NCBI GenBank assembly: GCA_046754225.1
Contig: JBHHVI010000004.1
Location: 147 to 64,146 of the forward strand
Source of the DNA: Thermodesulfobacteriota bacterium
GTDB taxonomy: Bacteria > Desulfobacterota > GWC2-55-46 > JADFVP01
Length of the DNA: 64,000 nt
Direction: 5' to 3'
In this document: positions 1 through 64,000 of the stretch, in pieces
Layout: every line of letters begins with the position of its first letter
How positions within the stretch are numbered: the first letter of the stretch is position 1
Notes under the pieces: model-generated
Seen by the model: only the letters and a program-made list of their open reading frames with translations
Database searches by the model: none
Told to the model about the DNA's origin: nothing
Made by a program: the position numbers and the translations under genes

Positions 1-306
1 CATGCCTATGTAGTAGTCCATATCGACGATCTTTCTCCTGAGGGACTCCGAGAGAAAGCCCGAGGTGAAAAGAGAGATGTCGCCGAGCTCCTTTAAAAGA
101 TACAGCCCCCTTTCGCCTTCAAGGCTGACGGCCTCTAAATACCTTGTGGCGAGCGGCTCTCCCGTGAGCCTTTCGGAGTTTATAAAACTCTCAAGGAGGC
201 TTGAGAGATAGAATTCAGTCATCTCGGCGGCGGACACCTTCTGATGCTCTATGGCCGCCTCGACCATCTCCTTGAAGTATTCCATTGGTCTTATCTCTGT
301 AATCAT
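1..306 (-). CDS. hypothetical protein, 3' part only (the gene runs off the window's left edge; its start codon lies at 306 on the minus strand)
   Basis: Reverse-complement ORF starting ATG at 306 (MITEIRPMEYFKEMVEAAIEHQK...) with no stop before position 1. No family recognised. Confidence 0.4.
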   Translation of the reverse strand, partial: MITEIRPMEYFKEMVEAAIEHQKVSAAEMTEFYLSSLLESFINSERLTGEPLATRYLEAVSLEGERGLYLLKELGDISLFTSGFLSESLRRKIVDMDYYIGM

Positions 307-503
307 AATGGCCACCCCGCTTTAAGATGATTATGGAATATCCTTACGTCAAAAGGCCGTGACTCCGGTTACAATAGTTATATTAATTATACTTTATCGC
401 GGGAAAAGATGCAAAATTTTTTTTAGGCCCCTACCTTTTTCCGTCACGATACCGGCCTCTTTGTAACGCCGTTTTGCGCAAAAAATGCAGTGATTGTTGG
501 GTG

Positions 504-530
504 TTAGCACTCAGAGGAGTGGAGTGCTAA
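504..530 (+). promoter_or_regulatory. CIRCE operator (HrcA binding site) upstream of groES
   Basis: TTAGCACTC-agaggagtg-GAGTGCTAA, an exact match to the CIRCE consensus TTAGCACTC-N9-GAGTGCTAA. Confidence 0.9.
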
Positions 531-537
531 TTTTTTC

Positions 538-566
538 TTGACAAACCATGATTGGGGTCATATATT
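538..566 (+). promoter_or_regulatory. sigma70-type promoter for groES-groEL
   Basis: TTGACA (538-543), 17 nt spacer, TATATT (561-566), about 75 nt upstream of the groES ATG. Confidence 0.5.
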
Positions 567-643
567 TACTGACACAAAATCTTTACCGATAATTTTTGTT
601 GTATTCTGTAAAAAAAACCCAAATAAAGGAGGAAGAGAAAGAG

Positions 644-931
644 ATGAAAATCAAACCGCTTCGTGACCGGGTACTCGTCAAGAGGCTTGAAGAGGAAGAG
701 AAGACAAAGGGCGGGATAATCATCCCCGAGAGCGCCAAGGAGGCCCCGGCGGAGGGCAAGGTAGTGGCCGTGGGTCCGGGCAAAAAGGATGACAGCGGCA
801 AGTTGATACCCACAGAGGTAAAGACCGGCGACAGGGTGCTTTTCAGCAAGTACGCCGGAACCGAGGTAAAGATCGAGGGCGTGGAGCATCTTATCATGAA
901 CGAGGACGATATACTCGGGATCGTTGGATAA
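644..931 (+). CDS. groES: co-chaperonin GroES
   Basis: [14 protein letters not shown]...; 96 aa; RBS AAGGAGG at 626-632; the track ORF 596..931 is trimmed to the RBS-supported ATG at 644. Confidence 0.95.
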
Positions 932-993
932 GGGATAACCTTAATTAACGGACGACCTTAATTAACCGGAGAAAAAATATTCAGGAGGATTAA

Positions 994-2655
<1,662 letters not shown>

Positions 2656-2698
2656 TACCGGGTAGACCCTTTAAAGTCTGTCCCGTTAACGCTCAGGA

Positions 2699-2728
2699 GG
2701 GCGGCCCGTTTCTTGGGCCGCCCTTTTT
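2699..2728 (+). terminator. rho-independent terminator after groEL
   Basis: GGGCGGCCC-gtttctt-GGGCCGCCC hairpin followed by TTTTT. Confidence 0.8.
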
Positions 2729-2743
2729 CGTAACCTTAACTCC

Positions 2744-3415
2744 ATGAAAACAGCGATGAAAAGCGCGGACATCCCCGTGGTCATGAGGATACTCAAAAGG
2801 GAGTGTAAAAAGCTCAAGACCCCCTATGTGACGATTGTGGCCGGAGGGGAAAGGAAAGACCCCTTCAGGATCCTCGTCTCCTGCGTCTTGAGCCTGAGGA
2901 CCAAGGACTCTACGACACGCGAGGCCTCGGTGAGGTTATTCAGGCTCGCCGCGAGCCCGGTGGAGCTTGCCGCCCTCAAGACCTCTCAAATCGAGAGGGC
3001 CATCTACCCCGTGGGTTTTTACAGGACCAAGGCCCGCCAATTAAAGGAGATGGGCGCTACGCTCGTTAACCGGTACGGCTCGAATGTCCCCTGTACCATT
3101 GAGGAGCTACTTGAATTGAAGGGTGTGGGGCGTAAGACCGCGAACCTCGTAGTCACCATGGGCTACGCAAAGCCGGGCATATGCGTCGACACCCATGTCC
3201 ACAGGATAACCAACCGCTGGGGTTTCGTAAATACAAAGACACCTGAAAAGACAGAGTCCGCACTCAGAAAAAAACTCGACAAAAGATACTGGATAGCCAT
3301 TAACGACCTCCTCGTGACCTACGGGCAGAATATCTGCAGGCCCCTGTCTCCGCTTTGCAGCCGCTGCGGTATATACAAATACTGCGCCAGGAAAGGCGTA
3401 AAAAAGTGGAGATAA
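2744..3415 (+). CDS. nth: endonuclease III (DNA glycosylase/AP lyase, HhH-GPD with 4Fe-4S cluster)
   Basis: HhH motif LLELKGVGRKTANLV and a C-terminal C-x6-C-x2-C-x5-C cluster (CRPLSPLCSRCGIYKYC). The start could also be the second ATG at 2756. Confidence 0.85.
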   Translation: MKTAMKSADIPVVMRILKRECKKLKTPYVTIVAGGERKDPFRILVSCVLSLRTKDSTTREASVRLFRLAASPVELAALKTSQIERAIYPVGFYRTKARQLKEMGATLVNRYGSNVPCTIEELLELKGVGRKTANLVVTMGYAKPGICVDTHVHRITNRWGFVNTKTPEKTESALRKKLDKRYWIAINDLLVTYGQNICRPLSPLCSRCGIYKYCARKGVKKWR

Positions 3416-3418
3416 CAC

Positions 3419-3447
3419 TTGAGTTTGTGCTTTTCAGAGGGTATTAT
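3419..3447 (+). promoter_or_regulatory. candidate sigma70 promoter for the selenoprotein gene
   Basis: TTGAGT (3419-3424), 17 nt spacer, TATTAT (3442-3447). Confidence 0.35.
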
Positions 3448-3516
3448 TAAGATGAAAATCTTTAAAGGCGCAAAATCTCAAATGCCCTCGGAACTTTTTC
3501 GGGGCGGGAGGCTTTT

Positions 3517-3732
3517 ATGGAAAAAAAGGTTCTCATCTTCGGCAAGGATACCTGACCCTACACGAGCGCGGCCCGTGAGGATTACGCGAAAAAGGGTTAC
3601 GACGTCGAGTACGTGAATGTCAAAAGCTCCGCCGCGAATATGGACAGGATGCTTGATCTCTCCGGCGGAGGACGCGACGTCCCTCTTATCGTCACAGAGG
3701 GGAAGACTACCGTGGGGTTCGGAGGCACGTGA
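3517..3732 (+). CDS. glutaredoxin-like (NrdH/YruB-type) selenoprotein; the in-frame UGA at 3553-3555 is read as selenocysteine
   Basis: RBS GGGAGG at 3505-3510 then ATG at 3517. Translation is MEKKVLIFGKDT-U-PYTSAAREDYAKKGYDVEYVNV...RDVPLIVTEGKTTVGFGG. The TGA sits exactly where the first Cys of the glutaredoxin C-P-Y-C motif would be, and the protein continues in frame with glutaredoxin-like conservation (VP.IV..G...VGF) for 58 more codons to TGA at 3730. Confidence 0.7.
3557..3581 (+). other. SECIS-like hairpin immediately 3' of the in-frame UGA
   Basis: CACG(3561-3564)...CGTG(3574-3577), extended by c3558-g3580 and t3559-g3579, with an apical loop agcgcggcc. It begins 6 nt after the UGA. 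Confidence 0.4.
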
Positions 3733-3851
3733 GGGGTTTAGCCCCGGGCCGGGAGGCTCCCGGCCGTAAATTCCTTGAATATAAAATCAGCGCCTTTAAG
3801 AGGCGGGGCCGGGTTTAAAGACCCTGTCCCGTGACTTATGTGATAGGGCTA

Positions 3852-3880
3852 CGCACCCTGAAAAGGTGCGGCGCTTTTTT
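3852..3880 (+). terminator. rho-independent terminator
   Basis: CGCACC-ctgaaaa-GGTGCG then gcgc TTTTTT. Confidence 0.7.
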
Positions 3881-4019
3881 CGTCTAAATGGCGATTTTTT
3901 GTTTATGGAATACCCGGTTTAAGTGGCGGTCCATCAAAAAACCCCAAAGGACAGCGGCCCGGCTTGCGGCCGGGGAATTAAACTATAAGAGATTAAAAAA
4001 ACCAGGAGGAAGGTATAAG

Positions 4020-4439
4020 GTGGAGAAGACTCTTTCCATAGTCAAACCGGACGGCGTGAAAAAAAATATTATAGGAGAGGTTATTTCGAGGTTCGAGAAG
4101 AAGGGTCTGAAGGTCTCGGCCTTGAAGATGATAAGCCTTACGAAGAAAGAGGCCGAGGGTTTTTACGCCGTGCATAAAGAGAGGCCCTTTTTCTCGTCCC
4201 TTACGGACTTCATGTGTTCGGGCCCTGTGGCGGTGATGGTCCTTTCCGGGGATAACGCCGTCAAGACGGTAAGGAGCGTCATGGGGGCGACAAACCCCGA
4301 GGACGCCGACCCCGGCACCATCAGAAAGGACTTCGCAGACTCCATAGAGTCGAATATCGTCCACGGCTCCGACGGCCCCGACACGGCGGCCTTTGAGATA
4401 GGTTACTTCTTCAACGCCCTTGAGATATTCGAAGGATAA
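4020..4439 (+). CDS. ndk: nucleoside diphosphate kinase
   Basis: [13 protein letters not shown]..., active-site NIVHGSD; GTG start with RBS AGGAGGA 9 nt upstream. The track ORF 3888..4439 is trimmed to this start. Confidence 0.9.
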
Positions 4440-4448
4440 AAGGATAAG

Positions 4449-5333
4449 ATGAACTCCATAGAAAAGATAAAGTCCCATTACAACTTCACCAACGGCGACG
4501 TGGAAAACCTCTTACGCCTCAAGCCCTTTATGGAGAAGCACCGCGGCGACTTCGTGGTGCAGTTCTATAACTATGTAAAGAACTTCGAGGAGGCCCACAG
4601 GTTCTTAAAGGACGAGGCCACCATAAAGAGGCACCAGGATGCCCTGAAGATCTGGTTCACGCAACTCTTTTCGGGAGAGTACGGCCCAAGGTATTTGGAG
4701 GGGCTCGAAAGGGTGGGCATGACCCATGTGAAGATAAACCTGCCCGCCCATTACGTCAACGCTGCCTTCCATTTCGTAAAGGATTACGTATACGAAAAGA
4801 TACAGGGCGAGATCAAAGACCCCTCGGAGCGCTCCTTTGTGCTCCGTTCCGTTTACAAGATAATCGAAATAAACCTCGACGTCTTCACGAGTTCCTACAT
4901 CGCCGAGGAAAAAAAGTTCTTCCTCTCGCAGAGGGTGGAGTCCTACCTCGTACAGGCGGCCAACCGTTTTGTCTACGGCATGAACCTCGTCCTCGTCCTC
5001 GGCCTCGTCGTTATCGGGGTCATGGTCGTGGTGCTCTTTGTCAACGACATGACCCACGTATTTGACGGCGATGTGGAAAAGGGGCTCCTCTCCACCCTTG
5101 GTACGCTCCTTATGCTATGGGTGGTAATCGAGCTTATGGACACGGAGATACGGCACCTGAAGGGCGGCAAATTCGCCATAAAGGTGTTTGTAAGCGTCGC
5201 CCTCGTGGCCATAATAAGAGAGATATTGATTACTTCGCTGAAGGGCGCCGAGGCGATGAACACCCAGCTTACGCTTATCGCGGCCGTGGCCGTGCTCGGA
5301 GGCGTTTACTGGCTCATCTCAAAGGTGGAGTGA
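4449..5333 (+). CDS. globin-coupled sensor (protoglobin-type) N-terminal domain fused to a PsiE-like multi-pass membrane domain
   Basis: The N-terminal ~170 aa match the globin-coupled-sensor globin fold pattern (FYNYV..., RYLEGLERVGMTHVKINLPAHYVNAAFHFV with a proximal His candidate). The C-terminal ~125 aa are hydrophobic and align with E. coli PsiE. Confidence 0.6.
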   Translation: MNSIEKIKSHYNFTNGDVENLLRLKPFMEKHRGDFVVQFYNYVKNFEEAHRFLKDEATIKRHQDALKIWFTQLFSGEYGPRYLEGLERVGMTHVKINLPAHYVNAAFHFVKDYVYEKIQGEIKDPSERSFVLRSVYKIIEINLDVFTSSYIAEEKKFFLSQRVESYLVQAANRFVYGMNLVLVLGLVVIGVMVVVLFVNDMTHVFDGDVEKGLLSTLGTLLMLWVVIELMDTEIRHLKGGKFAIKVFVSVALVAIIREILITSLKGAEAMNTQLTLIAAVAVLGGVYWLISKVE

Positions 5334-5417
5334 ATTTTTTAACTCAAGCGCCCGTCCGCCCCTGTCCGGGGGGCTTGTAATATACTCCGGCCCACGTTTG
5401 AACCGCGTTAAACAGAT

Positions 5418-6431
5418 ATGAAAAATATGAGGGATTTTACATACGAGGACCTTCTGGAAAATGTCTCCTCTCTCGGCGAAAGGCCTTACAGAGCCGCCCA
5501 GCTCTACCGCTGGATATACGGCAAGAGCGCTCCCTCCATAGACGCCATGACGGATATCTCCAGGGCACTGAGGGAAAGGCTGAGGAGAGATTTTTATATC
5601 GGCGGCATTACCGCGGCCGGGGCCCTGGAGGCCGCCGACGGGACCGTTAAGATGGTATTCCGCCTTGACGGAGGCCTTAAGATAGAGTCCGTCATCATCG
5701 CGGAGCCCGACAGGACAACTCTGTGCGTATCAAGCCAGGCGGGATGCGCCCTGGGGTGCGCTTTCTGCATGACCGGCAGAGGGGGGTATAAAAGGGACCT
5801 TAAGCTCTCGGAGCTTACGGGACAGGTCTTTGCGGCGAGGCGGTTTTTGAAGGGCGGCGCCCCGCTTACCAACATAGTGCTTATGGGTATGGGCGAGCCG
5901 CTCATTAATTATGATAATGTAGTCAGGTTCGTTAATATCCTCACCGACGAGCGGGGGTTCGGTTATTCCCACAACAGGGTAACGGTCTCCACGGCCGGGA
6001 TTACGCCCGCAATAAAAAGATTAGGTGAGGATACGTCGGTGAACCTCGCCGTATCCCTTAACGCCCCAACGGATAAGCTGAGGTCGCTCCTTATGCCCGT
6101 GAACAAAAAATACCCGCTTAAGGACCTTATTAAGGCCCTGAAGGAGTACCCCTTGAGGGGCAAAAGGCGTATTACCATAGAGTATGTCCTTTTAAGCGGG
6201 GTGAACGACTCCGACGCCCACGCCCGCTCCCTTAAAAAGGTCTTAAAGGGCGTAAGGTGCAAGATAAACATCATCCCCTTCAACCGCTTTCCCGGCGCCG
6301 CTTTCACGCGCCCCGAAGAGGGCAGGGTGCGGGCCTTCGGGGATATATTGATGCGAGGCGGTTATACCGTCGTTACTCGAAAGAGCAGGGGGGCGGATAT
6401 CGGGGCCGCCTGCGGGCAGCTGAAGGGTTGA
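5418..6431 (+). CDS. rlmN: 23S rRNA (adenine2503-C2)/tRNA methyltransferase RlmN (radical SAM)
   Basis: CVSSQAGCALGCAFC radical SAM motif plus RlmN-specific N-terminal region (RAAQLYRWIY). Confidence 0.9.
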   Translation: MKNMRDFTYEDLLENVSSLGERPYRAAQLYRWIYGKSAPSIDAMTDISRALRERLRRDFYIGGITAAGALEAADGTVKMVFRLDGGLKIESVIIAEPDRTTLCVSSQAGCALGCAFCMTGRGGYKRDLKLSELTGQVFAARRFLKGGAPLTNIVLMGMGEPLINYDNVVRFVNILTDERGFGYSHNRVTVSTAGITPAIKRLGEDTSVNLAVSLNAPTDKLRSLLMPVNKKYPLKDLIKALKEYPLRGKRRITIEYVLLSGVNDSDAHARSLKKVLKGVRCKINIIPFNRFPGAAFTRPEEGRVRAFGDILMRGGYTVVTRKSRGADIGAACGQLKG

Positions 6432-6576
6432 ATGCCCGGCCACGGCGGTGTGGTTTTCCGGCCGGGCAAAAAAAATGTTGAAGGGAAGGGGCGGTAATGT
6501 TAAAAATTATCGCCCGCGGTGATTACCCCCGCGGGCGTTGAAACGGACGTGCCGCAAAAAAAGACTGAAAGGGAAG

Positions 6577-7443
6577 ATGAATATGGAAGAGAGGGTGGTG
6601 GGCGTTATAGGCGGGAGCGGTCTCTATGAGATAGAGGGCCTTACCGACGTAAAGCCGGTTAAGGTTTCAACGCCCTTCGGGGACCCGTCCGACGAGTATA
6701 TCACCGGACGTCTCGGCGGGGTAAAGATGGTCTTTCTTCCCAGGCACGGCCGCGGCCACAGGCTCCTCCCCTCGGAGCTCAATTACAGGGCCAACATATA
6801 CGGCATGAAAAAGCTCGGCGTGGAGTGGATAATATCCGTCTCCGCCGTGGGGAGCATGAGAGAGAAGATTAAACCGGGCCACATTGTATTGGTGGACCAG
6901 TTCTTCGACAGGACTAAAGCAAGGCCCTCCACCTTTTTCGGCTCCGGCGTCGTGGGCCACATAGAGTTCGCCGACCCCGTATGCGGCCATTTAAGCGGTC
7001 TCCTCTACAGCGCCGCGGTGGAGGCGGGCGCAGACGTGCACATGGGCGGCACATACATATGTATAGAAGGGCCGCAGTTCTCAACGAGGGCCGAATCGAA
7101 TATTTACAGGTCCTGGGGTGTGGACGTAATAGGCATGACGAACATCCCCGAGGCGAAACTCGCTCGTGAGGCCGAGATCTGTTATGCCACCGTAGCGCTC
7201 TCTACGGACTATGACTGCTGGCACACGGAAGAGGAGTCCGTTACCGTGGAGATGATACTTGAGACCATAAGAAAAAACGTGGCCATGGCCAGAGAGATAA
7301 TAAAGAAGGCGGCCCCGATGGTCAAGGGCCCGAGGGCGTGCGGTTGCGCCACGGCGATGAAATACGCTACGATAACAGATAAATCGGCGATATCAGAGGA
7401 GACGAAAAAAGACCTTGACCTCCTAATCGGAAAGTATCTCTAA
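6577..7443 (+). CDS. mtnP: S-methyl-5'-thioadenosine phosphorylase
   Basis: MTAP/PNP family (VIGGSGLYEI..., GMTNIPEAKLAREAEICYAT). Start trimmed to the ATG at 6577, which has RBS GGGAAG. Confidence 0.85.
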   Translation: MNMEERVVGVIGGSGLYEIEGLTDVKPVKVSTPFGDPSDEYITGRLGGVKMVFLPRHGRGHRLLPSELNYRANIYGMKKLGVEWIISVSAVGSMREKIKPGHIVLVDQFFDRTKARPSTFFGSGVVGHIEFADPVCGHLSGLLYSAAVEAGADVHMGGTYICIEGPQFSTRAESNIYRSWGVDVIGMTNIPEAKLAREAEICYATVALSTDYDCWHTEEESVTVEMILETIRKNVAMAREIIKKAAPMVKGPRACGCATAMKYATITDKSAISEETKKDLDLLIGKYL

Positions 7444-7488
7444 GGGGAGAGGGCATGAATTTTTTAACAGAATAAGGAGCGCGCTGAG

Positions 7489-8397
7489 ATGAGTATTCTT
7501 GTAGTAGGTTCCGTGGCCTTTGACAGTGTAAAGACGCCTTTCGGCGAGGCGGAAGAGGTGTTAGGGGGGTCGGCGACGTATTTTTCCACTTCGGCCAGTT
7601 ATTTCTCCGGCGTTAAACTTGTCGCCGTCGTGGGCTCGGACTTTCCCGACGAGCATCTCGGTAATCTTAAGAAGCGCGGCATAGATATCTCGGGGATAAA
7701 GAAGGTCCCGGGCAAGACATTCAGATGGAAGGGTTACTATGATTACGACCTGAACCAGGCCCATACCCTCGACACACAGTTGAACGTCTTCAGCGATTTC
7801 GACCCCAGCATACCCGACGCCATGGCGGAATCAAAATACCTTTTTCTGGCAAACATAGACCCCGAGCTCCAGTTGAAGGTCCTGGAGCAGGTAAAAAACC
7901 CCAGGCTCATAGCCTGTGACACCATGAACTTCTGGATAGAGGGTAAGCCCGAAGTGCTAAAAAAACTCCTTAAACGCGTGGAGCTCTTCGTTATAAACGA
8001 GGGTGAGGCGAGGGAGTTTTCGGGAGAGGCGAGCCTCGTCAGGGCGGCGAAAAAGATACTGGCCCTCGGCCCGAAGACCCTCATAGTAAAGAGGGGAGAG
8101 TACGGGGCCCTCATGTTCAACGGCTCTTCCGTCTTTTCGGCCCCGGCCTATCCCCTTGAGGAGATATTCGACCCCACCGGCGCCGGGGACAGCTTTGCCG
8201 GCGGGCTTATGGGGTATCTCGCCAATACCGGCGACTTAAGCGATGATAATATGAGAAGGGCCATAATATTCGGCAGCGTCATGGCTTCGTTTAACGTCGA
8301 GGCCTTCAGCATGGGAAGGCTCGGCGACCTCACCAACGAAGAGATACGCGCCCGATATAACGAATTTAAGCGGTTGACCCACTTCGAGGAACTGTGA
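7489..8397 (+). CDS. PfkB-family carbohydrate/nucleoside kinase
   Basis: Ribokinase-like fold with a GAGD motif near the C-terminus (DPTGAGDSFAGG); RBS AAGGAG. Confidence 0.75.
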   Translation: MSILVVGSVAFDSVKTPFGEAEEVLGGSATYFSTSASYFSGVKLVAVVGSDFPDEHLGNLKKRGIDISGIKKVPGKTFRWKGYYDYDLNQAHTLDTQLNVFSDFDPSIPDAMAESKYLFLANIDPELQLKVLEQVKNPRLIACDTMNFWIEGKPEVLKKLLKRVELFVINEGEAREFSGEASLVRAAKKILALGPKTLIVKRGEYGALMFNGSSVFSAPAYPLEEIFDPTGAGDSFAGGLMGYLANTGDLSDDNMRRAIIFGSVMASFNVEAFSMGRLGDLTNEEIRARYNEFKRLTHFEEL

Positions 8398-8483
8398 TAA
8401 TTTGTTCATGATATCAAGGCTAAAGCCCGGCGCATTAAGGCGTAGAGGACAAATTTTTCAGAAGCTCTTGAACGAACCTTGCC

Positions 8484-9278
8484 ATGACCCTGTCTCTCAA
8501 TAAAAGTTTTCCCGCCGCTTTGCGGACGCTGTCCTTTAAGGGGGTCTTATGCCTCGCCGTGGCCGTATTTTTCTTTACAGCCTGCGCGCACCGCCAGGAA
8601 AAGAGAAAAAAGGGCGCGCACACCCATTACAGGCTCGGCGTTGTGTACTATAAGGACGGCAGGATAGCCGAGGCCCTTAAAGAACTCAATATCGCCGTTG
8701 ATATGCACCCTAAAGAGCCTTCCTATCATGTGGCGCTGGGGCTGGCGTACCTCGCGCGCGGCTTTAACAACGAAGCGAAAAAGCATCTCGGGGACGCAAT
8801 AAAACTCAAGCCTGAATTTTCCGAGGCCCGTGTAAACCTCGCCGCCGTATACCTGAAGGAAGGGGACTGGGACGGCGCCATCGCCGAGTGCATGAAGGCG
8901 TTAAAGAACCTCTATTACAAGACCCCGGAGGCGGCATACCTCAACATTGGTTGGGCCTACCATAACAAAGGTATGTACAGTGCCGCCCTTGAAAATCTCA
9001 AGAAGTCCGTGGAGCTTAACCCGCGGGTTCCGTTGGCGTATTATAATACCGGCCTTACGTTAGAGAAGATGAACAAGGCCAAAAAGGCCGTCAAGGCCTA
9101 CGACGATGCGATAAAGCTCAAGCCCCGCTATATGGAGGCGTATTACAGAAAGGGCGTCGCCCTCGTCAAGGTCAAGGACAGGCCCGGCGCGCTTCGTGCC
9201 TTTAAAAAGGTAATAGAGATCGCCCCCGGGAGCGAAAAGGCGGCGTCTGCGAGAGATTATATCGAACTTATAAAATAA
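8484..9278 (+). CDS. TPR-repeat lipoprotein (PilF/PilW- or BamD-like)
   Basis: Signal peptide with a lipobox-like FFFTAC and multiple TPR repeats (AYLNIGWAYHNKGMYSAALENLKKSVELNP...). Confidence 0.7.
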   Translation: MTLSLNKSFPAALRTLSFKGVLCLAVAVFFFTACAHRQEKRKKGAHTHYRLGVVYYKDGRIAEALKELNIAVDMHPKEPSYHVALGLAYLARGFNNEAKKHLGDAIKLKPEFSEARVNLAAVYLKEGDWDGAIAECMKALKNLYYKTPEAAYLNIGWAYHNKGMYSAALENLKKSVELNPRVPLAYYNTGLTLEKMNKAKKAVKAYDDAIKLKPRYMEAYYRKGVALVKVKDRPGALRAFKKVIEIAPGSEKAASARDYIELIK

Positions 9279-9471
9279 TCCGGTTTTCGAATTGGGGCAT
9301 CTTCCTTTTATTGCTGAAACCTTTCACGCCTGCCAGTTAGATGGACGCCTGCTTATCGGCGGTCTTTCCCCGCGGAGAGGCCCTGAGCCCCCTTATTTGA
9401 AGACGACTACTTTACCGGGGGATTCACCTTCTTATTTTTACGGCGAAATAAGACCCCCTTGGTTGTGAGAT

Positions 9472-10284
9472 ATGGAAAGTCCAGGGTCCTACATCAGGAG
9501 GGAGAGGGAACACAGGGGTATCTCTCTCACGGCTGTGCATGAGGCCACACGTGTGCCTTTAAACAATCTCAAGGCCCTCGAGGAAGACAGGTTCGGCGAT
9601 TTGCCGCACCGGGCGTTTATAAAGGGTTATTTAAAGGCCGTTTGCAAGTACCTCGGACTTGATGAGACGGATACGCTTCTGCGTTACGAGATGTTTTTGA
9701 GGGAGACTTCTCTACGGGTGGTGCCGGCCGGCGAGGATGAACTGCCCGGCAAACCGTCCCCGGTCTCGATAAATTCAAAAAACATTGTCTCAGCCCTGGT
9801 CGTCTTCGGTGTGGTGATAATAATAGCGTTTTATTTTGTATTTTCCATGAAAACCACCGTCGAGACCGTCCCGGGCGACAGCGCCGCCCCGGCACCGGAG
9901 GCGCCAAGCCTGGAAAGGTTGGAAAAGGTAGAAGAGGCGCCTTCCGGGGATGCGGACCTCATCCCCGCCGGCGCGGAAAAAACAAATGAGGTCAAAGGCG
10001 AGACCGGCGGCGGCGAACACGTCCTGAGCATAACCGCCAGCGAGGATGTGTGGATACAGACGGCCCTTGACGGAGGAGAACCCTTTGAGGTACTGCTTAA
10101 AGAGGGCGAGAGTGTGGAGTGGAAGGCGAAGGATAATTTTTCGCTCGTCATAGGAAATGCCGCCGGAGTAAGCCTCACCATGGACGGATGGGAGTTTCCC
10201 CGGCTCGGTGAGCGCGGCAAGGTCGTCAGGCTGAGCCTGCCGCCGGCCGGCGCCGTCGATAAAGACGCCGGCCCCGTTGAGTGA
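9472..10284 (+). CDS. rodZ: cytoskeleton protein RodZ (HTH, TM segment, DUF4115)
   Basis: N-terminal XRE-type HTH, one TM helix (ALVVFGVVIIIAFYFVF), Pro/Ala-rich linker and a C-terminal DUF4115-like domain (VWIQTALDGGEPFEVLLKEGES...LSLPP). Confidence 0.8.
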   Translation: MESPGSYIRREREHRGISLTAVHEATRVPLNNLKALEEDRFGDLPHRAFIKGYLKAVCKYLGLDETDTLLRYEMFLRETSLRVVPAGEDELPGKPSPVSINSKNIVSALVVFGVVIIIAFYFVFSMKTTVETVPGDSAAPAPEAPSLERLEKVEEAPSGDADLIPAGAEKTNEVKGETGGGEHVLSITASEDVWIQTALDGGEPFEVLLKEGESVEWKAKDNFSLVIGNAAGVSLTMDGWEFPRLGERGKVVRLSLPPAGAVDKDAGPVE

Positions 10285-10378
10285 GGGGTTTATACTAAAA
10301 TTGTTATAAAGAGGATTAAAAATCAGGCCGGCTTTTTGAGAAGGTCTTTAGGGCGTGAAATGACCCAAGGGAGATTGT

Positions 10379-11092
10379 ATGGAGTCCATAATCAGATGTA
10401 GAAAATGCGGAAAGAAGATGCGCTCGGTGCGCGTTGACGACTTCAAGATAAAGTCATATTGTTCATGCGGCTATCTCGAATACCAGACGGCCACCGCGGC
10501 GAGTAAGACCATAAACCCGCACCTTTCGAAACAGAACCTCATGCCCCTTATATTCGACGAGGACGGAAGGTTCCTTTTTCAGGCGGATATCGCGGACAGG
10601 GAACGTAAGGAGATAATCACCCTTGAGGAGGTAAGTATGCTCGCCTCCTCGGATTATGACCTCGATGACGTTTTGAAGACCGTCGCCGAAAAGACAGCCA
10701 ACAGGCTCGGCGTGGATATCTGCTCCATATACCTCTGGGACGGCACGCACCTTGTCTTGAGGGGTACTTACGGTCTCGCGCAGGATGCCGTGGGCAAGGC
10801 GAAGCTGAAAAAAGGCGAAGGTATTACAGGCTCCGCTCTTGAGGCCCGTACGCCGCTTTTGATAGAGGACGTCTCCGGGGACGAGCGCTACCACTTTTTC
10901 CCGGAAACACGGGAGGAGCAGTACAGGATCAAGACCATGTACTCCTATCCCATCTATTCCGGCGACGTACCCTTCGGGGCCCTCAATGTACAGACGGTGG
11001 TGACAAAGGAATTCACTGAAGACGAACTCCGCTTCGTGGGCGTCGTGGCCAATCTCATCCTCGGCGCCGTAAAGATGAGGAAGAGGGGCTGA
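10379..11092 (+). CDS. GAF-domain protein with N-terminal zinc ribbon
   Basis: CRKCGKK...CSCGY zinc-ribbon motif followed by a GAF-like domain (DLDDVLKTVAEKTANRLGVDICSIYLWDG...GEGITG). Confidence 0.65.
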   Translation: MESIIRCRKCGKKMRSVRVDDFKIKSYCSCGYLEYQTATAASKTINPHLSKQNLMPLIFDEDGRFLFQADIADRERKEIITLEEVSMLASSDYDLDDVLKTVAEKTANRLGVDICSIYLWDGTHLVLRGTYGLAQDAVGKAKLKKGEGITGSALEARTPLLIEDVSGDERYHFFPETREEQYRIKTMYSYPIYSGDVPFGALNVQTVVTKEFTEDELRFVGVVANLILGAVKMRKRG

Positions 11093-11937
11093 TGCGCTTT
11101 AATGGAAGGGTCCTTGAAAAGAGGTCCAACCGGAGAGACCCTTTCACAGTAACCTCCCCATCTGGAGGTTTGGCAGAACCCATTGTAAGGTTTTTTCTTA
11201 TATTCCCGGTAATCTCTTTCTTCATGCACATGGCGGCCACGGAGGCCTTTTCCGGGCCCATGTACATGAAGGAGGGCGCCCATTTTCTCATCAGGTTTGA
11301 GGGAAGAGAGAACAGGGGGGCGGGCCATATTGTGGCCCTTGTCCTTGAAGAGGCCTATTTCAAGGTCGGGGCGGACCTCGCCTACTGGCCTGAAAAGAGG
11401 ATTGAGGCAGTCCTGTATGCAGGCAAAAAGTTTTACGATATAACGAGAAGCCAGTCATGGATCGGCGCCATCTTCGACGGGAAGATAAAGATGCCCGTAG
11501 GCGGGGTGGAGGTCAAGACCGTGGAGCTTGAAAGGGTAATAATACACGAATATACCCATGCCATGGTGCACAGCCTCTCCGGAGGCCGCGCCCCGGTATG
11601 GCTCCATGAAGGGCTGGCTCAGTACGAGGAGGGTAAAGACGCCGGCAGGTACAGAGATTATTTGAAGGGTCTGGCGGGCGGTGAGGGCGGTGAGGACCTT
11701 TCGCTAAGGCGCCTTGAGGGCTCTTTTACCGGCCTCGGAAGGGAAGAGGCGTCCCGCGCCTATCTCTTGAGCCTGTCGGCGGTCCAGTATATCGTCAACG
11801 AGTTCGGCCTTAACTCGGTAAAAAGGATTTTGACCGGTTTAAGGGACGGACTCGGCATTGACGGGGCGCTCCGCGCGGCCATTTATCTCTCTTACGAAGA
11901 CCTTGAAAAGAGCTGGCTTGACAATATGGCTTCCTGA
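11092..11937 (+). CDS. putative zinc metallopeptidase (HExxH, peptidase MA-like)
   Basis: IIHEYTHAMVH ... WLHEGLAQYEEG (HExxH plus a downstream Glu); hydrophobic N-terminal segment. The start overlaps the GAF gene stop (ATGA); the true start may lie further downstream. Confidence 0.55.
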   Translation: MRFNGRVLEKRSNRRDPFTVTSPSGGLAEPIVRFFLIFPVISFFMHMAATEAFSGPMYMKEGAHFLIRFEGRENRGAGHIVALVLEEAYFKVGADLAYWPEKRIEAVLYAGKKFYDITRSQSWIGAIFDGKIKMPVGGVEVKTVELERVIIHEYTHAMVHSLSGGRAPVWLHEGLAQYEEGKDAGRYRDYLKGLAGGEGGEDLSLRRLEGSFTGLGREEASRAYLLSLSAVQYIVNEFGLNSVKRILTGLRDGLGIDGALRAAIYLSYEDLEKSWLDNMAS

Positions 11938-12067
11938 ATTATGATGAGCCCTTTTCCCTCAAGAGGGGGGAGGGGCTGGAAAAATTAAAGCCCGAAAAGT
12001 TTTTTCTTTTAAAAGGGGTTTTGCCTGTGATATATTTTTATAAAATAAACTGGAGGTATAATGACCA

Positions 12068-12649
12068 ATGGATGATAAAAGGCCGTACGGAATAAACGGC
12101 GCGGCGCGGTTTTTTCTCATATTCATGAGCGTCCTCTTTCTGGGCTTTGCCGGATGCGGCGGCGAGTCCAAGAAAGAGAAGGCCGCCGGGAAGAAGGCGC
12201 CCGCCGCAATGAGCGAGCAAGAGGCGTTGCCCTCTGGCCACCCCGGTATGGATAAAACCGCCACTGAGATAGCCAAGGCCTCTCATGCCGCCATAAAGAC
12301 TCAGAAGGATGTCAAGATATCCGAAGAGGTAAGGAAAAAATGGAAAGAGGTGAATCTCAAGATTACGGACGCCGCTTCAAAAGAGACCAAGTCGGTAAAG
12401 CTTAATATCGGCTCCACCGTGCAGTTGACCGATGACGGGTACCACCTCAAGGTAGAGGTATTTGTGCCCGATTACGCCATAGTGGAAGACCATATCGAGT
12501 CGAGGTCCAACGAGCCCAATAACCCCGCGGTACTTGTCGATATTCTCCAGGGGGGCAAGGTCGTTACCCGCGGCTGGATATTCAAGGATTATCCCGAGTT
12601 CAATTCCTACAACAGCCAGAGGTTTCAACTCGTACTCGTGGAGCCTTAA
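12068..12649 (+). CDS. hypothetical lipoprotein
   Basis: Signal peptide with lipobox LGFAGC, then an uncharacterised ~170 aa domain; RBS GGAGG. Confidence 0.55.
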   Translation: MDDKRPYGINGAARFFLIFMSVLFLGFAGCGGESKKEKAAGKKAPAAMSEQEALPSGHPGMDKTATEIAKASHAAIKTQKDVKISEEVRKKWKEVNLKITDAASKETKSVKLNIGSTVQLTDDGYHLKVEVFVPDYAIVEDHIESRSNEPNNPAVLVDILQGGKVVTRGWIFKDYPEFNSYNSQRFQLVLVEP

Positions 12650-12726
12650 GGCGCGGCATTCCCCTTCCTGATTACAACCGGCCGCGGCCGGTAAGGGCCG
12701 TCAGGTTTGAGTATACGGGGGTTCGC

Positions 12727-12817
12727 GGAGAGATGCCCGAGAGGCTGAAGGGGGCTGACTCGAAATCAGTTGTTCCGCTTTGCGGAACCGGGGGTTCAAA
12801 TCCCTCTCTCTCCGCCA
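12727..12817 (+). tRNA. tRNA-Ser (anticodon CGA)
   Basis: Cloverleaf with acceptor GGAGAGA/TCTCTCC, anticodon loop ctCGAaa, long variable arm (class II), T-loop TTCAAAT, 3' CCA encoded. Confidence 0.9.
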
Positions 12818-12879
12818 GATTTTTTCCGGCGCCCGAGGTGTCTCCGGAGTAAATGGACTTTAAGAAAGGTTTTTTGACT

Positions 12880-12970
12880 GGAGAGATGCCCGAGCGGCCG
12901 AAGGGGCACGACTGGAAATCGTGTGTACATTTATCGTGTACCGAGGGTTCGAATCCCTCTCTCTCCGCCA
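12880..12970 (+). tRNA. tRNA-Ser (anticodon GGA)
   Basis: Same acceptor and T arm as the upstream tRNA, anticodon loop ctGGAaa, long variable arm, CCA encoded. Confidence 0.9.
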
Positions 12971-12988
12971 GTTTGAGTTTAACTCGCG

Positions 12989-13122
12989 TTTACGGACGCC
13001 GCTGATAGCCGGGTCTTGCGCAATGGGAAAGTCTCAAACCCCGCCAGGTCCGGAAGGAAGCAACGGTAGCGGCTTAAACCCATGTGCCGCAAGGGTGCCT
13101 GGCTATCAGCGGCGTCCGTAAA
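12989..13122 (+). ncRNA. ffs: SRP RNA (4.5S RNA)
   Basis: Conserved domain IV motif CCAGGUCCGGAAGGAAGCAAC. The 22-nt 5' arm tttacggacgccgctgatagcc is perfectly complementary to the 3' arm ggctatcagcggcgtccgtaaa. Classic position upstream of dnaX. Ends are approximate. Confidence 0.9.
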
Positions 13123-13194
13123 GAATGCCATCCGGGCACGGACCTGTTTATCCGCCCGCTCTGCCGCATGCCTGAACCTGTACCGGAAAAAACG

Positions 13195-14823
13195 ATGAGC
13201 TCATACCTTGTAATCGCAAGAAAATGGAGACCCGCACTCTTTGATGAGATAATAGGCCAGGAGCATGTAACGAGGACGCTCAAGAACGCCCTCTCTACCG
13301 CCAGGATCGCACAGGCCTATCTCTTTTCCGGCCCCAGGGGCGTCGGCAAGACCACGGCCGCGAGGATTCTCGCAAAGGGTCTCAACTGCGCCGAGGGTCC
13401 CACCGCCGTGCCGTGTAACAGCTGCTCCTCCTGCACCGCAGTAACAGGCGGCTCTTCCGTGGACGTCCTCGAGATAGACGGCGCCTCGAATACGGGGGTG
13501 GACAATGTCAGGGAACTGAGGGAGAGCGTGATGTACATGCCCGCAGGGGGCAGGTACAAGGTCTATATAATAGACGAGGTGCACATGCTCTCGGGCGCCG
13601 CCTTTAACGCGCTCCTGAAGACCCTCGAAGAACCGCCCCCTCATGTGGTCTTTATCTTCGCCACCACCGAAGTCCATAAGATACCCCTGACCATACTTTC
13701 GCGGTGCCAGAGGTTTGACTTCAGGCGCATCCCCTTCGGCGCCATCGAGACCCATCTTGAGAGGATACTCACCGAGGACGCCATACAGTTCGATAAAGAC
13801 GCGCTCTGTACAATAGCCCGCGAGGCCGACGGGAGCCTGCGCGACGCCCAGAGTCTTCTGGACCAGGTGCTGGCCTTCGGAGAGGGCGCCGTAAGGAGCG
13901 CCGACGTTATAACGGCCCTGGGGCTTATGGACAGGAGCGTGCTTGTGGAGCTTCTTAAGGCGTTGGCCGCCAAGGACGGCGTCAGGTGCTTAAATGTTGT
14001 TGAAAAGATACATAATTTTGGTTATGATTTAAAAAGGGCCTCAGCGGAGATTCTTGCTGAGGTGCGAGACCTTGCTATAATAAAGACTACAGGCACCGGA
14101 GAGCTTATCGAAGCCCCGGACCATGAGTTGGGTGAACTCATGGATATCGCCGACGCCCTGAGTATGGAACGCCTGCACATGCTTTTCAGCGTCCTGACCA
14201 GGGGGTACGCCGAGGTCTCAAGGAGCGCCTACCCGAGGTATTCTTTTGAAATGGCGCTTCTCAGGGCGGCGTACTTCGATGAGGTGAAGCCCGTGGATGA
14301 ACTTATCGCGAGGCTCGAAAACCTCGGCCGTGGCCCGGCCCCGGCCGTCCCGTCCCGTCCAACTTTTCGGCCTTCCCTTAAAGAGAAAGCCGTGAAAGGG
14401 AGCGGGGAGTCCGGCGGCGTAGAGCCGGGAGAAGGCGGCGCCAGGGCGGAGTGCGGCAAGGCCGGAGAAGAGACGGCGGGTTACCAGGCGCCCGATAACG
14501 CCACTTCCCCCGGCGGCCTCATAGGCCATGTGAGAAAGAAGAACAGGGCGCTGGCCGCCCCTCTTGAGTCGGCCGCCATAGAAGTCAAAGGCGGCGGCGC
14601 CGAGATTACCGTAGACACCAAGACCGCTAATTTTTTAAGGTTAAAAAAGGACAGTCTCGAAGCGATATTCAAGGACTACTATAAAAGACCCGTCAAGGTT
14701 AATATAATAGCCGCCGATAATACAAAGGATGATAAAAAAAAACCTGACGGACTTGTAAAAGAGGTTATCCGCGTTTTCGGCGGGAAGGTCATAGAAGATT
14801 CATACAGGGGGACAAATGTCTAA
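13195..14823 (+). CDS. dnaX: DNA polymerase III subunit gamma/tau
   Basis: AAA+ clamp-loader motifs (GPRGVGKTT, zinc module CNSCSSC, SRC). The track ORF is trimmed to ATG 13195 (MSSYLVIARKWRP), because upstream of it lies the SRP RNA. Confidence 0.92.
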   Translation: MSSYLVIARKWRPALFDEIIGQEHVTRTLKNALSTARIAQAYLFSGPRGVGKTTAARILAKGLNCAEGPTAVPCNSCSSCTAVTGGSSVDVLEIDGASNTGVDNVRELRESVMYMPAGGRYKVYIIDEVHMLSGAAFNALLKTLEEPPPHVVFIFATTEVHKIPLTILSRCQRFDFRRIPFGAIETHLERILTEDAIQFDKDALCTIAREADGSLRDAQSLLDQVLAFGEGAVRSADVITALGLMDRSVLVELLKALAAKDGVRCLNVVEKIHNFGYDLKRASAEILAEVRDLAIIKTTGTGELIEAPDHELGELMDIADALSMERLHMLFSVLTRGYAEVSRSAYPRYSFEMALLRAAYFDEVKPVDELIARLENLGRGPAPAVPSRPTFRPSLKEKAVKGSGESGGVEPGEGGARAECGKAGEETAGYQAPDNATSPGGLIGHVRKKNRALAAPLESAAIEVKGGGAEITVDTKTANFLRLKKDSLEAIFKDYYKRPVKVNIIAADNTKDDKKKPDGLVKEVIRVFGGKVIEDSYRGTNV

Positions 14824-15139
14824 AAATCTCGGAAATATGATGAAGCAGGCACAGAAGATGCAGGAAAAACTCGCCGAGGTGCAGAAGGAGATGGGCTCAA
14901 AGACCTGCGAGGCGTCGGCGGGCGGCGGCATGGTCACCGCGGTAATAAACGGAAACCAGGAACTGATATCCTTGAAGATAGACCCTTCCGTTATCGACCC
15001 TGAAGATGTGGAGATGCTCCAGGACCTTATTGTCGCCGCGGTGAACGAAGGGTTCAGGAGAAGCAAGGACATGGTCTCTGACGAGATGAGCAAGGTTACC
15101 TCAGGGCTCGGGATGAACATACCCGGCCTTTTCAAATAA
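14816..15139 (+). CDS. ybaB: nucleoid-associated protein YbaB/EbfC
   Basis: MSKNLGNMMKQAQKMQEKL...; start overlaps the dnaX stop; conserved dnaX-ybaB-recR synteny. Confidence 0.9.
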   Translation: MSKNLGNMMKQAQKMQEKLAEVQKEMGSKTCEASAGGGMVTAVINGNQELISLKIDPSVIDPEDVEMLQDLIVAAVNEGFRRSKDMVSDEMSKVTSGLGMNIPGLFK

Positions 15140-15233
15140 TGCCGCGTTGGTTAGTAGCGGCCGTAACCGGGGTTAGGCGCCGGGTCTCAAAGAGGTTTTC
15201 CGGCCCGTCGGCGAGTAGAGAAACTTTATTAAT

Positions 15234-15833
15234 ATGCGGTACGCAGGACCTATAGACAGGCTTATAAAGGCCTTTTCAGGGCTGCCGGGAATAGGCGAGA
15301 AGACAGCCGCAAGGCTTGCCATGTATATCCTGAACAGCAGGAGGGAATACGCCGATGAGCTCGCGGCAAGCCTTGTTGATGTCAAGGAAAACGTCTCGCT
15401 ATGCTCCGAGTGCATGGCCTTTTCAGACAGAGACCCCTGCGTAATATGCGACGACGACCGCAGAGACCGGTCCGCCCTCTGCGTCGTCTCCGATTTTAAG
15501 GATATGATGGCCCTTGAGGACGCCGGGGGTTTCACGGGGCGCTACCATATACTGCACGGCAACCTCGCGCCTTTAAAGGGTGTGGGCCCCGATGAGATTA
15601 GGATTAAGGAGCTCGTCACGAGGGTTGAGCGCGACGGTGTGAACGAGGTGGTGCTGGCCACGGGTTTTGACACCGAAGGCGAGGCCACCTCCGTCTATCT
15701 CGCCAGGCTTTTAAAACCTTACGGGATAAAGATAACGAGGATCGCCTCAGGCGTGCCCGTGGGAAGTTACATAGAATACATGGACGGGGCCACCCTCGCA
15801 ACGGCCATGGAGGGGCGGAAGGCCTTCGGTTGA
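15234..15833 (+). CDS. recR: recombination protein RecR
   Basis: HhH motif (GLPGIGEKTAARLA), C4 zinc finger (CSECMAFSDRDPCVIC), Toprim domain. Confidence 0.93.
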   Translation: MRYAGPIDRLIKAFSGLPGIGEKTAARLAMYILNSRREYADELAASLVDVKENVSLCSECMAFSDRDPCVICDDDRRDRSALCVVSDFKDMMALEDAGGFTGRYHILHGNLAPLKGVGPDEIRIKELVTRVERDGVNEVVLATGFDTEGEATSVYLARLLKPYGIKITRIASGVPVGSYIEYMDGATLATAMEGRKAFG

Positions 15834-16007
15834 GCGCGCCGGGGGCGCCCTGTTTGATGTCTGACGGTCGGATGTGGAATTCCGGCCTTTAATAAGCCGC
15901 TGCAAAAGACCCCCGGTTACGAAGACACGGGGCCTAAAGTGAAGACGCGGGCTTAAAGGGTTTTTTAGTAAGTGTAACCATACTCAAACAGACATTGGAG
16001 TAAAACT

Positions 16008-16598
16008 ATGGAAAGTTTTTTAGAGGTAAGATGGCACGGCAGGGCCCAGCAGGGCGTTGTGACCGCCGCGAAGCTCCTCGGCGAGTCATGTTTGATGGCC
16101 GGCAATTTCGTGCAGGCCTTTCCCGAGTTCGGTCCCGAGAGGATGGGCGCGCCTGTAAGGGCCTATAACAGGGTCTCCGCCTCCCCGATAAAACTGCACT
16201 GTCAGGTGACAAACCCCGGGTTCATCCTTATAGCTGACCCCACTCTTATAGGTGGGTCGGCCGGGGTTACCACGGGCGCCCTCAAGGGTGCCTTATTCAT
16301 AATCAACACCCCGAAGCCGCCCGAAGAGATGCGCAAAGAGTTGAACCTTGCCGATAAGACCGCGAAGGTCTATACCGTGGACGCCGCGACCATATCGCTG
16401 GAGGCCATCGGCAGGTTCATGCCGAATACCCCGCTCCTCGGAGCGCTGGCGAGGGTTTCCGATATCGTCGATATCGAAGCCGTCATTAATAACTTCAAGA
16501 CCAATTATGCGAAAAAATACGGCCCCAAGATTATAGCAGGGAACGTAGAGGCCATGAAGAGGGGCTATGACGAGGTAAAGGGCATGGAGGTCAGCTGA
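16008..16598 (+). CDS. porG: 2-oxoacid:ferredoxin oxidoreductase gamma subunit (pyruvate/2-ketoisovalerate type)
   Basis: GRAQQGVVTAAKLL... FPEFGPERMGAPV signature of POR/VOR gamma. Confidence 0.85.
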   Translation: MESFLEVRWHGRAQQGVVTAAKLLGESCLMAGNFVQAFPEFGPERMGAPVRAYNRVSASPIKLHCQVTNPGFILIADPTLIGGSAGVTTGALKGALFIINTPKPPEEMRKELNLADKTAKVYTVDAATISLEAIGRFMPNTPLLGALARVSDIVDIEAVINNFKTNYAKKYGPKIIAGNVEAMKRGYDEVKGMEVS

Positions 16599-16681
16599 CT
16601 GAATTTGCCGCCCAGACCACACGGCAAAAAATAAAACCGTTGTTTACGAAGTCTTTTATCTACCGGGATAAGGAGTAATAT

Positions 16682-16963
16682 ATGAAAGAGAGAAAAGATT
16701 CCCCCATAGGGGGCGTTATAGATAAAGGCGGCACGGCCCATGAGTACTCCACGGGCGACTGGAGAAAATTAAGGCCCGTGCTCGACAAGGAGAAGTGCAT
16801 AAACTGCCTTATCTGCTGGGTAGTCTGTCCCGATTCCGCCGTTATTGCGGAAGAGGGCAAGATGGTGGGTTTTGACCTTGAGCACTGCAAGGGGTGCGGC
16901 ATATGCGCGACTGAATGCCCCGATAAGGTTACTGCCATAACAATGGAAAAGGAGGCAGACTGA
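16682..16963 (+). CDS. porD: 2-oxoacid:ferredoxin oxidoreductase delta subunit (2x[4Fe-4S] ferredoxin)
   Basis: Two CxxCxxCxxxCP motifs (CINCLICWVVCP, CKGCGICATECP). Confidence 0.85.
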   Translation: MKERKDSPIGGVIDKGGTAHEYSTGDWRKLRPVLDKEKCINCLICWVVCPDSAVIAEEGKMVGFDLEHCKGCGICATECPDKVTAITMEKEAD

Positions 16964-18192
16964 TGGCTGTAAATACCGCCGCAAAGACTCAGGTGGGGCT
17001 TACGGGAAATTCCGCTATAGCCCTCGCCATGAAGCAGATTAATCCCGATGTATGCGCCGCTTACCCCATAACCCCCTCAACGACGGTGATCGAGGAGTTT
17101 TCGAGTTACGTCGCAGACGGCGCCGTTGATACCGAGCTAATAAACGTGGAGAGCGAGCACTCGGCAATGAGCGCCTGTGTGGGGGCGAGCGCCGCGGGGG
17201 CGCGCGTCATGACGGCCACAAGCGCGCAGGGGCTCGCGCTCATGTGGGAGATGCTCTATATAGCCTCCGGCATGAGGCTCCCCATCATCCTTACAGACGT
17301 TAACAGGGCGCTGGCGGCACCCATAAACATCCACTGCGACCATTCCGACTCCATGGGCGCGCGCGACTCGGGCTGGGTACAGCTCTATTCCGAGACGGTC
17401 CAGGAGGCCTATGACAACCTCATACAGGCGGTAAGGATAGCGGAGAATAAAAAGGTCCTCCTTCCCGTCATGGTCTGCCTTGACGGTTTTATAACGAGCC
17501 ACGCCATAGAGAACACCACGCTCCTCGAGGATTCCGAGGTGCAGGGCTTCATCGGCGAGTACAGCCCCGAGCACATGCTCCTCGATACCGACAACCCCAG
17601 TACATACGGCGCCATGACCCTGCAGGACTACTACATTACCTTCAAACATCAGCAGTCAGAGGCTATCGCAAGGGCAAAGGACGTGGTTATGGGCGTCGGC
17701 AGCGAGTTCGGCGAGAAGTTCGGCCGGAGTTACGGCCTCTTTGAGGAGTACATGCTCGACGACGCCGAGGTGGCCATCGTCATACTCAACTCCGCCGCCG
17801 GCACCACAAAGGCCGCCATAGACGAATTGAGAAAAGATGGTAAGAAGGTAGGGCTCTTGAAGCCCCGGCTCTTCAGGCCCTTCCCATACAGGGAGATAGC
17901 GGAGGCGCTACAGGGCGTAAAGGCCGTGGCGTGCCTTGACAGGGCCGATTCCTTCAGCGGCTTCGGCGGTCCTCTCTTTACCGAAGTACGTTCCGCCCTC
18001 TATGAGTTAAAAGACCGCCCCAGGGTCATAAGCCGCATCTTCGGCCTCGGCGGAAGGGACTACAAGGTAAAGGACGCGGCGGGTGTCTTTGACGAACTCT
18101 TCAATATCTTGAAGACCGGCAAGGTGGATACATTAACAAAGTATATAACACTCTCCCCTCCGGAAGAATCCGCTCAGGGCGGGGGTTGTTAA
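16963..18192 (+). CDS. porA: 2-oxoacid:ferredoxin oxidoreductase alpha subunit
   Basis: POR/VOR alpha domain, 409 aa; start overlaps the porD stop. Confidence 0.85.
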   Translation: MAVNTAAKTQVGLTGNSAIALAMKQINPDVCAAYPITPSTTVIEEFSSYVADGAVDTELINVESEHSAMSACVGASAAGARVMTATSAQGLALMWEMLYIASGMRLPIILTDVNRALAAPINIHCDHSDSMGARDSGWVQLYSETVQEAYDNLIQAVRIAENKKVLLPVMVCLDGFITSHAIENTTLLEDSEVQGFIGEYSPEHMLLDTDNPSTYGAMTLQDYYITFKHQQSEAIARAKDVVMGVGSEFGEKFGRSYGLFEEYMLDDAEVAIVILNSAAGTTKAAIDELRKDGKKVGLLKPRLFRPFPYREIAEALQGVKAVACLDRADSFSGFGGPLFTEVRSALYELKDRPRVISRIFGLGGRDYKVKDAAGVFDELFNILKTGKVDTLTKYITLSPPEESAQGGGC

Positions 18193-18209
18193 GATAAAGG
18201 GGTAAGATA

Positions 18210-19145
18210 ATGGCGACTTTAAAAGAACTCTCAAAAAAAGAAGAACTCTTCAGCGGCGGTCACAGGCTCTGCTCCGGTTGCGGCATACCGCCCATAATAA
18301 GGCTCGTGCTGAGGACTTACGACACCCCGGTAATCGCCGCCAACGCGACGGGTTGCCTTGAGGTGGCCACGACCGTGTACCCTTACACGTCATGGAGGAT
18401 ACCGTGGATACATTCGGCCTTTGAGAACGCCGCCGCCACCATAAGCGGCGTTGAGACCGCTTACAGGGCCTTTAAGAAAAGGGGGAAGATACCCGCCGGC
18501 AAGAATATAAAGTTCGTGGCCTTCGGAGGCGACGGCGGTACATACGACATAGGGCTTCAGAGCCTGTCGGGGGCCCTTGAGAGGGGACATAATTTCCTCT
18601 ACCTCTGTTATGACAACGGCGCCTATATGAATACAGGCGTCCAGCGCTCAAGCGCCACGCCCTTTGGCGCCAATACCACCACAAGCCCGGCGGGTTCGGT
18701 AATACCGGGCAAGCAGGAGAGGAGAAAAGACCTTACGAGGATAGTCGTGGCTCATAATGTGGATTACGCGGCCCAGGCCTCTCCGCACAACTGGTCCGAC
18801 CTCGCGAAAAAGACGGAGAAGGCGATAAAGACCGAGGGTCCTACTTTTCTTAACATAATCTCGGCCTGCCCGCTGGGATGGTACACAAAGCCTGAGGACA
18901 GCATAAAACTTTCCAAACTCGCAGTCGACACATGCTACTGGCCCCTCTATGAGGTGGACCACGGCGTCCTGAAGGTCTCGTACAAACCCAGGGACAAGAG
19001 GCCCATAGCCGAATGGCTTAAACCACAGGGCAGGTTCAAGCATCTCTTCAAACCGGGCGCCGAAGGCATGCTTGAGGAGATACAGGCCCAGATAGATGCT
19101 GACTGGGAAAGACTCCTTGAATTCGACGGAAAAAAGGTCTACTGA
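18210..19145 (+). CDS. porB: 2-oxoacid:ferredoxin oxidoreductase beta subunit (TPP-binding)
   Basis: TPP motif GDGGTYDIG...CYDNGAYMNTG and an N-terminal Cys cluster for the proximal [4Fe-4S]. Confidence 0.85.
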   Translation: MATLKELSKKEELFSGGHRLCSGCGIPPIIRLVLRTYDTPVIAANATGCLEVATTVYPYTSWRIPWIHSAFENAAATISGVETAYRAFKKRGKIPAGKNIKFVAFGGDGGTYDIGLQSLSGALERGHNFLYLCYDNGAYMNTGVQRSSATPFGANTTTSPAGSVIPGKQERRKDLTRIVVAHNVDYAAQASPHNWSDLAKKTEKAIKTEGPTFLNIISACPLGWYTKPEDSIKLSKLAVDTCYWPLYEVDHGVLKVSYKPRDKRPIAEWLKPQGRFKHLFKPGAEGMLEEIQAQIDADWERLLEFDGKKVY

Positions 19146-19197
19146 GGGTACAGGCCCGGTTGAGGAGATTAAAGGACCTGGCCGGCCCATTGGTTTA

Positions 19198-19236
19198 GCC
19201 CGGAAGCTTCACGCAAAGGCGACCGGGCTTTTTTAC
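19198..19236 (+). terminator. rho-independent terminator after porB
   Basis: GCCCGG ... CCGGGC stem followed by TTTTTT. A second short hairpin (ATCACC gccg GGTGAT) follows. Confidence 0.6.
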
Positions 19237-19317
19237 GTCACAAGATATCACCGCCGGTGATTGAAGGGTTTTTTCTCCATAAAATAACAGGGCTCAGAAA
19301 AGATATGGGAGGTTTTG

Positions 19318-19764
19318 ATGGGTTTTAAAGAGGATCTGACAGGCAAGATTACCGCGGCGCTGAAGGCCGGGGACAAGGTCAGGACCTCAACGCTCCGGCT
19401 TCTCCTTAACGCCATTAAAAATAAGGAAATAGAGCTTCGCCGGCCCATCGAGGCGGCCGAGGCCACACAAATCGTAGCCACCCTTATCCGCCAGAGAAGA
19501 GATTCCATAGAGCAGTATAAAAAGGGTGGGCGCGCCGACCTCGCCGACAGGGAAGAAGAGGAGATAAAGATCCTCAGTGAATTCCTCCCCCCCCAGCTTA
19601 CCGAAGCGGAGATCAGAGAGGCCGTGAAAGGGGCGGCCCTTGAAATCGGCGCAGAGTCCATGAAGGATATGGGGAGGCTCATGAAGGAGGCCATGCAAAG
19701 ACTAAAGGGCCGGGCCGACGGAAGGCGGGTTCAGGAGGCTGTAAAAAAGACGCTGGGCGGATGA
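19318..19764 (+). CDS. GatB/YqeY domain-containing protein
   Basis: MGFKEDLTGKITAALKAGDKVRTSTLRLLLNAIKNKEIE... is typical YqeY; RBS GGAGG 7 nt upstream of the ATG at 19318. Confidence 0.8.
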   Translation: MGFKEDLTGKITAALKAGDKVRTSTLRLLLNAIKNKEIELRRPIEAAEATQIVATLIRQRRDSIEQYKKGGRADLADREEEEIKILSEFLPPQLTEAEIREAVKGAALEIGAESMKDMGRLMKEAMQRLKGRADGRRVQEAVKKTLGG

Positions 19765-19887
19765 TTTTTACGCGCAGGATAGTCACACATATTGACAATA
19801 ACCTTTGATTTTTACGCCGGGGGATGGCTACCCGTCCTGACAAGAATCTCAACCTGATAATAACCTTAAAAAGACAAAGGGTACGCT

Positions 19888-20841
19888 GTGAAGATAAAGG
19901 AGATTTACGAGAAGGCTTACAGTAGGGGCATGGATGTCGACCCCCGCGGGACCGGCGAGGTCAAGGCGGAGCTCGAAAGGGCGAAGAAGGACTTCGACGG
20001 ACTAAAGGATAACGAGAAGGAACGGTTCGACAAAGAGCGCCTCCAAAACCCTTACGCCGACACCCGTATCCTTTACGGAGATCCCGGTAAAGAGGTAAAG
20101 AGGGTGATGGTGGGCATAGACATAGAGGTGGGCGAGGTGCTCCTCGCCGACAGAATCGGTGAACGCTCAAAGCCCGTGGACCTTATAATAGCGCACCACC
20201 CCGAGGGGCGGGCCATGGCCAACCTTTACGCGGTCATGGACATGCAGGCGGGCATACTCATGAAGTACGGGGTGCCCATAAACGTAGCGGAAGATATAAT
20301 GGAAGAGAGGATAAGGGAGGTGGAGAGGAGGATTATGCCCGTAAACCACATGAGGGCCGTAGACGCCGCGAGGCTCCTTGACATCCCTCTCATTTGCGTA
20401 CACACGCCGGCGGACAACTCCGTTGCGGGGTTCCTCCAGAAACTCTTTGACGATAAAAAACCCTCTTACGTCTCCGATATAATGGATATCCTCGACGGGG
20501 TTCCTGAATATAAAGACGCGTCGAGGGAGGTCCTTTCACCCAAGGTGGTATCCGGTTCGGCCCGCCGGAGGGCGGGCCGCGTATTCGTCGATATGACGGG
20601 GGGCACGGGCGGGAGTAAAAAGGCCTTCAGTAGCCTCTCCAACGCCGGTGTGGGCACCGTCGTGGGCATGCACATAAGCGAGGACCACAGGAAAGAGGCC
20701 GAAAAGCATCACGTCAACGTCGTCATCGCCGGCCATGTGTCGAGCGATTCCATCGGGATGAATCTCATTCTCGATAATGTTCTGTCGCCCGAAGTGGAGG
20801 TCGTGGAGGCGTCGGGGTTCAGAAGGGTAGTAAGGACGTAG
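19888..20841 (+). CDS. Nif3-family dinuclear-metal-centre protein (with an atypical ~45 aa N-terminal extension)
   Basis: GDPGKEVKRVMVGIDI...DLIIAHHP and CVHTPADN motifs of the Nif3/YqfO family; GTG start. Confidence 0.6.
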   Translation: MKIKEIYEKAYSRGMDVDPRGTGEVKAELERAKKDFDGLKDNEKERFDKERLQNPYADTRILYGDPGKEVKRVMVGIDIEVGEVLLADRIGERSKPVDLIIAHHPEGRAMANLYAVMDMQAGILMKYGVPINVAEDIMEERIREVERRIMPVNHMRAVDAARLLDIPLICVHTPADNSVAGFLQKLFDDKKPSYVSDIMDILDGVPEYKDASREVLSPKVVSGSARRRAGRVFVDMTGGTGGSKKAFSSLSNAGVGTVVGMHISEDHRKEAEKHHVNVVIAGHVSSDSIGMNLILDNVLSPEVEVVEASGFRRVVRT

Positions 20842-20938
20842 TTTTTTCGAGACCGCACAATAACACCCTCCCGGAGACCCGGCCTCCCGGACCGTTTGGT
20901 TCGTCAACCTTAATTAAGACCTGACCTTACAGAAAGAA

Positions 20939-23260
20939 GTGGATACAGCCACCTTAGAAGCGCTTGAGTTCCCCGAAGTCTTAAGGGCGCTCGCCGAAAA
21001 CGCCGCCACGGCGCCGGGTAAAGACCAGTTACTGGCGCTCCGTCCCTCAGACGACCCTGACCGTGTCGAGGAGGAGTTCAGGTATTACTCCGAGGCCTTT
21101 TCCTTTATCGAAGAGTCGGCCACGTTTCCGCTGGCCGGCACAAATGACTTGAGACCCGTCCTGAAAAGGTCCTTTCCCTCAGGCAGTTTTCTCCTTCCCG
21201 ATGAGTTTTTACTTATCAGGGATAACCTCCGCGTTACAGTTGAACTTAAAAAACTCCTGAAGCCGTCATTTAATAAAAGGTTCCCGCTGCTTACGCCGCG
21301 CCTGGAGGCCCTTTCCGAGGCGGTGCCACTTTTAAGAGAGCTGGAGAGGGCATTCGATGACAAGGGTTTTATAGTCGACGGGGCGTCGGCCCGGCTCTTT
21401 GATATCAGAAAGCGGATGCTCAAGGTCAAGGAGCGCGCGAGGGGGCTCCTTGACGGGTTCTTAAAGGAAAAAGATACAAAAGAGCTCCTGCAGGAGGATA
21501 TCATAACTATAAGGGACGACCGCTATGTCCTCTCCGTGGTGGCCGGCAGGCAGACCGAGGTCCCGGGCGTCATTCACGGCAGGTCCGGAAGCGGGGCGAC
21601 CTTTTTCATAGAGCCTTTGCCTCTTGTGGAGATCAATAACAGCCTTTCCGTATTGAAGAAGGAAGAGAAGTCCGAAGAGATTGAGATATTAAAAGGGCTC
21701 ACAGCAGGCGTAGTCAGGGAGAAAGAAGCGCTCCTCGTTGACCTCGAAGTTATAGCGGGGGTGGATTTCCTTCAGGCGAAGGTCTTTTTCGCGAAAGAGT
21801 TGAGGGCCACGGTGCCGGCCGTAAAAAAGGGCGGCCCCGTAAGCTTTAAGGAGGCGCGTCACCCCTTGCTCGTCATGAAGGAGAGGGCGGGCGGAGGGGC
21901 CGTGGTGGCGGTGGACGTTACGATACCCGAGGATACAAAGGTGGTGGTAATCTCCGGGGCGAATACAGGCGGCAAGACGGTGGCGCTCAAGACCCTGGGG
22001 CTCCTGACCCTTATGGCCTCGTCGGCGATACCCGTGCCAACGGGTGAGGGTTGTTCAGCCGTCATCTTCAGCGAGATCTTCGCCGACGTGGGAGACAGTC
22101 AGGATATCGAGGCGTCTCTGTCCACCTTCAGCGCCCATGTAAAGCGCCTCTCAGGGTTTTTGTCCGGGGCGGGGCCCAATTCACTCGTCCTTATAGATGA
22201 GATAGGGGCCGGCACCGACCCCGCCGAGGGCGGGGCCTTGGCGCTCGCCGCCATTGAGACCTTGAGGAAACAGGGGGCGCTTGTTGTTGTCACCACTCAC
22301 TTGAATATTTTAAAGGCGGAGGCCACGGTAAACCCCGTCTACCGGAACGTATCCGTGGAATTCGATGAAAAGACGCTGAGGCCCATGTACAGGCTCCTCT
22401 ACGGTATGCCGGGGGCGAGCTTCGGCCTGAATATTGCTTCGTCCCTGGGGCTTCCGCGCGAGTTGACGGACCTGGCGGGCACTTACATCCAGGAAAAAGA
22501 GGGCGTCTTCGTGGAGTCCGTAAAGAGGATAGAGGAAGAAAAAGAGGCTCTAACGGCCCTGAATGAAAGGCTCACGGCGCTCGCCGAAAAGAGGGAGGCG
22601 GCGCTTAAAAGGCTCCGCGACGACAGGGAGGTCCTTTTAAAGAAGGCCGGAGCGAGGATAGAGGCCGTGGTGGAGGCGGCGGAGACGGAGATCCGGGCCG
22701 TAATAAAAAGGGTTGAAAGAGAAGGCGGCGGGGGCGTAGGGGCCCGTAAAGAGGTTCATGAAGCGTCCTTGAGGGTGCTGGAAAAGCTCTCACCCGCGAA
22801 GAGGGAAAGGTTTATCCCTTCCGAGGGAGAGAGGGTGAGGATCTCAGGCTCAGGAGCAAAGGGCGTGGTCCTGAGGGTTGACGAAGGCGCGGCGAGGGCG
22901 GAGCTCATGGTGGGAAACCTCAAGGTGTGGGTCGATTGTAAAAGGCTTGAGGGTGTCAACGGGCCGGCCCCCGTAACTATTGCCGCGCAAAACGCCGGCG
23001 TTGACGCCGATATGGAGGCCCCGCTGACCGTTAACCTCCTCGGAATGAGGGGCGAAGAGGCGATGAGGGTGGTTATTAAATTCCTCGACAACGCCCACGC
23101 CGAAGGGCTCGAAAGGGTCGAGATAATCCACGGCCTTGGTACGGGCGCGCTCAAGAAAATGGTCTCGGGATTTTTGCGGGAAAGTAAACTGGTAAAGGGT
23201 TTTTACCCGGCGGCCCCCTCCGGGGGAGGGGCCGGGGTCACGGTAGTCGAGCTCAAATGA
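20939..23260 (+). CDS. mutS2: endonuclease MutS2 (MutS domains plus C-terminal Smr)
   Basis: Walker A GANTGGKTV, MutS domain III/IV, C-terminal Smr (LLGMRGEEA...IIHGLGTGALKK); GTG start. Confidence 0.9.
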   Translation: MDTATLEALEFPEVLRALAENAATAPGKDQLLALRPSDDPDRVEEEFRYYSEAFSFIEESATFPLAGTNDLRPVLKRSFPSGSFLLPDEFLLIRDNLRVTVELKKLLKPSFNKRFPLLTPRLEALSEAVPLLRELERAFDDKGFIVDGASARLFDIRKRMLKVKERARGLLDGFLKEKDTKELLQEDIITIRDDRYVLSVVAGRQTEVPGVIHGRSGSGATFFIEPLPLVEINNSLSVLKKEEKSEEIEILKGLTAGVVREKEALLVDLEVIAGVDFLQAKVFFAKELRATVPAVKKGGPVSFKEARHPLLVMKERAGGGAVVAVDVTIPEDTKVVVISGANTGGKTVALKTLGLLTLMASSAIPVPTGEGCSAVIFSEIFADVGDSQDIEASLSTFSAHVKRLSGFLSGAGPNSLVLIDEIGAGTDPAEGGALALAAIETLRKQGALVVVTTHLNILKAEATVNPVYRNVSVEFDEKTLRPMYRLLYGMPGASFGLNIASSLGLPRELTDLAGTYIQEKEGVFVESVKRIEEEKEALTALNERLTALAEKREAALKRLRDDREVLLKKAGARIEAVVEAAETEIRAVIKRVEREGGGGVGARKEVHEASLRVLEKLSPAKRERFIPSEGERVRISGSGAKGVVLRVDEGAARAELMVGNLKVWVDCKRLEGVNGPAPVTIAAQNAGVDADMEAPLTVNLLGMRGEEAMRVVIKFLDNAHAEGLERVEIIHGLGTGALKKMVSGFLRESKLVKGFYPAAPSGGGAGVTVVELK

Positions 23261-23357
23261 TTTTTTTGTGTTAGAATCAAAATAGTTTTAAGGCCGCGGC
23301 GTATAAGCGGCGGTTTAAAGGATTTCCGAACGTGCTCTACGGGGACCATTTAAAGAG

Positions 23358-25103
23358 ATGATACCGAAAGAAAAGATAGATGAACTGAGAGAACGGGTAA
23401 GTATCGTACAGGTGGTCTCCGATTACCTGCCCCTTAAAAAAAAGGGCGCCAACTGGTTCGGCCTTTGCCCCTTCCATTCGGAAAAGACCCCGTCCTTCTC
23501 GGTCAACGAAGGCAAGAAGATATTTTACTGTTTCGGTTGCCATGAAACGGGAAGCGCCATTACCTTTGTGATGAAAAAGGAAGGGGTGGAGTTTCCAGAG
23601 GCCGTAAGGACGCTGGCGTCGAGATTCGGTGTTGTTATAAAGGAAGAAAGGCCGGGGGCCGCTGGATACAAGGATTCCCTTTACAAATTGAACGGCGTTG
23701 CCAGGGATTTTTTCGCAAGGGAGCTTAAATCCACTGAAGCGGCCCCCGCAAGGGCCTATCTCAAAAAGAGGGGCTTTGACGACTGGCCGCTGTTAAAAAG
23801 TTTTTCCATGGGGTTCGCGCCTTCCGGATGGGAGGGGCTTGTCCGTTACCTTCGAAAGAAAGGCATTTCCCTTGAACTCGCCGGGAAGGCCGGCCTTGTG
23901 GCGAGAAAGTCGAAGGGATATTACGACAGGTTCAGGAGCCGGATTATCTTTCCCATAACGGACGTAAGGGGCAGGGTTGTGGGGTTCGGCGGGAGGTCGT
24001 TCGGCGACGCGGGGCCAAAGTATCTTAACACCCCGGAGACGGCGCTCTTTAAAAAGGGTGAGACGCTCTTCGGGTTCCATCAGGCCAGAGAGAGCCTTAA
24101 GGAGACGGGCTACGCGATAATCGTGGAAGGTTACTTCGACCTTATGGCGATGCATTACCACGGTTTTACAAACACCGTGGCTACGCTGGGCACGGCCATG
24201 AGCGCCGCTCATCTACGCGCGCTCAAGGGTTATACGGACAGCGTCTACGCCCTCTTTGACGCGGACGCCGCCGGAAGGAAGGCGAGCCTCAGGTCGCTGG
24301 AGTTCTTTCTCAATGAGGATATGAGGTGCGGGATTATAAGCCTCGGCAATTCCAAGGACCCCGATGAGTTTTTATCGGCTAACGGCCCGGAGGCCATGCG
24401 AGAGGCCGTAAAAGGCGTTAAGCCCCTTTTGAAATTTTATCTTGACGAGATTGGAAAGGGTTTTGATTTAAAGAGGCCCGAAGGCAAGGCCCGTTACCTT
24501 GAAGAGGCCATCGCCTGCTTGGCGAGGATCAAGAACGTGGCCGAAAGAGACCATTACGCCGGTTACGTGGCGGCCGCGGCTTCCATCCCCGCTTCTTCCG
24601 TTTACGAGGCCCTTGGGAAAAAATCCGTCAGGCACAGGAGGGCGGGTGGCGGCCTTAGCGGCGCGGGCGTGTTAATGGGGCTTGCGGCCCTGAAGGGTTC
24701 GGCCCTTGCGGAGATTACCATACTCAAGGTAATCGTCAACCACCCGGGACTCTACAGCCCGGACGTCCCGGAGGCCGTCGAGGCCTTTAAGGACGGGGGC
24801 CTTAAAGAGGCGGGAAGGAAGATATGCGAACGCCTGAAGAGCGGCAATGGCCTGGACATATCGGTGCTTGCCGAGGACCTTTCAGACGAAAAAACTTCAG
24901 GCGTGGCCGTGGCCGGGTTATTCAGAGACGATGACGGTTTTATAGAGGAGCCTGAAAAGATGCTCAAAGAAAGTTTGAAAAAGGTCATGAACAGGGGTAA
25001 ACTTAAATCATCCACCGAAGAGATGATTAAAAGGCTTGAGGAGTCCGGCAGGGCTGAGATAGCGAGCGAGATCAGGGCGAGGGTTGATAAGGATATGCTT
25101 TAA
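23358..25103 (+). CDS. dnaG: DNA primase
   Basis: Zinc-binding [13 protein letters not shown]...YCFGC, Toprim domain (EGYFDLMA), C-terminal DnaB-interaction region. Confidence 0.93.
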
Positions 25104-25150
25104 TCCTATCCGGGATTTTATTTGTCAGGGCCTGTTGCTCGAAACCCTTT

Positions 25151-26683
25151 ATGGGAGACAAAGAGGAGATGCCGGAAATTAAAAATGCCGGCCCGGAGCC
25201 AGGGGACGGCGAAGGTGATGTCAAAGGCGAGACGCTCCCCGAAGCCGCCGCCCCGGAGACGGTGGTGCAGCCCCCGAGCGCGGTACGCGACCCTGTAAGG
25301 GCGTACCTCCGGGAGATGGGTTCCGTCGTTCTTCTTACCAGGGAAGAAGAGGTGGAACTGGCTAAAAGGGTGGAGGAGGGGAGGGCCGCCATCACGAGGG
25401 AGTTTCTGCGGTCGCTGCTTGTAGTGGAAGAACTGAACGCACTTAAAAAGAGGCTTTCCGAGAGGAAAGGGCTCGAGGAGGAGGTTCTCGAATTTGATGA
25501 TTATGAAGGGCTTTTAAGCGAGAACGAAGATGACCTTGAGGAGGTCTTTAATGAGATAGAGGAAATAAACAGATTATATAAGAAGGTCAGCTCAAAAAAG
25601 GGGGCGACGAAGTCTCAGAGGGCCAGGCTCCTGACGATCCTTCTTGATGTTGAGAAAAAGAGTAATATATTCGACAGGGTGATTGACAGGCTGCAGGAAA
25701 GCGAGGAGGAACTTATAAGCCTCAAGGGCAAGAGGGCCTCTATGGAGAAGGCCCTTAAAGGCGGCAGGTATAAGGCCGGGGCCGCGGCCGGGAAGATGAA
25801 AGGCGGTGAGGGCAAGGCCGCCGGGGCGAGGGCCGGGTTATTAAAGGAGTTGAGGCTCAATAAAAAGAGGGAGAAGGAGATTATAGAGGAGACGGGGCTG
25901 AGTTTCGAGGAGCTCACCGAGGTGCTCAACGCCCTTGCCGCATGGGAAGATTATATTGAGCAGGCGAAAGAGAGGCTTATAAAGGCTAACCTCAGGCTTG
26001 TGGTGAGCATAGCGCGCAGATACATAAACAGGGGGCTTCAGTTCCTCGACCTCATTCAGGAAGGCAATATCGGCCTTATGCGGGCCGTTGAGAAGTTCGA
26101 GTACCAGAGGGGCTATAAATTTTCCACATACGCCACGTGGTGGATACGCCAGGCCATCTCCCGGGCCATAGCCGACCAGGCGCGCACCATACGCATACCC
26201 GTGCACATGATAGAGACCATCAATAAACTGATGCGCTCCTCCCATTATTTCGTGCAGGAGAACGGCAGGGAACCTCACCCCGAAGAGCTGGCGGAGAAGA
26301 TGTTGATGCCCTTTGACAAAGTGAGAAAGATATTGAAGATCGCCAAGGAGCCCATCAGTCTGGAGACCCCCGTGGGCGACGAGGGGGACAGCCTGCTCGG
26401 CGACTTCATCGAGGACAAGGAGGCCGTAATCCCCCATGACGAGATTATAAGTAACGACCTTACAGGCCACATGAACGAGGTGCTCTCCACGCTTTCACCC
26501 CGCGAGGAGAAGGTCCTGAGGATGAGGTTCGGCATCGGGGAGTCCAAGGACCATACCCTCGAAGAGGTTGGGGGGTATTTTAACGTCACCCGAGAGAGGA
26601 TCCGCCAGATTGAGGCGAAGGCCCTGAGGAAATTAAGGCATCCCAAGAGGTGCAGAAAATTAAAGTCCTTTTCGGAAAATTAA
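25151..26683 (+). CDS. rpoD: RNA polymerase sigma factor RpoD (sigma70)
   Basis: Regions 1.2-4.2 ([49 protein letters not shown]); dnaG-rpoD synteny. Confidence 0.95.
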
Positions 26684-26830
26684 GAAGGTTTAAGATTAAA
26701 TATCGCATTTTTTAATGGACTGTCTCTCTTGCCGGTTCTATATTTTCTATTTTTTAGGTTTTTTAACTATTTGAATTTATTGTATTTTACAAGAGAAGTT
26801 ACATTTTTTATAAAAAATATCAATTTCCTA

Positions 26831-26858
26831 TTGACATCACTTCTTTTTTCTGTATAAT
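26831..26858 (+). promoter_or_regulatory. near-consensus sigma70 promoter with upstream A/T-rich UP-like tracts
   Basis: TTGACA (26831-36), 16 nt spacer ending in TG, TATAAT (26853-58), preceded by ttttttataaaaaatatcaatttccta. Lies in a ~340 bp AT-rich spacer unlike the flanking GC-rich DNA. Confidence 0.65.
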
Positions 26859-26915
26859 AGGCATTAAGATTTAAAGCCTGGCGCTCAGGATGGGCCCGGG
26901 CTTTCAGGTGAAGAC

Positions 26916-26957
26916 GCCATTATATAACCATCCCGGTTATATACATGGCTTTTTTTT
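26916..26957 (+). terminator. intrinsic-terminator-like hairpin within the 5' leader of the cytochrome gene (candidate attenuator)
   Basis: gccat-tatataacc-atccc-ggttatata-c-atggc (14 bp stem with one bulged C) followed by TTTTTTTTgcTTTTTT. An upstream alternative pairing tggcg(26880-26884)/cgcca(26914-26918) overlaps the terminator's 5' arm. Confidence 0.5.
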
Positions 26958-27022
26958 GCTTTTTTAAATAAACCTCATTAATTCAAGCTATATCTATTAA
27001 TCAAACTGAAGAAGGGGGCCGC

Positions 27023-28048
27023 GTGAAGAGAAGATTGTTAACAGGCTTATTAGTCTTAACGGCAGCGCTCTTCATTAAAGCGGATATCTCCTCTTCAGCA
27101 ACGGGCACGCAGGGCGTCGCCGGGACCGTTGCCGCGTACACGAATGGTCTCGCCGCCAACGGCATCGTAGGCACAAGGCATAACATGGGCGCCTTCGGCG
27201 GCCCGATACGTACCAATGCCACAACTCAGGTATGCGTCTTCTGCCATACACCTCACCACACGAATCAATCTGCCGCCCCGCTCTGGAACAGGTCCACGGC
27301 CAACTCGACGAGTTATCAGGCTTACGGGTCTACCATAGGCGGCAGTAATATAACGACGGTAGACGGAGGCGCCTCCATCGCGTGCCTCAGTTGCCATGAC
27401 GGCGTCACCACCTTTGACAGCATTGTCAACGCCCCTGGAAACGGCGGGATTACCGCAGGCGGTTCCGACCAGCAATGGTCGTTTATAATGGCTGACGTAG
27501 GGTTGGACCTGGGTGCTTGGGACCATTTCGGCACTCCAGGTAATGAGAACGTCTGGTGTACTGCCTGTCACGGCACCGGAGGTTTTGCTCAAGGCCCGAA
27601 CACATGGCAGCGTCTCTCTATTGGCACGGACCTCACAAACGACCACCCCGTCTCGGTTACCTATTCCGGCAACACAAAGGCGAGCCTCAGGGCAAAGACT
27701 ACCGTACTGGGCACCATAGACCTTACGACCGGGCTCAGCAACACAAACTCATTAAGCGCATATTACCAGGCCATGACCCAGAACCGCTGGGCCGTAAACG
27801 GTTCCATCTCTGACACCGCCAATATCAGCGCTCTCTTGAGGAACGATAAGGTGGAGTGCAGTTCGTGCCACGACCCGCACTTCAAGAACCTCTCCTGGGA
27901 CGAGGCGGATGCCTCCTATGACGCCAATTATACAATCGGCGGCGCGAGCAAATGGTGCAGCGGGGACGCTTGTATCGACGGCCTCTTCTTAAGAAGGGTG
28001 GGCGGCAACACGGGCTCAGGCGTTTGCAGGACCTGCCACGATAAATAA
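27023..28048 (+). CDS. secreted pentaheme c-type cytochrome, Thr/Ser/Asn/Gly-rich, OmcS-like by motif pattern
   Basis: Sec signal peptide (MKRRLLTGLLVLTAALFIKA). Five CxxCH motifs: CVFCH, CLSCH, CTACH, CSSCH(DPH) and a C-terminal CRTCHDK*. Low-complexity T/S/N/G-rich composition and many N-x-S/T sequons. GTG start with RBS AGGGGG. Confidence 0.75.
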   Translation: MKRRLLTGLLVLTAALFIKADISSSATGTQGVAGTVAAYTNGLAANGIVGTRHNMGAFGGPIRTNATTQVCVFCHTPHHTNQSAAPLWNRSTANSTSYQAYGSTIGGSNITTVDGGASIACLSCHDGVTTFDSIVNAPGNGGITAGGSDQQWSFIMADVGLDLGAWDHFGTPGNENVWCTACHGTGGFAQGPNTWQRLSIGTDLTNDHPVSVTYSGNTKASLRAKTTVLGTIDLTTGLSNTNSLSAYYQAMTQNRWAVNGSISDTANISALLRNDKVECSSCHDPHFKNLSWDEADASYDANYTIGGASKWCSGDACIDGLFLRRVGGNTGSGVCRTCHDK

Positions 28049-28134
28049 TCAACCGCCGCTGGGCCTTGATACGGGGATAGACGCGGGGGCTTGATAAAGG
28101 CGGCGCCCTTAACAAGAAGATAAAAAAGTTTTGA

Positions 28135-28164
28135 AGGCCTCTCTTTCAAAAGAGAGGCCTTTTA
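28135..28164 (+). terminator. rho-independent terminator after the cytochrome gene
   Basis: AGGCCTCTCTT-tcaa-AAGAGAGGCCT followed by TTTT. Confidence 0.8.
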
Positions 28165-28280
28165 ATATTGTCTCCGCAGGGCTAACCCCTCTTGCCGGGC
28201 TTCATGGGCAAAATTCCGTGACGCTGTCCCCGTGGGGGGGGAATAAAAGACCACGGCCCGGAAAAGAGGGCTCAAAATGT

Positions 28281-28308
28281 TTGACTTGGCCCGTCTTTCT
28301 GTTATAAT
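28281..28308 (+). promoter_or_regulatory. sigma70 promoter with extended -10 for rpsU
   Basis: TTGACT (28281-86), 16 nt spacer, TGtTATAAT (28300-08); about 145 nt structured leader before rpsU. Confidence 0.55.
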
Positions 28309-28453
28309 CTTCAGGCCTAAAAGCCATACCGTGAGTAGTAAAGGCCCCTCCGGCCTGTTACCCTTTTACGGGCGCGAGGAGCCTTTTAACACCTGCATGG
28401 TGTAATATTCTCAGCAGGGAAAAAATTTTTTATCAGGAGGAGGTGTATTATTT

Positions 28454-28657
28454 TTGTCAGAGGTCAAGGTTTATGACGACCAGCTTGAAAAGGCGCTAAA
28501 GATACTTAAGCGTAAACTCGCTCAAGACGGGACCTTCAAGGAGATAAAGAAGAGAAGGTTTTACGAAAAGCCGAGTGTTAAGAAAAAGAGAAAGCGCCAG
28601 GAAGCGGCCAAACGCCGCGCCAAGGCGTTAAAAAAGACGAGAAGGCGTTATGATTGA
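28454..28657 (+). CDS. rpsU: 30S ribosomal protein S21
   Basis: (M)SEVKVYDDQLEKALKILKRKLAQDG... with a basic C-terminus; TTG start 7 nt after RBS AGGAGGAGG. Confidence 0.9.
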   Translation: MSEVKVYDDQLEKALKILKRKLAQDGTFKEIKKRRFYEKPSVKKKRKRQEAAKRRAKALKKTRRRYD

Positions 28658-28664
28658 GCTAAAG

Positions 28665-30656
28665 CTACTGAACCCTTCCTTTAACAAGGGTTTCGACGAT
28701 GCCGGGGTCAGCCAGCGTGGAAGTGTCTCCAAGGTCCCCGGTATGCCCGTTAGCGAGCTTTCTTAATATCCTTCGCATTATCTTGCCGCTGCGTGTTTTG
28801 GGAAGCCCTGTCGTGAACTGGACCCTGTCCGGTTTCGCGATGGGGCTTACCTCTTTTTTTACGTGCTCTTCAAGCCCGGCCTTCAATTCCCCCGATGAGC
28901 CGACCCCTTCTTTCAGCACCACAAACGCGTATATGCCCTCACCTTTGACTTCATGGGGGTACCCCACGACCGCCGCCTCGGCAACAGCATCGTTGGAGAC
29001 AAGGGCGCTCTCTATCTCCGCCGTCCCGAGCCTGTGCCCCGATACGTTCAGCACGTCGTCTATCCTTCCCATGAGCCACCAGTCTCCGTCCTCGTCTTTC
29101 CTCGCCCCGTCGCCGCTCAGGTAATTGCCGGGAAACCTTGAGAAGTATACCTCCTTGAAACGTTTTTTTTCATCATCACCGTACATGCCGCGGAGCATCC
29201 CCGGCCAGGGCCTGTCGATGACGAGGTAGCCGCCCTCGTTCACCCGGGCCTCGCTGCCGTCCTCCTTCACGACCTTCGGCGTCACGCCGAAAAAGGGCCT
29301 TCCCGCGCTCCCCGGCTTGAGGGCCATAGCCCCGGGGAGCGCCGAGATGAGTATGCCGCCCGTTTCGGTCTGCCACCATGTATCCACTATGGGAACATTG
29401 CCCCTGCCGACGAGGCTGTGATACCAGACCCAGGCCTCGGGGTTTATGGGCTCTCCCACTGTTCCAAGGAGCTTAAGGCTCGACAGGTCATGCTTTGTCA
29501 CCCACTCGTCGCCGCACCTCATAAGGGCGCGTATGGCCGTGGGGGCCGTGTAGAATATATTTACCTTGAACTTGTCCACTATCTCCCAGAAGCGGTCGGG
29601 GCGCGGGTAAGTGGGAACGCCTTCGAACATAAGCGTCGTCGCCCCGCATGCGAGCGGGCCGTAAACTATGTAGCTGTGCCCCGTTACCCAGCCGATATCG
29701 GCGGTGCAGAAGAATATATCCTCATCCCTGTAATCAAATATCCATTTAAAGGTGAGTGCCGTGTAGACGAGGTACCCTCCCGTCGTGTGTATAACGCCTT
29801 TGGGTTTCCCCGTAGAGCCGCTTGTATAGAGTATAAAAAGGGTATCCTCGGAGTCCATCTCCACTGGGTCGCAAAGGGCGGAAATTTCCGGGGCCGAGAC
29901 CTCTTCGTGCCACCACGTGTCCCTGCCCTCTTTCATGGGGACCTCAGCCCCGGTCCTCTTTACGACGATGACGTTTCTCACTCCGGGACAATCCTTCAGG
30001 GCCTCGTCACAGTTTTTTTTCATGGGGACGGCTCTGCCGCCTCTGACCCCCTCGTCAGAGGTGATGACGATATGCGACTGGGAATCGAGGACCCGCTCCT
30101 TTAAAGAGGCCGCGCTGAACCCCCCGAATACCACGCTGTGTATAACGCCGAGCCTCGCGCATGCGAGCATGGAGACGGGCAGCTCCGGTATCATTGGCAT
30201 ATAGATGGTCGCGCGGTCGCCCTTTTTGAGCCCCTTACACTTTAGGACGTTGGCGAAGCGGCTGACCTCGTAGTGGAGTTCCTCATAGGTGTACGTCCTG
30301 TACGTCCCGTCGTCGCCCTCCCAGATGATGGCCGCCTTGTTCCTGCGTCGCGACTTCAGGTGCCTGTCTAAACAGTTGTAACTGGCGTTGAGTTTACCGT
30401 TTATGAACCATTTTATATCCGGCGCTGAGAAGTCACAGTCCATGACCCTGTCCCATTTCCCGGACCAGTCGAGGATCCGGGCCTGCCTTGCCCAGAACCC
30501 CTCGGGGTCCTCGACGGACTCCCTGTACAGCTTTTCGTACTCTTCGGGGCTCTTGATATAGGATTCTTTTGAAAATTCCTCCGGCGGGGGGAATAATCTT
30601 TTTTCCTTAGAGAGCACCTCTATAGTCTCTTCCAGGCCTTTTTTGTCCTTTTCCAT
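28665..30656 (-). CDS. acs: acetyl-CoA synthetase (acetate--CoA ligase)
   Basis: 663 aa AMP-forming acyl-CoA synthetase with Acs-specific N-terminus ([25 protein letters not shown]) and AMP-binding motif [11 protein letters not shown]. Confidence 0.93.
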
Positions 30657-30834
30657 CTTGCGGGTCTCCGAGTACAGGGTTTTTGTTTACCTGAAAAAAT
30701 TACTCTAAACAACCTTTTAAGTCAATGATAAAGCGTTTTAAGAGGGGCGTACTCCACTGGCGTTCTTGCATAAATGGCGGGGATATGTTAAAAATTTTCT
30801 TTGATAATCGGCATAATAAAGGATTGATTCTTTT

Positions 30835-32079
30835 ATGATTAAGGCAGTAAGGGGTTTTAACGACATACTTCCCGCCGAGGGCGAACTCTGGAGGTTTATC
30901 GAGGAGAAGGCCTTAAGCGTCTTTTCCGGATACGGTTTTTCCGAGATAAGGCTTCCCGTTCTTGAGAGGACGGAGCTCTTCTCAAGGTCCATAGGAGAGA
31001 CGACTGACATTGTGGAAAAGGAGATGTACACCTTTAAGGACAGGCGCGGCGAGTCCCTTACGCTGCGGCCCGAGGGTACGGCGCCGGCCGTGAGGGCCTA
31101 TATCGAGCACAGGCTTTACTCCTTACCTGTACAGAAGATTTTTTACAGGGGCCCCATGTTCCGCTACGAGAGGCCCCAGAAGGGGCGCTACCGCCAGTTC
31201 TATCAGATAGGGGCCGAGGTCCTCGGCGACGCGAGCCCGAGGGCCGACGCGGAAGTGATAGAGATGCTCATGCTGTATTTCGAAAGGCTCGGTGTGGCCG
31301 GGGTGGAATTGCAGATTAATTCTCTCGGCTGCAACTCTTGCAGGCCCGGCTACAGGAAAAAATTATACGCCTTCCTCTTAAGTATTAAAGATTCTCTTTG
31401 CGAAAACTGCAGAAGAAGGATAGGGGACAACCCCCTGAGGGCCCTTGATTGCAAGAACCCGGGATGCGCCCGGGCGACGGGCGGCGCGCCGGCTATTATT
31501 GATTCTCTCTGTAATGACTGCGGGGTCCATTTCAGCGCTGTAATCGAATCCCTTAATATCCTTTCCATTGAGGCGCGGATAAACCCGAGGATGGTAAGGG
31601 GGCTCGACTATTACACCAAGACGACCTTTGAGGTTACGGCCGGGGCCCTGGGGGCGCAGAACGCCGTAGCCGCCGGGGGCAGATACGACAACCTCGTAAG
31701 TGATCTCGGCGGCCCCGGGACCCCGTGCCTCGGCTTCGCCATAGGAGTGGAGAGGCTTGCCCTTGTACTTAAGGCGGGGGGTGTGAAAATCTCGAGGCCT
31801 CTTGTTGTATTCATGGCGCTCGGCCAGGAGGCCGAGCGCAGGGGCGTTGAAGTCGTGAGGGAGTTAAGGGCACGGGGGCTCAAGGTGGCCGAGGATTTTT
31901 CCTCCGGGCCTCTTAAGAAGAGAATGAAGAGGGCCGATAAACTCGGGGCCGGGTTCGTCGTAATACTCGGTGAAGACGAAATCAGGGATAAAGTCGTGAC
32001 CGTCAAGGATATGTCGGGCGCGCGTCAGGAAAGGCTCTCCCGGGAGGTTCTTTATGACTGGATTACTGCAGGGGGTTGA
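30835..32079 (+). CDS. hisS: histidine--tRNA ligase
   Basis: Class II aaRS motifs (FRYERPQKGRYRQFYQIG, GGRYDNL) and a C-terminal anticodon-binding domain; contains a Cys-rich insertion (C-x2-C repeated four times). Confidence 0.9.
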   Translation: MIKAVRGFNDILPAEGELWRFIEEKALSVFSGYGFSEIRLPVLERTELFSRSIGETTDIVEKEMYTFKDRRGESLTLRPEGTAPAVRAYIEHRLYSLPVQKIFYRGPMFRYERPQKGRYRQFYQIGAEVLGDASPRADAEVIEMLMLYFERLGVAGVELQINSLGCNSCRPGYRKKLYAFLLSIKDSLCENCRRRIGDNPLRALDCKNPGCARATGGAPAIIDSLCNDCGVHFSAVIESLNILSIEARINPRMVRGLDYYTKTTFEVTAGALGAQNAVAAGGRYDNLVSDLGGPGTPCLGFAIGVERLALVLKAGGVKISRPLVVFMALGQEAERRGVEVVRELRARGLKVAEDFSSGPLKKRMKRADKLGAGFVVILGEDEIRDKVVTVKDMSGARQERLSREVLYDWITAGG

Positions 32080-32377
32080 ATCTGTAATAGGGTCCCTGGG
32101 CCCTGTTCAGGGTTTTTTCTCAGGGGGTCAGTATTACGGCGCTCACGGGGACAGTATGCCGGTCTTCTTCGCCGTTGTTTTCTTTTTTATCCTCGTCCTC
32201 GCCGCGGCGCTCCTTATTCTGTGGATAGCAATGCCTTTTTCCGTCTTCGCTCTAAAGGGCCTTTTAAAGCAGTGCATAAGGGAGCAGGAAAAGACGAACG
32301 CGCTCCTTCGAGTATTGATTGAGAAAAAAGAAGAGCCGCGAAAGACCGGTGAAGATGACGGCAGGTCGGACTTTTAA
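32054..32377 (+). CDS. hypothetical small membrane protein (may start at a later Met, around 32156)
   Basis: ORF overlapping the hisS 3' end; one strongly hydrophobic helix (VFFAVVFFFILVLAAALLILWIAMPF) then a charged tail. No family recognised. Confidence 0.3.
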   Translation: MTGLLQGVESVIGSLGPVQGFFSGGQYYGAHGDSMPVFFAVVFFFILVLAAALLILWIAMPFSVFALKGLLKQCIREQEKTNALLRVLIEKKEEPRKTGEDDGRSDF

Positions 32378-32440
32378 CTTAACGCGCAAAAAAACTGCCT
32401 CGGTCAACTCCCCAATAAAACCGCAAAACTTTTTAACCCC

Positions 32441-33022
32441 ATGAAAATAAAGTCCGTCGAATTCACGGTTAGCGCTGTAAGTAAAAAAGATTACCCCCGC
32501 GAGGGGCTTCCCGAGGTGGTCCTCATCGGAAGGAGCAACGTTGGAAAATCCTCTCTTATTAACACCCTTGTGAACAGGAAGAAACTGGCGAAGACAAGCT
32601 CAAGCCCCGGTAAGACGAGGACGATAAATTTTTACAGGGTCAATGAAAGTTTTTTCCTCGTGGACCTGCCCGGAATCGGTTACGCGAAGGTCTCCAGGAG
32701 CGTGAAACGCTCATGGGAAAAGATGATAGAGGAGTACATGGAGGGCCGGCCCGCGCTAAGAGGGGCCGTAGTCATTCTCGACGCGAGGAGGAAGCCGGGC
32801 GAAGTCGAGGCCCGTCTTTACAGGTGGCTCGAGGCGTCGGGCCTGCCCGTTATAACGGTCATAACAAAGGCCGATAAGCTCTCGTCCAACAAGCTCTCGG
32901 TAAGTGTAGGCGGCATAAAAAAGGCCCTCGCAGTCGCCGACCCCGTCGCCTTTTCCGCGGTGAAGGGGCTTGGCAGGCTGAAGCTCCTTGGGCGTATTGC
33001 TGAGTTACTCGGAGACGGTTAA
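32441..33022 (+). CDS. engB: ribosome biogenesis GTP-binding protein YsxC/EngB
   Basis: G1 GRSNVGKSSLIN, G3 DLPGIGYA, G4 TKADK. Confidence 0.9.
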   Translation: MKIKSVEFTVSAVSKKDYPREGLPEVVLIGRSNVGKSSLINTLVNRKKLAKTSSSPGKTRTINFYRVNESFFLVDLPGIGYAKVSRSVKRSWEKMIEEYMEGRPALRGAVVILDARRKPGEVEARLYRWLEASGLPVITVITKADKLSSNKLSVSVGGIKKALAVADPVAFSAVKGLGRLKLLGRIAELLGDG

Positions 33023-33050
33023 CAGGGGCTTTTCAGCCGCCGCCGGGTCT

Positions 33051-34376
33051 ATGCCGGTAAAATCTTTTCGGCCTATGAATACAAGGGTTAATATAACGGG
33101 GCTCGCATACGGCGGCAAGGGTGTGGGAAGGGTCGGAGGCCGCGTGGTCTTTGTCCCTTTTACCGCCCCCGGCGACGAGGTCGATGTTGAAATAGTCCGG
33201 GAAAAGAAGAGGTTCTCCGAGGGCCGTGTAACCACTATTATTAAACCTTCCGAAGATAGAGTTCCCCCGCTCTGTCCCGTCTTTACGCTCTGCGGCGGCT
33301 GCAGCCTCCAGCACGTCCGTTACTCGCAACAGGTCTTATGGAAAGAAAAGATTTTTTTCGAGACCTTGAAGAGGATCGGCGGGTTTGAGGAGTTTGAACT
33401 CGAAGATACTCTGCCAGCTCCCGAGCCTTTTTTTTACCGTTCAAAGGCACGGTTTCAGGTCCTGGGAGAGAGGTGGGGGTTTTTTGAGGCAGGTTCAAAA
33501 CGCGTTGTTGATATAGAGTCCTGCCCCATATCCGAGCCCCTGATAAACAGCGCCTTTAAGTCCATAAGGCGGCTTTTTGAAGAGAGGTTCAGAAGGTCAC
33601 ATACCGCGAAGACCATCTTTTCCCTTGAGATAGGCGTCGGCGCCGACGCTCTGGCCGCGGCCTCTTTTCATCTGCGCGGCGGTGAAAAGGGATTCCCATG
33701 GGGCGCAGTCCTTGAGGAGGTCGAGGAGTTAAAGGGGCTCGAAGTCCTGCTCCATGCCAGAGGTGGCCCCCGGGCAAGGAGGGTATTTACCGGAGGCGAC
33801 TTGAATTTATGTTACGAGTCTCAGGGGATAAAGTACCTCGCTCCCTTGAGCGTATTCTCGCAGGTGAATAGAGCACAGAACGGGGCCCTTATAAAGGACC
33901 TCATCCGTTACAGCCGGTTAAAGGGAGGCGAAAGGGTTTTGGAACTCTTCAGCGGCGCGGGGAATTTTTCCCTGCAGCTTGCAAAGGGCGGCGCTCGGGT
34001 TTTGGGTGTTGAGGTGGGCGGAGAGGCGGTGAGGGCGGCCCGTAAGAACGCGGCCCTTAACGCCATAGAGCCGGTTGAGTTCCTCAAGGCCCCCGCCTCT
34101 AAGTGGCTTCGGGATAACCTCAAAGACCTTGAAACCGATTCTCCGGATATGGTAGTATTAGACCCTCCACGGGCGGGCGATATATCCGCTATGAGGGGCC
34201 TGGCGGAAATCAGGCCGAAAAAGATTATCTACCTCTCCTGCAGCCCTCCTACGATGGCCAGAGACTTGAAGGTCTTTGCCGCAGGCGGATACAGGATTAC
34301 AAGGGCCCGTGTATTTGACCTTTTCCCCCAGACCTACCATATAGAAGGCATGGTAGTGATGGAGTTGGGGGATTAG
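33051..34376 (+). CDS. rumA: 23S rRNA (uracil-5-)-methyltransferase RumA/RlmD family (TRAM, 4Fe-4S, SAM-dependent MTase)
   Basis: TRAM domain (GLAYGGKGVGRVGGRVVFVPFTAPGDEV), a Cys cluster (CPVFTLCGGCSLQH...C), a SAM motif (LELFSGAGNFSL) and a catalytic region (DPPRAG...YLSC). The start may be at 33051 or 33075; the track ORF begins inside engB. Confidence 0.8.
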   Translation: MPVKSFRPMNTRVNITGLAYGGKGVGRVGGRVVFVPFTAPGDEVDVEIVREKKRFSEGRVTTIIKPSEDRVPPLCPVFTLCGGCSLQHVRYSQQVLWKEKIFFETLKRIGGFEEFELEDTLPAPEPFFYRSKARFQVLGERWGFFEAGSKRVVDIESCPISEPLINSAFKSIRRLFEERFRRSHTAKTIFSLEIGVGADALAAASFHLRGGEKGFPWGAVLEEVEELKGLEVLLHARGGPRARRVFTGGDLNLCYESQGIKYLAPLSVFSQVNRAQNGALIKDLIRYSRLKGGERVLELFSGAGNFSLQLAKGGARVLGVEVGGEAVRAARKNAALNAIEPVEFLKAPASKWLRDNLKDLETDSPDMVVLDPPRAGDISAMRGLAEIRPKKIIYLSCSPPTMARDLKVFAAGGYRITRARVFDLFPQTYHIEGMVVMELGD

Positions 34377-34394
34377 GAACCTAAAATTTTTGGA

Positions 34395-34901
34395 GTGGTA
34401 AGGGTTTTGAAAGAGCTTCCAATAATAAAGGAATTGAAGGAAGAACTTCAGAGGGTGGAGAGGGAACTGAGGCTTGAGGTGCCCAAGGAGCTTCAGAAGG
34501 CCGCCGCCCATGGAGACTTCAGGGAAAATTCGGAATATGACGCGGCGAAGCATAGGCAATCTTATCTGCAGGCCCGCTCGGCCCACCTGGCCGAACGGAT
34601 AAATTCCCTTACCTCCCTTAAACTCGACAATATCGCGAAAGACGCCGTGGGTTTCGGCTCAAGGGTGCACCTCGAAGACATTAATTCCGGCGAAGCCGTC
34701 GTCTACGAGCTTGTAACCCCCGAGGAGGTGGACCCCAGGAACGGAAAGATATCCATAGGCTCTCCTGTTGGAAAGGCGATTATGGGCAAGAGCTCCGGCG
34801 ATGAGGTGGTAATAAACCTGCCTTCAGGTGTCAGGGAATATGAGGTAACGGATTTCCAGACGCTTCATGACATTTTTTTCAGTAAAGGCGGAGACGAATA
34901 A
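34395..34901 (+). CDS. greA: transcription elongation factor GreA
   Basis: N-terminal coiled-coil with DFRENSEYDAAK and a C-terminal FKBP-like domain; GTG start (exact start uncertain). Confidence 0.88.
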   Translation: MVRVLKELPIIKELKEELQRVERELRLEVPKELQKAAAHGDFRENSEYDAAKHRQSYLQARSAHLAERINSLTSLKLDNIAKDAVGFGSRVHLEDINSGEAVVYELVTPEEVDPRNGKISIGSPVGKAIMGKSSGDEVVINLPSGVREYEVTDFQTLHDIFFSKGGDE

Positions 34902-34961
34902 AAGGAAAGGCTTTGTTTTTTAACCCTTAACAGATTAAAAAAACGACAGAAAAGGAGACTC

Positions 34962-35753
34962 ATGATGGAGAGCAAGATGAAGAAAGGTTTTGTAAACCGG
35001 TCCCCCTTGGTACTTGCCGTTTTAATTTTCTCGCTCATTATCAGCTCGAATACCTTCGCGGGCTCGAAGCATCACAAAGGACACTGGAGCTATGAAGGTG
35101 AGACCGGCCCCGAGCACTGGGGGGAACTCTCAGAGAAGTTCGAGGCATGTTCAAAGGGCAAGAGCCAGTCGCCCATCGATATCACGGCCGCGGCCGTGGG
35201 GGGCCGCGGTAAGGTAGAGTTCAACTACAGCCCCAGCCGGATAAAAATACTAAACAACGGCCACGCCATTCAGGTCAATTATGACAAGGGCAGCTATATC
35301 AAGGTGGGAGGCAAGAGATACGACCTGCTCCAGTTCCACTTCCACGCCCCCAGCGAGCACACCGTGGCCGGCAAACATTCCGATATAGAGATGCACCTCG
35401 TGCATAAAAGCAAGAAGGGTGAACTCGCCGTAGTGGGCGTCCTTATAGATAAGGGTGAGATGAACGGGGCTTACAAGGATGTATGGGCCGGTCTCCCCGA
35501 GAAAGAGGGCAAGGAAATGGCCCTAAAGGCGACGGTGAACGCTTTTGAACTTCTTCCGGCTAAAAAAATCTATTACAGCTATTCCGGTTCCCTGACCACA
35601 CCGCCATGTTCTGAGAACGTCTCCTGGTTCGTCATGAAGACTCCCGTTAAGCTCTCGGGGGACCAGATAAAGGCCTTCACGGAAATCATGCATGGCGACA
35701 ACAGGCCGACCCAGCCCCTTCACGGACGTAAGGTCACGCAGAGTAAAGATTAA
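34962..35753 (+). CDS. alpha-class carbonic anhydrase, secreted/periplasmic
   Basis: Signal peptide; QSPIDI, QFHFHAPSEH (zinc His) and SLTTPPCSE signature motifs. Confidence 0.9.
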   Translation: MMESKMKKGFVNRSPLVLAVLIFSLIISSNTFAGSKHHKGHWSYEGETGPEHWGELSEKFEACSKGKSQSPIDITAAAVGGRGKVEFNYSPSRIKILNNGHAIQVNYDKGSYIKVGGKRYDLLQFHFHAPSEHTVAGKHSDIEMHLVHKSKKGELAVVGVLIDKGEMNGAYKDVWAGLPEKEGKEMALKATVNAFELLPAKKIYYSYSGSLTTPPCSENVSWFVMKTPVKLSGDQIKAFTEIMHGDNRPTQPLHGRKVTQSKD

Positions 35754-35779
35754 ATACGAACAGATCGTTTAATATACAG

Positions 35780-35811
35780 GGCCCCGCAGAAACCCTGCGG
35801 GGCCTTTTTTT
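35780..35811. terminator. bidirectional rho-independent terminator between convergent genes
   Basis: GGCCCCGCAG-aaacc-CTGCGGGGCC followed by TTTTTTT, between the carbonic anhydrase (+) and the S2P gene (-). Confidence 0.8.
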
Positions 35812-35817
35812 AACTCA

Positions 35818-36972
35818 TCACCTGCGGGACCGTTTTCCGGCCGTACTTGAGAATCCCTTTAAAGTGGTGTTGATTTCTATGATCCTTAAGAGGTCCCCCC
35901 TTGACACCATGCCCACAAGCTTCCCTTCGAACAGAACGGGAAGCCTCCCGATGCCGCTTTGAGATATCTTCGCGAAGGCGTCCATGGCGCTTTCAGCTGG
36001 TTTTAAAAAATCCTTTTCGTCGAGGGCAACCATAACCCCTCTTACAAGGGTCTCAGCCCAGCGCGCCCTTTCAACGGATTTTACGCCTTTAAAGGTAATT
36101 ATCCCAACCGCTTTTGCCCCTGAAGTTACGGGGAAGGAGGCAAAGTGGTGAGTGAGAAAATAATCGTCAACGGCCTCCTGTATAGTCATATCCCCGTCAA
36201 TGGATACGACCTCCTTTGACATGACGTCGCCGACCCTCACGCCCCCGAGCATCTTCTTTATTATGAGCTGCTGATACCCGCCGAGAGCGGCCTGTTGGAG
36301 AAATACACCGATTAAGACCATCCAGAGCCCCCCGATAAAATTTCCCACCAGTATCTGGAAAAACCCCAGGATTATGAGAAAGAAGGCGAAGGTCCTCCCT
36401 GCCTGGCTCGCCGCCCTTGTGGCGGCGTAGACGTCGCCCGTCTTTGCCCACCAGAGCGCCCTCAAGACCCTGCCTCCGTCAAGGGGGAATCCGGGGATAA
36501 GGTTGAAGGCCATGAGGATCAGGTTTACGAGCGAAAGGTAGGAGAGTACGGGGTGCAGAAGAGGGAAGCCGGAGGCCGGCACGGCCTTTGAGGCGAGATA
36601 GAAAAGACCGCCCAGTAGCCCGCTCGCAATGGGCCCGGCCACGGCTATCTTGAGCTCGACGGCGGCGTCGTCAGGCTCCCTCGTCATCTCCGCGACGCCG
36701 CCGAAGATAAAGAGCGTAATCCCCCTGATGTCAAGTCCGAGTTTGTTGGCTGTAACAGAGTGGGACAACTCGTGTATGAGGACACAGACGAAGAGGAGGA
36801 GGGCCGAGACGGTGCCCATTATTATATAGGACTCTTTTTCAAGACCCTTGTAATAGTACGGGTAATAACCGTATGAGAGGCTCCATGCGAAGAGCACAAA
36901 GACTATAAACCACGAATAGTCTATGGATATGGTGATACCGAGTACCCTGAAAAGTCTTATACCCTTGGGCAT
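35818..36972 (-). CDS. site-2 protease family (M50) membrane metalloprotease with CBS-domain pair
   Basis: HELSH zinc motif, LIPGFPLDGG, multiple TM helices, C-terminal tandem CBS domains. Confidence 0.85.
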   Translation of the reverse strand: MPKGIRLFRVLGITISIDYSWFIVFVLFAWSLSYGYYPYYYKGLEKESYIIMGTVSALLLFVCVLIHELSHSVTANKLGLDIRGITLFIFGGVAEMTREPDDAAVELKIAVAGPIASGLLGGLFYLASKAVPASGFPLLHPVLSYLSLVNLILMAFNLIPGFPLDGGRVLRALWWAKTGDVYAATRAASQAGRTFAFFLIILGFFQILVGNFIGGLWMVLIGVFLQQAALGGYQQLIIKKMLGGVRVGDVMSKEVVSIDGDMTIQEAVDDYFLTHHFASFPVTSGAKAVGIITFKGVKSVERARWAETLVRGVMVALDEKDFLKPAESAMDAFAKISQSGIGRLPVLFEGKLVGMVSRGDLLRIIEINTTLKGFSSTAGKRSRR

Positions 36973-37071
36973 GGTCTATCCCTATTGGGTTTTTGATTCA
37001 GCTTGCAAGAAGGCCGTCGCACCGGAGGCAGGGGCGCGGCGCGGGAAAGGCGCGGCCGGCAAGCCTGTCAA

Positions 37072-37380
37072 TCAGGTCTTTAACTTCTTACCCAATCTCC
37101 TCTCAACGGAACCTAGTTTTTCCGTGAGCCTGTCGTTGGGCTTTGACGGTCTTATGTCTATGGAGATGGTCGACACGACCCTTGGGGCCTTTTCCATAAC
37201 CGTATCGTGACACCTTTTTATAAGGGGCATCACCGCGTCCCACTCTCCCTCGACGATGGTGCCCATTGCGCCCGCCCTGTAAGGGAGCCCGCTTTCATCC
37301 ACTACCTTGAGCACGCTCGCTATGGAGTCACCAAGGCTTTCTCCGGCGCCCACAGGCACTATTGCGAATTCCGCAAGCAT
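37072..37380 (-). CDS. MTH1187/YkoF-family protein (small ligand-binding ACT-like fold)
   Basis: MLAEFAIVPVGAGESLGDSIASVLKVV... 102 aa with the characteristic N-terminus of the MTH1187/YkoF (UPF0045) family. Confidence 0.7.
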   Translation of the reverse strand: MLAEFAIVPVGAGESLGDSIASVLKVVDESGLPYRAGAMGTIVEGEWDAVMPLIKRCHDTVMEKAPRVVSTISIDIRPSKPNDRLTEKLGSVERRLGKKLKT

Positions 37381-37446
37381 ATTGACCTCCTTTCGGCCCC
37401 CGGCAAGAATTTAAACCGGGGCCTTTGAAAAAGATGTGCAAAAAAA

Positions 37447-38496
37447 TCATAAACCCACTCCGTCTATAATAACGCCGCAGTACGGGCACATTGAACCCTT
37501 TATGACATTCTCTTTTACGTAAAAACCCCTCCTCTCTATGAGGAGCTTATTGCAATTATAACAGAAGGTGGACTCTCCCTTAAGGCCGGGGATGTTGCCG
37601 GTATAGACGTACCTGAGCCCCTCTGCAATGCCAATTTCGCGGGCCCTCACGACCGTCTCTGAGGTTGTAGGGGGGGCGTCCGTTAGTTTGTACGTCGGAT
37701 AAAAGGCGCTTATGTGCCAGGGCATAGTCTTGTCCGTCTTTGAGATCCACTCTGCGATGCTCTTTAACTCATCCTCGGAGTCGTTGTATCCGGGGATAAT
37801 GAGCGTGGTTACCTCAACCCATATGCCGGCCTCTCTCATGTACTCGATGCTTTCAAGGACCGGGGCGAGTCTCGCGCCGCAGACCTTTTTATAAAAATCA
37901 TCGGAAAAGGATTTTATATCCACGTTGGCGGCGTCAAGAAACTCGCGCGATTCGTCGAGGCACTCCCGTGTCATATAGCCATTCGTTACAAAGACGTTTT
38001 TTATCCCCCGCCTTCTCGCCAAGAGGCCGGTTGCACGGGCGAATTCAAAGAATATCGTGGGCTCTGTATAGGTATAGGCTATGCTCGCTGAGCCCGATGA
38101 AGCGGCCTTCATGACGACCTCTTCGGGGGAGGCCTCATGGCCGGCTATCCTTTTTGCGTCCCTGGGCATCTGTGATATATCGAAGTTCTGGCAATGGAGG
38201 CATCTGAAATTGCACCCCACCGTCGCCATGGAATAGGAAGAGGAGGATGGGAGGAAATGAAAAAGCGGTTTTTTCTCTATGGGGTCTATGTTTTCCGCTA
38301 TAAGGAGCCCGTAGACGAGTGTGTATAGCACGCCCTTTCTGTTTTCCCTCACGCCGCAGACGCCGCGCCGGCCTTCCTTTATGCGGCAACGGAAGGAGCA
38401 CAGGAGACAGTTTACCTCATCTCCGCTCCTTTTTTCATAGAGGCGCGCCTCCAAAACGCCGGGCGCAGTCTTTGTTGTTTTCTCAGGATTCGCCAT
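37447..38496 (-). CDS. radical SAM enzyme, AmmeMemoRadiSam/PflA-like family with C-terminal zinc ribbon
   Basis: CNFRCLHCQN (CxxxCxxC) and a C-terminal CYNCN...CPYCG. No AMMECR1 or MEMO1 partner in the window. Confidence 0.75.
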   Translation of the reverse strand: MANPEKTTKTAPGVLEARLYEKRSGDEVNCLLCSFRCRIKEGRRGVCGVRENRKGVLYTLVYGLLIAENIDPIEKKPLFHFLPSSSSYSMATVGCNFRCLHCQNFDISQMPRDAKRIAGHEASPEEVVMKAASSGSASIAYTYTEPTIFFEFARATGLLARRRGIKNVFVTNGYMTRECLDESREFLDAANVDIKSFSDDFYKKVCGARLAPVLESIEYMREAGIWVEVTTLIIPGYNDSEDELKSIAEWISKTDKTMPWHISAFYPTYKLTDAPPTTSETVVRAREIGIAEGLRYVYTGNIPGLKGESTFCYNCNKLLIERRGFYVKENVIKGSMCPYCGVIIDGVGL

Positions 38497-38998
38497 CCCT
38501 TGTCCACAGGACCCTTGCGAGCTTGACGTCGGAACTCCACTTGTATTCGAGCTCTCCGCTAAAGGTCTTTTTTATCATCTGCCCTATCCTCTGGGCGAGC
38601 TTATCTGTTGTGGTGGTTATCTCTATTGCGCCGCGCCCCTCCTTTATTTCCATGATACGGTCAAGGGGGTTATTGTGCATCGCCCTTTTTTCCTTGTTGC
38701 GTACGAGTTTCAATATCTCTTCGCCGTGGTCTTTTATAAAACCGCCCTTCAAGGTGACGACTCCGCCCGGGAATTTATCGCGGATCTTCTGGCATGCCGG
38801 GCAGAGTACCTCGATGGGTTTCTTGCCCGGGGCCTTCTTAAGCGCCTCAGTAGCGAGGGTCCAACGCTTATTGTGGTAGACGGCGCCGCATTTTTTACAG
38901 ATAGCCATATCTTCGGGGCTTATCTTCAAGAGATAAGAGTCTTTCGCGGTATCTATCGCCTTTTTCCTGATAATCCTCGGTCCCTTCATACGAGCCAC
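38483..38998 (-). CDS. hypothetical zinc-ribbon protein (2x CxxC)
   Basis: CKKCG ... CPAC about 20 aa apart, otherwise a basic 171 aa protein. Start overlaps the radical SAM gene end by 14 nt, suggesting translational coupling. Family not recognised (weak resemblance to the NMD3 N-terminal ribbon). Confidence 0.5.
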   Translation of the reverse strand: MARMKGPRIIRKKAIDTAKDSYLLKISPEDMAICKKCGAVYHNKRWTLATEALKKAPGKKPIEVLCPACQKIRDKFPGGVVTLKGGFIKDHGEEILKLVRNKEKRAMHNNPLDRIMEIKEGRGAIEITTTTDKLAQRIGQMIKKTFSGELEYKWSSDVKLARVLWTRDGES

Positions 38999-39139
38999 CT
39001 CCTTAAGGAAGATTTCAACGCCAACTTCAGTATGTCCCCTTCAGGCGCATGGGAGATTCGATCAACCCTTCCCCTGAATTAATTATATCATCATTGGGAG
39101 TGGGATGGGGAGGAAGATGGAGAGGGGGATGGAAAAAAA

Positions 39140-40180
39140 CTAAAGGATTTTCGTTATTTCGTCCCTTTCAGGGAGTTCCAGTGCCCTCTTGCCCGATCTT
39201 CCCCTGATTATTACGCCGTCTTTTTTTCCGGTAACGGCGCCTATCCGCGTCGCGGCGATTCCGGCCTTTTTAAGTCCCATGAGCATCTTTTTTGTGTCGC
39301 GTGGGTCTACCGCGGCGAGTAGTGAGCCTGACGCTATAAGGCCCATGGGGTCGAGGCCGAAGTGGGCGCAGACCCGCTCTGTTTCGGGTAACACGGGGAT
39401 GAACTCTTCATCTACCTCTACGCCGCGCCCGGCGGCTATGGCCAACTCATGGAGGCCTGTGGCGAGTCCGCCCTCCGTCGGGTCATGCATGGCGTGAACG
39501 CGGCCCCATTTGAGGGCCGTCTGTGCGTCTTTAAGGACGCTGATGCCCGGGGCCTTTAAAAAATTTCTGCATCTGGCGATAAACCTCTTTGAGAAGAGGC
39601 CTTTTTTTATAAGGCCCTCTCCCTTCGACCTTGCGATAATGCTCGTGCCCTCGATGGCCAATCCCTTTGTGAGTATGATTGCGTCATTGGAGCTTGCGCC
39701 CGCCGTTGTAATCAGGCGCCCTTTTTTTACGGTGCCGAGCATTTGTCCAACGACTATGGGTCTATTTACCCCGGGGGTGACTTCCGTGTGTCCTCCGCAG
39801 AGCGATACGCCGGCGGCCCTTGATGCCCGGCCGAGCTGAGAGAATATCCTTTGTGCCGATTTTTGCGTCGCCGCCCCTTCGGGAAGGAGCACGGCCGCCA
39901 GAAACCACCTCGGAACGCCGCCCATGACTGCTATGTCATTGGCGTTTATGTGGAGCGCGTAGACCCCTATATCTTCCGCCACAAAAGTAACGGGGTCGGT
40001 CTTGGCGACAAGGTATCCCCCGTGAAAATCAATTATTGCCGAGTCTATGCCCACGCCGGGACCGACTATGACGTCCTTTGAGAGAGTTATATGTTTTTTT
40101 AAAAATCTTTCAAGGAGGTTCAAAGGCAGCTTGCCGGCGGGTAGTTTTGTTTGAGCCGATGTCAATGCGTGACCTTTCAA
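39140..40180 (-). CDS. AIR synthase-related (PurM-like superfamily) ATP-dependent enzyme
   Basis: PurM-like N- and C-domains (DSAIIDF...VAKTDPVTF, GGHTEV, GISVLKDAQTALK..HDPTEGGLA). Lacks the N-terminal Cys/Sec motif of SelD and the C-terminal Cys of HypE. Confidence 0.65.
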   Translation of the reverse strand: MKGHALTSAQTKLPAGKLPLNLLERFLKKHITLSKDVIVGPGVGIDSAIIDFHGGYLVAKTDPVTFVAEDIGVYALHINANDIAVMGGVPRWFLAAVLLPEGAATQKSAQRIFSQLGRASRAAGVSLCGGHTEVTPGVNRPIVVGQMLGTVKKGRLITTAGASSNDAIILTKGLAIEGTSIIARSKGEGLIKKGLFSKRFIARCRNFLKAPGISVLKDAQTALKWGRVHAMHDPTEGGLATGLHELAIAAGRGVEVDEEFIPVLPETERVCAHFGLDPMGLIASGSLLAAVDPRDTKKMLMGLKKAGIAATRIGAVTGKKDGVIIRGRSGKRALELPERDEITKIL

Positions 40181-40235
40181 GGGGTTGAGAGGGGACAGTT
40201 ATCTCGGGCCGTAATAAAAAACCAAAGCCGGAGAG

Positions 40236-41333
40236 TTATTTGGCGAACCTTTCCATTATCCGGCCGAGCAGGGCCGGAGCTATATCATCGACGGTCTCTT
40301 TCTCAGGGAGCAGATGGGGCTGGAAGGGGCCGTGTCTTCTCATATATTCGGCTAATTGACAGGCCGTACGCCTTGTCTCGTCAAAGCTCGGGTCGTCGAA
40401 CATGTCATGGGGGCCTATAAGGTGCCCGGAAGAGATCTGGAATCCGGCGCTTATAATCCTCATGGGGCCGTCAAAGCGCGCGAGGTTCGCCTCATAGAAG
40501 GGCACGGGTATAAGCGGGCCAAGGTGGCGGTGCCTGAGCCATCCCTTCGTGAGATAAGGGATGGTAAAAGGCTCAAGGGCCTCGCCTGTGGACGGAAAAC
40601 CCTCCTGACACCTTGAAATGATGACCGGGTTAAAGGCGCTCAGGGCCCTTTCGCCCTTACGGTTCAGCATGGCCGTTGAAATTTTGGCGGCCACTTCCCT
40701 GTCGTGGTTTCTGTAGACTTCGGTTATTACATATCTCGATGTAATGCCGGCGAGGGCAAGAAGCGTATAGATATCCCCCGGGTTCGAGAGCGTTATGTGG
40801 GTATTCTCCTTAATGTCCAGCAACCTGAAGGAAAACCCCTCGAACATGACCGGGTCGATGACAAGACCCGCGGTATTAAAGGGGTCGGCGAAGATCTTAT
40901 ATACCGGGAGGTTCCATGTGCCCGCCGCCGCCCTGTTGGCGATGAAGATGATAACGGGTTCGCTCTTTCTTTCCAGGAACTCCATCTCGATGATGTCAGG
41001 GCCGCTTTCAGGCAAAAGGCCTCCAGGAGAGGCCGGCCGCTTTTCAGGCCGGGAGAGTTTTAAATCCACGGCCTCTTCCACGCAGGCGTTGAATGTGTTC
41101 TGGGTGAGTTGAAGAATATCATCGCTGTCTTCGCCGCGGCGGTGGGTTATTACTATGTTTATCCTCGCGCCGCACCTGAGGACATGGTAGTCGACTATAA
41201 GGGCTTTCTCCTTTGCGTTAAAGAGCCTCTCCTTGGCGCAGTCGATTATGCCGGGATGGATGCTCGTTTGGCCCATGTATCCGCCGGGGTCAGCCGTTAT
41301 TACCGTGAGTGTGAGTTTTGACCGCTCTCCCAT
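40236..41333 (-). CDS. fbp: bifunctional fructose-1,6-bisphosphate aldolase/phosphatase (archaeal-type class V FBPase)
   Basis: LTLTVITADPGGYMGQTSIHPG, EMEFLERKSEPVIIFIANRAAAGTWNLPVYKIFADPFNTAGLVIDP, RYVITEVYRN, LFDDPSFDETRR, YMRRHGPFQPH: near-collinear with characterised archaeal FBP aldolase/phosphatases (from memory). Confidence 0.8.
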   Translation of the reverse strand: MGERSKLTLTVITADPGGYMGQTSIHPGIIDCAKERLFNAKEKALIVDYHVLRCGARINIVITHRRGEDSDDILQLTQNTFNACVEEAVDLKLSRPEKRPASPGGLLPESGPDIIEMEFLERKSEPVIIFIANRAAAGTWNLPVYKIFADPFNTAGLVIDPVMFEGFSFRLLDIKENTHITLSNPGDIYTLLALAGITSRYVITEVYRNHDREVAAKISTAMLNRKGERALSAFNPVIISRCQEGFPSTGEALEPFTIPYLTKGWLRHRHLGPLIPVPFYEANLARFDGPMRIISAGFQISSGHLIGPHDMFDDPSFDETRRTACQLAEYMRRHGPFQPHLLPEKETVDDIAPALLGRIMERFAK

Positions 41334-41545
41334 CGAGGTATTTCCTTAAAAGACGCAACGGCGTTGTTGAAATTTTTTTATTAGAGAAGTTATTGCCCAC
41401 AGGAAAAACAGCAACCTCTCTGACTGAAAATATTTTTCCATCTCGAAAACGGTTTCATAAAGGAAGATTCCATGAAAGTTGGCGTGGAGGTTGTAAGGCA
41501 GCTCCACCCCCGCCCCCCTGTTTTTCCTTGAGGCGGGAAGCTCTC

Positions 41546-41869
41546 TTACACGGACTCTTCCTTGAGAAGTTTTTCCTTGTTTTTGGTGTAAGCGCCTTTG
41601 CCGGCCTTATAGGCTGATTTTATGCCGCCCCTCTTCTCCTTTACGATGCTCTTAATCTTATCGGTACCGTTCTCAAGGGCGTCTCTCGCGTCGTCGTATT
41701 TATCCATCGCCCAGTCTCCGGCGTCTTCCAGGCCTTCCTTGAGCCTTCTGCGGGTATCAACGCCCGGTTCCGGCGCATAGAGTAGAGCCAGGGCCGCGCC
41801 GACCACGCCGCCAAGAAGGAAAGCCAAAAGCGTGTTACTCTTTTCCGTCGACATCTTTTTCACCTCCAT
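41546..41869 (-). CDS. YtxH domain-containing protein
   Basis: N-terminal TM segment with the YtxH motif (LLAFLLGGVVGAALALLYAPEPGVDTRRRL) then a charged helical region. The start may be the internal Met (41854). Confidence 0.7.
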   Translation of the reverse strand: MEVKKMSTEKSNTLLAFLLGGVVGAALALLYAPEPGVDTRRRLKEGLEDAGDWAMDKYDDARDALENGTDKIKSIVKEKRGGIKSAYKAGKGAYTKNKEKLLKEESV

Positions 41870-42242
41870 CCTTCTCGTCTTCTTCTTTTTCTTCTTTCCT
41901 TAAAAAATGTTTAAGGCCGAATTGAACGCCGAGGACGAGGCTCAAGATCGTCACGAGCGGGCTTTTAATGTTTTCAACGAAGAACTCCGCGGTGTTGATT
42001 ATCTTAAGCCCGAGGTGCTTGACCCTTTCGAATATCTCCTCTACCTCGCCGGTATGCTCCCCCGTCTTTGCCAGAAGATTATTCAACATCCCCAGCGACT
42101 TTTTGCTTTCTGTAGACAATTCCTCGAAGGATTTTACCGTCCTTTTTAACTGCAAAAGAGTGGGTATGGCGAATATTATCAGTATGAGAAATGCGAGAGC
42201 GATTACAAGAGCTACTATCTGGTAGATATTTGCCGTTATCAT
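41835..42242 (-). CDS. DUF948 domain-containing membrane protein
   Basis: N-terminal TM helix followed by a helical region (PTLLQLKRTVKSFEE...) typical of DUF948 (YtxG-like); paired with the YtxH gene. Confidence 0.7.
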   Translation of the reverse strand: MITANIYQIVALVIALAFLILIIFAIPTLLQLKRTVKSFEELSTESKKSLGMLNNLLAKTGEHTGEVEEIFERVKHLGLKIINTAEFFVENIKSPLVTILSLVLGVQFGLKHFLRKEEKEEDEKDGGEKDVDGKE

Positions 42243-42426
42243 TAAGCCTCCAAATTGAGTATATCCTGTAAAAGGCGGGTGTCAAGGCGGCCGGCCCCGC
42301 TCTACAGAAAAGTGTAAGGCTCCGGATTACCGGTTTTTTTATGAGTGCGGGGCGGGTTTTTTTGAGAAAAAAAGTCAGAGGTTTTCAGGCCCGGGGCCCC
42401 AAAGGGGGAGAAAATTCAAGAAGAGT

Positions 42427-43593
42427 TTATACCTTCTCAAAGGGGTCAAAGAGTTTTTTATACTCGTTAAGAGCGAACCTGTCAGTCATGCCTGCTATGT
42501 AGTCGCAGATTACCCGCTCTTTTCCTCTCCCCTCCTCTTCCATAAGCCGGTGGGTGGCCGGCGGGAGGAGCCTCGGTTCCCTCAGGTAGGCGTTAAAGAG
42601 TTTTTTTATGATACGCTCGGCCTTGTCGGCCATCCTTATTACACGGTGGTGGCTGTAAAGGTTTTGCCTTAAAAACCTTTTGAGCCCCCTGTTAAGTTCT
42701 TCCATGGCCGGGCTGAACCTCGCGACGGGCTTTGCCCGCTCCCTTACCTGGGCTATGGAAATAATGCCGTCCTCTTCCACCGTTTTTTTAACGGTCTCCA
42801 CGAGGTCGGTGACCTGCGCGTTTATTATGCGGATTATTGTCCGGGGTTTAACGACCTTCTTCTCCCGGCCCTTGAGGCCTTTTTTCGCTTCCTCGAGATT
42901 TATTCTCCATATCTCCACGGCCTCGAGGGCCTCGGAGGAGAGCATCCTTGATGAGAGTCCGTCGTCTATATCGTGGTTGTTATAGGCTATTTCGTCGGCG
43001 ATGTCGACTATCTGAGCCTCTAAAGACGGAAACTTCAATTTTTTGAACTCCGCGTTCTCAGATGGGCAGTCATGCTCGGAAGAGTGTTTCGCTATCCCCT
43101 CTCTTACCTCCCAGGTCAGGTTCAGCCCGTCAAACTCCGGGTACCTCTTCTCAAGTTTTTCCACAAGCCGGAGGCTCTGGGCGTTGTGTTCGAACCCGCC
43201 GTGCACCTTCATCAGTCCGTTAAGGACCTTCTCGCCGGAGTGGCCGAAGGGGGGGTGCCCGAGGTCATGGGCGAGGGCGATGGCCTCGGAGAGGTCTTCG
43301 TTCAGTCCCAACGCCCGTGCTATGGTCCTTGATATCTGAGCCACCTCTATGGAGTGGGTGAGGCGCGTCCTGTAGTGGTCGCCCTCATGGTAGACAAAGA
43401 CCTGTGTTTTGTACTCAAGCCTTCTGAATGCGTGTGAGTGTATGACGCGGTCGCGGTCCCTCTGGAAAGGCGTCCTGAAAGGGTGCTCCTCCTCTTTGAA
43501 TTCCCGCCCCCTTGTCTCGGCGCTCCTTGCCGCGTAAGGGGCGAGGTTTCTTGCCTCGCTCTCTATATATTTTTCTCCTTTAAGCATTGACAA
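42427..43593 (-). CDS. dgt: deoxyguanosinetriphosphate triphosphohydrolase-like protein (HD domain)
   Basis: HD-domain motifs (THSIEVAQISRTIA, AHDLGHPPFGH, DIADEIAYNNHDIDD). Confidence 0.88.
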   Translation of the reverse strand: MSMLKGEKYIESEARNLAPYAARSAETRGREFKEEEHPFRTPFQRDRDRVIHSHAFRRLEYKTQVFVYHEGDHYRTRLTHSIEVAQISRTIARALGLNEDLSEAIALAHDLGHPPFGHSGEKVLNGLMKVHGGFEHNAQSLRLVEKLEKRYPEFDGLNLTWEVREGIAKHSSEHDCPSENAEFKKLKFPSLEAQIVDIADEIAYNNHDIDDGLSSRMLSSEALEAVEIWRINLEEAKKGLKGREKKVVKPRTIIRIINAQVTDLVETVKKTVEEDGIISIAQVRERAKPVARFSPAMEELNRGLKRFLRQNLYSHHRVIRMADKAERIIKKLFNAYLREPRLLPPATHRLMEEEGRGKERVICDYIAGMTDRFALNEYKKLFDPFEKV

Positions 43594-43619
43594 ATACCGT
43601 ATGGGTAATAAAATTAAGT

Positions 43620-44186
43620 ATGAAGAAGATTATGTTAATAGCGCTCATCGTTCTCTTAAGCGGCTGCGCCTCTGTAATCTCAAAAGATATCCTGAAGGAG
43701 GTCGACCGTGATATCACCCTTGATCTCGTCCAGGCGGATCCGGCCTCTTTTACGGGCCGGAAAGTCCTCTGGGGAGGTTCTATCATCTCCACGGAGAACC
43801 TTGAGACCGTAACGGTTATAGAGGTCCTGGAAACGCGGCTCGCCTTTGAAGACGTCCCCGCAGATTCAGGCTCGCGCGGGAGGTTTCTTGTAGAGGCCGC
43901 GAGGTACCTTGACCCGGCTGTTTATAAAAAGGGCATGAAGGTTACCGTCGCAGGCGTGGTAAAGGGCGTCAGGGTAAAGAAGATCGGCCGTATGGATTAC
44001 ACCTATCCCGTGCTGGCCCCCCTTGAGGTGAAGCTTATCGAGCCTCTGCCTGAGCTGTTTTATAGAGATTACCCCCAGCCTTACTGGTGGTACAACAGGC
44101 CCTATTATTTCACTTACCCATGGCCTTACTGGCCCCGGTACCCTTATTATCCTTACACCTATCCTTACCGCTATCCGCCCTATTAA
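43620..44186 (+). CDS. slp: Slp-family outer membrane lipoprotein with aromatic/Pro-rich C-terminal tail
   Basis: Lipobox LLSGC, Slp core (GRKVLWGGSIIS...TVIEVLETRL...GRFLVEAARYLDPAVYKKGMKVTVAGVV) and the tail YPQPYWWYNRPYYFTYPWPYWPRYPYYPYTYPYRYPPY. Start set at the Met preceding the signal peptide. Confidence 0.75.
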   Translation: MKKIMLIALIVLLSGCASVISKDILKEVDRDITLDLVQADPASFTGRKVLWGGSIISTENLETVTVIEVLETRLAFEDVPADSGSRGRFLVEAARYLDPAVYKKGMKVTVAGVVKGVRVKKIGRMDYTYPVLAPLEVKLIEPLPELFYRDYPQPYWWYNRPYYFTYPWPYWPRYPYYPYTYPYRYPPY

Positions 44187-44231
44187 CGGCGAAGGGGTTT
44201 ATTAACCGCTTTCATGAAAGGCCGTCCCGGG

Positions 44232-44372
44232 TTATTCATCGGGGCCGCATCCGTCTTTTACGCCCTTTAAGAACTCCGTGTATTCTTCGTAGTACTCGTC
44301 CATCAGGTCGCCTAAGTCTTTCCCTTCGGTCTCTATCTCTTTTTTGATCTTGAGAAATTGTAAAAATGTCAT
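44232..44372 (-). CDS. candidate small acidic protein (47 aa), unannotated sORF downstream of queC
   Basis: ATG preceded by GGAGCGAGG (RBS-like) 5-10 nt upstream. Translation MTFLQFLKIKKEIETEGKDLGDLMDEYYEEYTEFLKGVKDGCGPDE. Below the 60 aa ORF-track cutoff. Confidence 0.3.
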   Translation of the reverse strand: MTFLQFLKIKKEIETEGKDLGDLMDEYYEEYTEFLKGVKDGCGPDE

Positions 44373-44410
44373 AGCCTCGCTCCATGCTAATTTTATTATG
44401 GAGAATTTTA

Positions 44411-45088
44411 TTATGCCGGCTCGCTCTTCAGGTAGCTGATGGGGTCCCTGACGCCAGCCTCCTTAAAACCCCTTATCCTCAGAAGGCACGAATCGCAGCC
44501 GCCGCAGGCCACTGAGCCGTCCCTGTAACATGACCATGTGAGATGAAAGGGGGCTCCAAGGGCGGCGCCTCTTTTTACTATCTCCGCCCTTCTCATGTGG
44601 ATAAGCGGGGTTTGTATCCTTATCCTTGTGCCGGGCCTCGTCCCGGCGTTCGCCGCCGCTTCAAAGGCGCGGAAAAATTCCTCACGACAGTCCGGGTATC
44701 CGGAGCTGTCTTCCTCTACGGCGCCTATATAAACCTCTCCCGCCCCCAGGACCTCGGCCCACGAGACGGCTATGGTCAGGAGGTGGGCGTTCCTGAAGGG
44801 CACATACGTTAGGGGGATACCCCCCCGGGCCAGGTCGCCCTCGGGAACCTCTATCCCTTCGTCTGTAAGGGCCGAGCCGCCTATCGCCTTTAAGTGGCTT
44901 ATGTCGGAGACAAGCCTTTTTTCCGCCCTGTAAAAATCCGCGATCTCTTTGAAGGCCCTTAGTTCGCGCTCCTCGGTCCTCTGACCGTAGTTTACGTGAA
45001 GGAAGGCGGCCTCGCCCTTTTCCAGGGCCATGGCGGCGGTAACGGTACTGTCGAGCCCCCCGCTTAAAAGAACAACCGATGATTGCAT
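44411..45088 (-). CDS. queC: 7-cyano-7-deazaguanine synthase QueC
   Basis: PP-loop SGGLDS and C-terminal zinc motif CGGCDSCLLR; start trimmed to MQSSVVLLSGGLDS. Confidence 0.9.
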   Translation of the reverse strand: MQSSVVLLSGGLDSTVTAAMALEKGEAAFLHVNYGQRTEERELRAFKEIADFYRAEKRLVSDISHLKAIGGSALTDEGIEVPEGDLARGGIPLTYVPFRNAHLLTIAVSWAEVLGAGEVYIGAVEEDSSGYPDCREEFFRAFEAAANAGTRPGTRIRIQTPLIHMRRAEIVKRGAALGAPFHLTWSCYRDGSVACGGCDSCLLRIRGFKEAGVRDPISYLKSEPA

Positions 45089-45175
45089 AATTAAATTAAA
45101 GCATAAGCGCCCCCACTCCTCAACCATATTTTTTATCCCCACAAGTTCAGTTTGAAGATAAAAAATATGGGGCCC

Positions 45176-46765
45176 TCAACTACAGTCGCCCCGGCAGAAG
45201 ACCTCCTTTATGACTTTAAGGAGGTTTTCGTCAAAGGGCCTCGCGCCGTCAAGTATAAGGCGCGCCGTCTTTTTTTTCTCATAAGAGGCCTTCTGCCCTT
45301 TAAATATATCCCCTCTCATGTCGGAAGCGGCGCCGCCCGGAGGAGCAGCGGCTTCTTCGAGCCTCTTTAAAAGGCGGCCCCTGATGAGTTCCTCCGGCGC
45401 GGTGCACTCTATTATATGGATGAGGGGCCGGGGCGTGCCGGCCCTGCGACCCTCCAAAAGGGCAAGGTCCAAAAACCGGGCCTTTGAGAAGGTGGCGTCG
45501 AGTATGCAGGTACGCCCCGCCTTCAGGAGTTCCACGCCCCGTCTTATGAGTTCCCCGTATGTCTTTTCCGTGAATTCTCTTGAATATATGCCTGCCCCGA
45601 ACTCCTCGAACCGGTGCTCGTCGGGGTTTATTCCGGCAAGCTCCTTCCTTACGGCGTCGGAGCTCAAGTGCACCGCACCGGTGCTCCCTCTAACGGCCCG
45701 GGCGATTGCTGACTTGCCCGTTCCCGAAAGGCCGCATGTTATTATAAGTTGCGGCTTAAACCCGCCGGCCGCGTATTGACCGGCGAGGTGGAAGTGGTGG
45801 AGCGCCCCGATGAAGGCCTCTTTTTTCTCCGCCCCTTCCACCTCGGGCTCAAGGTATTTGAAACCCTCCACCTTGGCGCGGATAAAAGCGCGGTAGCATT
45901 TGTAGAAGTTGAGGAGCTTTTTCCCGTCCTCGTCGCCTGAACTGGAGAAGTAGGCCCGGTCAAAGGCCTTTGAAAGGTCGGCCCTGTTGAGGTAGTCCAG
46001 GTCCATGGAGAGGAACGCCATATCCGAGACCGTATCGGAGAAGCGGAACCGCTCGTTGAACTCGATACAGTCTATGATGTTTATGGCCCCCTCGATTGAG
46101 ATATGCTCGGCGTGTATGTCCCCGTGGCAGTCCCTTATAAAACCGTCGGCCATCCTTTTAAGAAAAACCCCCTTGTGGCGCTCAAGGAAATCCTCGCTGT
46201 AGGTCTTTATCCGCCTGTAAAGGTCTTCCGTTAAGAGCCTGCCTGTAAAATCCCGGGTCTGTGAAAAATTTTCCTCAATATTCTTTTTTATAACATCGTA
46301 AGACCCGAAGCCTGAGATGCGCGCGTCTGTAGAGGCCTTTTTATGGAATAGGGATATCTTCTCCGCCACCCTTTTGATGACGGCTTCCGTAATCCGTTCC
46401 TCTCTAATCATCTCGTCGAGCATCGCCTCGCTCTTGAGCCGCCGCATCTTCACGGCGTATTCAATGGCTATGCCTTTGCCCCCCATACGCACACGGCCGT
46501 CCTCTTCGTTTATGCTCGCCACCCCCAGATAGACATCCGGGGCGAGCCTCCTGTTGAGCCTCACCTCTTCGTGGCAGAACTTTTTCCTCCTTTCAAGGGT
46601 GGTAAAGTCGAGGAAACCGAAGTCCACGGGCTTTTTGACCTTGTATACGAACTCAGGTGTGAAGAAGAGGTAGGATATGTGGGTCTGGTGGAGGACTACC
46701 TTTTCCGCCCCCTCGGGGTAAGCCCCGGTGTTCAGTAAGGCCTTTATATGACGCGGCAGTCCCAT
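45176..46765 (-). CDS. bifunctional aminoglycoside phosphotransferase-like kinase / P-loop ATP-binding protein
   Basis: N-terminal APH/choline-kinase-like fold (HGDIHAEHI, IDCIEFNERF...D) plus a C-terminal P-loop domain (GLSGTGKSAIA). Confidence 0.75.
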   Translation of the reverse strand: MGLPRHIKALLNTGAYPEGAEKVVLHQTHISYLFFTPEFVYKVKKPVDFGFLDFTTLERRKKFCHEEVRLNRRLAPDVYLGVASINEEDGRVRMGGKGIAIEYAVKMRRLKSEAMLDEMIREERITEAVIKRVAEKISLFHKKASTDARISGFGSYDVIKKNIEENFSQTRDFTGRLLTEDLYRRIKTYSEDFLERHKGVFLKRMADGFIRDCHGDIHAEHISIEGAINIIDCIEFNERFRFSDTVSDMAFLSMDLDYLNRADLSKAFDRAYFSSSGDEDGKKLLNFYKCYRAFIRAKVEGFKYLEPEVEGAEKKEAFIGALHHFHLAGQYAAGGFKPQLIITCGLSGTGKSAIARAVRGSTGAVHLSSDAVRKELAGINPDEHRFEEFGAGIYSREFTEKTYGELIRRGVELLKAGRTCILDATFSKARFLDLALLEGRRAGTPRPLIHIIECTAPEELIRGRLLKRLEEAAAPPGGAASDMRGDIFKGQKASYEKKKTARLILDGARPFDENLLKVIKEVFCRGDCS

Positions 46766-46804
46766 GTATATCCGGCTTCCCTTTTTGTGAAGGGTGTGAA
46801 GTTG

Positions 46805-47326
46805 TCAATCTTTCAGGAGATAAAGCCCCGGTAGTTCCCTGTACCTCTCCATAAAGTCCATGCCGTAGCCCACAACAAAACCCTCGCCCAGGGTCCTGCC
46901 CACGTAGTCGACGACGGGCCGCCCCTTTGCGGCCCCTTCCCTTAGAAGGAGTGTGCAGACCTTTATGGAGGACGGGCCGAGGCTTTGAAGGCGCTCGATG
47001 ACCGCCTTTATTGTAACGCCTCTATCCACGATGCCCTCGACTATAATAATGTCTCTGCCTTTTATCTCATGGGGAGGCAGGCCTCTGAGGGCCGCCTTTT
47101 CCGAAGGGGCCCCCTTCTTGCCGTAGGAGGAACTCTGGATAAAAACCGCCTCAACGGGGATGCCCACCTCTCTCATCAGGTCTGACATGAAGATAAAGGC
47201 CCCCTTCAATACGCAGATGAGTACGGGGTTTTTTCCTCTATAGTCCTCGCCTATCCTTACCGCGAGCCCCTTTACGATAGATTTTATTTCCCCAGGGGAT
47301 ATGAAGGGTTTTATTGTTTTCGGCAT
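46805..47326 (-). CDS. hpt: hypoxanthine phosphoribosyltransferase
   Basis: PRPP-binding motif IIIVEGIVDRGVT and the characteristic Hpt N-terminus. Confidence 0.9.
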   Translation of the reverse strand: MPKTIKPFISPGEIKSIVKGLAVRIGEDYRGKNPVLICVLKGAFIFMSDLMREVGIPVEAVFIQSSSYGKKGAPSEKAALRGLPPHEIKGRDIIIVEGIVDRGVTIKAVIERLQSLGPSSIKVCTLLLREGAAKGRPVVDYVGRTLGEGFVVGYGMDFMERYRELPGLYLLKD

Positions 47327-47669
47327 AGAGTTTTTTTAAAAAAATCCTTAGGGGCCTTCTGTAAAATATAAGGGTTTTTGTGCTAAAAGGGCGGCATCTC
47401 CCGGCCTGAGCCGTATTTGGAAAGATGTTTCTTCTTGATTTAAGGATATAATCGCCCCGCCGGCCTGTCAAGCGGCGATTTTCATCGTCGCATCAGGGAC
47501 AGCCGCGGTATCGAGCACCCCCGGCCCCGGCTTTAACGGCGCGTAAAAATTCTTTTTTTGACAAATGATAACAGTATATCTTAGAATATCTTATTACGCT
47601 TTTTTAGAGGCAAAAAAGATAAAGGGCGCCTCAGAGTTATTCGACGTCCCGGAGTTCAGGATTTAAAAT

Positions 47670-49469
47670 ATGATAGACAGAGAGAGGATACGCAATTTTT
47701 CCATTATCGCCCATATAGACCACGGCAAATCCACGCTCTCCGATCGCCTCCTTGAGTACACCGGGACCGTCACAAAGCGGGAGATGGTCAAACAGTTTAT
47801 GGACAAGATGGACCTTGAAAGGGAGAGGGGCATAACCATAAAGGCCCAGACGGCGCGGCTCATTTACAGGGCCCTCGACGGCAAGGACTATATCCTGAAC
47901 CTCATAGACACGCCCGGGCACGTGGACTTCAGTTACGAGGTGAGTAGATCTCTTTCGGCCTGCGAGGGGGCCATACTCATCGTGGACGCCTCACAGGGCG
48001 TGGAGGCCCAGACCCTCGCGCACCTGTACACGGCCGTTGACGTGGGCCTTGATATCATACCGGTCCTTAATAAGATAGACCTGCCGCAGGCCGAGCCTGA
48101 GAGGGTGAAGAGCGAGATAGAGGACGTGCTCGGCCTTGACGCCTCCGGGGCCGTACTTGCGAGCGCCAAGGAAGGGATAGGGATACGCGAGACCCTTGAG
48201 GCGATAGTCCAGAGGATACCTCCGCCGTCGGGCGACGCTGAAAAGCCCTTGAAGGCCCTCGTATTCGACTCATGGTACGATATCTACCAGGGGGTGATAA
48301 TACAGATACGGGTATTCGACGGCGTTATAAGGAAGGGGACGAAAATAAAATTTTTCGCCACGGGAAAGACCTTTGATGTGGAGAGTACGGGGGTCTTCAC
48401 GCCCCATCCGCAAAGGATTGATGAACTCGGCCCCGGAGAGGTGGGCTTCGTTATAGCGGGCATAAAAGAGGTAAGGGACACGAGCGTGGGCGATACGCTT
48501 ACCGACGCTTCGAGACCCGCCGGCGAGGCCCTTCCGGGCTACAAGGCGGTAAAGGCCATGGTCTTCAGCGGCCTCTACCCCGTCGATTCCTCACAGTACG
48601 AAAACCTAAAGGAGGCGGTTATAAAACTCCGGCTCAACGACTCCTCTTTCTCCTTTGAGCCGGAGAGCTCCCTTGCCCTCGGTTTCGGCTTCAGGTGCGG
48701 TTTTCTCGGCCTCTTCCATATGGAGATTATAAGGGAGAGGCTCGAGAGGGAATACGGCCTTGAGCTCATCACCACGGCCCCCACCGTCTCCTACAGGGTT
48801 ACGAAGACGGACGGAGAGGTTATATACGTGGAAAACCCCACGGACCTGCCCACTCCCCAGTACATAGAAGGGATAGAGGAGCCCTATATACTTGCCACCC
48901 TCCACCTGCCTTCCACGTACCTCGGGGCGGTCTTAAAGCTCTGCGAGGCGCGACGGGGCATACAGAAGGAGATAAAGTACATAACCACCGAGAGGGTGCT
49001 CGTAGAGTACGAACTGCCCCTTAACGAAGTGGTTATGGATTTTTACGACAGATTGAAGACCATTACAAAGGGGTACGCCTCCCTCGATTACGAATACCTT
49101 GACTTTAGAAAATCGGACCTCATAAAACTCGATATCCTCATCAACGGCGAACCGGTAGACGCCCTGTCGCTGATAGTCCCCAGAGACAGGGCCTACGTGA
49201 GGGGAAAAGAACTTGTGGAGAAGATGAGGGAGATTATACCGAGGCAGATGTTCGAGGTCGTCCTTCAGGCGGCCATTGGAAGCCGCATTATAGCCCGAGA
49301 GTCCATAAAGGCCATGAGAAAGAACGTCACGGCAAAGTGCTACGGCGGCGATATAACGAGAAAGAGAAAACTTATCCAGAAGCAGAAAGAGGGTAAGAAG
49401 AGGATGAAGCAGGTGGGAAGGGTGGAAATACCTCAGGAGGCCTTCCTCGCCGTCCTCAAGGTGAGCTGA
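47670..49469 (+). CDS. lepA: elongation factor 4 (LepA)
   Basis: G domain ([23 protein letters not shown]) and LepA-specific C-terminal domain; 599 aa. Confidence 0.95.
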
Positions 49470-49533
49470 AGACTCAACCCTTTCTGGGTAGGCGCGTTGG
49501 AAATAATGCGGGAGGTTTTCATAAGGTAGCGAT

Positions 49534-50253
49534 ATGGGTAACAAAATAGAAAAAGAGGGTGAAATAGAAGGTCTTGAGAGGCCCCCGGGCTCCGCGCCCC
49601 CGAAGGGCAAAAAGAAGAGGCAGTTAAAAGAGACCATCGAGGCCGTTATCATAGCCCTCGTCCTCGCCCTCTTTATAAGGACCTTCGTGATACAGGCCTT
49701 CAAGATACCTTCGAGCTCCATGGAGGATACGCTCCTTATAGGCGACCACATAATAGTGAGTAAATTCTCCTACGGCATACAGATACCGAGGCCCGCGATT
49801 ATAAGGTTTCTCGGCCTTCCCGTGCCTTTCTTCTCGACAAGGCTTTTTAACGTATGGGGCAATATTAACAGGGGGGACATTATAGTATTCCGTTTCCCCG
49901 GCGACAGGACGAAGGACTACATCAAAAGGGCGGTCGGCCTTCCCGGCGACTCCATAGAGATAAGGGACAGGGTTATATATATAAACGGAAAGAAGGTCGA
50001 CGACCCCTGGGCGGTGCACAAGGGCTGGCCTTACGGCGTCGATTCCGAGAAGGGCGACTACTTCGGGCCATATACCGTGCCCGAGGGGCACGTATTCGCC
50101 ATGGGCGACAACAGGGAGAGGAGCTTCGATTCCCGCTTCTGGGGCCCCGTGCCCATAAACGACATAAAGGGCAAGGCCTTCCTCATCTACTGGTCATGGA
50201 ACAAGAACAGCCACTGGATAAGGGGCTCCAGGATTTTAAAGCGCCTCCATTAG
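49534..50253 (+). CDS. lepB: signal peptidase I
   Basis: Catalytic Ser box (PSSSMEDTL), Lys box (YIKRAVGLPGD) and GDNRERSFDSR; lepA-lepB synteny. Confidence 0.9.
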   Translation: MGNKIEKEGEIEGLERPPGSAPPKGKKKRQLKETIEAVIIALVLALFIRTFVIQAFKIPSSSMEDTLLIGDHIIVSKFSYGIQIPRPAIIRFLGLPVPFFSTRLFNVWGNINRGDIIVFRFPGDRTKDYIKRAVGLPGDSIEIRDRVIYINGKKVDDPWAVHKGWPYGVDSEKGDYFGPYTVPEGHVFAMGDNRERSFDSRFWGPVPINDIKGKAFLIYWSWNKNSHWIRGSRILKRLH

Positions 50254-50392
50254 GCGTTTAGTCCGGCAGAGGGCGGGCCTTGAGGTTAGAAATCCGTTGA
50301 AGGTTTTTTTTATTGATGTTATAAGGCCTTTATGTGATTTTTTAATCATTCCGGTCAGTTCGGGCGTTTAAGAGGCTTTATGGAGCCGGGAG

Positions 50393-51340
50393 TTGAAGGT
50401 GTCTGCCCTTATTGATGAATTTCTTACGTACCTTGCGGTGGAGAGGAATTATTCTCTCCACACGAGGCTCGCTTATTCAAGGGATTTAAGGCAGTTTTTT
50501 GATTTCTTAAAAGGCCTGCCTCGCGGGGCCGGCTGCGAACCCTTTGACATATTAAAGGTGGATGAGGAGGCCGTAAGGGCCTTTGTCCAGGCCCTTTATT
50601 ATAGATGCTCGAAGGCGTCCATAGCGAGGAAACTCTCTTCCATAAGGAGTTTCTTCAGGTTTCTCTCGAAGAAGGGTTTTTTGAGGAAAAACCCGGCCGA
50701 ACTTGTGCCGACGCCGAAGGTTGAAAAATATCTCCCCTCGGTACTCACCGCGGAGGAGGCCTTCAGCCTGCTCTCGGCCGCTAAGGCCAGGCCGGCAACA
50801 TTAGAGAACCTGAGGGACCGCGCCATAGTCGAAGTCCTTTACTCCTCGGGCATAAGGGTAAGTGAGCTTACGGGGCTGAAACTTAAAGACCTCGACCTTG
50901 AGGGCGCTACTATCAGGGTCCTGGGAAAGGGCGGAAAGTCCAGGATTGCCTTTCTCGGCGTGGAGGCCGTCACTTCGGTCCGGGCCTATTTAAAAGGGCA
51001 CAGGGGCAGGGTAAAAGAATTTTCCGCCGGCGAAGGGGCCACGCTCTTTACGGGCAGGGGCGGCGGGCCCCTATCCGAAAGGACGGTACAGAGGATAATA
51101 AAGAAATACGCGGCCCTTGGCGGGATAAACAAGAGCCCTACGCCCCACAGCCTGAGGCACAGTTTCGCCACCCACCTGCTGGACGCCGGCCTTGATTTGA
51201 GGTCGATCCAGGAGATGCTCGGCCACAGTAAACTCTCCACCACCCAGAGATATACGAAGGTGGGGGTGGAGCGCATAATGGATGCCTACGACAGGGCCCA
51301 TCCGAGGGCGAAAAAGAAAGTGAATGGTGAACCCTTTTAA
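50393..51340 (+). CDS. xerC: tyrosine recombinase XerC/XerD
   Basis: N-terminal SAM-like domain; catalytic R...HxxR...Y ([18 protein letters not shown]); xerC-hslV-hslU synteny. TTG or GTG start (50393 or 50399). Confidence 0.88.
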
Positions 51341-51414
51341 TACCCGCCTGTGAGGCTACAGGGTGGGTTGAAAAGGGGTGGGGACAATTTTTACGAGTCA
51401 CTGATTACGGCAAC

Positions 51415-51969
51415 TTGAGGGAGGTCCTTTTGACAACGACTTTTCACGGCACTACTATTATAGCGGTCAGGCGCGCCGGTAAGGTGGCTATAGCCGGAGA
51501 CGGCCAGGTGACCCTCGGGACAACGATTATGAAAAGGGGCGCGGTGAAGATAAGGCGGATGAAGGGCGCGGAAGTGCTCGCCGGTTTCGCCGGCTCCACC
51601 GCCGACGCCCTGACCCTCTTCGACAAGTTCGAGGCGAAACTCGAGGAGTTCAGGGGCAATATAACGAGGGCCGCCGTGGAGCTCGCCAAGGACTGGAGGA
51701 CGGACAGGATCCTGAGGAGGCTCGAAGCGCTCCTCATAGTCGCCGACAGAGAGCATACCTTCATCATCTCTGGAAGCGGCGACGTCCTTGAGCCTGAAGA
51801 CTCGATAGCGGCCATAGGCTCTGGCGGGCCCTATGCCGCGGCCGCCGCCCGGATGCTCATGAAGCACACGGACCTCGACGCCAGGGCCGTCGCCGAGGAG
51901 GCGCTCACCACGGCGGCGGGGATCTGCATATACACCAACGACAATATTTCAATAGAGGAACTCTCCTGA
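51415..51969 (+). CDS. hslV: ATP-dependent protease subunit HslV (with a short N-terminal propeptide)
   Basis: [23 protein letters not shown]... is canonical HslV with catalytic Thr preceded by ~11 extra residues ([12 protein letters not shown]). An alternative TTG start at 51430 would shorten this. Confidence 0.88.
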
Positions 51970-52004
51970 AGGGGTCCGGTAAAGGCAGAAGAAGGGGTTT
52001 TTTT

Positions 52005-52061
52005 GAGAAGAGAAATTTTACGCCCGGAGAGATAGTCTCGGAGCTTGAACAATACATGTAA
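52005..52061 (+). repeat. degenerate tandem duplicate of the hslU 5' end in the hslV-hslU spacer
   Basis: gagaagAGAAATTTTACGCCCgGAGAGATAGTcTCgGAgCTTGAacAatAcATgTAA aligns with the true hslU start atgAGAAATTTTACGCCCaGAGAGATAGTtTCtGAaCTTGAtaAgtAtATaATA (52085..). Encodes ..KRNFTPGEIVSELEQYM* with no start codon. Confidence 0.7.
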
Positions 52062-52084
52062 AGGCATAAGAGGTGATAGTTTAG

Positions 52085-53440
52085 ATGAGAAATTTTACGC
52101 CCAGAGAGATAGTTTCTGAACTTGATAAGTATATAATAGGGCAGGCTCAGGCCAAAAGGGCCGTGGCCATCGCGCTCAGGAACAGGTGGCGCCGCAGGCA
52201 GGTCAGCCCGGATCTCCGTGACGAGATAGCCCCCAAGAACATCATAATGATAGGGCCCACGGGCGTGGGCAAGACAGAGATATCAAGGAGGCTCGCGAAA
52301 CTGGCCCAGGCCCCTTTCATAAAGGTTGAGGCGAGTAAATTCACCGAAGTCGGTTATGTGGGCCGTGACGTGGAGTCCATAATAAGGGACTTGACGGAAC
52401 TCTCCGTTAAGATGGTAAAGGACGAGGAGAAGGTAAAGGTGGAGGTCAGGGCGAGGGAGGCCGCCGAAGAGAGGCTCCTCGATTACCTCCTCCCCCCTGT
52501 TACGGAGCCGCCATATAAGGAGATGGATGAGGAGAAGGTGGCCGGGGAGAGGGACCTTCAGAAGACTACGAGGGGGAAATTAAAAAAACTCCTGCGCGAA
52601 GGCAAGCTCGACGACAGGTCTGTGGAGATAGAGACGGCCGAGCAGAAAACGCCTGTTGTGGAGATACTCTCGGCCTCGGGCGCCGAAGAGATGGATATGA
52701 ACCTGAAGGACATGTTCTCAAACCTCTTCCCCAAAAAAACGAAGAAGAGGAAGGTCAAGGTCCCGGAGGCGCTGACGGTGCTCGCGGCCGAGGAGGCCCA
52801 GAGGCTAATCGACATGGACAGGGTTACGAAGAGCGCCGTTGAGAGGGTTGAGCAGTCCGGTATCGTCTTCGTTGACGAGATAGACAAGATCGCCGGCCGC
52901 CAGTCCGGTCAGGGCCCGGACATCTCACGCGAAGGCGTACAGAGAGACCTCCTGCCCATAGTGGAGGGCTCCACGATAAACACCAAGTACGGCATGGTAA
53001 AGACGGACCATATACTGTTTATAGCCTCAGGCGCATTTCATGTCTCCAAACCGTCAGACCTTATCCCTGAGTTTCAGGGGAGGTTCCCCATAAGGGTGGA
53101 GCTTGAGACCCTCGGCGAGGCTGAGTTCATCCGCATCTTGACCGAGCCCGAGAACGCCCTCTTGAAACAGTACAAGGAACTTCTCGAGACCGAGGATATT
53201 GAAATAGAATATACCGACGACGCCGTTAAGGAGATAGCCTCGATAGCGGCGGTGGTAAACGACAGGATGGAAAATATAGGGGCCAGAAGGCTCCATACGG
53301 TGATGGAAAGGGTCTTTGACGAGATATCGTTCTCGGCGCCCGATATGGGCAGGGAGAAGGTCGTGATAGACAGGGGGTACGTTCAGAAGAGGCTCTCCGA
53401 CATCGTGAAGGACGAGGACCTTTCGAGATACATCCTGTAA
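52085..53440 (+). CDS. hslU: ATP-dependent protease ATPase subunit HslU
   Basis: [20 protein letters not shown], Walker [17 protein letters not shown]-domain, sensor motifs; 451 aa. Confidence 0.95.
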
Positions 53441-53469
53441 TAATAAAAAGATAATCAAGAGAAGGCGAA

Positions 53470-54345
53470 GTGAAAAAACGTATCGAGACTATAAAGACGC
53501 TCTTTGAGGCCCTGCCCTACATCAGGAAATTTTATAACAAGACCGTTGTTATAAAGTACGGCGGGTCCGCCATGGTGGAGGAGTCGCTTAAAAAGAGTTT
53601 CGCCCGCGACGTGGTCCTTATGAAGTACGTGGGTTTGAACCCCGTTATAGTCCACGGCGGGGGGCCCCAGATAGGAGGGCTCCTTGAAAGGCTCGGTAAG
53701 GAGACAAAGTTCGTAAAGGGGATACGCGTCACCGACGACGAGACGATGGACGTCGTCGAGATGGTCCTCGTGGGCAAGGTTAATAAGGAGATAGTGGGCC
53801 TTATAAATTTTTACGGCGGGAGGGCCGTGGGTCTCGGCGGCAAGGACGGCGCCCTGATAAAGGCGAAGAGGCTGAAGATCAGGGGCGCGGAGATGGGCCT
53901 TGTGGGGGATGTGGAGAGTATAAACCCGGCGGTCATAGAGTCGCTTGAGGAGAGCAGTTTTATCCCCGTTATAGCGCCCGTTGGAGGCGGCGCGGACGGC
54001 AGGAGCTACAATATAAACGCCGACACTGTGGCTGGAAAAGTCGCCTCGGCCCTTAAGGCCGAAAAGCTCATGCTGCTGACCGACGTGCAGGGGGTACTGG
54101 ACAAGAAAAAAAATCTTATATCCACCCTGAGCCTTGCCGAATCGAGAAAACTTATAACGGGCAAGGTCGCCTCCGGCGGCATGATACCGAAGTTAAAATG
54201 CTGCATCGAGGCCGTGGCCTCGGGTGTTGAAAGGGCGCACATCATAGACGGCAGAGTGGAGCACGCCGTGCTCCTCGAGGTCTTTACAGACGCCGGCATA
54301 GGCACCGTTATAGCGCGTAGAAGCAATCTAACTAACCTCCGGTAG
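53470..54345 (+). CDS. argB: acetylglutamate kinase
   Basis: Amino-acid kinase fold ([18 protein letters not shown]); GTG start. Confidence 0.9.
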
Positions 54346-54441
54346 GGAGGTAAGGGGCCCGGCCCGCCGCCTGAATTTTGCCGCCTGACACTTCGCGCGC
54401 CGCCGGCCCTTTTTGTCTTTACCGTTTCTTAAGGAGTTTTT

Positions 54442-55629
54442 TTGACGAACAAAGAGATAATAGCATTGACGGACCGCCACGTGGCCGGGACCTATAAGCG
54501 TTTTCCCATTGCCGTAGTGAGGGGTAAGGGGCTCAGGGTCTGGGACGGAGATGGAAAGGAGTACCTCGACTTCACCGCGGGGCTTGCCGTCTGTAATCTC
54601 GGCCACTGCCACCCGGCTGTGGTGGAGGCCGTAAAGAGGCAGGCGGAAAAACTTATCCATATCTCCAACCTCTATTACATCGGCCCTCAGGCCGAACTCG
54701 CGGGCCTCCTTACGGAGAACTCCTTCGCCGACCGCGTATTTTTCTGTAACTCCGGGGCCGAGGCCAACGAGGCGGCCATAAAGCTCGCCAGAAAATATTT
54801 TTCCGACAGGCGCGAGCCCCGCTTCAAGATAGTCTCAATGGAGAAATCCTTTCACGGCAGGACCTTCGCGGCGTTGGCGGCTACGGGTCAGGAGAAGGTC
54901 CGTAAGGGTTACGAGCCTGTGCTTGAAAAATTCACCTATATCCCCTTTAACGACCTCGGCGCCGTAAAAGAGGCCGTTGACGAGGCCACGGCCGCCGTCA
55001 TGGTGGAGCCCATTCAGGGCGAGGGAGGGGTGAACGTGCCTGAAGAGGGTTATCTCAAAAGGCTCAAGGAGGTTTGCGAGGAGAGAGGGGCGCTTCTCAT
55101 ATTCGACGAGGTGCAGGTGGGGGTCGGAAGGACTGGAAAGCTCTTCGCCTATGAAAATTACGGCGTTACGCCCGACATAATGACGCTCGCCAAGGGGCTC
55201 GCCGGAGGGGTGGCCATGGGGGCCATGCTCGCCACCGAGGACGTCGCCTCGGCCTTCGGCCCCGGAAGCCACGCCTCGACCTTCGGCGGAAACCCGCTCT
55301 CCGCGGCCGCGGGAGTTGCCGCCGTCAGGGCGATAGCCGGGGAAGGGGTCCTTGACAACACCGTAAGGGTGGGGGAGTACCTTTTGAATGTGTTAAATGG
55401 GCTTAAGGAAAAATACGGGTTCATAACGGAGGTAAGGGGCAGGGGGCTTATACTCGGCATGGAGCTCGAGGCCCCGGCCGGCGTTATAGTAAAAGAATGC
55501 CTTGAAAGAGGCCTCCTTTTAAACGCCATAGGAGACAATGTGCTGCGCTTTATCCCGCCGTTAATCATTACGGAAAAAGAGGTGGATGAGATGGCGGGGA
55601 TACTCGGCGGGGTGCTCGATGGGGTTTAA
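54442..55629 (+). CDS. argD: acetylornithine aminotransferase
   Basis: Class III PLP aminotransferase (FCNSGAEANEAAIKLARK, DEVQVGVGRTGK, TLAKGLAGG); TTG start. Confidence 0.88.
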   Translation: MTNKEIIALTDRHVAGTYKRFPIAVVRGKGLRVWDGDGKEYLDFTAGLAVCNLGHCHPAVVEAVKRQAEKLIHISNLYYIGPQAELAGLLTENSFADRVFFCNSGAEANEAAIKLARKYFSDRREPRFKIVSMEKSFHGRTFAALAATGQEKVRKGYEPVLEKFTYIPFNDLGAVKEAVDEATAAVMVEPIQGEGGVNVPEEGYLKRLKEVCEERGALLIFDEVQVGVGRTGKLFAYENYGVTPDIMTLAKGLAGGVAMGAMLATEDVASAFGPGSHASTFGGNPLSAAAGVAAVRAIAGEGVLDNTVRVGEYLLNVLNGLKEKYGFITEVRGRGLILGMELEAPAGVIVKECLERGLLLNAIGDNVLRFIPPLIITEKEVDEMAGILGGVLDGV

Positions 55630-55682
55630 ACTTCATCTTTGATTCCTTGTTTGTCTTTGTCAAAAAGTATTAAGGATGGCTT

Positions 55683-56618
55683 ATGCATCTGCTAAGAATC
55701 TTCGATCTAAAAAAGACCGATATAGATAACCTCCTCATAAGGGCGGCTTCTTTAAAGGAGCGGCACCGTAAGGGGATACCCCACCACCCCTTGAGGGGAA
55801 GGGTATTAGGGCTTATATTCGAGAAGTCCTCGACAAGGACGCGCGTATCCTTTGAGACGGCCATGTACCATCTCGGCGGCTCCGCCATCTTCATAAGCCC
55901 GCGGGATTCGCAGATAGGCCGGGGCGAGCCCATAAAGGACACCTCGCGCGTCATGTCCGGATACGTGGACGGCGTCGTCATAAGGACCTTCGGCCATGAG
56001 AAGATTGAGGAGTACGCCCGGTACTCAACGGTGCCGGTCATAAACGGCCTTACCGACGCCCACCACCCCTGCCAGGTCCTTTCCGATATATTGACCGTCG
56101 TGGAGAAGAAGGGGTCTTACAAGGGGATAAAGGCCGCGTGGGTCGGCGACGGCAACAACATGGCCAACTCATGGATAGAGGCGGCGGCGCTCCTCGGCTT
56201 TGACCTGACCCTCGCCTGCCCCGAGGGGTACAGGCCCGCGGCGGAGTTTATAAAGGAGGCGAAGAAAAAAGCGTCATCGAAGATTCAAGTGGCGGCCTCC
56301 CCCGAGGAGGCTGTAAAGGGGGCCGACGTCATAAGCACCGATGTCTGGGCCTCAATGGGACAGGAGGAAGAGGAACGGGAGAGGGAAAAGGTCTTTAAGG
56401 GTTTCCAGCTCAATTCAGAAATATTGGCCCTCGCGAAGAAGGACGCCGTGGTCATGCACTGCCTTCCCGCACACAGGGGCGAGGAGATAACAGAAGAGGT
56501 CCTCGAAGGTAAAAGCTCCGTTGTCTGGGTCCAGGCGGAAAACAGGCTCCATATGCAGAAGGCCGTGCTCGAATGGCTTCTTGTTGAAGGCGGGGAAGGC
56601 GGCGAAGCCGTACGTTAA
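55683..56618 (+). CDS. argF: ornithine carbamoyltransferase
   Basis: STRTR carbamoyl-phosphate motif, HPCQ, HCLPAHRGEE. Confidence 0.92.
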   Translation: MHLLRIFDLKKTDIDNLLIRAASLKERHRKGIPHHPLRGRVLGLIFEKSSTRTRVSFETAMYHLGGSAIFISPRDSQIGRGEPIKDTSRVMSGYVDGVVIRTFGHEKIEEYARYSTVPVINGLTDAHHPCQVLSDILTVVEKKGSYKGIKAAWVGDGNNMANSWIEAAALLGFDLTLACPEGYRPAAEFIKEAKKKASSKIQVAASPEEAVKGADVISTDVWASMGQEEEEREREKVFKGFQLNSEILALAKKDAVVMHCLPAHRGEEITEEVLEGKSSVVWVQAENRLHMQKAVLEWLLVEGGEGGEAVR

Positions 56619-56658
56619 AGGTTTTTTATTATATTATGGAAAGAGAGAAGGAGTTTAA

Positions 56659-57873
56659 ATGGGAGAGAGCGTAAAGCGCGTTGTCCTCGCTTATTCAGGG
56701 GGGCTTGATACATCGGTCATAATAACATGGCTCAAGGAGAACTATGGCTGCGAGGTGGTCGCCTTTGTGGCCGATGTGGGCCAGGGCGCCGAGACAAAGG
56801 GGCTCAGGAAAAAGGCCATGGCCACGGGCGCGGAAAAGTTTTTCATGGCGGACCTCAAGGAAGAGTTCGTAAGGGACTTCGTCTTCCCCATGCTCCGGGC
56901 GGGGGCCGTTTACGAAGGCGAGTATCTGCTGGGCACCTCCATAGCGAGGCCCATTATAGCGAAGGCGCAGATGGATGTGGCGAAGAAGGTAAGGGCCGAC
57001 GGCGTGGCCCACGGCGCTACGGGCAAGGGTAACGACCAGGTTAGGTTTGAACTCGCCTATTACGCCATAAACCCCCATATAAAGGTCATAGCCCCTTGGC
57101 GGGAGTGGAGCATGAAGGGCAGGGCCGACCTCATACGCTACGCTAAAAGCCGCGGCATTCACGTTCCCGTTACGAGAAAAAAACCTTACAGCTCCGACGG
57201 AAACCTCTTTCATCTGAGTTTCGAGGGGGGAGTGCTTGAAGACCCCTACAGGGAGCCCCCGGAAGATATGTTCCATCTCACACGCTCCCCGGAGAAGGCC
57301 CCCGACAGGCCCACCTATATTGAGATAGGTTTTTCAAGGGGCAACCCCGTATCCATTAATGGTAAAAAACACTCTCCCGCCAAACTCCTGGCGAGCCTGA
57401 ACGCCACGGGGGGCAGGAACGGCGTCGGCAGGGTCGATATGGTGGAGAGCCGTTACGTGGGGATGAAGTCAAGGGGGATCTACGAGACCCCCGGCGGCAC
57501 TATTTTACACCACGCGAGAAGGGCCGTGGAGTCCATTACCATGGACAGAGACGTAATTCACCTGAGAAACGGTATCATGCCCCGCTACGCCGAACTCCTT
57601 TACTACGGCTACTGGTTTTCGCCTGAAAGGAAGGCGTTGCAGAGCCTCGTCGACGAGGCGGCCTCCGTTGTGACGGGCACGGCGCGCCTTAAACTCTACA
57701 AGGGCAACTGCACCATCGTCGGTAGAAAGGCGCCGGGCTCTCTCTATGACCCTCAGTTGGCCACCTTTGAAGAGGATACGGTCTACGACCAGAAGGACGC
57801 CGAGGGGTTTATAAAGATAAACGCCCTGAGGCTCAAATTGGACGCCATGATGGGTAAAAAATACTCTCGCTGA
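56659..57873 (+). CDS. argG: argininosuccinate synthase
   Basis: PP-loop AYSGGLDTS and ArgG-specific motifs ([20 protein letters not shown]). Confidence 0.93.
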
Positions 57874-57910
57874 TTTCTGGTTTTAAAAAAAGACTCATAC
57901 GGGGCAGAGG

Positions 57911-58702
57911 GTGAAACTCGTAAGGTTTTTGCGGGAAGGAAAAAAGGGCTACGGCTTTATTGAAGAGGGCGTGGTTTACGGTCTGGACGACGGGGCCTTT
58001 TTCCGGGCGGCCGAAGATAAACCGGCAAAGGACGACTTGGGCTTCGGTATAGATGAGCTAAAATTACTCGCTCCGGTCATGCCTTCCAAGATAATAGCCC
58101 TGGGCCTTAATTACAGGGCGCACGCCGCCGAGTTCAACCTGGCCGTGCCAGATGAGCCCCTTATCTTCCTGAAACCTTCCACCTCTGTGGCGGGCCCCGG
58201 CGATGAAATCGTCTATCCCTCGCATATGTCCCGCAGGGTGGATTACGAGGGCGAGCTCGCCGTGGTTATAGCCAGGACCGCTAAAGACGTTACCGCGCCT
58301 GAGGCGCATAAATATATACTCGGCTATACCTGTTTTAACGATGTCACGGCGCGCGACCTTCAGGGAAGCGACGGTCAATGGACACGGGCGAAGAGTTTTG
58401 ATACCTTTTCTCCCCTCGGCCCGTGGATAGAGACAACCCTCAACGCGTCGGACGTAAAGATTGAGACCTTTTTGAACGGGGAGCTCCGCCAGAGTTCAAG
58501 GACAACGGACATGATATTCAACGTCTTTGAGATTATAAGTTTCGTCTCAAAGGTCATGACGCTTCTTCCCGGAGACGTAGTGGCCACGGGGACCCCGCCG
58601 GGCGTGGGCAGGATGAAGCCGGGGGATTCGGTAGCCGTGAGTATAGAAGGGATAGGGAGTCTTGAAAACACCGTCGCGGCGGCGGCGCCGTCCGGCGGTT
58701 GA
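57911..58702 (+). CDS. fumarylacetoacetate hydrolase (FAH) family protein
   Basis: FAH-fold motifs (KIIALGLNYRAHAAE, VDYEGELAVVI, SFDTFSPLGPW, GDVVATGTPPGVG); GTG start. Confidence 0.8.
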   Translation: MKLVRFLREGKKGYGFIEEGVVYGLDDGAFFRAAEDKPAKDDLGFGIDELKLLAPVMPSKIIALGLNYRAHAAEFNLAVPDEPLIFLKPSTSVAGPGDEIVYPSHMSRRVDYEGELAVVIARTAKDVTAPEAHKYILGYTCFNDVTARDLQGSDGQWTRAKSFDTFSPLGPWIETTLNASDVKIETFLNGELRQSSRTTDMIFNVFEIISFVSKVMTLLPGDVVATGTPPGVGRMKPGDSVAVSIEGIGSLENTVAAAAPSGG

Positions 58703-58751
58703 CGTTTTTTTCTAAAGCTGACGCAGGTATTTATCACTCAGGAGGCAGGAG

Positions 58752-59987
58752 ATGACAGAAGACTACATACAGGGGCTTTTCGCCGAAAGGATAGGCGGGC
58801 CGGCCTTCGGCATGTCGACAAAGATATATAAGTTCGAGAAGATAAAAAGGGCGAAGGCCGAGGCGAAGAGGATGGACCCTCAAACCGAACTCCTCGACTT
58901 CGGCGTGGGCGAGCCCGACGAGATGGCCTTCCCCGTGGTGGTCGAGGCCTTGAAGCATGAATGCGCCAAACCTGAGAACAGGGGATACGCCGATAACGGC
59001 ATCTCTGAGCTAAAGGAGGCGGCCTCAAGATACCTTGAAAGGGTTTTCGACGTAAGCGGGATAGACCCTGAAAAAGAGGTGCTCCATTCCATAGGCTCCA
59101 AGTGCGCGCTCGCCATGCTCCCCGACGCCTTTATCAATAAAGGCGACGCCACGCTCATGACCACGCCGGGCTACCCGGTTATGGCGACCCACACGGAGTG
59201 GCTCGGCGGCCGCGTCGTAACCCTTCCGCTCCTTGCTGAGAACGGGTTCCTGCCCGACCTGGACTCCCTTACACGCAAATCGCTCAAGGGCGCGAAACTC
59301 CTTTATCTCAATTATCCCAACAACCCCACAGGGGCCGGGGCCACAGAGGATTTTTTCAAGCGCGTCGTTGAATTCGCCGTGAAGAACAAACTGGTAGTCG
59401 TCCATGATGCGGCCTACGCCGCGCTCACGTACAGCGATAAACCGCTTAGTTTTTTGTCCATAGAAGGGGCGAAAGAAGTCGGCGTGGAGATGCATTCCTT
59501 TTCAAAGGCCTTTAATATGACGGGATGGAGGCTCGCCTTCCTCGCCGGTTCCAGTAAGGTGATAAGCGCCTTCGCCCACGTAAAGGATAACTACGACTCA
59601 GGCCAGTTCAAGGCCATCCAGAAGGCCGGCGTCTACGCCCTGGACCATCCCGGCATTACGGAAAAGATTACGGCCAAATACAGGAGAAGGCTGGAGCTCA
59701 TGGTTAAGGCGCTTAAGGAGTGCGGTTTTGACGCCGCGATGCCGGGCGGCACATTTTACCTCTATGTCAGGGCCCCGAAAAGCGCGGCCCGGAAGGCCGC
59801 GTTCAAAAACGCCGAAGAGGCCTCGGAGTATCTCATAAAAGAGGCGCACATATCTACGGTGCCATGGGACGACGCCGGACATTTTTTAAGGTTCTCGGCC
59901 ACCTTCGCCGCGAAAGACAAGGAAGAGGAGTTCAGAGTCACCGAGGAGATGAAGAAAAGGCTTAAAGTCCTTGAACTCGAGTTCTGA
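58752..59987 (+). CDS. dapL: class I/II aminotransferase, LL-diaminopimelate aminotransferase (DapL)-like
   Basis: PLP-Lys motif SFSKAFNMTGWR and fold-type I architecture; the N-terminus (IYKFEKIKRAK) resembles DapL. The specific assignment is tentative. Confidence 0.55.
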   Translation: MTEDYIQGLFAERIGGPAFGMSTKIYKFEKIKRAKAEAKRMDPQTELLDFGVGEPDEMAFPVVVEALKHECAKPENRGYADNGISELKEAASRYLERVFDVSGIDPEKEVLHSIGSKCALAMLPDAFINKGDATLMTTPGYPVMATHTEWLGGRVVTLPLLAENGFLPDLDSLTRKSLKGAKLLYLNYPNNPTGAGATEDFFKRVVEFAVKNKLVVVHDAAYAALTYSDKPLSFLSIEGAKEVGVEMHSFSKAFNMTGWRLAFLAGSSKVISAFAHVKDNYDSGQFKAIQKAGVYALDHPGITEKITAKYRRRLELMVKALKECGFDAAMPGGTFYLYVRAPKSAARKAAFKNAEEASEYLIKEAHISTVPWDDAGHFLRFSATFAAKDKEEEFRVTEEMKKRLKVLELEF

Positions 59988-59992
59988 CCCAT

Positions 59993-60496
59993 ATGGCCGA
60001 GCGGGTATTTATAGCCGTAGGCTCCAACCTTGGCGACAGGGCCAGAAACTGCCTGAAGGCCATAGGGCTTATCGAAGAGAATAGCGGGCGGGTCAGGCTC
60101 GTAAGAAAAAGCCCTTTTTACGAGACCGAGCCCTGGGGGCTTACGGAGCAGCCCCCTTTTGTAAACGCCGTTATAGAGGTGGCCACCGGGCTTGAACCCC
60201 GACCTCTCCTCGCCTTTTTAAAGGGTATAGAAGAGGAGATGGGAAGAGAGGGCGCGGCTCGGTGGGGGCCCAGAAGAATTGACCTCGACATCATCTTTTT
60301 CGGCCGGAGGGTTTTGAGGGAGCGGGGCCTCGTTATCCCCCACCCGCGTATGAACGAAAGGGCTTTTGTCCTCGTACCCCTTGCCGATATTGCCCCTGGT
60401 TTTATCCATCCCGTATTTAAAAAGACCGTAACGGCAATGAAGGGCGCCCTTAAAGATACCGGCTCCGTTAAAAGGCTTGCCGGACAAAACAATTGA
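59993..60496 (+). CDS. folK: 2-amino-4-hydroxy-6-hydroxymethyldihydropteridine pyrophosphokinase
   Basis: HPPK motifs (VFIAVGSNLGD, RWGPRRIDLDII, ERAFVLVPL). Confidence 0.9.
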   Translation: MAERVFIAVGSNLGDRARNCLKAIGLIEENSGRVRLVRKSPFYETEPWGLTEQPPFVNAVIEVATGLEPRPLLAFLKGIEEEMGREGAARWGPRRIDLDIIFFGRRVLRERGLVIPHPRMNERAFVLVPLADIAPGFIHPVFKKTVTAMKGALKDTGSVKRLAGQNN

Positions 60497-60768
60497 AGAC
60501 ACTATTTTTTATACTCATAGCCTATCTTCTCTACGTTATAATAAAGAGGCTTTTCGCGTCGAACATGCCGGCGCGGCCGGCGCGGCCGGCAGGGGACGAG
60601 ACCGTACACGAAACCCATGTGGCCGGGGGCGAAGAGATGGTTCAGGACCCGGTATGCGAGAGTTACGTGCCCTTTTCTGCTGCTCTTAAGGCACGGACCA
60701 AAAAGGGGGAGTTTTACTTCTGCAGCAGTGAATGCAGGGATAAATTCATCTCTGAGATGGATGAGTAG
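60493..60768 (+). CDS. small membrane protein with C-terminal YHS (TRASH-like metal-binding) domain
   Basis: N-terminal TM helix (LFFILIAYLLYVII) and a C-terminal DPVCESYV...GEFYFCSSECRDKF matching the YHS domain pattern; start overlaps the folK stop. Confidence 0.6.
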   Translation: MKTLFFILIAYLLYVIIKRLFASNMPARPARPAGDETVHETHVAGGEEMVQDPVCESYVPFSAALKARTKKGEFYFCSSECRDKFISEMDE

Positions 60769-61011
60769 ACTATCAGATATGAGGCGTTTTTTTGCCGGCC
60801 TCTGCGCCTTCGCCCAGTCGTGAAATCGGTTGACGAATTGGGCCTCCCTTGATATCCTAATCGGGAAAAACTCTGTTTTTATTACGTCTTATCGCTATTA
60901 GCGATTTCGTTGTTTCTCTTTTCCATGTGACAGGGGCCGCGTTTTAGCTGAATAAAAATACTTTTTAAGGGATTAAGGGTTTAATTGGAACATTAATCAA
61001 GGAGGAATCTT

Positions 61012-61806
61012 ATGGACTGGGGCATGAAAAACCGTTTATCGAGGATAATAAAACCCGACACGGGAAGGACCGTTATGCTCGCCGTGGACCACGGGTACTT
61101 TTTAGGGCCGACGACAGGCCTTGAAGAGCCCGGTAAGACCGTTGAGCCTCTCCTTCCTTACGCTGACACCCTCATGCTTACAAGGGGGGTCTTAAGGAGT
61201 TCAGTCGACCCCTCTACGGCCACGCCCATAGTCCTGAGGGTATCGGGGGGCACGAGCATACTCGGAAACCTCGCCGACGAAGGTACGACCGTCTCCTTCG
61301 AGGACGCCGTAAGGCTCAATGTCTCGGGTGTGGCGCTTTCAATATTCGTAGGCTCGGAACTTGAGAAACAGTCGCTCCTCGGTCTCGCCGACCTTGTGAG
61401 CGCGGCCGAGGGTTACGGCATACCCGTGCTCGCCGTCACGGCCGTGGGAAAGGATATGGCGAGGGATACGAGGTACCTGGGGCTCGCCTGCAGGATCGCC
61501 GCCGAGCTCGGCGCCCATATCGTGAAGACCTATTACTGCGATGATTTTGAGAAGGTGGTAAGGAACACGCCCGTGCCCATAGTAATCGCGGGAGGCAAGA
61601 AGATTCCGGAAGAGGACGCCCTCAAACTCGCCCATAACGCCATAGAGAGTGGCGCCGTTGGTGTGGATATGGGGCGTAACATCTTCCAGTCCGAGGCCCC
61701 CGTGGCCATGATAAAGGCCGTCAGGGAGGTGGTGCATAACAACATGGCCCCTGAAAAGGCCTACGACCTCTTTAAGACCCTTGCCGGCGAGAAGAAGACA
61801 GCCTGA
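61012..61806 (+). CDS. DhnA-type class I aldolase family (fructose-bisphosphate aldolase class I, or ADH synthase of the alternative shikimate route)
   Basis: TIM-barrel DhnA/FbaB-family features (VMLAVDHG, Schiff-base Lys candidate in HIVKTYY, PVPIVIAGG); RBS AAGGAGG. Confidence 0.65.
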   Translation: MDWGMKNRLSRIIKPDTGRTVMLAVDHGYFLGPTTGLEEPGKTVEPLLPYADTLMLTRGVLRSSVDPSTATPIVLRVSGGTSILGNLADEGTTVSFEDAVRLNVSGVALSIFVGSELEKQSLLGLADLVSAAEGYGIPVLAVTAVGKDMARDTRYLGLACRIAAELGAHIVKTYYCDDFEKVVRNTPVPIVIAGGKKIPEEDALKLAHNAIESGAVGVDMGRNIFQSEAPVAMIKAVREVVHNNMAPEKAYDLFKTLAGEKKTA

Positions 61807-61849
61807 GCGCGGGGAGCTTGCCAGGTGGCCTAAAAAAACTTGACTGAAA

Positions 61850-62884
61850 GTGAGGAGCGTTTTGAGGGCGGCTGTCTATTACAACAATAGCGATGTAAGA
61901 ATCGAAGAACTCGCCGTACCGGAAATAGGCGAAGAAGAAATACTCGTAAAGGTAGAGGCGAGCGGCATTTGCGGAAGCGATGTCATGGAGTGGTACAGGA
62001 TAAAGAAGGCGCCTCTCGTCCTCGGCCATGAGGTTGCCGGCACAGTGGAACTGGCCGGCTCCCGGGTAAAAAAATTTAAGACCGGGGACCGCGTAACAGT
62101 AGCCCACCATGTGCCGTGCAATACATGCAGGTATTGTCTGAAGGGCGAGCATTCCGTATGCGACACGCTCCGGACGACCAACTTCGACCCCGGCGGCTTC
62201 GCCCAGTTTATAAGGGTCCCTGAGATAAACGTGGACAGGGGCGTTTTTTTATTGCCCGAAGGGATGAGTTTTGAGGAGGCGACCTTCGCCGAGCCCCTTG
62301 GGTGCGTGTCGAGGGGACTGAAGAGGGCGCGTATGGAGGCCGGCAAAAGCGTCCTTGTCATCGGGTCCGGCATCTCCGGTCTCCTTCACGTAAAACTCGC
62401 GAAGGCCCTCGGGGCGTCAGCGATAGTGGCCACCGACATAAACCCCTTCAGGCTCGACGCGGCAGGGCGTTTCGGCGCCGACCATGTATTGAAGGCCGGC
62501 TCCGATGTCCCGGCGAGAGTACGTGCGCTTATGGGACGGCCCGCGGATATCGTGGTCCTATGTGTGGCTTCAGCCCCGGCCGTGACACAGGGCCTTAAGA
62601 GCGTTGACAGGGGCGGCACGGTCGTATTCTTCGCACCGGCCGAACCGGGCTCCGCATTTCCCATGCCGCTATTTGACCTCTGGCGTGATAACGTTACCAT
62701 TATCAACACTTACGCCGCCCCTCCCCTCGATACAATGACAGCGATAGACCTTATAGGCTCCGGGAGCGTCGGTGTCTCGGACATGATTACCCACAGGCTG
62801 CCCCTGGACAGGACCTCTGAAGGCTTCGACCTCGTAGCCGGGGCGAAAGAGTCGATAAAGGTTATAGTAGAGCCCAATGGATAG
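61850..62884 (+). CDS. zinc-dependent alcohol dehydrogenase family (threonine/sorbitol dehydrogenase-like)
   Basis: Catalytic zinc ligands (GICGSDV, GHEVAG), structural zinc (CNTCRYCLKGEHSVC), Rossmann motif VIGSGISG. Confidence 0.8.
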   Translation: MRSVLRAAVYYNNSDVRIEELAVPEIGEEEILVKVEASGICGSDVMEWYRIKKAPLVLGHEVAGTVELAGSRVKKFKTGDRVTVAHHVPCNTCRYCLKGEHSVCDTLRTTNFDPGGFAQFIRVPEINVDRGVFLLPEGMSFEEATFAEPLGCVSRGLKRARMEAGKSVLVIGSGISGLLHVKLAKALGASAIVATDINPFRLDAAGRFGADHVLKAGSDVPARVRALMGRPADIVVLCVASAPAVTQGLKSVDRGGTVVFFAPAEPGSAFPMPLFDLWRDNVTIINTYAAPPLDTMTAIDLIGSGSVGVSDMITHRLPLDRTSEGFDLVAGAKESIKVIVEPNG

Positions 62885-62943
62885 GGAATATCCCGGGCAG
62901 TGCGAAAGGTTTTACGGGGCCTGATACCCCCACTGGAGAAAAA

Positions 62944-63807
62944 GTGAAAAACATAGGGATGGTTGTAAAGGTAAGTAACCCTGACGCGATAAAATTCGGC
63001 TGTGAACTGGCCCGCTGGATAGATGAAAAGGGCGGCGCCGTCTTTGTCGACCCTGAACTCGCCCCGGGCATAACCCCGTCAAAGGCCGTAAGCCGGGAGG
63101 AGTTTCTCGTCTCCATAGACGTCCTCCTGGTCCTCGGCGGTGACGGCACAATCATCTCGACGGCGAGGCTTGTGGCCGATAAAAAGATACCCATCCTCGG
63201 CATAAACCTCGGAGGTCTCGGTTTTCTTACCGCCGTTACCGTGGACGAGGCGCACCGGTTGATAGAAAAGATTTTAAACGGCGATTTTACCGTCGAGGAG
63301 AGGATGATGCTCTATGTGGAGCATAAGCGGGACGGCAGGGTAATTGCAAGATACAGGGTCATGAATGACGCGGTGATTAAGGGTACGGCGGTGCGGCTTG
63401 TAAGGGTTGAGACCCGTATCAACAGCGAATACGTCACGACCTACAGGGCCGACGGCCTTATAGTGGCCACCCCGACGGGTTCCACCGCGTATTCCCTTTC
63501 CGCCGCCGGCCCCATACTCTATCCCACCATCCATTCCATTATCGTCGTCCCCATCTGTCCCTTTAACCTGACGAACCGCCCTGTCGTTATCCCCGACTGG
63601 ATGACGGTGGACGTCAGCGTCTGTCCTGAGCAGACGGGGATCAGTCTTGTGCTTGACGGACAGGTTGACGTCAGTCTCTCCTGCGGGGACGTTGTAACGA
63701 TGAAGAAGGCTGACACGTGCGTATACCTGGTCAAGTATGAGGGCAAAAGTTATTTTGATATACTGAGGGAGCGGCTTATGTGGGAAGTAAAGGTGGAAAA
63801 GAGGTGA
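62944..63807 (+). CDS. nadK: NAD(+) kinase
   Basis: GGDGT motif, NDAVIKG and a PTGSTAYSLSAAGP motif; GTG start. Confidence 0.9.
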   Translation: MKNIGMVVKVSNPDAIKFGCELARWIDEKGGAVFVDPELAPGITPSKAVSREEFLVSIDVLLVLGGDGTIISTARLVADKKIPILGINLGGLGFLTAVTVDEAHRLIEKILNGDFTVEERMMLYVEHKRDGRVIARYRVMNDAVIKGTAVRLVRVETRINSEYVTTYRADGLIVATPTGSTAYSLSAAGPILYPTIHSIIVVPICPFNLTNRPVVIPDWMTVDVSVCPEQTGISLVLDGQVDVSLSCGDVVTMKKADTCVYLVKYEGKSYFDILRERLMWEVKVEKR

Positions 63808-63839
63808 GACCCTCAAGCCTCTTTAACAGGGTTTAAAAA

Positions 63840-64000
63840 ATGCTTGTAGAGTTGAGCGTCAAAAATTTCGCCATAATAGACAGGCTGTCTATGGACTTCG
63901 GCCCCGGGCTCAATATCTTTACCGGTGAGACGGGGGCCGGCAAGAGCATAATAATAGACGCGATAGCCCTTATTCTCGGAGACCGCGCCTCGGCCGAGTT
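63840..64000 (+). CDS. recN: DNA repair protein RecN, N-terminal fragment (continues past the window's right edge)
   Basis: MLVELSVKNFAIIDRLSMDFGPGLNIFTGETGAGKSIIIDAIALILGDRAS with Walker A; nadK-recN synteny. Confidence 0.85.
   Translation, partial: MLVELSVKNFAIIDRLSMDFGPGLNIFTGETGAGKSIIIDAIALILGDRASAE

Follow-up and report, generated by a model that had tools for sequence, protein, structure and literature searches.

The interval 3517-3741 of the window (the whole 64-kb stretch of DNA that was analyzed) very probably encodes a protein of 74 residues that belongs to UXX-star selenoprotein family 1 and has a truncated glutaredoxin fold and two selenocysteines (Sec). Comparison with homologous loci supports a genuine selenoprotein gene, its product small and glutaredoxin-like, with one UGA in the active-site motif and a second UGA three codons before the stop codon. 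The features of the locus are as follows.

3419..3447, + strand: promoter-like TTGAGT, 17-nt spacer, and TATTAT, 5' of the gene (consensus scan alone, 9/12 matches)
3506..3511, + strand: Shine-Dalgarno sequence GGGAGG, 5 nt 5' of the ATG (read directly in the sequence)
3517..3741, + strand: predicted coding sequence of the 74-residue UXX-star family 1 selenoprotein (NF041114 match and homologues), with stop codon TAG at 3739-3741
3553..3555, + strand: predicted first Sec codon UGA, residue 13, in U-P-Y-T, aligned with the near-invariant Cys of C-P-Y-T
3567..3588, + strand: SECIS 1, a noncanonical candidate; lower stem 3567-3570 / 3585-3588, upper pairs 3573-3574 / 3579-3580, GUGA at 3575-3578
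3730..3732, + strand: predicted second Sec codon UGA, residue 72, of the "UXX-star" motif, followed by Gly-Val-stop as in homologous loci
3747..3765, + strand: SECIS 2, of canonical bacterial type; 8-bp stem 3747-3754 / 3758-3765, loop GGC at 3755-3757
3852..3880, + strand: terminator-like hairpin with T-run (pattern scan), before the probable ndk start near 4017

The frame that opens at ATG 3517 runs for twelve codons to TGA 3553-3555, continues for 58 sense codons, and reaches a second TGA at 3730-3732. An earlier reading of the letters alone (the sequence-only reading) had described the GGGAGG, the ATG, the in-frame TGA, and the 58 further codons, and all are present as stated. It had also pointed out correctly that a plain ORF caller stops at the first TGA and misses the gene. 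Translation through that TGA, with * for each TGA, gives MEKKVLIFGKDT*PYTSAAREDYAKKGYDVEYVNVKSSAANMDRMLDLSGGGRDVPLIVTEGKTTVGFGGT* (beginning MEKKVLIFGKDT*PYTSAARED and ending VGFGGT*), and the full predicted product is MEKKVLIFGKDT-U-PYT...GFGGT-U-GV, 74 residues in length. The ATG and the ribosome-binding site are read in the sequence; translation would start at ATG 3517, which places the N terminus of the product in line with the starts of its homologues. The sequence at 3419..3447 is a weak candidate for a promoter, and the gene appears to form a monocistronic unit closed by the terminator-like element at 3852..3880.

With the tail included and both U residues entered as C, the product matched the NCBIfam model NF041114 ("UXX-star selenoprotein family 1") at 115.4 bits (E = 1e-33; cutoff of 72), and its residues 5-74 covered profile positions 1-70 of 70. 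Without the tail, the match was 106.2 bits (E = 7e-31) over positions 1-67 of 70; the last three profile positions were matched solely when the tail was added. The U-P-Y-T at residues 13-16 is the U/C-x-x-T motif required of the family within its glutaredoxin fold, and Sec72 followed by exactly two residues and a stop codon is its UXX-star tail. The Pfam Glutaredoxin model (PF00462) was matched at 32.2 bits against a cutoff of 22.9, again with U as C. The NrdH/YruB-like identity proposed in the sequence-only reading did not survive these comparisons: the scores were 19.5 bits against a cutoff of 85.75 for NrdH (TIGR02194) and 35.2 against 88.55 for YruB (TIGR02196), and it is the glutaredoxin fold that is matched, via PF00462. 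Two further identities were rejected, namely, Grx3 (TIGR02181, GRX_bact; 35 bits versus 90, the motif being U-P-Y-T with no C-x-x-C dithiol) and PRK10638 (24.5 bits versus 129).

From 5.8 billion proteins searched, 153 relatives were retrieved, whereas exact look-ups of the product with X or C at the Sec positions matched no entry. The top relatives are 69 to 72% identical to the product over all 71 residues, and more than 150 full-length homologues are 60 to 72% identical over the same length. Across 40 aligned homologues, C13, P14, Y15, and T16 are near-invariant, and conservation runs on to the C-terminal G-F-G-G-T, which indicates that the 58 codons after the TGA are under protein-level selection. 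The sequence-only reading had named a lack of conservation downstream of the UGA as grounds for abandoning its claim; conservation to G-F-G-G-T is what the homologues display. Its central proposal, a selenoprotein with UGA at the first redox Cys, is borne out by the same alignment, in which the TGA falls on the near-invariant Cys column. The motif was misread, however: the relatives have C-P-Y-T, not C-P-Y-C, and the U-x-x-T arrangement that had been thought unusual is near-invariant in the family and its hallmark.

The family had been catalogued before, both in NCBIfam and in published selenoprotein lists. A 2026 review (PMC13188914) lists a "Distant Grx-like protein 1" with UxxT and two Sec residues and credits it to Zhang and Gladyshev 2008, although the name "Distant Grx-like" was not found in that paper itself; a 2022 review (PMC9312934) lists the same family, with a GlrX_YruB-like domain. 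The 2026 review further cites Haft and Tolstoy 2025 for UXX-star selenoprotein family 2 and related star-motif families. The gene is therefore an ordinary member of a known family, and this kind of system is not new. As far as our literature search reached, the family is biochemically uncharacterized; the predicted function of the product is that of an oxidoreductase.

Two sets of relatives were used for comparisons at the nucleotide level. The first comprised 61 loci from reference genomes; the peptide pattern used in that scan contained Cys, so all have Cys at site 1 (the position of Sec13), and they served as controls. The second comprised at least 120 metagenome loci collected with a DNA pattern that had TGA at site 1, and one extra Sec-form locus, L062, came from a truncated NCBI gene call. 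Because the scan patterns fixed site 1, the ratio of Sec to Cys forms in these sets is meaningless. The patterns spanned only ~30 nt around site 1, and results for site 2 (the position of Sec72) are thus independent of how the loci were found. A total of 175 loci could be read through the 3' end, 115 with Sec and 60 with Cys at site 1.

The sequence-only reading placed the stop codon at 3730. The sequence from 3730 to 3741 is TGA-GGG-GTT-TAG, or U-G-V-stop, and among the matches listed 172 of the 175 loci follow G-F-G-G-T with TGA, exactly two further codons (mostly G-V), and a stop codon. This tail is present in 115/115 of the forms with Sec at site 1 and in 57/60 of those with Cys, among the matches listed. 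The three exceptions are L025, which has TGC (Cys)-G-V-stop; L020, which has TCA (Ser)-G-V-stop; and L032, whose tail is divergent. Judged by this conservation, TGA 3730 is a second Sec codon and not the end of the gene, and the true stop codon is TAG 3739-3741. The defining feature of the gene, a second Sec codon served by a SECIS in the 3' untranslated region (UTR), is what the sequence-only reading overlooked.

The hairpin downstream of this codon has the properties of a bacterial SECIS. SECIS 2 folds at -17.1 kcal/mol, its loop begins 22 nt after the second UGA, and it satisfies all four constraints of the consensus bacterial SECIS (bSECIS) model of Zhang and Gladyshev, as summarized in PMC13188914. 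Among the matches listed, all four constraints are satisfied by 129 of 166 distinct relatives, compared with about 9.5 of 166 when the sequences are shuffled. In the same 166 relatives, 156 of the 3' hairpins have G in the first two loop positions, and the distance from UGA to loop clusters at 16 to 23 nt (both among the matches listed). RNAalifold recovered a 7-bp SECIS 2 helix in 22 mostly delta-lineage sequences, with 98.7% of cells paired. Double-sided changes numbered 19 cells, versus 3.9 +/- 1.6 after shuffling (0 of 500 shuffles reached 19), and the covariation collapsed when the partners were slid. A covariance model built from 20 relatives, with the window left out, found 3744-3766 at 25.5 bits (E = 6e-4) as the only significant site in 64 kb besides its own reverse complement; the next unrelated match, at 15 bits, was a bidirectional terminator. 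The 3747-3765 hairpin itself has no T-run and is therefore not a terminator. Together, these comparisons are strong support for 3747-3765 as a canonical bacterial SECIS for UGA 3730.

At the first UGA, the same TGA is found in at least 113 metagenome loci and in L062, with the frame kept on both sides through GFGGT and with synonymous variation upstream of the TGA in the Sec-form loci. The orthologous gene between nth and ndk has Cys at site 1 in seven loci (L001, L005, L010, L011, L013, L020, and L025) and Sec in three others (L144, L078, and L180). Orthologues thus exchange Cys and Sec at site 1 but keep Sec at site 2. Since Sec is near-universal at site 2 and optional at site 1, the pattern suggests that the tail Sec72 is the essential reactive center of the protein. 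Within the window, TGA is the commonest stop codon, ending 23 of the 51 long ORFs, which points to the standard genetic code and to a need for a local signal at both UGAs.

Single-sequence folds around the first UGA were uninformative or misleading, and RNAalifold applied to all 115 Sec forms gave no consensus structure because the stem occupies three registers. We relied instead on register-by-register counts, a permutation test, and codon-usage contrasts, comparing 115 forms with Sec at site 1 to 48 with Cys. Synonymous sites downstream of site 1 are constrained in the Sec forms only. Among the matches listed, GCC encodes the Ala at +18 in 111/115 Sec forms versus 15/48 Cys forms; for the Arg at +21, 114/115 Sec forms use CGU or CGG and none uses CGC, the codon chosen in 29/48 Cys forms. 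These preferences define a fixed RNA string, GCC-CG[U/G]-GA-GG, and the downstream codons decide in which of three registers (H49, H50, and H57) a short GC stem forms around it. One of the three is fully formable in 95/115 Sec forms versus 9/48 Cys forms among the matches listed (Fisher p = 1.5e-14). When the 3' halves were permuted among the Sec forms, only 47.7 +/- 4.1 were formable, with a maximum of 61 in 2,000 trials against the 95 observed, and slid registers left almost no formable stems. The two apex pairs are formable in 84/115 Sec versus 10/48 Cys forms, among the matches listed. The first Ala codon varies at its synonymous third base together with the downstream codon that pairs with it: GCG is accompanied by GCG or GCC, and GCC by GGC. 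The window sequence is in the H49 register (CGCG/CGCG), and its close relative L062 has a compensatory G-C in place of the window's C-G at the outermost pair.

The element so defined in the window, SECIS 1, pairs C3567-G3588, G3568-C3587, C3569-G3586, and G3570-C3585 below an internal loop and C3573-G3580 and C3574-G3579 above it. Its stem begins 11 nt, and its loop 19 nt, after the first UGA. Its comparative support is strong, but the element is weak in isolation: it folds at -7.3 kcal/mol, a stability equalled by 63 of 200 shuffles. Relative to the consensus bSECIS, the GUGA loop and the 19-nt spacing fit, but the contiguous upper stem of 2 bp and the energy of -7.3 kcal/mol do not. Nearly all Sec forms among the matches listed fail the strict bSECIS model in this region; our implementation demanded no fewer than 4 contiguous bp in the upper stem. 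The Rfam SECIS families gave no match (gathering thresholds over the whole window and E <= 10 on 3450-3800), a result that says little because bacterial SECIS elements are too short and varied.

A different hairpin, 3557-3581, had been put forward as the SECIS in the sequence-only reading. It does fold, at -9.9 kcal/mol (z = -2.6), and is the most stable local fold in the window sequence, although its start lies 2 nt, not 6 nt as had been stated, beyond the UGA. As a SECIS it fared poorly across the family: among the matches listed it is fully formable in only 29/115 Sec forms (and in 1/48 Cys forms), and three close relatives (L062, L078, and L180) lack some of its pairs and show no compensation. 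The loop of this hairpin begins only 9 nt after the UGA, and its 3' arm is the conserved CGUGAGG. With moderate confidence, we consider 3567-3588, and not 3557-3581, to be the functional element for UGA 3553.

These observations bear on several other accounts of the locus. A 71-residue protein with a single Sec, ending at TGA 3730, would use 3557-3581 as its SECIS and would make the 3' hairpin a terminator or mRNA stabilizer. The stability of 3557-3581 and its greater frequency in Sec than in Cys forms among the matches listed (29/115 against 1/48) are what this account would predict, and yet it is very unlikely: the second TGA is followed by two conserved codons and a stop in 172/175 loci and replaced by Cys or Ser in two (among the matches listed), the NF041114 profile includes the three tail residues, and the 3' hairpin combines the absence of a T-run with a G-rich loop at a fixed spacing of 16 to 23 nt in relatives. 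The uncompensated loss of pairs in three close relatives and the 9-nt distance to the loop weigh against 3557-3581 in the role assigned to it. If the UGAs instead specified Trp, Gly, or Cys, whether by reassignment of the code or by near-cognate read-through, the lack of visible Sec machinery in the window would be accounted for, and Sec insertion is itself our interpretation of the codons. Such decoding is extremely unlikely given that TGA ends 23/51 long ORFs in the window, that hairpins with G- or GU-starting loops lie at SECIS-like distances after both UGAs, and that both columns alternate in relatives only with Cys (Ser once). Still harder to credit is a locus in which both TGAs are ordinary stops and only a pseudogene or a 12-residue peptide is left. 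TGA is indeed the commonest stop in the window, and no Sec machinery is encoded there, but more than 110 independent loci keep the TGA with protein conservation on both sides and synonymous variation upstream, the RNA constraints 3' of the codon are specific to Sec forms, and sister metagenome-assembled genomes (MAGs) have Cys forms at the orthologous nth-ndk position.

The remaining alternative accepts two Sec residues and differs over what they do: the selenols could form a ligand site for a metal or metalloid (for example, Hg or As) and not a redox pair. Metal binding by the family's Sec residues has been suggested (PMC13188914). We regard this role as unlikely, on the grounds that the fold and the C/U-P-Y motif are those of thiol oxidoreductases and that the gene lies among groEL, nth, ndk, a protoglobin-PsiE gene, and rlmN, with no metal-resistance gene beside it. 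Nor do such genes recur among the immediate neighbors in other phyla.

The gene order groEL, nth, UXX-star, ndk, protoglobin-PsiE, rlmN, mtaP, pfkB is common to related delta-lineage MAG loci. In other phyla, the recurrent neighbors are a tandem ThyX-like gene, a 4HBT thioesterase, an ABC-transporter ATPase-like gene (not family-scanned), and an MBL hydrolase, and no functional partner gene was common across phyla among the neighborhoods compared. Neither tRNA-Sec nor selA, selB, or selD was found within the 64-kb window. SelD carries an N-terminal G-x-G-C/U-K motif; an AIR-synthase-like protein at 39143-40180 has no such motif, scored 77.9 against a cutoff of 125, and was rejected as SelD. 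A GTPase at 47670 considered as SelB is LepA. Two scans of the window for TGA-interrupted frames, as signs of further selenoprotein genes, gave only noise; the PRTase, AAA_33, and QueC hits from these scans are same-frame but unrelated genes.

On the two-Sec reading, we propose the following mechanism. Comparison with relatives supports an RNA element at 3567-3588; this weak, interrupted hairpin would recruit SelB with Sec-tRNA(Sec) at UGA 3553 and so place Sec13 in U-P-Y-T. At UGA 3730, the conserved element at 3747-3765 in the 3' UTR would likewise direct insertion of Sec72, after which Gly, Val, and the stop codon UAG 3739 would complete the chain. Sec insertion at both sites would be SelB dependent. 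The protein would act as a small thiol/selenol oxidoreductase that draws its second redox residue from the tail rather than from a CxxC motif. Sec72 may be the partner of Sec13, forming a reversible diselenide or, in relatives with Cys13, a selenenylsulfide. We infer this pairing from the fold alone, given Thr in the place of the customary resolving Cys and a chain that ends directly beyond G-G. In glutaredoxins, the G-G region lines the substrate groove beside the active-site Cys; the alignment register to E. coli Grx3 is ambiguous. Two more tentative ideas, taken jointly, go further: that a putative Sec13-Sec72 diselenide operates with the tail Sec as the primary catalytic center and that the element at the first UGA represents a candidate minimal SECIS class, with a GNRA-like G[U/G]GA tetraloop and two C-G pairs above an internal loop, outside the consensus model.

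Among known systems, the NF041114 members are the closest: the product scores above the curated cutoff over the full profile and has their U-P-Y-T, U-x-x-stop tail, two Sec codons, and length of ~70 residues. No defining difference separates the gene from them; it is an instance from a Thermodesulfobacteriota MAG with the H49 variant, one of three, of the SECIS 1 stem. Classical dithiol glutaredoxins, E. coli Grx3 (PDB 3GRX/1FOV) and a CPYC-type Grx (7NCV), were matched weakly but significantly, at E = 3e-4 to 1e-3. The product shares with them the cis-Pro VP motif and the Pfam Glutaredoxin domain, and its active site likewise opens with C/U-P-Y. In contrast to them, the product has Thr for the second Cys, lacks the C-terminal helix after G-G, and gains a Sec tail. 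A clostridial selenoprotein glutaredoxin (Kim et al. 2011, cited in PMC13188914) likewise has Sec for the first redox Cys but is a full-length Grx with one Sec in U-x-x-C, no C-terminal Sec, and no 3'-UTR SECIS. NrdH and YruB are also small proteins with a glutaredoxin-like fold, whereas their motifs, tails, and family scores differ.

A more distant likeness is to animal thioredoxin reductase, whose tail is G-C-U-G-stop. In 1999, Arner and colleagues reportedly produced recombinant thioredoxin reductase in E. coli by positioning a SECIS beyond the stop codon. Common to the two cases are a flexible tail with a reactive Sec two residues before the C terminus and a bacterial-type SECIS in untranslated RNA after the stop; in our case, however, the fold is unrelated, the layout is a natural bacterial one, and the proposed partner lies in the Grx active site and not adjacent in the tail. 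As for the RNA elements, SECIS 2 resembles the E. coli fdhF-type consensus bSECIS in its 3-nt, G-starting loop, its 8-bp stem, and its 22-nt spacing, whereas SECIS 1 departs from it with two apical pairs on an internal loop and -7.3 kcal/mol. The SECIS 2 apex of the delta-lineage relatives is CAGGUCUG, which we take to match the apex of the E. coli fdhF SECIS.

The correct product of this gene would be 74 residues with Sec13 and Sec72, in place of the 12-residue stub or the 71-residue protein that a stop at the first or second TGA would give. Such genes are truncated or skipped by gene callers for which TGA is always a stop; the relative P0115, whose annotated gene call begins at an internal start downstream of its own first TGA, is an example. 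The family is widespread, as a single pattern scan yielded at least 120 metagenome loci. In the source Thermodesulfobacteriota MAG, the gene would imply that UGA is read as Sec, which fits the lineage. If the diselenide reading is true, the protein would be a natural bacterial diselenide oxidoreductase whose resolving residue comes from the tail; if the minimal SECIS class is true, elements of this sort in other genes may escape the SECIS search rules now in use. With a weak in-frame SECIS and a strong 3'-UTR SECIS in one short mRNA, the gene would offer a compact natural test system for the minimal needs of a bacterial SECIS and for the reasons that Sec is retained, exchanging with Cys at site 1 and near-fixed at site 2.

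Among the matches listed, selenocysteine (Sec) is absent from site 2, the second Sec codon of the UXX-star gene, only in L020, L025, and L032. The codon is TCA (Ser) in L020 and TGC (Cys) in L025, each followed by Gly-Val-stop, and remnants of SECIS 2, the 3'-UTR hairpin, persist downstream in both loci; L032 has a divergent, Cys-rich tail in place of the Sec tail. In the ENA protein P0050, the Sec column is occupied by Leu (KDT-L-PYT); the rest of the protein is identical to the read-through translation of L160, a locus with TGA at site 1, the first Sec codon (Sec form). This Leu looks like an artifact of the source's translation of the in-frame TGA. Two Sec-form metagenome loci, L124 and L143, lose the family reading frame about 30 codons in. 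L124 then runs on into unrelated sequence, the loss in L143 looks like a frameshift, and either locus could be a decayed copy or a chimeric assembly.

Several other features of the window were considered in connection with Sec or TGA recoding. The top off-target match of the SECIS 2 covariance model (15 bits; E = 0.29) was the following:

35780-35806, between convergent genes: GC-rich hairpin

An A-run and a T-run lie on either side of this hairpin and give it the look of a bidirectional terminator. TGA recoding was also weighed for three consecutive genes that share one reading frame, with just TGA and 11 to 13 sense codons as separators:

44411-47326, minus strand: phosphoribosyltransferase, AAA_33-domain protein, and QueC

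Since the three families are unrelated, the shared frame looks like a coincidence rather than recoding. The AIR-synthase-family protein scores under the cutoffs for HypE, SelD, and ThiL and is not SelD; a radical SAM gene lies nearby:

39143-40180, minus strand: AIR-synthase-family protein
37450-38496, minus strand: AmmeMemoRadiSam radical SAM gene

Elsewhere in the window are a candidate cytochrome gene and an RNA cluster:

27023-28045, plus strand: ORF of 341 residues
12727-13107, plus strand: tRNA-Ser(CGA), tRNA-Ser(GGA), and small SRP RNA in series, immediately upstream of dnaX

With its paired CXXCH and cytochrome c7-like motifs, the former probably encodes a multihaem cytochrome c. The mechanical ORF of dnaX, which starts at 13084, and the SRP RNA overlap; the profile match of dnaX runs from residue 40 onward.

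Two genes lie directly downstream of the UXX-star gene:

3888-4439, plus strand: ndk (mechanical ORF)
4449-5330, plus strand: protoglobin-PsiE fusion gene (294 residues; protoglobin domain PF11563 and PsiE membrane domain PF06146)

Because the Ndk profile match begins only at residue 44, the true start of ndk is probably near 4017, which would place the terminator-like site at 3852-3880 within the intergenic gap. The fusion protein has no match among NCBIfam profiles. In related delta-lineage MAG loci, its gene shows synteny with ndk and the UXX-star gene. In other phyla (Acidobacteriota relatives, L028 to L179), the UXX-star gene often adjoins a tandem ThyX-like (Thy1) gene of 546 residues (at least 24 loci), a gene for a 4HBT thioesterase (at least 20), or one for an MBL-fold hydrolase (at least 10). 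Considered alongside the delta-lineage neighbors nth and ndk, these genes from other phyla hint loosely at a connection of the UXX-star gene with nucleotide metabolism.

Follow-up and report, generated by a model that had tools for sequence, protein, structure and literature searches.

The gene under study lies at positions 4449 to 5333 on the forward strand of the window, by which we mean the whole 64,000-nucleotide stretch of DNA that was analysed, and is located between a nucleoside diphosphate kinase gene and a radical-SAM methyltransferase gene. The motif RYLEGLERVGMTHVKINLPAHYVNAAFHFV, quoted as a globin signature in a previous sequence-only reading of this DNA, corresponds to residues 81-110 of its 294-residue open reading frame. 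The genes and features of the locus were assigned as follows.

4020..4439, forward strand: ndk (nucleoside diphosphate kinase), upstream gene, with a likely GTG start at 4020 and a length of 139 aa

4440..4444, forward strand: Shine-Dalgarno-like AAGGA, within the 9-nt gap that separates the ndk stop codon (4437-4439) from the ATG

4449..5333, forward strand: complete gene of the globin-PsiE membrane protein (almost certainly of the GsGCS class), an open reading frame of 294 aa with an ATG start and both Pfam domains

4455..4913, forward strand: sensor-globin (Protoglobin, S-family) domain, aa 3-155, predicted to be cytoplasmic (PF11563, phmmer, AlphaFold2 and Foldseek)

4563..4568, forward strand: codons of Phe39-Tyr40, the B9/B10 Phe-Tyr motif typical of globin-coupled sensors (alignment)

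4632..4634, forward strand: codon of His62, distal position E7 (gap-free alignment to 2W31, identical numbering)

4725..4727, forward strand: codon of His93, candidate proximal heme ligand F8 (alignment with the F-helix His of globin-coupled sensor structures)

4899..4964, forward strand: helical linker, aa 151-172, from globin helix H to TM1 (continuous helix in the AlphaFold2 model)

4983..5324, forward strand: PsiE-family four-helix transmembrane (TM) module, aa 179-292, predicted N-in/C-in (PF06146, AlphaFold2 and charge distribution)

5130..5132, forward strand: codon of Glu228, an acidic residue within TM2, kept in every fusion cluster

5217..5219, forward strand: codon of Arg257, an Arg within TM3 and a hallmark of the PsiE-type module (conservation)

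5418..6431, forward strand: rlmN (radical-SAM rRNA/tRNA methyltransferase), downstream gene (Pfam RlmN_N and Radical_SAM, synteny)

The Pfam NDK domain covers residues 46-179 of the long ndk open reading frame; the GTG codon at 4020 is preceded by AGGAGG, and the homologues are 139 aa long. Since the short gap between ndk and the globin-PsiE gene contains AAGGA and no terminator-like hairpin was found between the two genes, they are likely co-transcribed. No paralogue of the globin-PsiE gene was found elsewhere in the window.

The domain composition of the protein was defined by a Pfam search. Protoglobin PF11563 matched residues 3-155 with an E value of 3.5e-31 and 108.8 bits, covering profile positions 4-157 of 158 and scoring far above the gathering score of 25. 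PsiE PF06146 matched residues 179-292 with an E value of 1.3e-20 and 74.2 bits (profile positions 7-119 of 122; gathering score 23.9), and a Kyte-Doolittle scan of the sequence returned four hydrophobic runs at residues 170-206, 209-231, 237-266 and 272-294. These are exactly the two families named by the sequence-only reading, which had proposed an N-terminal sensor globin fused to a PsiE-like domain of four hydrophobic segments, and both parts of that proposal were confirmed. Because the NCBIfam PsiE equivalog models NF002763/4/7 scored 10-16 bits against cut-offs of 138-222, the C-terminal half is classed, from its sequence, as a PsiE-family domain and not as an orthologue of enterobacterial PsiE. 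The TM2-TM3 loop carries four Lys/Arg residues and the TM1-TM2 loop four Asp/Glu residues, a charge distribution that fits the positive-inside rule for the predicted N-in/C-in topology with a cytoplasmic globin.

A full-length AlphaFold2 model was calculated from an alignment of 60 homologues. The globin part showed pLDDT values of 80-93 and the 3-on-3 sensor-globin fold of the solved globin domains of globin-coupled sensors, the TM part reaching values of 53-80 only. An unbroken helix spanning residues 125-205 comprises globin helix H, the linker and TM1 and is followed by three more TM helices, so that the model also predicts the four-helix membrane topology expected from the earlier reading. 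A Foldseek search of the PDB with the full-length model returned globins only. The top match was 2w31_A, with a target-normalised TM-score of 0.94, an rmsd of 1.5 A and 37% identity, followed by AfGcHK and HemAT with TM-scores of 0.87-0.92 and by BpeGReg, DosC and protoglobin. Chain A of 2W31 was also the best sequence relative among solved structures (phmmer E=3e-33), ahead of weaker matches to AfGcHK, a Thermosynechococcus globin, DosC and HemAT; its alignment is gap-free over residues 3-150, and the residue numbers therefore coincide with those of GsGCS. The proximal histidine, for which a candidate had been indicated from the sequence, corresponds to His93, which aligns with the F-helix His in the conserved xHV(R/K)I motif of 2W31, 5OHE and 8H17.

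The TM module was also modelled separately (residues 158-294) from a more diverse alignment of 49 sequences, resulting in four helices with a pLDDT of 88.6 and a pTM of 0.69. No structural analogue of the module was found in the PDB, where the best Foldseek match had an E value of 0.21 and consisted, like the others, of generic helical bundles. With no match under this value, a voltage-sensor-like, MurJ-like or channel-like homology of the TM module is unsupported; the MurJ template employed in the 2021 study of GsGCS was topological only (PMC8076648).

The globin domain of GsGCS (UniProt Q747F6, WP_010943923) was crystallised in 2009 (PDB 2W31), and the full-length protein of 300 aa was purified and studied by Hammerschmid et al. 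in 2021, with Pfam assigning a globin to residues 2-156 and PsiE to residues 218-285 (PMC8076648). The same organisation was reported in 168 UniProt proteins, all bacterial and all of the S-family, in which TM helices 2 and 3 are highly conserved and an Arg is conserved in helix 3 (PMC8076648). GsGCS oligomerises through its TM domain, the tetramer being favoured by native MS and 15-A cryo-EM; its midpoint potential was measured as -37 mV vs SHE, and it autoxidised at 1.88 per hour (PMC8076648). In the low-resolution model of the tetramer the globins barely touch each other and the hemes point outward, an arrangement that, according to the authors, argues against classical intramolecular signal transduction (PMC8076648). 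They considered redox sensing or electron/proton transfer at the membrane to be as likely as O2 sensing and regarded the PsiE domain chiefly as an oligomerisation or localisation device, H+ transport being "conceivable" (PMC8076648). According to the introduction of that paper, all characterised S-family globins that possess a C-terminal domain act as sensors (PMC8076648). The searched literature held no later work on GsGCS.

On these grounds the window protein is almost certainly a membrane-integral globin-coupled sensor of the GsGCS class, belonging to a His-E7 subtype. It joins an N-terminal S-family globin and a C-terminal PsiE domain with four TM helices in one 294-aa open reading frame, and it shares with GsGCS the helical linker, the overall length of about 300 aa, the proximal His, Trp69 and the Phe-Tyr motif at B9/B10 described for globin-coupled sensors (PMC8076648). 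The two proteins differ in that their identity is only 37% in the Foldseek alignment, a sequence comparison that covers the globin domain, and in that the host of the window protein is a Thermodesulfobacteriota MAG.

With regard to the individual domains, the C-terminal 114 residues match the PF06146 model (E. coli PsiE, "DUF373") nearly end to end and show the four TM helices of the PsiE family together with the TM3 Arg that occurs throughout it, the difference being that the module of the window protein is fused to a globin. The N-terminal domain has the same sensor-globin fold as HemAT-Bs, AfGcHK, EcDosC and BpeGReg (target-normalised Foldseek TM-scores of 0.77-0.92), and the order of globin, helical connector and C-terminal module is common to all these proteins. 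However, the outputs of the latter are MCP signalling, histidine kinase or diguanylate cyclase modules and their globins form dimers, whereas the C-terminal module of the window protein is an integral membrane bundle and GsGCS oligomerises via its TM domain rather than its globin. A further related fold is the N-terminal domain of RsbR (Pfam Rsbr_N), a sensor of globin fold without heme, which is echoed by those relatives of the window protein that have no proximal His; the window protein itself differs in keeping the proximal His and the heme-pocket residues. The module coupled to this domain in RsbR, a protein of the stressosome, is a STAS domain instead of a membrane domain.

A database search returned 477 homologues. 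The best 120 of these are all colinear, about 294 aa long and 63-100% identical to the window protein, and contain both Pfam domains. The NCBI entry for the identical sequence (P0001, 100%), which stems from a Thermodesulfobacteriota MAG, bears the name "protoglobin domain-containing protein", and the labels of the relatives include Deltaproteobacteria, Thermodesulfobacteriota, Nitrospiraceae and Candidatus Methylomirabilis. A scan with query-specific patterns, which covers close relatives, detected the same gene in five GTDB species genomes. The chance that the fusion is an artefact of misassembly, frameshift or read-through of two genes is negligible, as these best 120 of 477 homologues are colinear single open reading frames from many independent assemblies, the gene recurs in the five GTDB species genomes, and full-length GsGCS has been purified as a protein (PMC8076648). 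The globin-PsiE architecture is thus already published and common, and the window adds one more member to it; the sequence-only reading, which had considered the fusion unusual, has to be corrected on this point. Its further remark that the architecture has no known output mechanism still holds, since no function of PsiE was found in the searched literature and the membrane module has no analogue in the PDB.

The heme pocket was then compared with that of GsGCS. Across the 60 aligned sequences of the close subfamily, Phe39, Tyr40, His62, Trp69, His93 and His101 do not vary, and the conservation of Leu66 is 90% or higher. The distal combination of His-E7 with Tyr-B10 is found in ligand-stabilising globins. 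In GsGCS the sixth heme ligand is His(66)E11 (PMC8076648), whereas the window protein carries Leu66 at E11 and has a histidine at E7 instead, His62, one helical turn earlier, and therefore lacks the bis-His F8/E11 arrangement. Because alternation of His and Leu at E7 has been described within the globin-PsiE class (PMC8076648), this is a subtype difference and not an exclusion from the class. As the position of the putative sixth ligand differs, the window protein may depart from GsGCS in heme coordination, redox potential and ligand affinity.

The distribution of these residues was evaluated in a diverse set of 36 fusion clusters, with representatives at 50% identity. The distal site is of the His-E7 type in 13 clusters, of the His-E11 type, as in GsGCS, in six and of the Arg-E7 type in five; Tyr occupies B10 in 23 of the 36, and the proximal His is kept in 29. 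The window protein thus belongs to the largest distal-site subtype (His-E7, 13/36), and GsGCS, the only characterised member, to a smaller one (6/36). The proximal His is truly absent in at least five of the 36 clusters (P0175, P0187, P0189, P0198 and P0199), all of which retain the PsiE module; four of these five still exceed the Protoglobin gathering threshold. A further cluster, P0182, has no aligned proximal His and is perhaps just misaligned. In addition, two relatives match Rsbr_N, the non-heme sensor globin, and carry a PsiE-type module.

The conservation maximum of the whole protein was located in the membrane module, in the stretch formed by TM2, the following loop and TM3. In the close set, the major-residue frequency was 0.94 in TM2, 0.89 in the TM2-TM3 loop and 0.88 in TM3 as compared with 0.73 in the globin core; in the 36 diverse clusters the corresponding values were 0.63, 0.58 and 0.63 versus 0.43. 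The linker reached 0.86 in the close subfamily, above the globin core, and 0.40 in the diverse set, where it is not especially conserved. Glu228 is shared by 36 of 36 fusion clusters and does not vary in the close-subfamily alignment; a few distant stand-alone relatives have Ser instead. Arg257 occurs in all 35 fusion clusters having that position and in all 49 sequences of the diverse TM-module alignment, stand-alone PsiE-like proteins included. An Asp or Glu is found at position 200 in 33 of the 36 fusion clusters, and conserved glycines (G177, G185, G190, G218 and G284) are distributed over TM1, TM2 and TM4.

An exhaustive search with the TM domain as query returned 134 representative clusters, some of them fusions of about 300 aa and others stand-alone proteins of 130-200 aa; in a word-indexed search the same query yielded only 24 proteins, for the most part family fragments. 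One of the stand-alone relatives, P0141 (49% identity), is encoded by a genuine gene of its own that is not preceded by a globin gene. The 53 longer clusters bearing the TM module comprised 39 with Protoglobin, two with Rsbr_N, one with Metallophos and one with NifU_N; no fusion to PAS, GAF or CBS-type domains was found among them. Judged from these sequences, the variety of fused domains would not clearly mark the TM module as a generic output module.

We also compared the gene neighbourhood with that of the relatives. The order ndk, globin-PsiE gene, rlmN was found at four of the five GTDB genome loci and at further metagenome loci. The usual array consists of nth, a hypothetical gene (214-248 aa), ndk, the globin-PsiE gene, rlmN, mtaP, pfkB and a TPR gene; the hypothetical gene between nth and ndk is absent in the window, and the array runs on to rodZ in the window and at loci L001, L002 and L005. 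Since ndk, rlmN and rodZ are adjacent in E. coli K-12 with no globin gene among them, the neighbourhood is an old housekeeping array into which the globin-PsiE gene was inserted, and it gives no pointer to function. For the same reason a functional link to ndk or rlmN is unsupported. At the loci of the Nitrospiraceae type, the globin-PsiE gene follows genes of a 2-oxoacid:ferredoxin oxidoreductase (POR), with genes for a SpoU methylase and a PAS histidine kinase in facing orientation. No conserved dedicated partner gene was found across the compared GTDB, metagenome and Nitrospiraceae-type loci.

The reading we favour, to which we give an even chance, is that the protein is a self-contained heme-based redox or gas sensor having its membrane module as the output, where heme binding, the signalling direction and the kind of output are all inferred. 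The cytoplasmic globin would bind heme b through the proximal His93 (F8), with Tyr40 (B10) and His62 (E7) on the distal side, His62 possibly acting as sixth ligand in a hexacoordinated heme. A change at the heme iron, either an Fe(II)/Fe(III) switch or the binding of O2, NO or CO with displacement of the distal His, would shift the E and H helices, and the rigid helix formed by globin helix H, the linker and TM1 would pass this movement on to TM1. The core made up of TM2, the loop and TM3 would then repack around Glu228 and Arg257, and the membrane module would respond either with proton or ion conduction or through an effect on a membrane partner. By analogy with GsGCS, the membrane bundle would also drive oligomerisation, probably into a tetramer.

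Several lines of evidence support this sensor-effector reading. We argue that the PsiE module may be more than a passive anchor and may act as an effector, because the conservation maximum lies within it, because charged residues inside its TM helices are conserved, and because it occurs both alone and behind globins that have no proximal His. The persistence of the module in the at least five of 36 clusters without a proximal His, together with the two relatives matching RsbR_N, is likewise evidence that the N-terminal domain may be a modular regulator rather than an obligate electron carrier. The unbroken helix of residues 125-205 and the sensor role of the characterised S-family globins with a C-terminal domain (PMC8076648) were counted in favour of coupling between globin and membrane, and the lack of a conserved partner gene fits a self-contained sensor-effector. 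On the other hand, the searched literature reports an output activity for no PsiE-family protein, the poor Foldseek scores of the TM module leave it with no channel or enzyme precedent, and the TM helices of the full-length model have modest pLDDT values, with a linker that does not stand out by its conservation in the diverse set. Moreover, the barely touching globins and outward-facing hemes of GsGCS speak, in the view of its authors, against classical signalling through the protein, and its midpoint potential and fast autoxidation would suit electron donation equally well (PMC8076648). An effector role, if shown experimentally, would represent a new type of output for heme sensors and provide a function for the orphan PsiE family, and the comparative results on the conservation of TM2-loop-TM3, on Glu228 and Arg257 and on the persistence of the module sharpen the question of what role the PsiE module plays.

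The main rival of the sensor-effector reading is a membrane-tethered redox globin, the alternative favoured for GsGCS by Hammerschmid et al. (PMC8076648), which would exchange electrons, possibly with protons, with respiratory components of the membrane, the PsiE domain serving for localisation and oligomerisation. The redox data of GsGCS and the loose coupling of its outward-facing globins in the low-resolution model agree with such a role (PMC8076648), for which the distal His62 could also supply hexacoordination, and the gene lies directly 3' of the 2-oxoacid:ferredoxin oxidoreductase genes in the Nitrospiraceae-type loci. However, its usual context (ndk, rlmN, mtaP, pfkB and rodZ) is housekeeping and not respiratory, neither the highest conservation within the protein nor a conserved intramembrane Glu and Arg is expected of a passive anchor, and at least five of the 36 clusters keep the module without the proximal His and hence without a canonical heme electron path. 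We consider electron transfer less likely than the sensor-effector reading. The adjacency to pyruvate/2-oxoacid:ferredoxin oxidoreductase genes in one lineage would also suit a membrane-localised detoxifying globin, acting as NO dioxygenase, NO reductase or peroxidase-like enzyme to protect O2- or NO-sensitive enzymes of the membrane or cytoplasm in an anaerobe, as would the Thermodesulfobacteriota label of the host lineage and the presence of the His-E7 and Tyr-B10 distal pair. This role is very improbable because turnover would require a reductase, and no reductase domain is fused to the protein or encoded next to it at the compared loci; in addition, the globin belongs to the sensor lineage by both sequence and fold, and the architecture is unchanged in variants without the proximal His.

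A specific sub-case of the sensor-effector reading is a heme-gated H+ or ion pathway, in which an oligomeric bundle of the PsiE type would conduct through or alongside the core containing Glu228 and Arg257, with the globin opening or closing this path according to redox state or gas binding. The oligomerisation of GsGCS through its TM domain, with the tetramer favoured, and the statement of its authors that H+ transport is "conceivable" are consistent with this possibility (PMC8076648), as are the conserved charged residues within TM2 and TM3 and the conserved glycines, which suggest tight packing of TM1, TM2 and TM4; moreover, no partner gene would be needed. In this form the proposal is nevertheless improbable, as the Foldseek search of the PDB revealed no known channel or transporter that resembles the module in structure, flux is reported for no PsiE protein in the searched literature, and the pair of Glu228 and Arg257 could be a mere structural salt bridge, the former being exchanged for Ser in some distant stand-alone relatives. 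If true, such a heme-gated channel would convert a cytoplasmic redox or gas signal into a change of membrane permeability or potential with neither second messenger nor partner protein, and would be the first function assigned to the widespread orphan PsiE/DUF373 family.

The globin-PsiE gene of the window lies within an array of housekeeping genes, whose ndk-rlmN-rodZ core is likewise adjacent in E. coli K-12. This array and the features that follow it are listed below.

Window 596-10284, housekeeping array: groES-groEL, nth, ndk, the globin-PsiE gene (4449-5333, forward strand), rlmN, an mtaP-like phosphorylase gene, a pfkB-family kinase gene, a TPR protein gene and rodZ
Window 10379-11092, gene for a GAF-domain protein of 237 aa, downstream of rodZ
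Window 12727-13107, a pair of genes for tRNA-Ser, one with anticodon CGA and one with GGA, and immediately after them a small bacterial SRP RNA (RF00169, 68.6 bits)

The mechanical ORF call for ndk (window 3888-4439) started at the ATG at 3888 and returned a protein of 183 aa, in which the Pfam NDK domain begins at residue 46; the ndk homologues are 139 aa long. A GTG codon at 4020 is preceded by the motif AGGAGG and, judging from these sequence features, is likely the true ndk start in place of the ATG at 3888. From nth to this likely start, about 600 bp (window 3416-4019) were found to be free of coding sequence. In related loci the same interval holds a hypothetical gene of 214-248 aa, whose product has a lipoprotein-like N-terminus; a tblastn search of the window returned no trace of this gene. 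Comparison of the interval with Rfam gave no family match, the top hit being a miRNA model with 20 bits and an E value of 0.26.

Among the relatives of the window protein, five globin-PsiE clusters (P0175, P0187, P0189, P0198 and P0199) carry Phe, Cys, Ile, Gln or Met in place of the proximal, heme-ligating His, and four of them still score above the Pfam Protoglobin threshold. A match to Rsbr_N, the Pfam non-heme sensor globin, also occurs in two relatives. The fusions devoid of the proximal His are candidate non-heme globin-fold sensors mounted on the same PsiE-type membrane module.

In two Nitrospiraceae-type loci (L008, 1383-4888, and L003, 2383-5888, in their own coordinates), the globin-PsiE gene immediately follows, at a distance of 56 nt and in the same orientation, the two genes for the subunits of a 2-oxoacid:ferredoxin oxidoreductase, of which the first matches Pfam POR/POR_N and the second TPP_enzyme_C/PFO_beta_C. 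A gene encoding a hybrid PAS histidine kinase occurs further downstream in convergent orientation. This arrangement could reflect a lineage-specific functional link of globin-PsiE to an oxygen-sensitive enzyme.

A stand-alone PsiE-like protein, P0141 (gene at 3001-3501 of locus L013), is 49% identical to the membrane module of the window protein and retains a linker-like N-terminal helix. No globin gene occurs upstream of its gene, which is flanked by a divergent VapB antitoxin gene.

Finally, the 237-aa protein encoded downstream of rodZ shows a Cys-rich, zinc-ribbon-like N-terminus (CxxC ... CxC) followed by the GAF domain, and is a small stand-alone GAF sensor.

Follow-up and report, generated by a model that had tools for sequence, protein, structure and literature searches.

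Between the genes for the main sigma factor and ribosomal protein S21, the Thermodesulfobacteriota DNA that we analyzed (a stretch of 64,000 nucleotides, called the window here) carries what we regard, with a probability of about 70%, as a native, vertically inherited, attenuator-controlled expression unit of a secreted five-heme OmcE-like cytochrome. The AT-rich 340 bp preceding the cytochrome gene are not foreign DNA but a compound native control region, in which a conserved AT-rich upstream element precedes a consensus sigma-70 promoter and a 5' leader some 160 nt long. The features of the locus, in window coordinates, are as follows.

25151..26683, + strand: rpoD (sigma-70), an open reading frame with Pfam Sigma70 regions 1.2, 2, 3, and 4; upstream neighbor of the cytochrome gene
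26684..27022, + strand: AT-rich spacer with a GC of 0.319, control region of the cytochrome gene
26803..26830, + strand: A/T-rich element directly 5' of the -35 hexamer, from an alignment of 23 cytochrome-linked promoters
26831..26858, + strand: consensus sigma-70 promoter, TTGACA-16-TATAAT, matching at 12 of 12 positions
26873..26904, + strand: leader hairpin P1, lower stem AAAGCCUGG/CCGGGCUUU, fold of -20.1 kcal/mol
26907..26918, + strand: putative mini-hairpin P2, GGUG-[AAGA]-CGCC, -4.2 kcal/mol alone
26916..26957, + strand: intrinsic terminator of the leader, read as an attenuator; 14-bp stem with one bulge, U8 at 26950-26957
26958..27022, + strand: distal leader, with the Shine-Dalgarno sequence AAGGGGG at 27012-27018, 4 nt 5' of the GTG start
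27023..28048, + strand: secreted cytochrome gene, 341 amino acids, GTG start, five CxxCH motifs, signal-peptide-like N-terminus
28133..28162, + strand: terminator of the cytochrome transcript, 13-bp stem, -20.9 kcal/mol, z = -5.7
28281..28308, + strand: rpsU's own promoter, TTGACT-16-TATAAT, matching at 11 of 12 positions, extended -10 TG present
28454..28657, + strand: rpsU (ribosomal protein S21), TTG start; its leader, 28309-28453, has 145 nt

Open reading frames and their Pfam labels give the gene order dnaG, rpoD, cytochrome, rpsU in the window, and the wider neighborhood of the cytochrome includes mutS2, acs, and hisS. Mean GC in the window is 0.543, and the spacer preceding the cytochrome gene has the lowest value among the 19 spacers of at least 100 bp, the next lowest being 0.369 and 0.371. 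Windows of 200 nt over 26600-26999 have a GC of 0.30 to 0.335, compared to 0.50 to 0.66 in the flanking genes. This AT-rich stretch had been described in an earlier note on the same DNA, along with a secreted multiheme cytochrome, a strong terminator 3' of it, and a separate promoter for rpsU, and all four descriptions held at the values listed above. No shuffled sequence was as stable as the terminator downstream of the cytochrome gene, which has a short U tail (UUUUAAUAUU) and was not listed by a simple consensus scan; a hairpin occupies the matching position in the related loci L001 and L004, and the rpsU promoter is kept in L001, L004, L009, and L010. With its adjacent, co-directional dnaG and rpoD and with rpsU nearby, the locus resembles the E. 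coli-type rpsU-dnaG-rpoD macromolecular-synthesis operon, but here rpsU lies downstream of rpoD under its own promoter, a cytochrome unit stands between them, and the order does not change within the lineage.

The cytochrome promoter is the only TTGACA-N16-18-TATAAT on either strand of the 64 kb, where 0.01 such sites would be expected, and it probably starts transcription near 26865. Its form TTGAC[AT]-16-TAnAAT is kept in all nine syntenic loci and in non-syntenic loci as well. Where the earlier note saw a near-perfect sigma-70 promoter with a TG, the hexamers proved perfect but the TG is out of register: it abuts the -10 hexamer (cTGTATAAT) rather than forming TGnTATAAT, and the scan scored it as 'no'. 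Similarly, the A/T tracts that had been likened to an UP element are present and conserved, but their conserved words (ATTAA repeats, AATTTTCC) differ from the canonical UP consensus. When the 23 promoters are anchored at the -35 hexamer, the AT fraction is 0.8 to 1.0 from about 28 to 4 bases 5' of it, and in relatives the element reads TATTAAA-n4-5-(C/G)ATTAATTTTCC, with two ATTAA-like repeats at a spacing of about 11 bp. The element is absent at copies of the leader RNA motif that do not precede cytochromes. The element could be an UP element or a transcription-factor site, the two being equally possible. Because consensus promoter, AT-rich element, and structured leader are common to all relatives, the idea of a specially regulated, strongly promoted module gains support; the codon usage of the cytochrome gene itself is unremarkable and carries no sign of high expression.

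Downstream of this promoter, a conserved RNA of about 90 nt begins after about 15 nt and comprises P1, P2, and then an intrinsic terminator with U8. The conserved top of P1, GCUC-[AGGAU]-GGGC at 26883-26895, has invariant base pairs that include a conserved U-G, and its 5-nt loop follows the pattern A-N-G-R-N across instances, with A in 29 of 30 and G in all 30. Covarying pairs were detected in P1 by RNAalifold, and its strands pair better with their cognate partners than with non-cognate ones (-6.65 versus -3.42 kcal/mol; 0 of 20,000 permutations). P2 follows after a linker of 2 to 10 nt and has a loop of 4 to 5 nt with the pattern A-N-G-R. P2 ends in GCC (26916-26918), three bases with which the terminator stem also begins, and GGY...GCC is invariant in all 33 instances while the remainder of each terminator varies freely. 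A fourth P2 pair forms in 26 of the 33 (GU, AU, GC, and UA types), with a permutation p of only ~0.04. Since P2 as an antiterminator rests on invariant bases and this one weakly covarying pair, we treat both the hairpin and its antiterminator role as putative. The leader RNA and its internal terminator had been overlooked in the earlier note.

The leader terminator (-16.7 kcal/mol, z = -6.1) was found in every instance of the motif, its stem covaries across relatives, and the consensus fold of the nine syntenic leaders has compensatory changes in 10 of 22 pairs. About 66 nt separate its U tract from the start codon of the cytochrome gene, and the distal leader in this interval contains no credible second promoter. 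In two related loci, L208 and L009, the corresponding segment is only 27 to 30 nt, too short for a promoter, so the gene must be transcribed through the terminator. All the features of an intrinsic-terminator attenuator are present, namely, a stable hairpin with a U tract, a position between promoter and start codon, and no downstream promoter. As a conserved structured leader ending in an intrinsic terminator lies between promoter and gene, we read the leader as a conditional transcription attenuator that would gate a strong promoter.

Under the mechanism we propose, transcription would begin near 26865, and the first ~95 nt would fold into P1 and then the U8-ending intrinsic terminator. In the default state, RNA polymerase would halt at about 26957 and release a short leader RNA. 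A trans-acting factor could instead stabilize the weak P2 and sequester the GCC of the terminator-stem base; the terminator would then be unable to reach its U tract, and the polymerase would continue into the cytochrome gene. This factor might be an RNA-binding protein that reads the two similar A-N-G-R loops, or it might be a small ligand. We infer both the ON/OFF logic and the factor from sequence and predicted structure; no candidate regulator was found beside the cytochrome gene.

The motif extends beyond this locus. In all nine syntenic spacers, the promoter is followed after 24 to 54 nt by the motif and then by a U run located 30 to 175 nt 5' of the start codon. A first covariance model, built from these nine leaders and searched against 900 kb, detected 10 more copies, all on the coding strand and directly upstream of non-syntenic members of the cytochrome family, and gave no other match at E <= 1 there. 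The motif is associated with the OmcE-like cytochrome family across several locus types, a second type having ligA and rplM-rpsI as neighbors. Further copies were found in L106, L174, L178, L207, and L208, and in unrelated contigs the motif also lies upstream of csrA (twice), an operon encoding PocR-GAF-GGDEF, STAS, and HD-GYP proteins, and stress genes; its downstream genes there include those for ribosome hibernation factor, Hsp20, and Ysc84 and, in two cases, cytochrome c'-like genes. Scanning metagenomes with a degenerate DNA pattern gave at least 120 matches; among the matches listed, at least 115 are not beside the cytochrome family, and only about a dozen of those resemble real copies. 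Sequences within coding regions that were selected by pattern (L087, L112, and L189) reached 37 to 39 bits with a second covariance model, so such scores on pattern-selected matches are by themselves no proof. A weak model match at 55708-55808 on the reverse strand of the window is antisense inside an open reading frame and was attributed to chance.

Comparison with known RNAs suggests where such a leader might belong. Rfam 15, which includes GEMM-I and GEMM-II, gave no match in the region at the gathering score and only noise at E <= 10, eight other motif-carrying loci had no Rfam match at E <= 1, and a literature search for the string of the conserved P1 top returned unrelated primers only. 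It is possible, at somewhat less than even odds, that the P1-P2-terminator leader represents an undescribed and widespread cis-regulatory RNA, being either a very small riboswitch or the target of new dimeric antiterminator proteins. The protein option draws on a likeness to ANTAR targets (the eut, nasF, and amiE leaders, with EutV, NasR, and AmiR). In each case a short linker joins two short hairpins (the second of them putative here) whose loops are alike, the second hairpin overlaps the 5' side of the terminator so that its stabilization would prevent termination, and conserved closing pairs matter. As in mutually exclusive ANTAR structures, P2 shares its GCC with the start of the terminator stem in every instance, and relative to the dual-stem arrangement of at least 3 bp each with a linker of 2 to 25 nt, P1 is well supported and P2 has three invariant pairs plus the weakly covarying fourth. 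In contrast, ANTAR targets carry hexaloops with A1 and G4, whereas P1 has a pentaloop and P2 a loop of 4 to 5 nt, with A1, G3, and R4; EutV Met172 has been proposed to exclude smaller loops. Another difference is that only 3 to 4 nt of P2 overlap the terminator. Among the Pfam labels of neighboring genes there is no ANTAR domain (PF03861).

A second likeness is to the GEMM-Ib (cGAMP) and GEMM-I/II (c-di-GMP) riboswitches of Geobacter, which are also terminator-type leaders that gate extracellular multiheme cytochromes; the genes omcST, pgcA, and omcAHG are gated in this way by GEMM-Ib (PMC6456294). The regulons overlap in flavor, with cytochromes and GGDEF/HD-GYP genes in both, but the leader described here has no GEMM match even at the permissive Rfam threshold, and its conserved core is much smaller.

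Several other candidates were considered and set aside. For a CsrA sponge or binding site, AGGAUG occurs in the window copy only, and most loops lack GGA. Features of a T-box or tRNA mimic (UGGN and CAU) are not conserved. Leader-peptide attenuation was dropped since the P1-loop AUG lacks a Shine-Dalgarno sequence and is not kept across instances (A-N-G). In the case of kissing loops like those of guanidine-II, loop position 2 is variable and inter-loop covariation was not seen when the instance list was inspected by eye, leaving a loop-loop contact without support. Pairing of the P1 loop with the 5' strand of the terminator works in the syntenic subgroup only.

The alternative that survives best is a riboswitch in place of a protein-dependent antiterminator: the leader would bind a small molecule, such as a cyclic dinucleotide or another second messenger, in a pocket formed jointly by the two similar loops. 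The downstream genes resemble the regulons of cyclic-dinucleotide riboswitches (cytochromes, GGDEF/HD-GYP proteins, csrA, and stress genes), the motif occurs in contigs of very different composition, and the top of P1 has invariant pairs that include the conserved U-G. However, the conserved core amounts to about 20 nt, consisting of two terminal loops and their closing pairs, and neither a junction or pseudoknot nor any match to an Rfam riboswitch was detected. On this balance we consider a riboswitch rather unlikely.

It is improbable that promoter, P1, P2, and terminator are mainly an independent gene for a small trans-acting RNA of about 95 nt, with the cytochrome expressed from leaky read-through only. 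A conserved structured RNA does stand right at the 5' end, flanked by a consensus promoter and a strong terminator; one soil contig has four copies of the motif in 13 kb and another has two, and for one copy the next gene is about 470 nt away. Yet every copy precedes a gene of the same orientation, usually by 27 to 175 nt, the cytochrome has no other promoter, and the terminator base overlaps the positions of strongest conservation, GGY...GCC, as would be expected in an expression platform. The small-RNA and attenuator roles of the leader are not mutually exclusive.

Still another view is that the leader terminator is constitutive, insulating the cytochrome from dnaG-rpoD read-through and trimming an overly strong promoter, while P1 stabilizes the 5' end. 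The terminator scan detected no terminator-like hairpin between the rpoD stop codon and the cytochrome promoter, and 5'-terminal hairpins are, as a matter of general knowledge, mRNA stabilizers, both of which fit this view. But the same leader is found in L207 and L208, where the upstream gene, ligA, is divergent on the other strand and insulation is therefore needless, and the sequences of loops and closing pairs stay invariant from one unrelated contig to the next, an invariance that a generic stabilizer or terminator does not need. We find this explanation very doubtful and retain conditional attenuation as the preferred reading.

With regard to the origin of the unit, the order mutS2-dnaG-rpoD-cyt-rpsU-acs(-)-hisS is identical in L001, L004, L007, L008, L009, L010, L014, and L025 and recurs in metagenome contigs L136 and L143. 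The arrangement is thereby conserved in at least nine other genomes or contigs, at only 48 to 65% identity of the flanking proteins, and the cytochrome locus is at the same place in 9 of the 9 relatives found. Homologous spacers in eight relatives have a GC of 0.29 to 0.41. The cytochrome gene has a GC of 0.568 and a GC3 of 0.675, within the range of its neighbors, and its codon-usage deviation (Karlin B, 0.302) ranks 26th among 59 genes. No integrase or transposase occurs among the Pfam labels of neighboring genes. The earlier note had suggested horizontal acquisition and proposed comparing the GC and codon usage of 27023..28048 with those of its neighbors and comparing synteny with related genomes. 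The first comparison revealed no compositional break in the gene, AT-richness being confined to non-coding DNA, and the second placed the cytochrome between rpoD and rpsU in relatives too, an ancestral arrangement. As that note itself recognized that the same arrangement and composition across the lineage would speak against acquisition, and both arrangement and AT-rich spacer are conserved across a deep lineage, the horizontal-transfer reading fails.

That promoter, leader, gene, and terminator were inserted jointly between rpoD and rpsU as an acquired cassette is hardly credible and largely refuted, for although the sharp break at the spacer, the self-contained layout from promoter through terminator, and an evolutionarily dynamic cytochrome family with many paralogues and tandem arrays would suit it, the coding sequence is native in composition and codon usage, the arrangement is widely kept, mobility genes are missing from the neighbors' labels, other non-coding spacers also descend to 0.37, and any insertion would be older than the divergence of the lineage. 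If this reading is right, the locus cautions that a sharp AT-rich break beside housekeeping genes may mark an ancestral promoter and leader rather than acquired DNA.

The protein encoded by this native unit has the Pfam domains Paired_CXXCH_1 and Cytochrome_C7 and more than 6,600 homologues. It matches OmcE of Geobacter sulfurreducens (7tfs_A) in collinear blocks at an E value of 3.2e-15 by phmmer and 3.2e-21 by profile search, and OmcE of Desulfuromonas soudanensis (9yuq_N) at 1.5e-16 by profile search; like these proteins (7TFS and 9YUQ), it is predicted to be secreted, and the homology is significant. The common blocks are an N-terminal RHNxG histidine, CxFCHTPH, CLSCHDG, LGTDLSNDHPV, CSSCHDPH, and a C-terminal CxxCHxK. 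The invariant residues include cysteines as well as the histidines H53, H75, H78, H125, H183, H208, H283, H286, and H339, and H79 is conserved at >=90%. The four CxxCH motifs and four further heme-ligand histidines of OmcE are all present, plus an extra CxxCH. Unlike OmcE, which has about 220 to 230 residues, the window protein has 341, with the fifth CxxCH in an insertion (C179-H183) and a further insertion elsewhere.

Genomic context also differs. The omcE cluster includes a nearby outer membrane porin or beta-barrel, two beta-propeller lipoproteins, and two multiheme cytochromes; no such cluster of porin, lipoprotein, and partner cytochrome genes surrounds the window gene, which stands alone between rpoD and rpsU. 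An AlphaFold2 model of the cytochrome without hemes had a pLDDT of 47.5, too poor for a test of fold, and exact-sequence look-ups of the window cytochrome and its paralogues found no identical record. A possible new nanowire family of five-heme OmcE-like proteins has been put forward (bioRxiv 10.1101/2025.10.22.684050), and the window protein fits the '5-heme OmcE-like' group of that study. It is probably an extracellular electron-transfer or 'nanowire'-type subunit, and it may polymerize, as OmcE-type subunits do, into a filament with a continuous heme chain and inter-subunit histidine ligation.

The cytochrome gene is wedged between the genes for the main sigma factor and a ribosomal protein, and paralogues lie 5' of rplM-rpsI. 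If these readings are correct, the core genes of a whole uncultured Thermodesulfobacteriota lineage would include one for a candidate conductive-filament cytochrome, fixed in the chromosome and strongly promoted, and its fixed place beside sigma factor and ribosomal genes would imply that extracellular electron transfer is a housekeeping function there. The attenuator RNA, absent from Rfam, recurs in unrelated contigs before genes for c-di-GMP enzymes, csrA, and stress genes. In uncultured bacteria of sediment, groundwater, and soil, a widespread class of such leaders would turn on c-di-GMP enzymes, csrA, and genes of dormancy or stress along with nanowire-type cytochromes, and, if it is a riboswitch, its ligand would perhaps be a cyclic-dinucleotide or redox-linked messenger. 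An RNA of about 90 nt would then offer a testable handle on when uncultured electroactive bacteria make nanowire-type cytochromes.

The conserved, structured leader RNA of the cytochrome gene was absent from the earlier note's account and lies between rpoD and the coding sequence, within the following arrangement (window coordinates):

20939-23260, mutS2, upstream neighbor
23358-25103, dnaG, between mutS2 and rpoD
25151-26683, rpoD, followed by a 339-bp spacer
26831-26858, cytochrome promoter, TTGACA-16-TATAAT, 12 of 12 positions matched
26873-26904, leader hairpin P1, top GCUC-[AGGAU]-GGGC
26905-26906, P1-P2 linker, CA
26907-26918, leader mini-hairpin P2, GGUG-[AAGA]-CGCC
26916-26949, leader terminator stem, with GCC (26916-26918) common to P2
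26950-26957, U8, 3' of the terminator stem
26958-27022, distal leader, 65 nt, Shine-Dalgarno 4 nt before the GTG
27023-28048 (+), cytochrome ORF, 341 aa, signal-peptide-like N terminus, five CxxCH motifs
28133-28162, terminator 3' of the cytochrome ORF, 13-bp hairpin, -20.9 kcal/mol
28281-28308, rpsU promoter, with TGn (extended -10)
28454-28657, rpsU, TTG start, 405 bp after the cytochrome ORF
3' of rpsU, acs (opposite strand), then hisS

What the earlier note had observed held up, including a secreted multiheme cytochrome, a terminator behind it, and a separate promoter for rpsU. The rpoD-cytochrome spacer is indeed AT-rich (GC 0.319 versus 0.543 for the window, the lowest among 19 spacers of at least 100 bp), and the strong promoter proposed there is the sole TTGACA-16-TATAAT site in 64 kb, against 0.01 expected by chance. 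The TG assigned to this promoter is present but abuts the -10 hexamer, outside the extended -10 register. Directly upstream of the -35 hexamer lies a conserved element, TATTAAA-n4-5-(C/G)ATTAATTTTCC (26803-26830), with equivalents in 22 other cytochrome-linked promoters; it comprises two ATTAA-like words approximately 11 bp apart, and TTTTAAT is frequent within the spacer of these promoters. The TATTAAA element was not found at noncytochrome copies of the leader motif, and it may be a transcription factor site rather than a generic UP element. As for rpsU, its own leader of 145 nt (28309-28453) follows a near-consensus extended -10 promoter; rpsU leaders are long in relatives too (127 to 173 nt or more) and share little sequence, and this one may be an S21 autoregulatory leader. 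Elsewhere, positions 12727-13107 hold two tRNA genes (12727-12814 and 12880-12967) and a small SRP RNA (13007-13107).

Aligning the spacers revealed the leader as a conserved block 3' of the promoter that ends in a hairpin and U run. The terminator folds with -16.7 kcal/mol (z = -6.1), P1 with -20.1, and P2 alone with -4.2, and in the RNAalifold consensus of nine leaders, 10 of the 22 pairs show compensatory changes. R1, a covariance model built from nine syntenic leaders, found ten more copies in approximately 900 kb of fetched loci and no further matches at E <= 1. All ten immediately precede, on the coding strand, nonsyntenic members of the same cytochrome family, each preceded by TTGACA-17-TATAAT; additional copies occur in metagenome contigs and in comparison loci L207 and L208. 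The top of P1 (G-C, C-G, U-G, C-G) and its A-N-G-R-N loop are nearly invariant, and the A-N-G-R signature recurs in P2. Pairing in the variable lower stem of P1 is genuine: cognate strands pair at -6.65 kcal/mol versus -3.42 for noncognate strands, and the observed cognate mean was reached in 0 of 20,000 permutations. All 33 of 33 instances keep GGY and GCC unchanged, with the rest of each terminator free to vary. A fourth P2 pair is present in 26 of the 33, with four pair types, and the permutation test for it was marginal (p about 0.04). In the closest cases the U run is only 27 to 30 nt from the start codon, so the gene must be transcribed through the terminator. Five loci (L015, L016, L020, L024, and L030) carry, no more than a few bases beyond the terminator 3' strand and U tract, a complementary A tract and GCC(U/A), as in GGCAUUUUUUUU-AUUCAU-AAAAAAAAUGCC, which could be an alternative hairpin in read-through RNA or a bidirectional terminator; the window leader lacks this A tract. 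In one relative, L023 (approximately 5740-5960), the distal leader holds about six tandem repeats with a unit of approximately 30 nt (ACCGGCUCACGCAGGUGGGC...).

The suggestion of horizontal acquisition did not survive comparison with neighboring genes and related genomes. AT-richness is confined to noncoding DNA: the cytochrome ORF has a GC content of 0.568, a GC3 of 0.675, and a codon-usage deviation that ranks 26th among 59 genes and 7th among the 28 of similar length, all like its neighbors rather than foreign. The order mutS2-dnaG-rpoD-cytochrome-rpsU-acs(-)-hisS is identical in relatives L001-3, L004-6, L007, L008, L009, L010, L014, and L025, species-level representatives and MAGs assigned by name to Thermodesulfobacteriota or "Deltaproteobacteria," in which the cytochrome is 51 to 60% identical and MutS2, DnaG, RpoD, Acs, and HisS are 48 to 75% identical. 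Metagenome contigs L136 and L143 share this gene order, and the rpoD-cytochrome spacers of relatives are equally AT-rich (GC 0.29 to 0.41). The rpoD-leader-cytochrome junction is constant, while the cytochrome-rpsU interval varies. Two more distant syntenic relatives, L010 (7243-8426) and L014 (7438-7941), have additional ORFs there, a minus-strand, coiled-coil lipoprotein-like ORF of 167 to 225 aa and, in L010, also one of 132 aa; the gap in L009 is comparable, at about 1.3 kb (approximately 6972-8312). Conservation of arrangement and composition across the lineage is the very outcome that the earlier note had set as refuting acquisition; the supposed "island" is a control region of ancestral origin.

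OmcE-like genes of this lineage repeatedly adjoin housekeeping and ribosomal-protein genes. Besides rpoD/rpsU, paralogues occupy a second conserved locus (L207 10001-10990, L208 9005-14118, L011, L012, and L013), where one to five tandem cytochromes lie between ligA (- strand) and rplM-rpsI, the last ending 92 to 102 nt before rplM. As at rpsU, they are codirectional with and directly upstream of the ribosomal-protein genes, and a single leader motif precedes the first copy, even ahead of the five tandem genes of L208. Three gammaproteobacterial MAGs (L042, L052, and L080) carry a distant OmcE-like homologue (30 to 34% identical) approximately 2.6 to 3.3 kb downstream of rplM-rpsI, a spacing that an intervening petABC (bc1) operon would presumably fit over most of its range.

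Outside the cytochrome family, among the matches listed, the covariance model also scored elements in pattern-selected metagenome contigs. They sit 3' of promoter-like sites and upstream of csrA (at least two contigs, L175 and L161), a cytochrome c'-like gene (at least two, L161 and L089), PqqD with a Cys-rich peptide (L094/L147 and L138/L173), and an LpxB-like gene (L176). L089, a 13-kb soil contig, has four copies, at 2287-2372(-), 3572-3659(-), 7470-7555(+), and 10594-10684(+), with downstream genes for a cytochrome c'-like protein, Ysc84/SYLF, Hsp20 (at about 470 nt), and a hibernation factor of the S30AE type; a protoglobin histidine kinase and, identified by eye, a universal-stress-protein-like ORF lie nearby, and together these genes resemble a stress or hypoxia regulon. 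In L114 (4255-4326, identical to L204 3366-3437), a copy whose P1 consists of the conserved top alone directly precedes an operon for PocR-GAF-GGDEF, an anti-sigma-like ATPase, STAS, and HD-GYP. The search pattern is not matched by three of the four copies in L089 or by one of the two in L161, which are thus independent detections. For pattern-selected matches, coding-region false positives under R2, a second covariance model, reach 37 to 39 bits (L087 2195-2288, L112 6839-6932, and L189 2169-2262, each matching the pattern with an in-frame ORF running through), a level that serves as the working noise threshold for such matches.

Judged from sequence, the leader has the anatomy of a conditional transcription attenuator. 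By default, P1 and the terminator would form, releasing a leader RNA of approximately 95 nt. Intrinsic terminators fail when too wide a gap separates stem and U tract; under induction, a stabilized P2 would keep GCC from the terminator base, the residual upper stem would lie too far from the U tract for termination, and polymerase would proceed into the cytochrome gene. P2 appears too weak to win alone, so a trans factor would be needed. The main alternative is a small-ligand riboswitch. The genes downstream of the motif recall cyclic-dinucleotide riboswitch regulons, such as the control of Geobacter omcST, pgcA, and omcAHG by GEMM-Ib (PMC6456294), a resemblance that is a lead, not a result; however, no Rfam family, riboswitches included, matched the leader in the window or other motif-bearing loci at gathering score or relaxed E thresholds. 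For the attenuator, two alike loops with conserved closing pairs, as in ANTAR targets, suggest that the trans factor may be a dimeric or two-site RNA-binding protein acting in the fashion of ANTAR regulators. The leader itself was not filed as an ANTAR target because its loops are not the hexaloops, bearing A1 and G4, that define such targets.

The window cytochrome has more than 6,600 homologues, mostly unnamed and MAG derived. One entry, "MAG: Thermodesulfobacteriota bacterium ACE5EB_01345," matches it with 100% identity, and that MAG holds two tandem paralogues elsewhere (79% and 62% identical). The only significant solved-structure matches were the OmcE filament subunits of Geobacter (7TFS; E 3e-15 with the single sequence, 3e-21 with a profile) and D. 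soudanensis (9YUQ). Collinear blocks cover the N-terminal histidine, heme motifs 1 and 2, LGTDLSNDHPV, and the last two heme motifs, but a fifth CxxCH is inserted; nine histidines are invariant in the family alignment and a tenth, H79, reaches >=90% conservation, which would be enough for five bis-His hemes. On these grounds the protein is called OmcE-like, and it may form nanowires; the AlphaFold2 model was too poor for use. A 2025 preprint suggests that "5-heme OmcE-like" proteins, found in uncultured bacteria, may be a new family of nanowires, and it places true omcE genes in clusters that include a porin, beta-propeller lipoproteins, and cytochrome partners (bioRxiv 10.1101/2025.10.22.684050); no such cluster is present at the window locus.

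The leader motif extends beyond the cytochrome family, with coding-region false positives at the bit scores given as the caveat. The interest of the locus lies in a consensus promoter that would be gated by an attenuator RNA, conserved and without a catalogued match, placed ahead of what is in this lineage a core gene for an OmcE-like five-heme cytochrome.

Follow-up and report, generated by a model that had tools for sequence, protein, structure and literature searches.

A conserved two-hairpin leader overlapping a terminator upstream of OmcE-like cytochrome genes, a candidate transcription attenuator in uncultured Thermodesulfobacteriota

We analyzed a stretch of 64,000 nucleotides (here called the window) from a metagenome-assembled genome (MAG) of Thermodesulfobacteriota. 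A 339-nt AT-rich spacer separates rpoD (positions 25151 to 26683) from a GTG-initiated open reading frame of 341 amino acids, and this spacer holds the leader described here (Table 1). The product of the reading frame carries the Pfam domains PF09699 and PF14522. In phmmer searches it matched PDB entry 7tfs (E = 3e-15, residues 40 to 149 plus 198 to 222) and 9yuq, another filament entry (E = 1e-11). Entry 7TFS is the tetraheme nanowire OmcE (PMC12954529). By homology to this filament subunit, the protein is OmcE-like and a putative filament former, although OmcE has four hemes in 232 amino acids and the window protein has five CXXCH motifs in a longer chain. The same MAG contains a second copy of the cytochrome (paralog P0002, 79% identical), and homologs elsewhere often occur as two to four tandem paralogs (loci L006, L020, and L027). 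In locus L206, a gene for a PilZ-domain (c-di-GMP-binding) protein (1446 to 1829) adjoins the cytochrome on its downstream side.

Downstream of the window cytochrome, rpsU has a near-consensus promoter of its own (TTGACT at 28281 to 28286, a gap of 16 nt, and TATAAT at 28303 to 28308), which is kept in L009 and L211. This promoter and the terminator-like hairpin past the cytochrome stop codon suggest that the cytochrome forms a monocistronic unit between rpoD and rpsU. The 5' untranslated region (UTR) of rpsU (~145 nt, GC rich, within 28281 to 28453) had no Rfam match and may be an S21 leader. Elsewhere in the window, positions 12727 to 13107 hold two tRNA-Ser genes (anticodons CGA and GGA) with a small SRP RNA directly after them.

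Table 1. Features of the leader and cytochrome locus, in window coordinates
Feature	Position	Strand	Basis or remark
AT-rich stretch 5' of the -35 box	26790..26830	+	GC content 0.18-0.26
Sigma-70-type promoter, TTGACA (26831-36), 16 nt, TATAAT (26853-58)	26831..26858	+	12/12 consensus positions
P1/P2 hairpin	26873..26904	+	Minimum-free-energy fold and covariation
Linker CA, P1/P2 to P3	26905..26906	+	0-9 nt, median 3, sequence not conserved (33 leaders)
P3 mini-hairpin GGUG[AAGA]CGCC	26907..26918	+	Pairing in homologs; putative antiterminator
Intrinsic terminator, 14-bp stem with one bulge, loop AUCCC, U8	26916..26957	+	Sequence, fold, covariation
Remaining 5' UTR, Shine-Dalgarno-like GAAGAAGGGGG at 27009-19	26958..27022	+	Read from sequence
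OmcE-like multiheme c-type cytochrome gene, 341 aa, five CXXCH	27023..28048	+	ORF, Pfam, PDB matches
Terminator-like hairpin GGCCUCUCUUU / AAAGAGAGGCC, then UUUU	28136..28163	+	88 nt past cytochrome stop; read from sequence

A first-pass annotation of the same DNA had proposed that a structured leader of ~160 nt separates a consensus promoter from the start of the cytochrome gene. Transcription beginning near position 26865 would give ~158 nt up to the GTG codon at 27023, and the proposal is borne out both by the promoter (a match at 12/12 positions) and by the predicted fold. RNAfold gave -39 kcal/mol for positions 26865 to 26957 (z = -4.9; none of 200 shuffled sequences was as stable), with the region folding into two independent hairpins, 26873 to 26904 and the terminator. 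The AT-rich stretch before the promoter possibly acts as an UP element or as a site for a regulator. A conserved element, TTAATTT(T), is represented there by caatttcc in the window, and a TTAATTT-like element directly abuts the -35 box on its 5' side in the majority of the 33 leaders described below. A sigma-70 promoter lies just 5' of the leader in 31/33 homologs and has the exact TTGACA-16-TATAAT form in 17 of the 33. Rfam 15 contained no family matching the leader when the whole window was scanned at gathering thresholds, and only noise was returned for the window leader and two homologs at E <= 10 with permissive filters. The latter scan agrees with the first reading of the DNA, in which no known riboswitch class had been recognized.

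Homologous leaders were collected with an nhmmer search of the spacer against 80 loci encoding cytochrome homologs, which recovered the promoter, leader, and terminator 5' of many of these genes. From 21 aligned leaders (alignment A1) we built a covariance model, R1, which detects a single copy of the element in the 64-kb window (E = 7e-16). At E <= 1e-4, R1 identified 29 leaders, namely, that of the window and 28 others, which come from 27 loci among the 30 closest. The 50 loci of distant homologs (Proteobacteria, Geothrix, and others) gave none. Sixteen loci of distant homologs gave nothing at Rfam gathering thresholds, indicating that no other known leader, e.g., GEMM, takes its place there. 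Look-ups of more homologs added four further distinct leaders, for a total of 33. A core-only model without the terminator (R2) yielded no added instances, such as translational versions. In a metagenome pattern scan, all 80 among the matches listed scored 14 to 22 bits with R1, compared with 27 to 78 bits for true leaders, and are thus chance matches; no association with a gene other than a cytochrome emerged from those listed.

All 33 leaders lie on the gene strand, and the gene directly 3' is OmcE-like or the leading member of a tandem set; the survey covered cytochrome-anchored loci only, so the exclusiveness of this association is biased by design. In L020, two adjacent paralogs each have a leader of their own. 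The cassette is kept 5' of cytochrome homologs that are only 47 to 63% identical, and it occurs in two unrelated contexts. In the first, the order is rpoD-[leader-cytochrome]-rpsU, and the wider order mutS2-dnaG-rpoD-[cytochrome]-rpsU-acs-hisS is kept in relatives whose cytochromes are only 47 to 60% identical. In the second, an NHL-repeat gene precedes and a PPIase gene follows the cytochrome, with cytochrome c genes also found downstream. The carriers are related MAGs of Thermodesulfobacteriota or "Deltaproteobacteria." Two loci with close cytochrome homologs, L028 (3719 and 3809) and L016 (3775 and 3863), do not have the full motif; variant-type hairpins, CU[GAUGRC]GG, are still present upstream of the gene in both.

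The terminator-like hairpin and T-runs that had been noted at 26916 to 26957 are present and are supported by folding and covariation. The 5' arm of the stem is GCCAUUAUAUAACC (26916 to 26929), followed by the loop at 26930 to 26934 and a 3' arm at 26935 to 26949 with a single bulged C at 26944. The tail consists of U8 (26950 to 26957), GC, and U6. The predicted stability is -16.7 kcal/mol in the window, with a median of -20.8 kcal/mol across the leaders. Conservation of the hairpin in related genomes had been named as a check: a terminator of the same kind lies 3' of the core motif in 33/33 leaders, and it covaries in the 29 that were aligned, with its helices paired in 94.8% and 87.6% of cells and nine compensatory pairs. 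A simple terminator scan did not list the hairpin at 26916 to 26949, presumably because of the bulged C, and we accept the terminator as real because of its folding and its covariation in the 29 homologs. With a stable stem-loop, an adjoining U-tract, and covariation, the region is confirmed as a genuine intrinsic terminator as far as sequence and modeled structure can tell, termination itself being a prediction.

Upstream of the terminator, the first hairpin consists of a long stem, P1, and an apical part, P2. P1 pairs AAAGCCUGG with CCGGGCUUU and leaves C26882 bulged out, and P2 is formed by GCUC and GGGC (26883 to 26886 and 26892 to 26895) around the pentaloop AGGAU (26887 to 26891). The P2 apex has the invariant form U-C-[A-N-G-R-N]-G-G, i.e., a pentaloop closed by a C-G pair and a U.G wobble, and the wobble is kept in 29/29 leaders. 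Within the loop, A occurs in 28/29 sequences and is followed by any nucleotide, G (29/29), R (29/29), and any nucleotide. P2 was paired in 90.9% of cells, with changes on both sides at 5/7 pairs (29 homologs). It continues into a long hairpin in all 33 homologs (median of 12 bp), the internal loops of P1 varying in length and sequence. The loop has 5 nt in the main group (29/33) and 6 nt only in a subgroup of four (L006, L008, L010, and L011), where the apex takes the hexaloop form CU[GARGGC]GG.

The second hairpin, P3, follows the consensus G-G-Y-R-[A-N-G-R-(N)]-Y-G-C-C. Its 3' strand shares GCC (26916 to 26918) with the 5' base of the terminator, and in 29/29 leaders the same GCC (alignment columns 59 to 61) can also pair with the GGC adjacent to the U-tract. 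P3 was paired in 97.4% of cells. No variation is seen in the GG and GCC, so that the third pair has either C or U opposite G; the fourth pair is GU in 16, GC in 7, UA in 2, AU in 1, and something else in 3 of the 29 sequences, and a further A-U occurs in L201. The GG of the 5' strand lies outside the terminator yet is invariant in 33/33 leaders. The loop reads A-N-G-R in 29/29 and is 4 to 5 nt long. On its own, P3 has a predicted stability of -2.7 kcal/mol (the median is also -2.7), and as long as the nascent window transcript has not reached the 3' arm of the terminator, P3 is predicted to form with a pair probability of 0.98. Taken as a whole, the conserved structure was 90% paired in the 29 homologs versus 36 to 48% in slid controls, with none of 500 shuffles equaling it, and double changes occur at 14 pairs across P2 and the terminator. 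P3 itself offers little covariation, with two of the four pairs fixed and double changes in only three or four sequences. Part of the conservation of P3 could instead reflect single-strand recognition of GGYGANGR.

We propose that this conserved element acts in cis as a transcription-attenuation leader, that it is OFF by default, and that P3 serves as an antiterminator held in place by what is likely an RNA-binding protein. This reading as a whole has, in our judgment, an even chance of being correct. When the strong promoter fires, the nascent RNA would fold P1/P2 and then the terminator, and an RNA of ~93 nt would be released by default. Read-through into the cytochrome gene would require that the marginally stable P3 be held in place; the apical loops of P2 and P3 (A-N-G-R with conserved closing and wobble pairs) would then be the recognition sites of the stabilizing factor, and RNA polymerase would continue into the gene. 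A stabilized P3 is expected to disable the terminator because it takes up the GCC at the bottom of the terminator stem, beside the U-tract. At intrinsic terminators, losing the G-C pairs that abut the U-tract should abolish termination. An external stabilizer would be needed because the terminator (about -21 kcal/mol) is far more stable than P3 (about -2.7 kcal/mol). We infer on these grounds that P3 is the antiterminator and that the default state is OFF, giving mostly the ~93-nt terminated RNA, with both termination and read-through as predictions. The logic of a factor-dependent attenuator, suggested in the first-pass annotation, is upheld, since the base of the terminator is also part of a conserved alternative structure.

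By analogy with ANTAR regulators, we tentatively favor a dimeric or multimeric RNA-binding antiterminator protein as the effector; we consider it likelier than a small ligand, with a confidence that falls a little short of even. This preference stems from the pattern of conservation, which is confined to two equivalent apical loops while linkers and internal loops vary freely, from the varying number of P2-type hairpins, and from the lack of covariation between the loops. We found no candidate gene for an RNA-binding regulator near any examined locus. A tblastn search of 740 kb (the window plus the loci) with approximate ANTAR (PF03861) probes, a crude and weak probe, gave no match.

The closest known parallel in layout is offered by the targets of ANTAR antiterminators, which have dual hairpins with a conserved A and G in both loops, the second hairpin being embedded in the terminator (PMC3369931; PMC8934654). 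In these systems, formation of the terminator is the default, and the weak hairpins are stabilized by a dimeric protein (PMC3369931; PMC8934654). As in the EutV/eut, NasR/nasF, and AmiR/amiE leaders, tandem hairpins with a short linker are found here (0 to 9 nt in 33/33 leaders), and the second hairpin covers the 5' base of the terminator in 29/29. The loops differ: ANTAR targets have hexaloops with A1/G4, whereas this leader has a pentaloop in P2 and a loop of 4 to 5 nt in P3, with A1/G3 and an invariant U.G wobble. Only the four-member subgroup has a P2 loop of 6 nt, and G occupies position 3 in both loops of 29/29 leaders. Because the loops have 4 to 5 nt with A1/G3 and are not hexaloops with A1/G4, we do not file the leader as an ANTAR target. 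In addition, ANTAR hairpins are mini-hairpins, whereas P2 sits on the long P1 stem, and ANTAR-controlled genes are concerned with nitrogen and ethanolamine, in contrast to the cytochromes here, near which no ANTAR gene was seen. None of the characterized antiterminator proteins has a target that matches the loop geometry of this leader.

Other families with similar small loops also fit incompletely. Hairpins bound by CsrA/RsmE (CANGGANG) share a C-G-closed loop that starts with A-N-G, and the CAGGAUG of the window resembles the SELEX consensus; the loop here, however, is one nucleotide shorter, and the sites lie away from the Shine-Dalgarno sequence. Position 4 is G in only 14/29 (P2) and 11/29 (P3) leaders, and only a minority have A at position 5; neither loop thus shows a conserved GGA. 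TwoAYGGAY RNAs have two hairpins with A-Y-G-G-A-Y-like loops, and some of the loops here read AUGGA or AGGAU. Unlike this element, TwoAYGGAY is not a terminator-coupled leader, and our loops follow ANGR(N) without a conserved GGA and without an Rfam match. The guanidine-II (mini-ykkC) riboswitch is built of two hairpins with ACGR loops and a variable linker. It resembles the leader in its two near-identical short loops (ACGR versus ANGR), conserved closing pairs, variable linker, and ON logic. Loop position 2, however, is free here (C in only 4/29 per loop), which makes C-G kissing pairs impossible, and the scan at E <= 10 gave no Rfam match. Guanidine-II also acts on translation, in contrast to the terminator here, and differs in its gene association. 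Finally, GEMM-I is a terminator-containing structured leader of Geobacter outer-surface and nanowire cytochromes (OmcS and others), and OmcE itself has no GEMM association in Geobacter (PMC1950547). The layout of GEMM-I riboswitches (c-di-GMP or cGAMP) is similar, but their sequence and structure are unrelated to this leader, and RF01051 (GEMM-I) did not match three representatives at E <= 10 in cmscan with permissive filters.

The resemblance to such small riboswitches bears on the best-surviving alternative, which is that the leader represents a new riboswitch class. The two A-N-G-R loops would form a minimal aptamer, and a ligand (e.g., a cyclic dinucleotide or a heme-, iron-, or redox-linked metabolite tied to extracellular electron transfer or respiration) would stabilize P3 and turn transcription ON. 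We consider this possible but doubtful. An aptamer-like conserved core with an overlapping terminator is typical of transcriptional riboswitches, very small two-hairpin riboswitches such as guanidine-II exist, and the loci are without a linked regulator gene. GEMM riboswitches govern other extracellular cytochromes of Geobacter (PMC1950547), and the PilZ gene beside the cytochrome in L206 adds a weak hint. Against a ligand, only ~12 nucleotides are conserved, all of them in the apical loops or closing pairs, and neither the junction nor the linker is conserved. A search for loop-loop (kissing) complementarity between P2 and P3 found none, and there was no covariation between the loops. The number of P2-like hairpins, moreover, is one or two, and no Rfam family matched.

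That the terminator dominates all predicted folds would also be expected if the element were constitutive, with the terminator damping an over-strong promoter and the 5' hairpin stabilizing the mRNA or the terminated RNA, without any sensing. 5'-proximal hairpins are known mRNA stabilizers. This explanation seems unlikely, as it leaves the invariant A, G, and R of the loops, the U.G wobble, and the GG of P3 unexplained amid stems that have diverged.

Following a second suggestion of the first-pass annotation, a terminated small RNA (sRNA) of ~90 nt, we considered an independent trans-acting sRNA gene of ~93 nt with the cytochrome transcribed from a separate promoter within 26958 to 27022. This reading received little support, and we judge it very unlikely. 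The perfect promoter, stable 3' hairpin, and U8 tail are typical of abundant sRNAs, but a promoter scan found no promoter-like site between the terminator and the start codon. A free-standing sRNA gene also does not fit an element that, in two unrelated contexts, is always directly 5' of and co-oriented with a cytochrome paralog, with one copy for each tandem paralog. Some sRNAs derived from riboswitches or ANTAR-controlled leaders act in trans, and a terminated leader could likewise have a second, trans-acting role.

The comparative data contradict the antiterminator that had been put forward originally, in which UGGCG would pair with CGCCA at the expense of the P1/P2 hairpin and the terminator. 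The two complementary pentamers do exist in the window, at positions one base away from those first given (UGGCG at 26879 to 26883 and CGCCA at 26915 to 26919). Tested at alignment columns 15 to 19 and 58 to 62, however, this pairing was possible in just 43% of cells among the 29 homologs, a level reached by 194/500 shuffles and likewise by slid controls. Its 5' partner is locked in the covarying P1/P2 hairpin, buried in the P2 stem, and the conserved competitor of the terminator is P3 (26907 to 26918). We regard the UGGCG pairing as highly improbable. We rejected a leader-peptide attenuator, in which AGGUGA of P3 would act as the Shine-Dalgarno sequence or start of a short reading frame controlling the terminator, since the in-frame 19-codon ORF that crosses the terminator in the window (GUG at 26909 to UAA) is not conserved among homologs (absent, 6 to 15 codons long, or in another frame, e.g., in L001, L004, L012, and L024) and conservation is at the level of RNA (GGYRANGR...GCC) and not of peptide, which leaves this reading with next to no probability.

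On the preferred reading, a protein-held antiterminator, the leader is a previously undescribed RNA motif with a known working principle, so far seen only in uncultured Thermodesulfobacteriota-like MAGs. OmcE-type cytochromes polymerize into extracellular "nanowires," which are costly polymers. To our knowledge, the decision when to make nanowires is largely unknown outside Geobacter. The motif would mark dedicated control, after initiation of transcription, of a gene class with a central part in extracellular electron transfer, and it is conserved across an uncultured lineage that is common in groundwater and sediment metagenomes, attached to each gene copy. With about 50 nt and 12 invariant positions, it could serve as an RNA bait for finding the protein or ligand sensor, and the covariance model can be used to search metagenomes for regulated electron-transfer genes. 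A protein effector would make the leader a second loop grammar (A1/G3), next to that of ANTAR, in dual-hairpin antitermination; a ligand would make it a new minimal riboswitch class that switches on a nanowire-type cytochrome by antitermination.

We also observed variation around the P2 hairpin. The string of the P2 apex, CTCANGRNGGG, occurs nine times in the window, compared with 1.5 expected from shuffles. The other eight sites are mostly coding, and none lies in a leader-like structure according to R1 and R2; the excess is probably a codon or composition effect. In L025, the gap between the terminator and the cytochrome holds an array (3737 to 3905) of ~7 tandem units of ~26 nt (accGGCUCACGCAGGUGGGC...), each of which can form a GCUCAC/GUGGGC hairpin with flanks like those of the P2 stem and a different loop. 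Three leaders, those of L026 (3664 to 3682) and the two of L020 (453 to 470 and 2183 to 2200), have an added P2-like hairpin 5' of the core (CUCAUGAAGG and UUCAUGACGG) and therefore three A-N-G-R loops rather than two. The promoters of these three leaders lie 60 to 100 nt further upstream.
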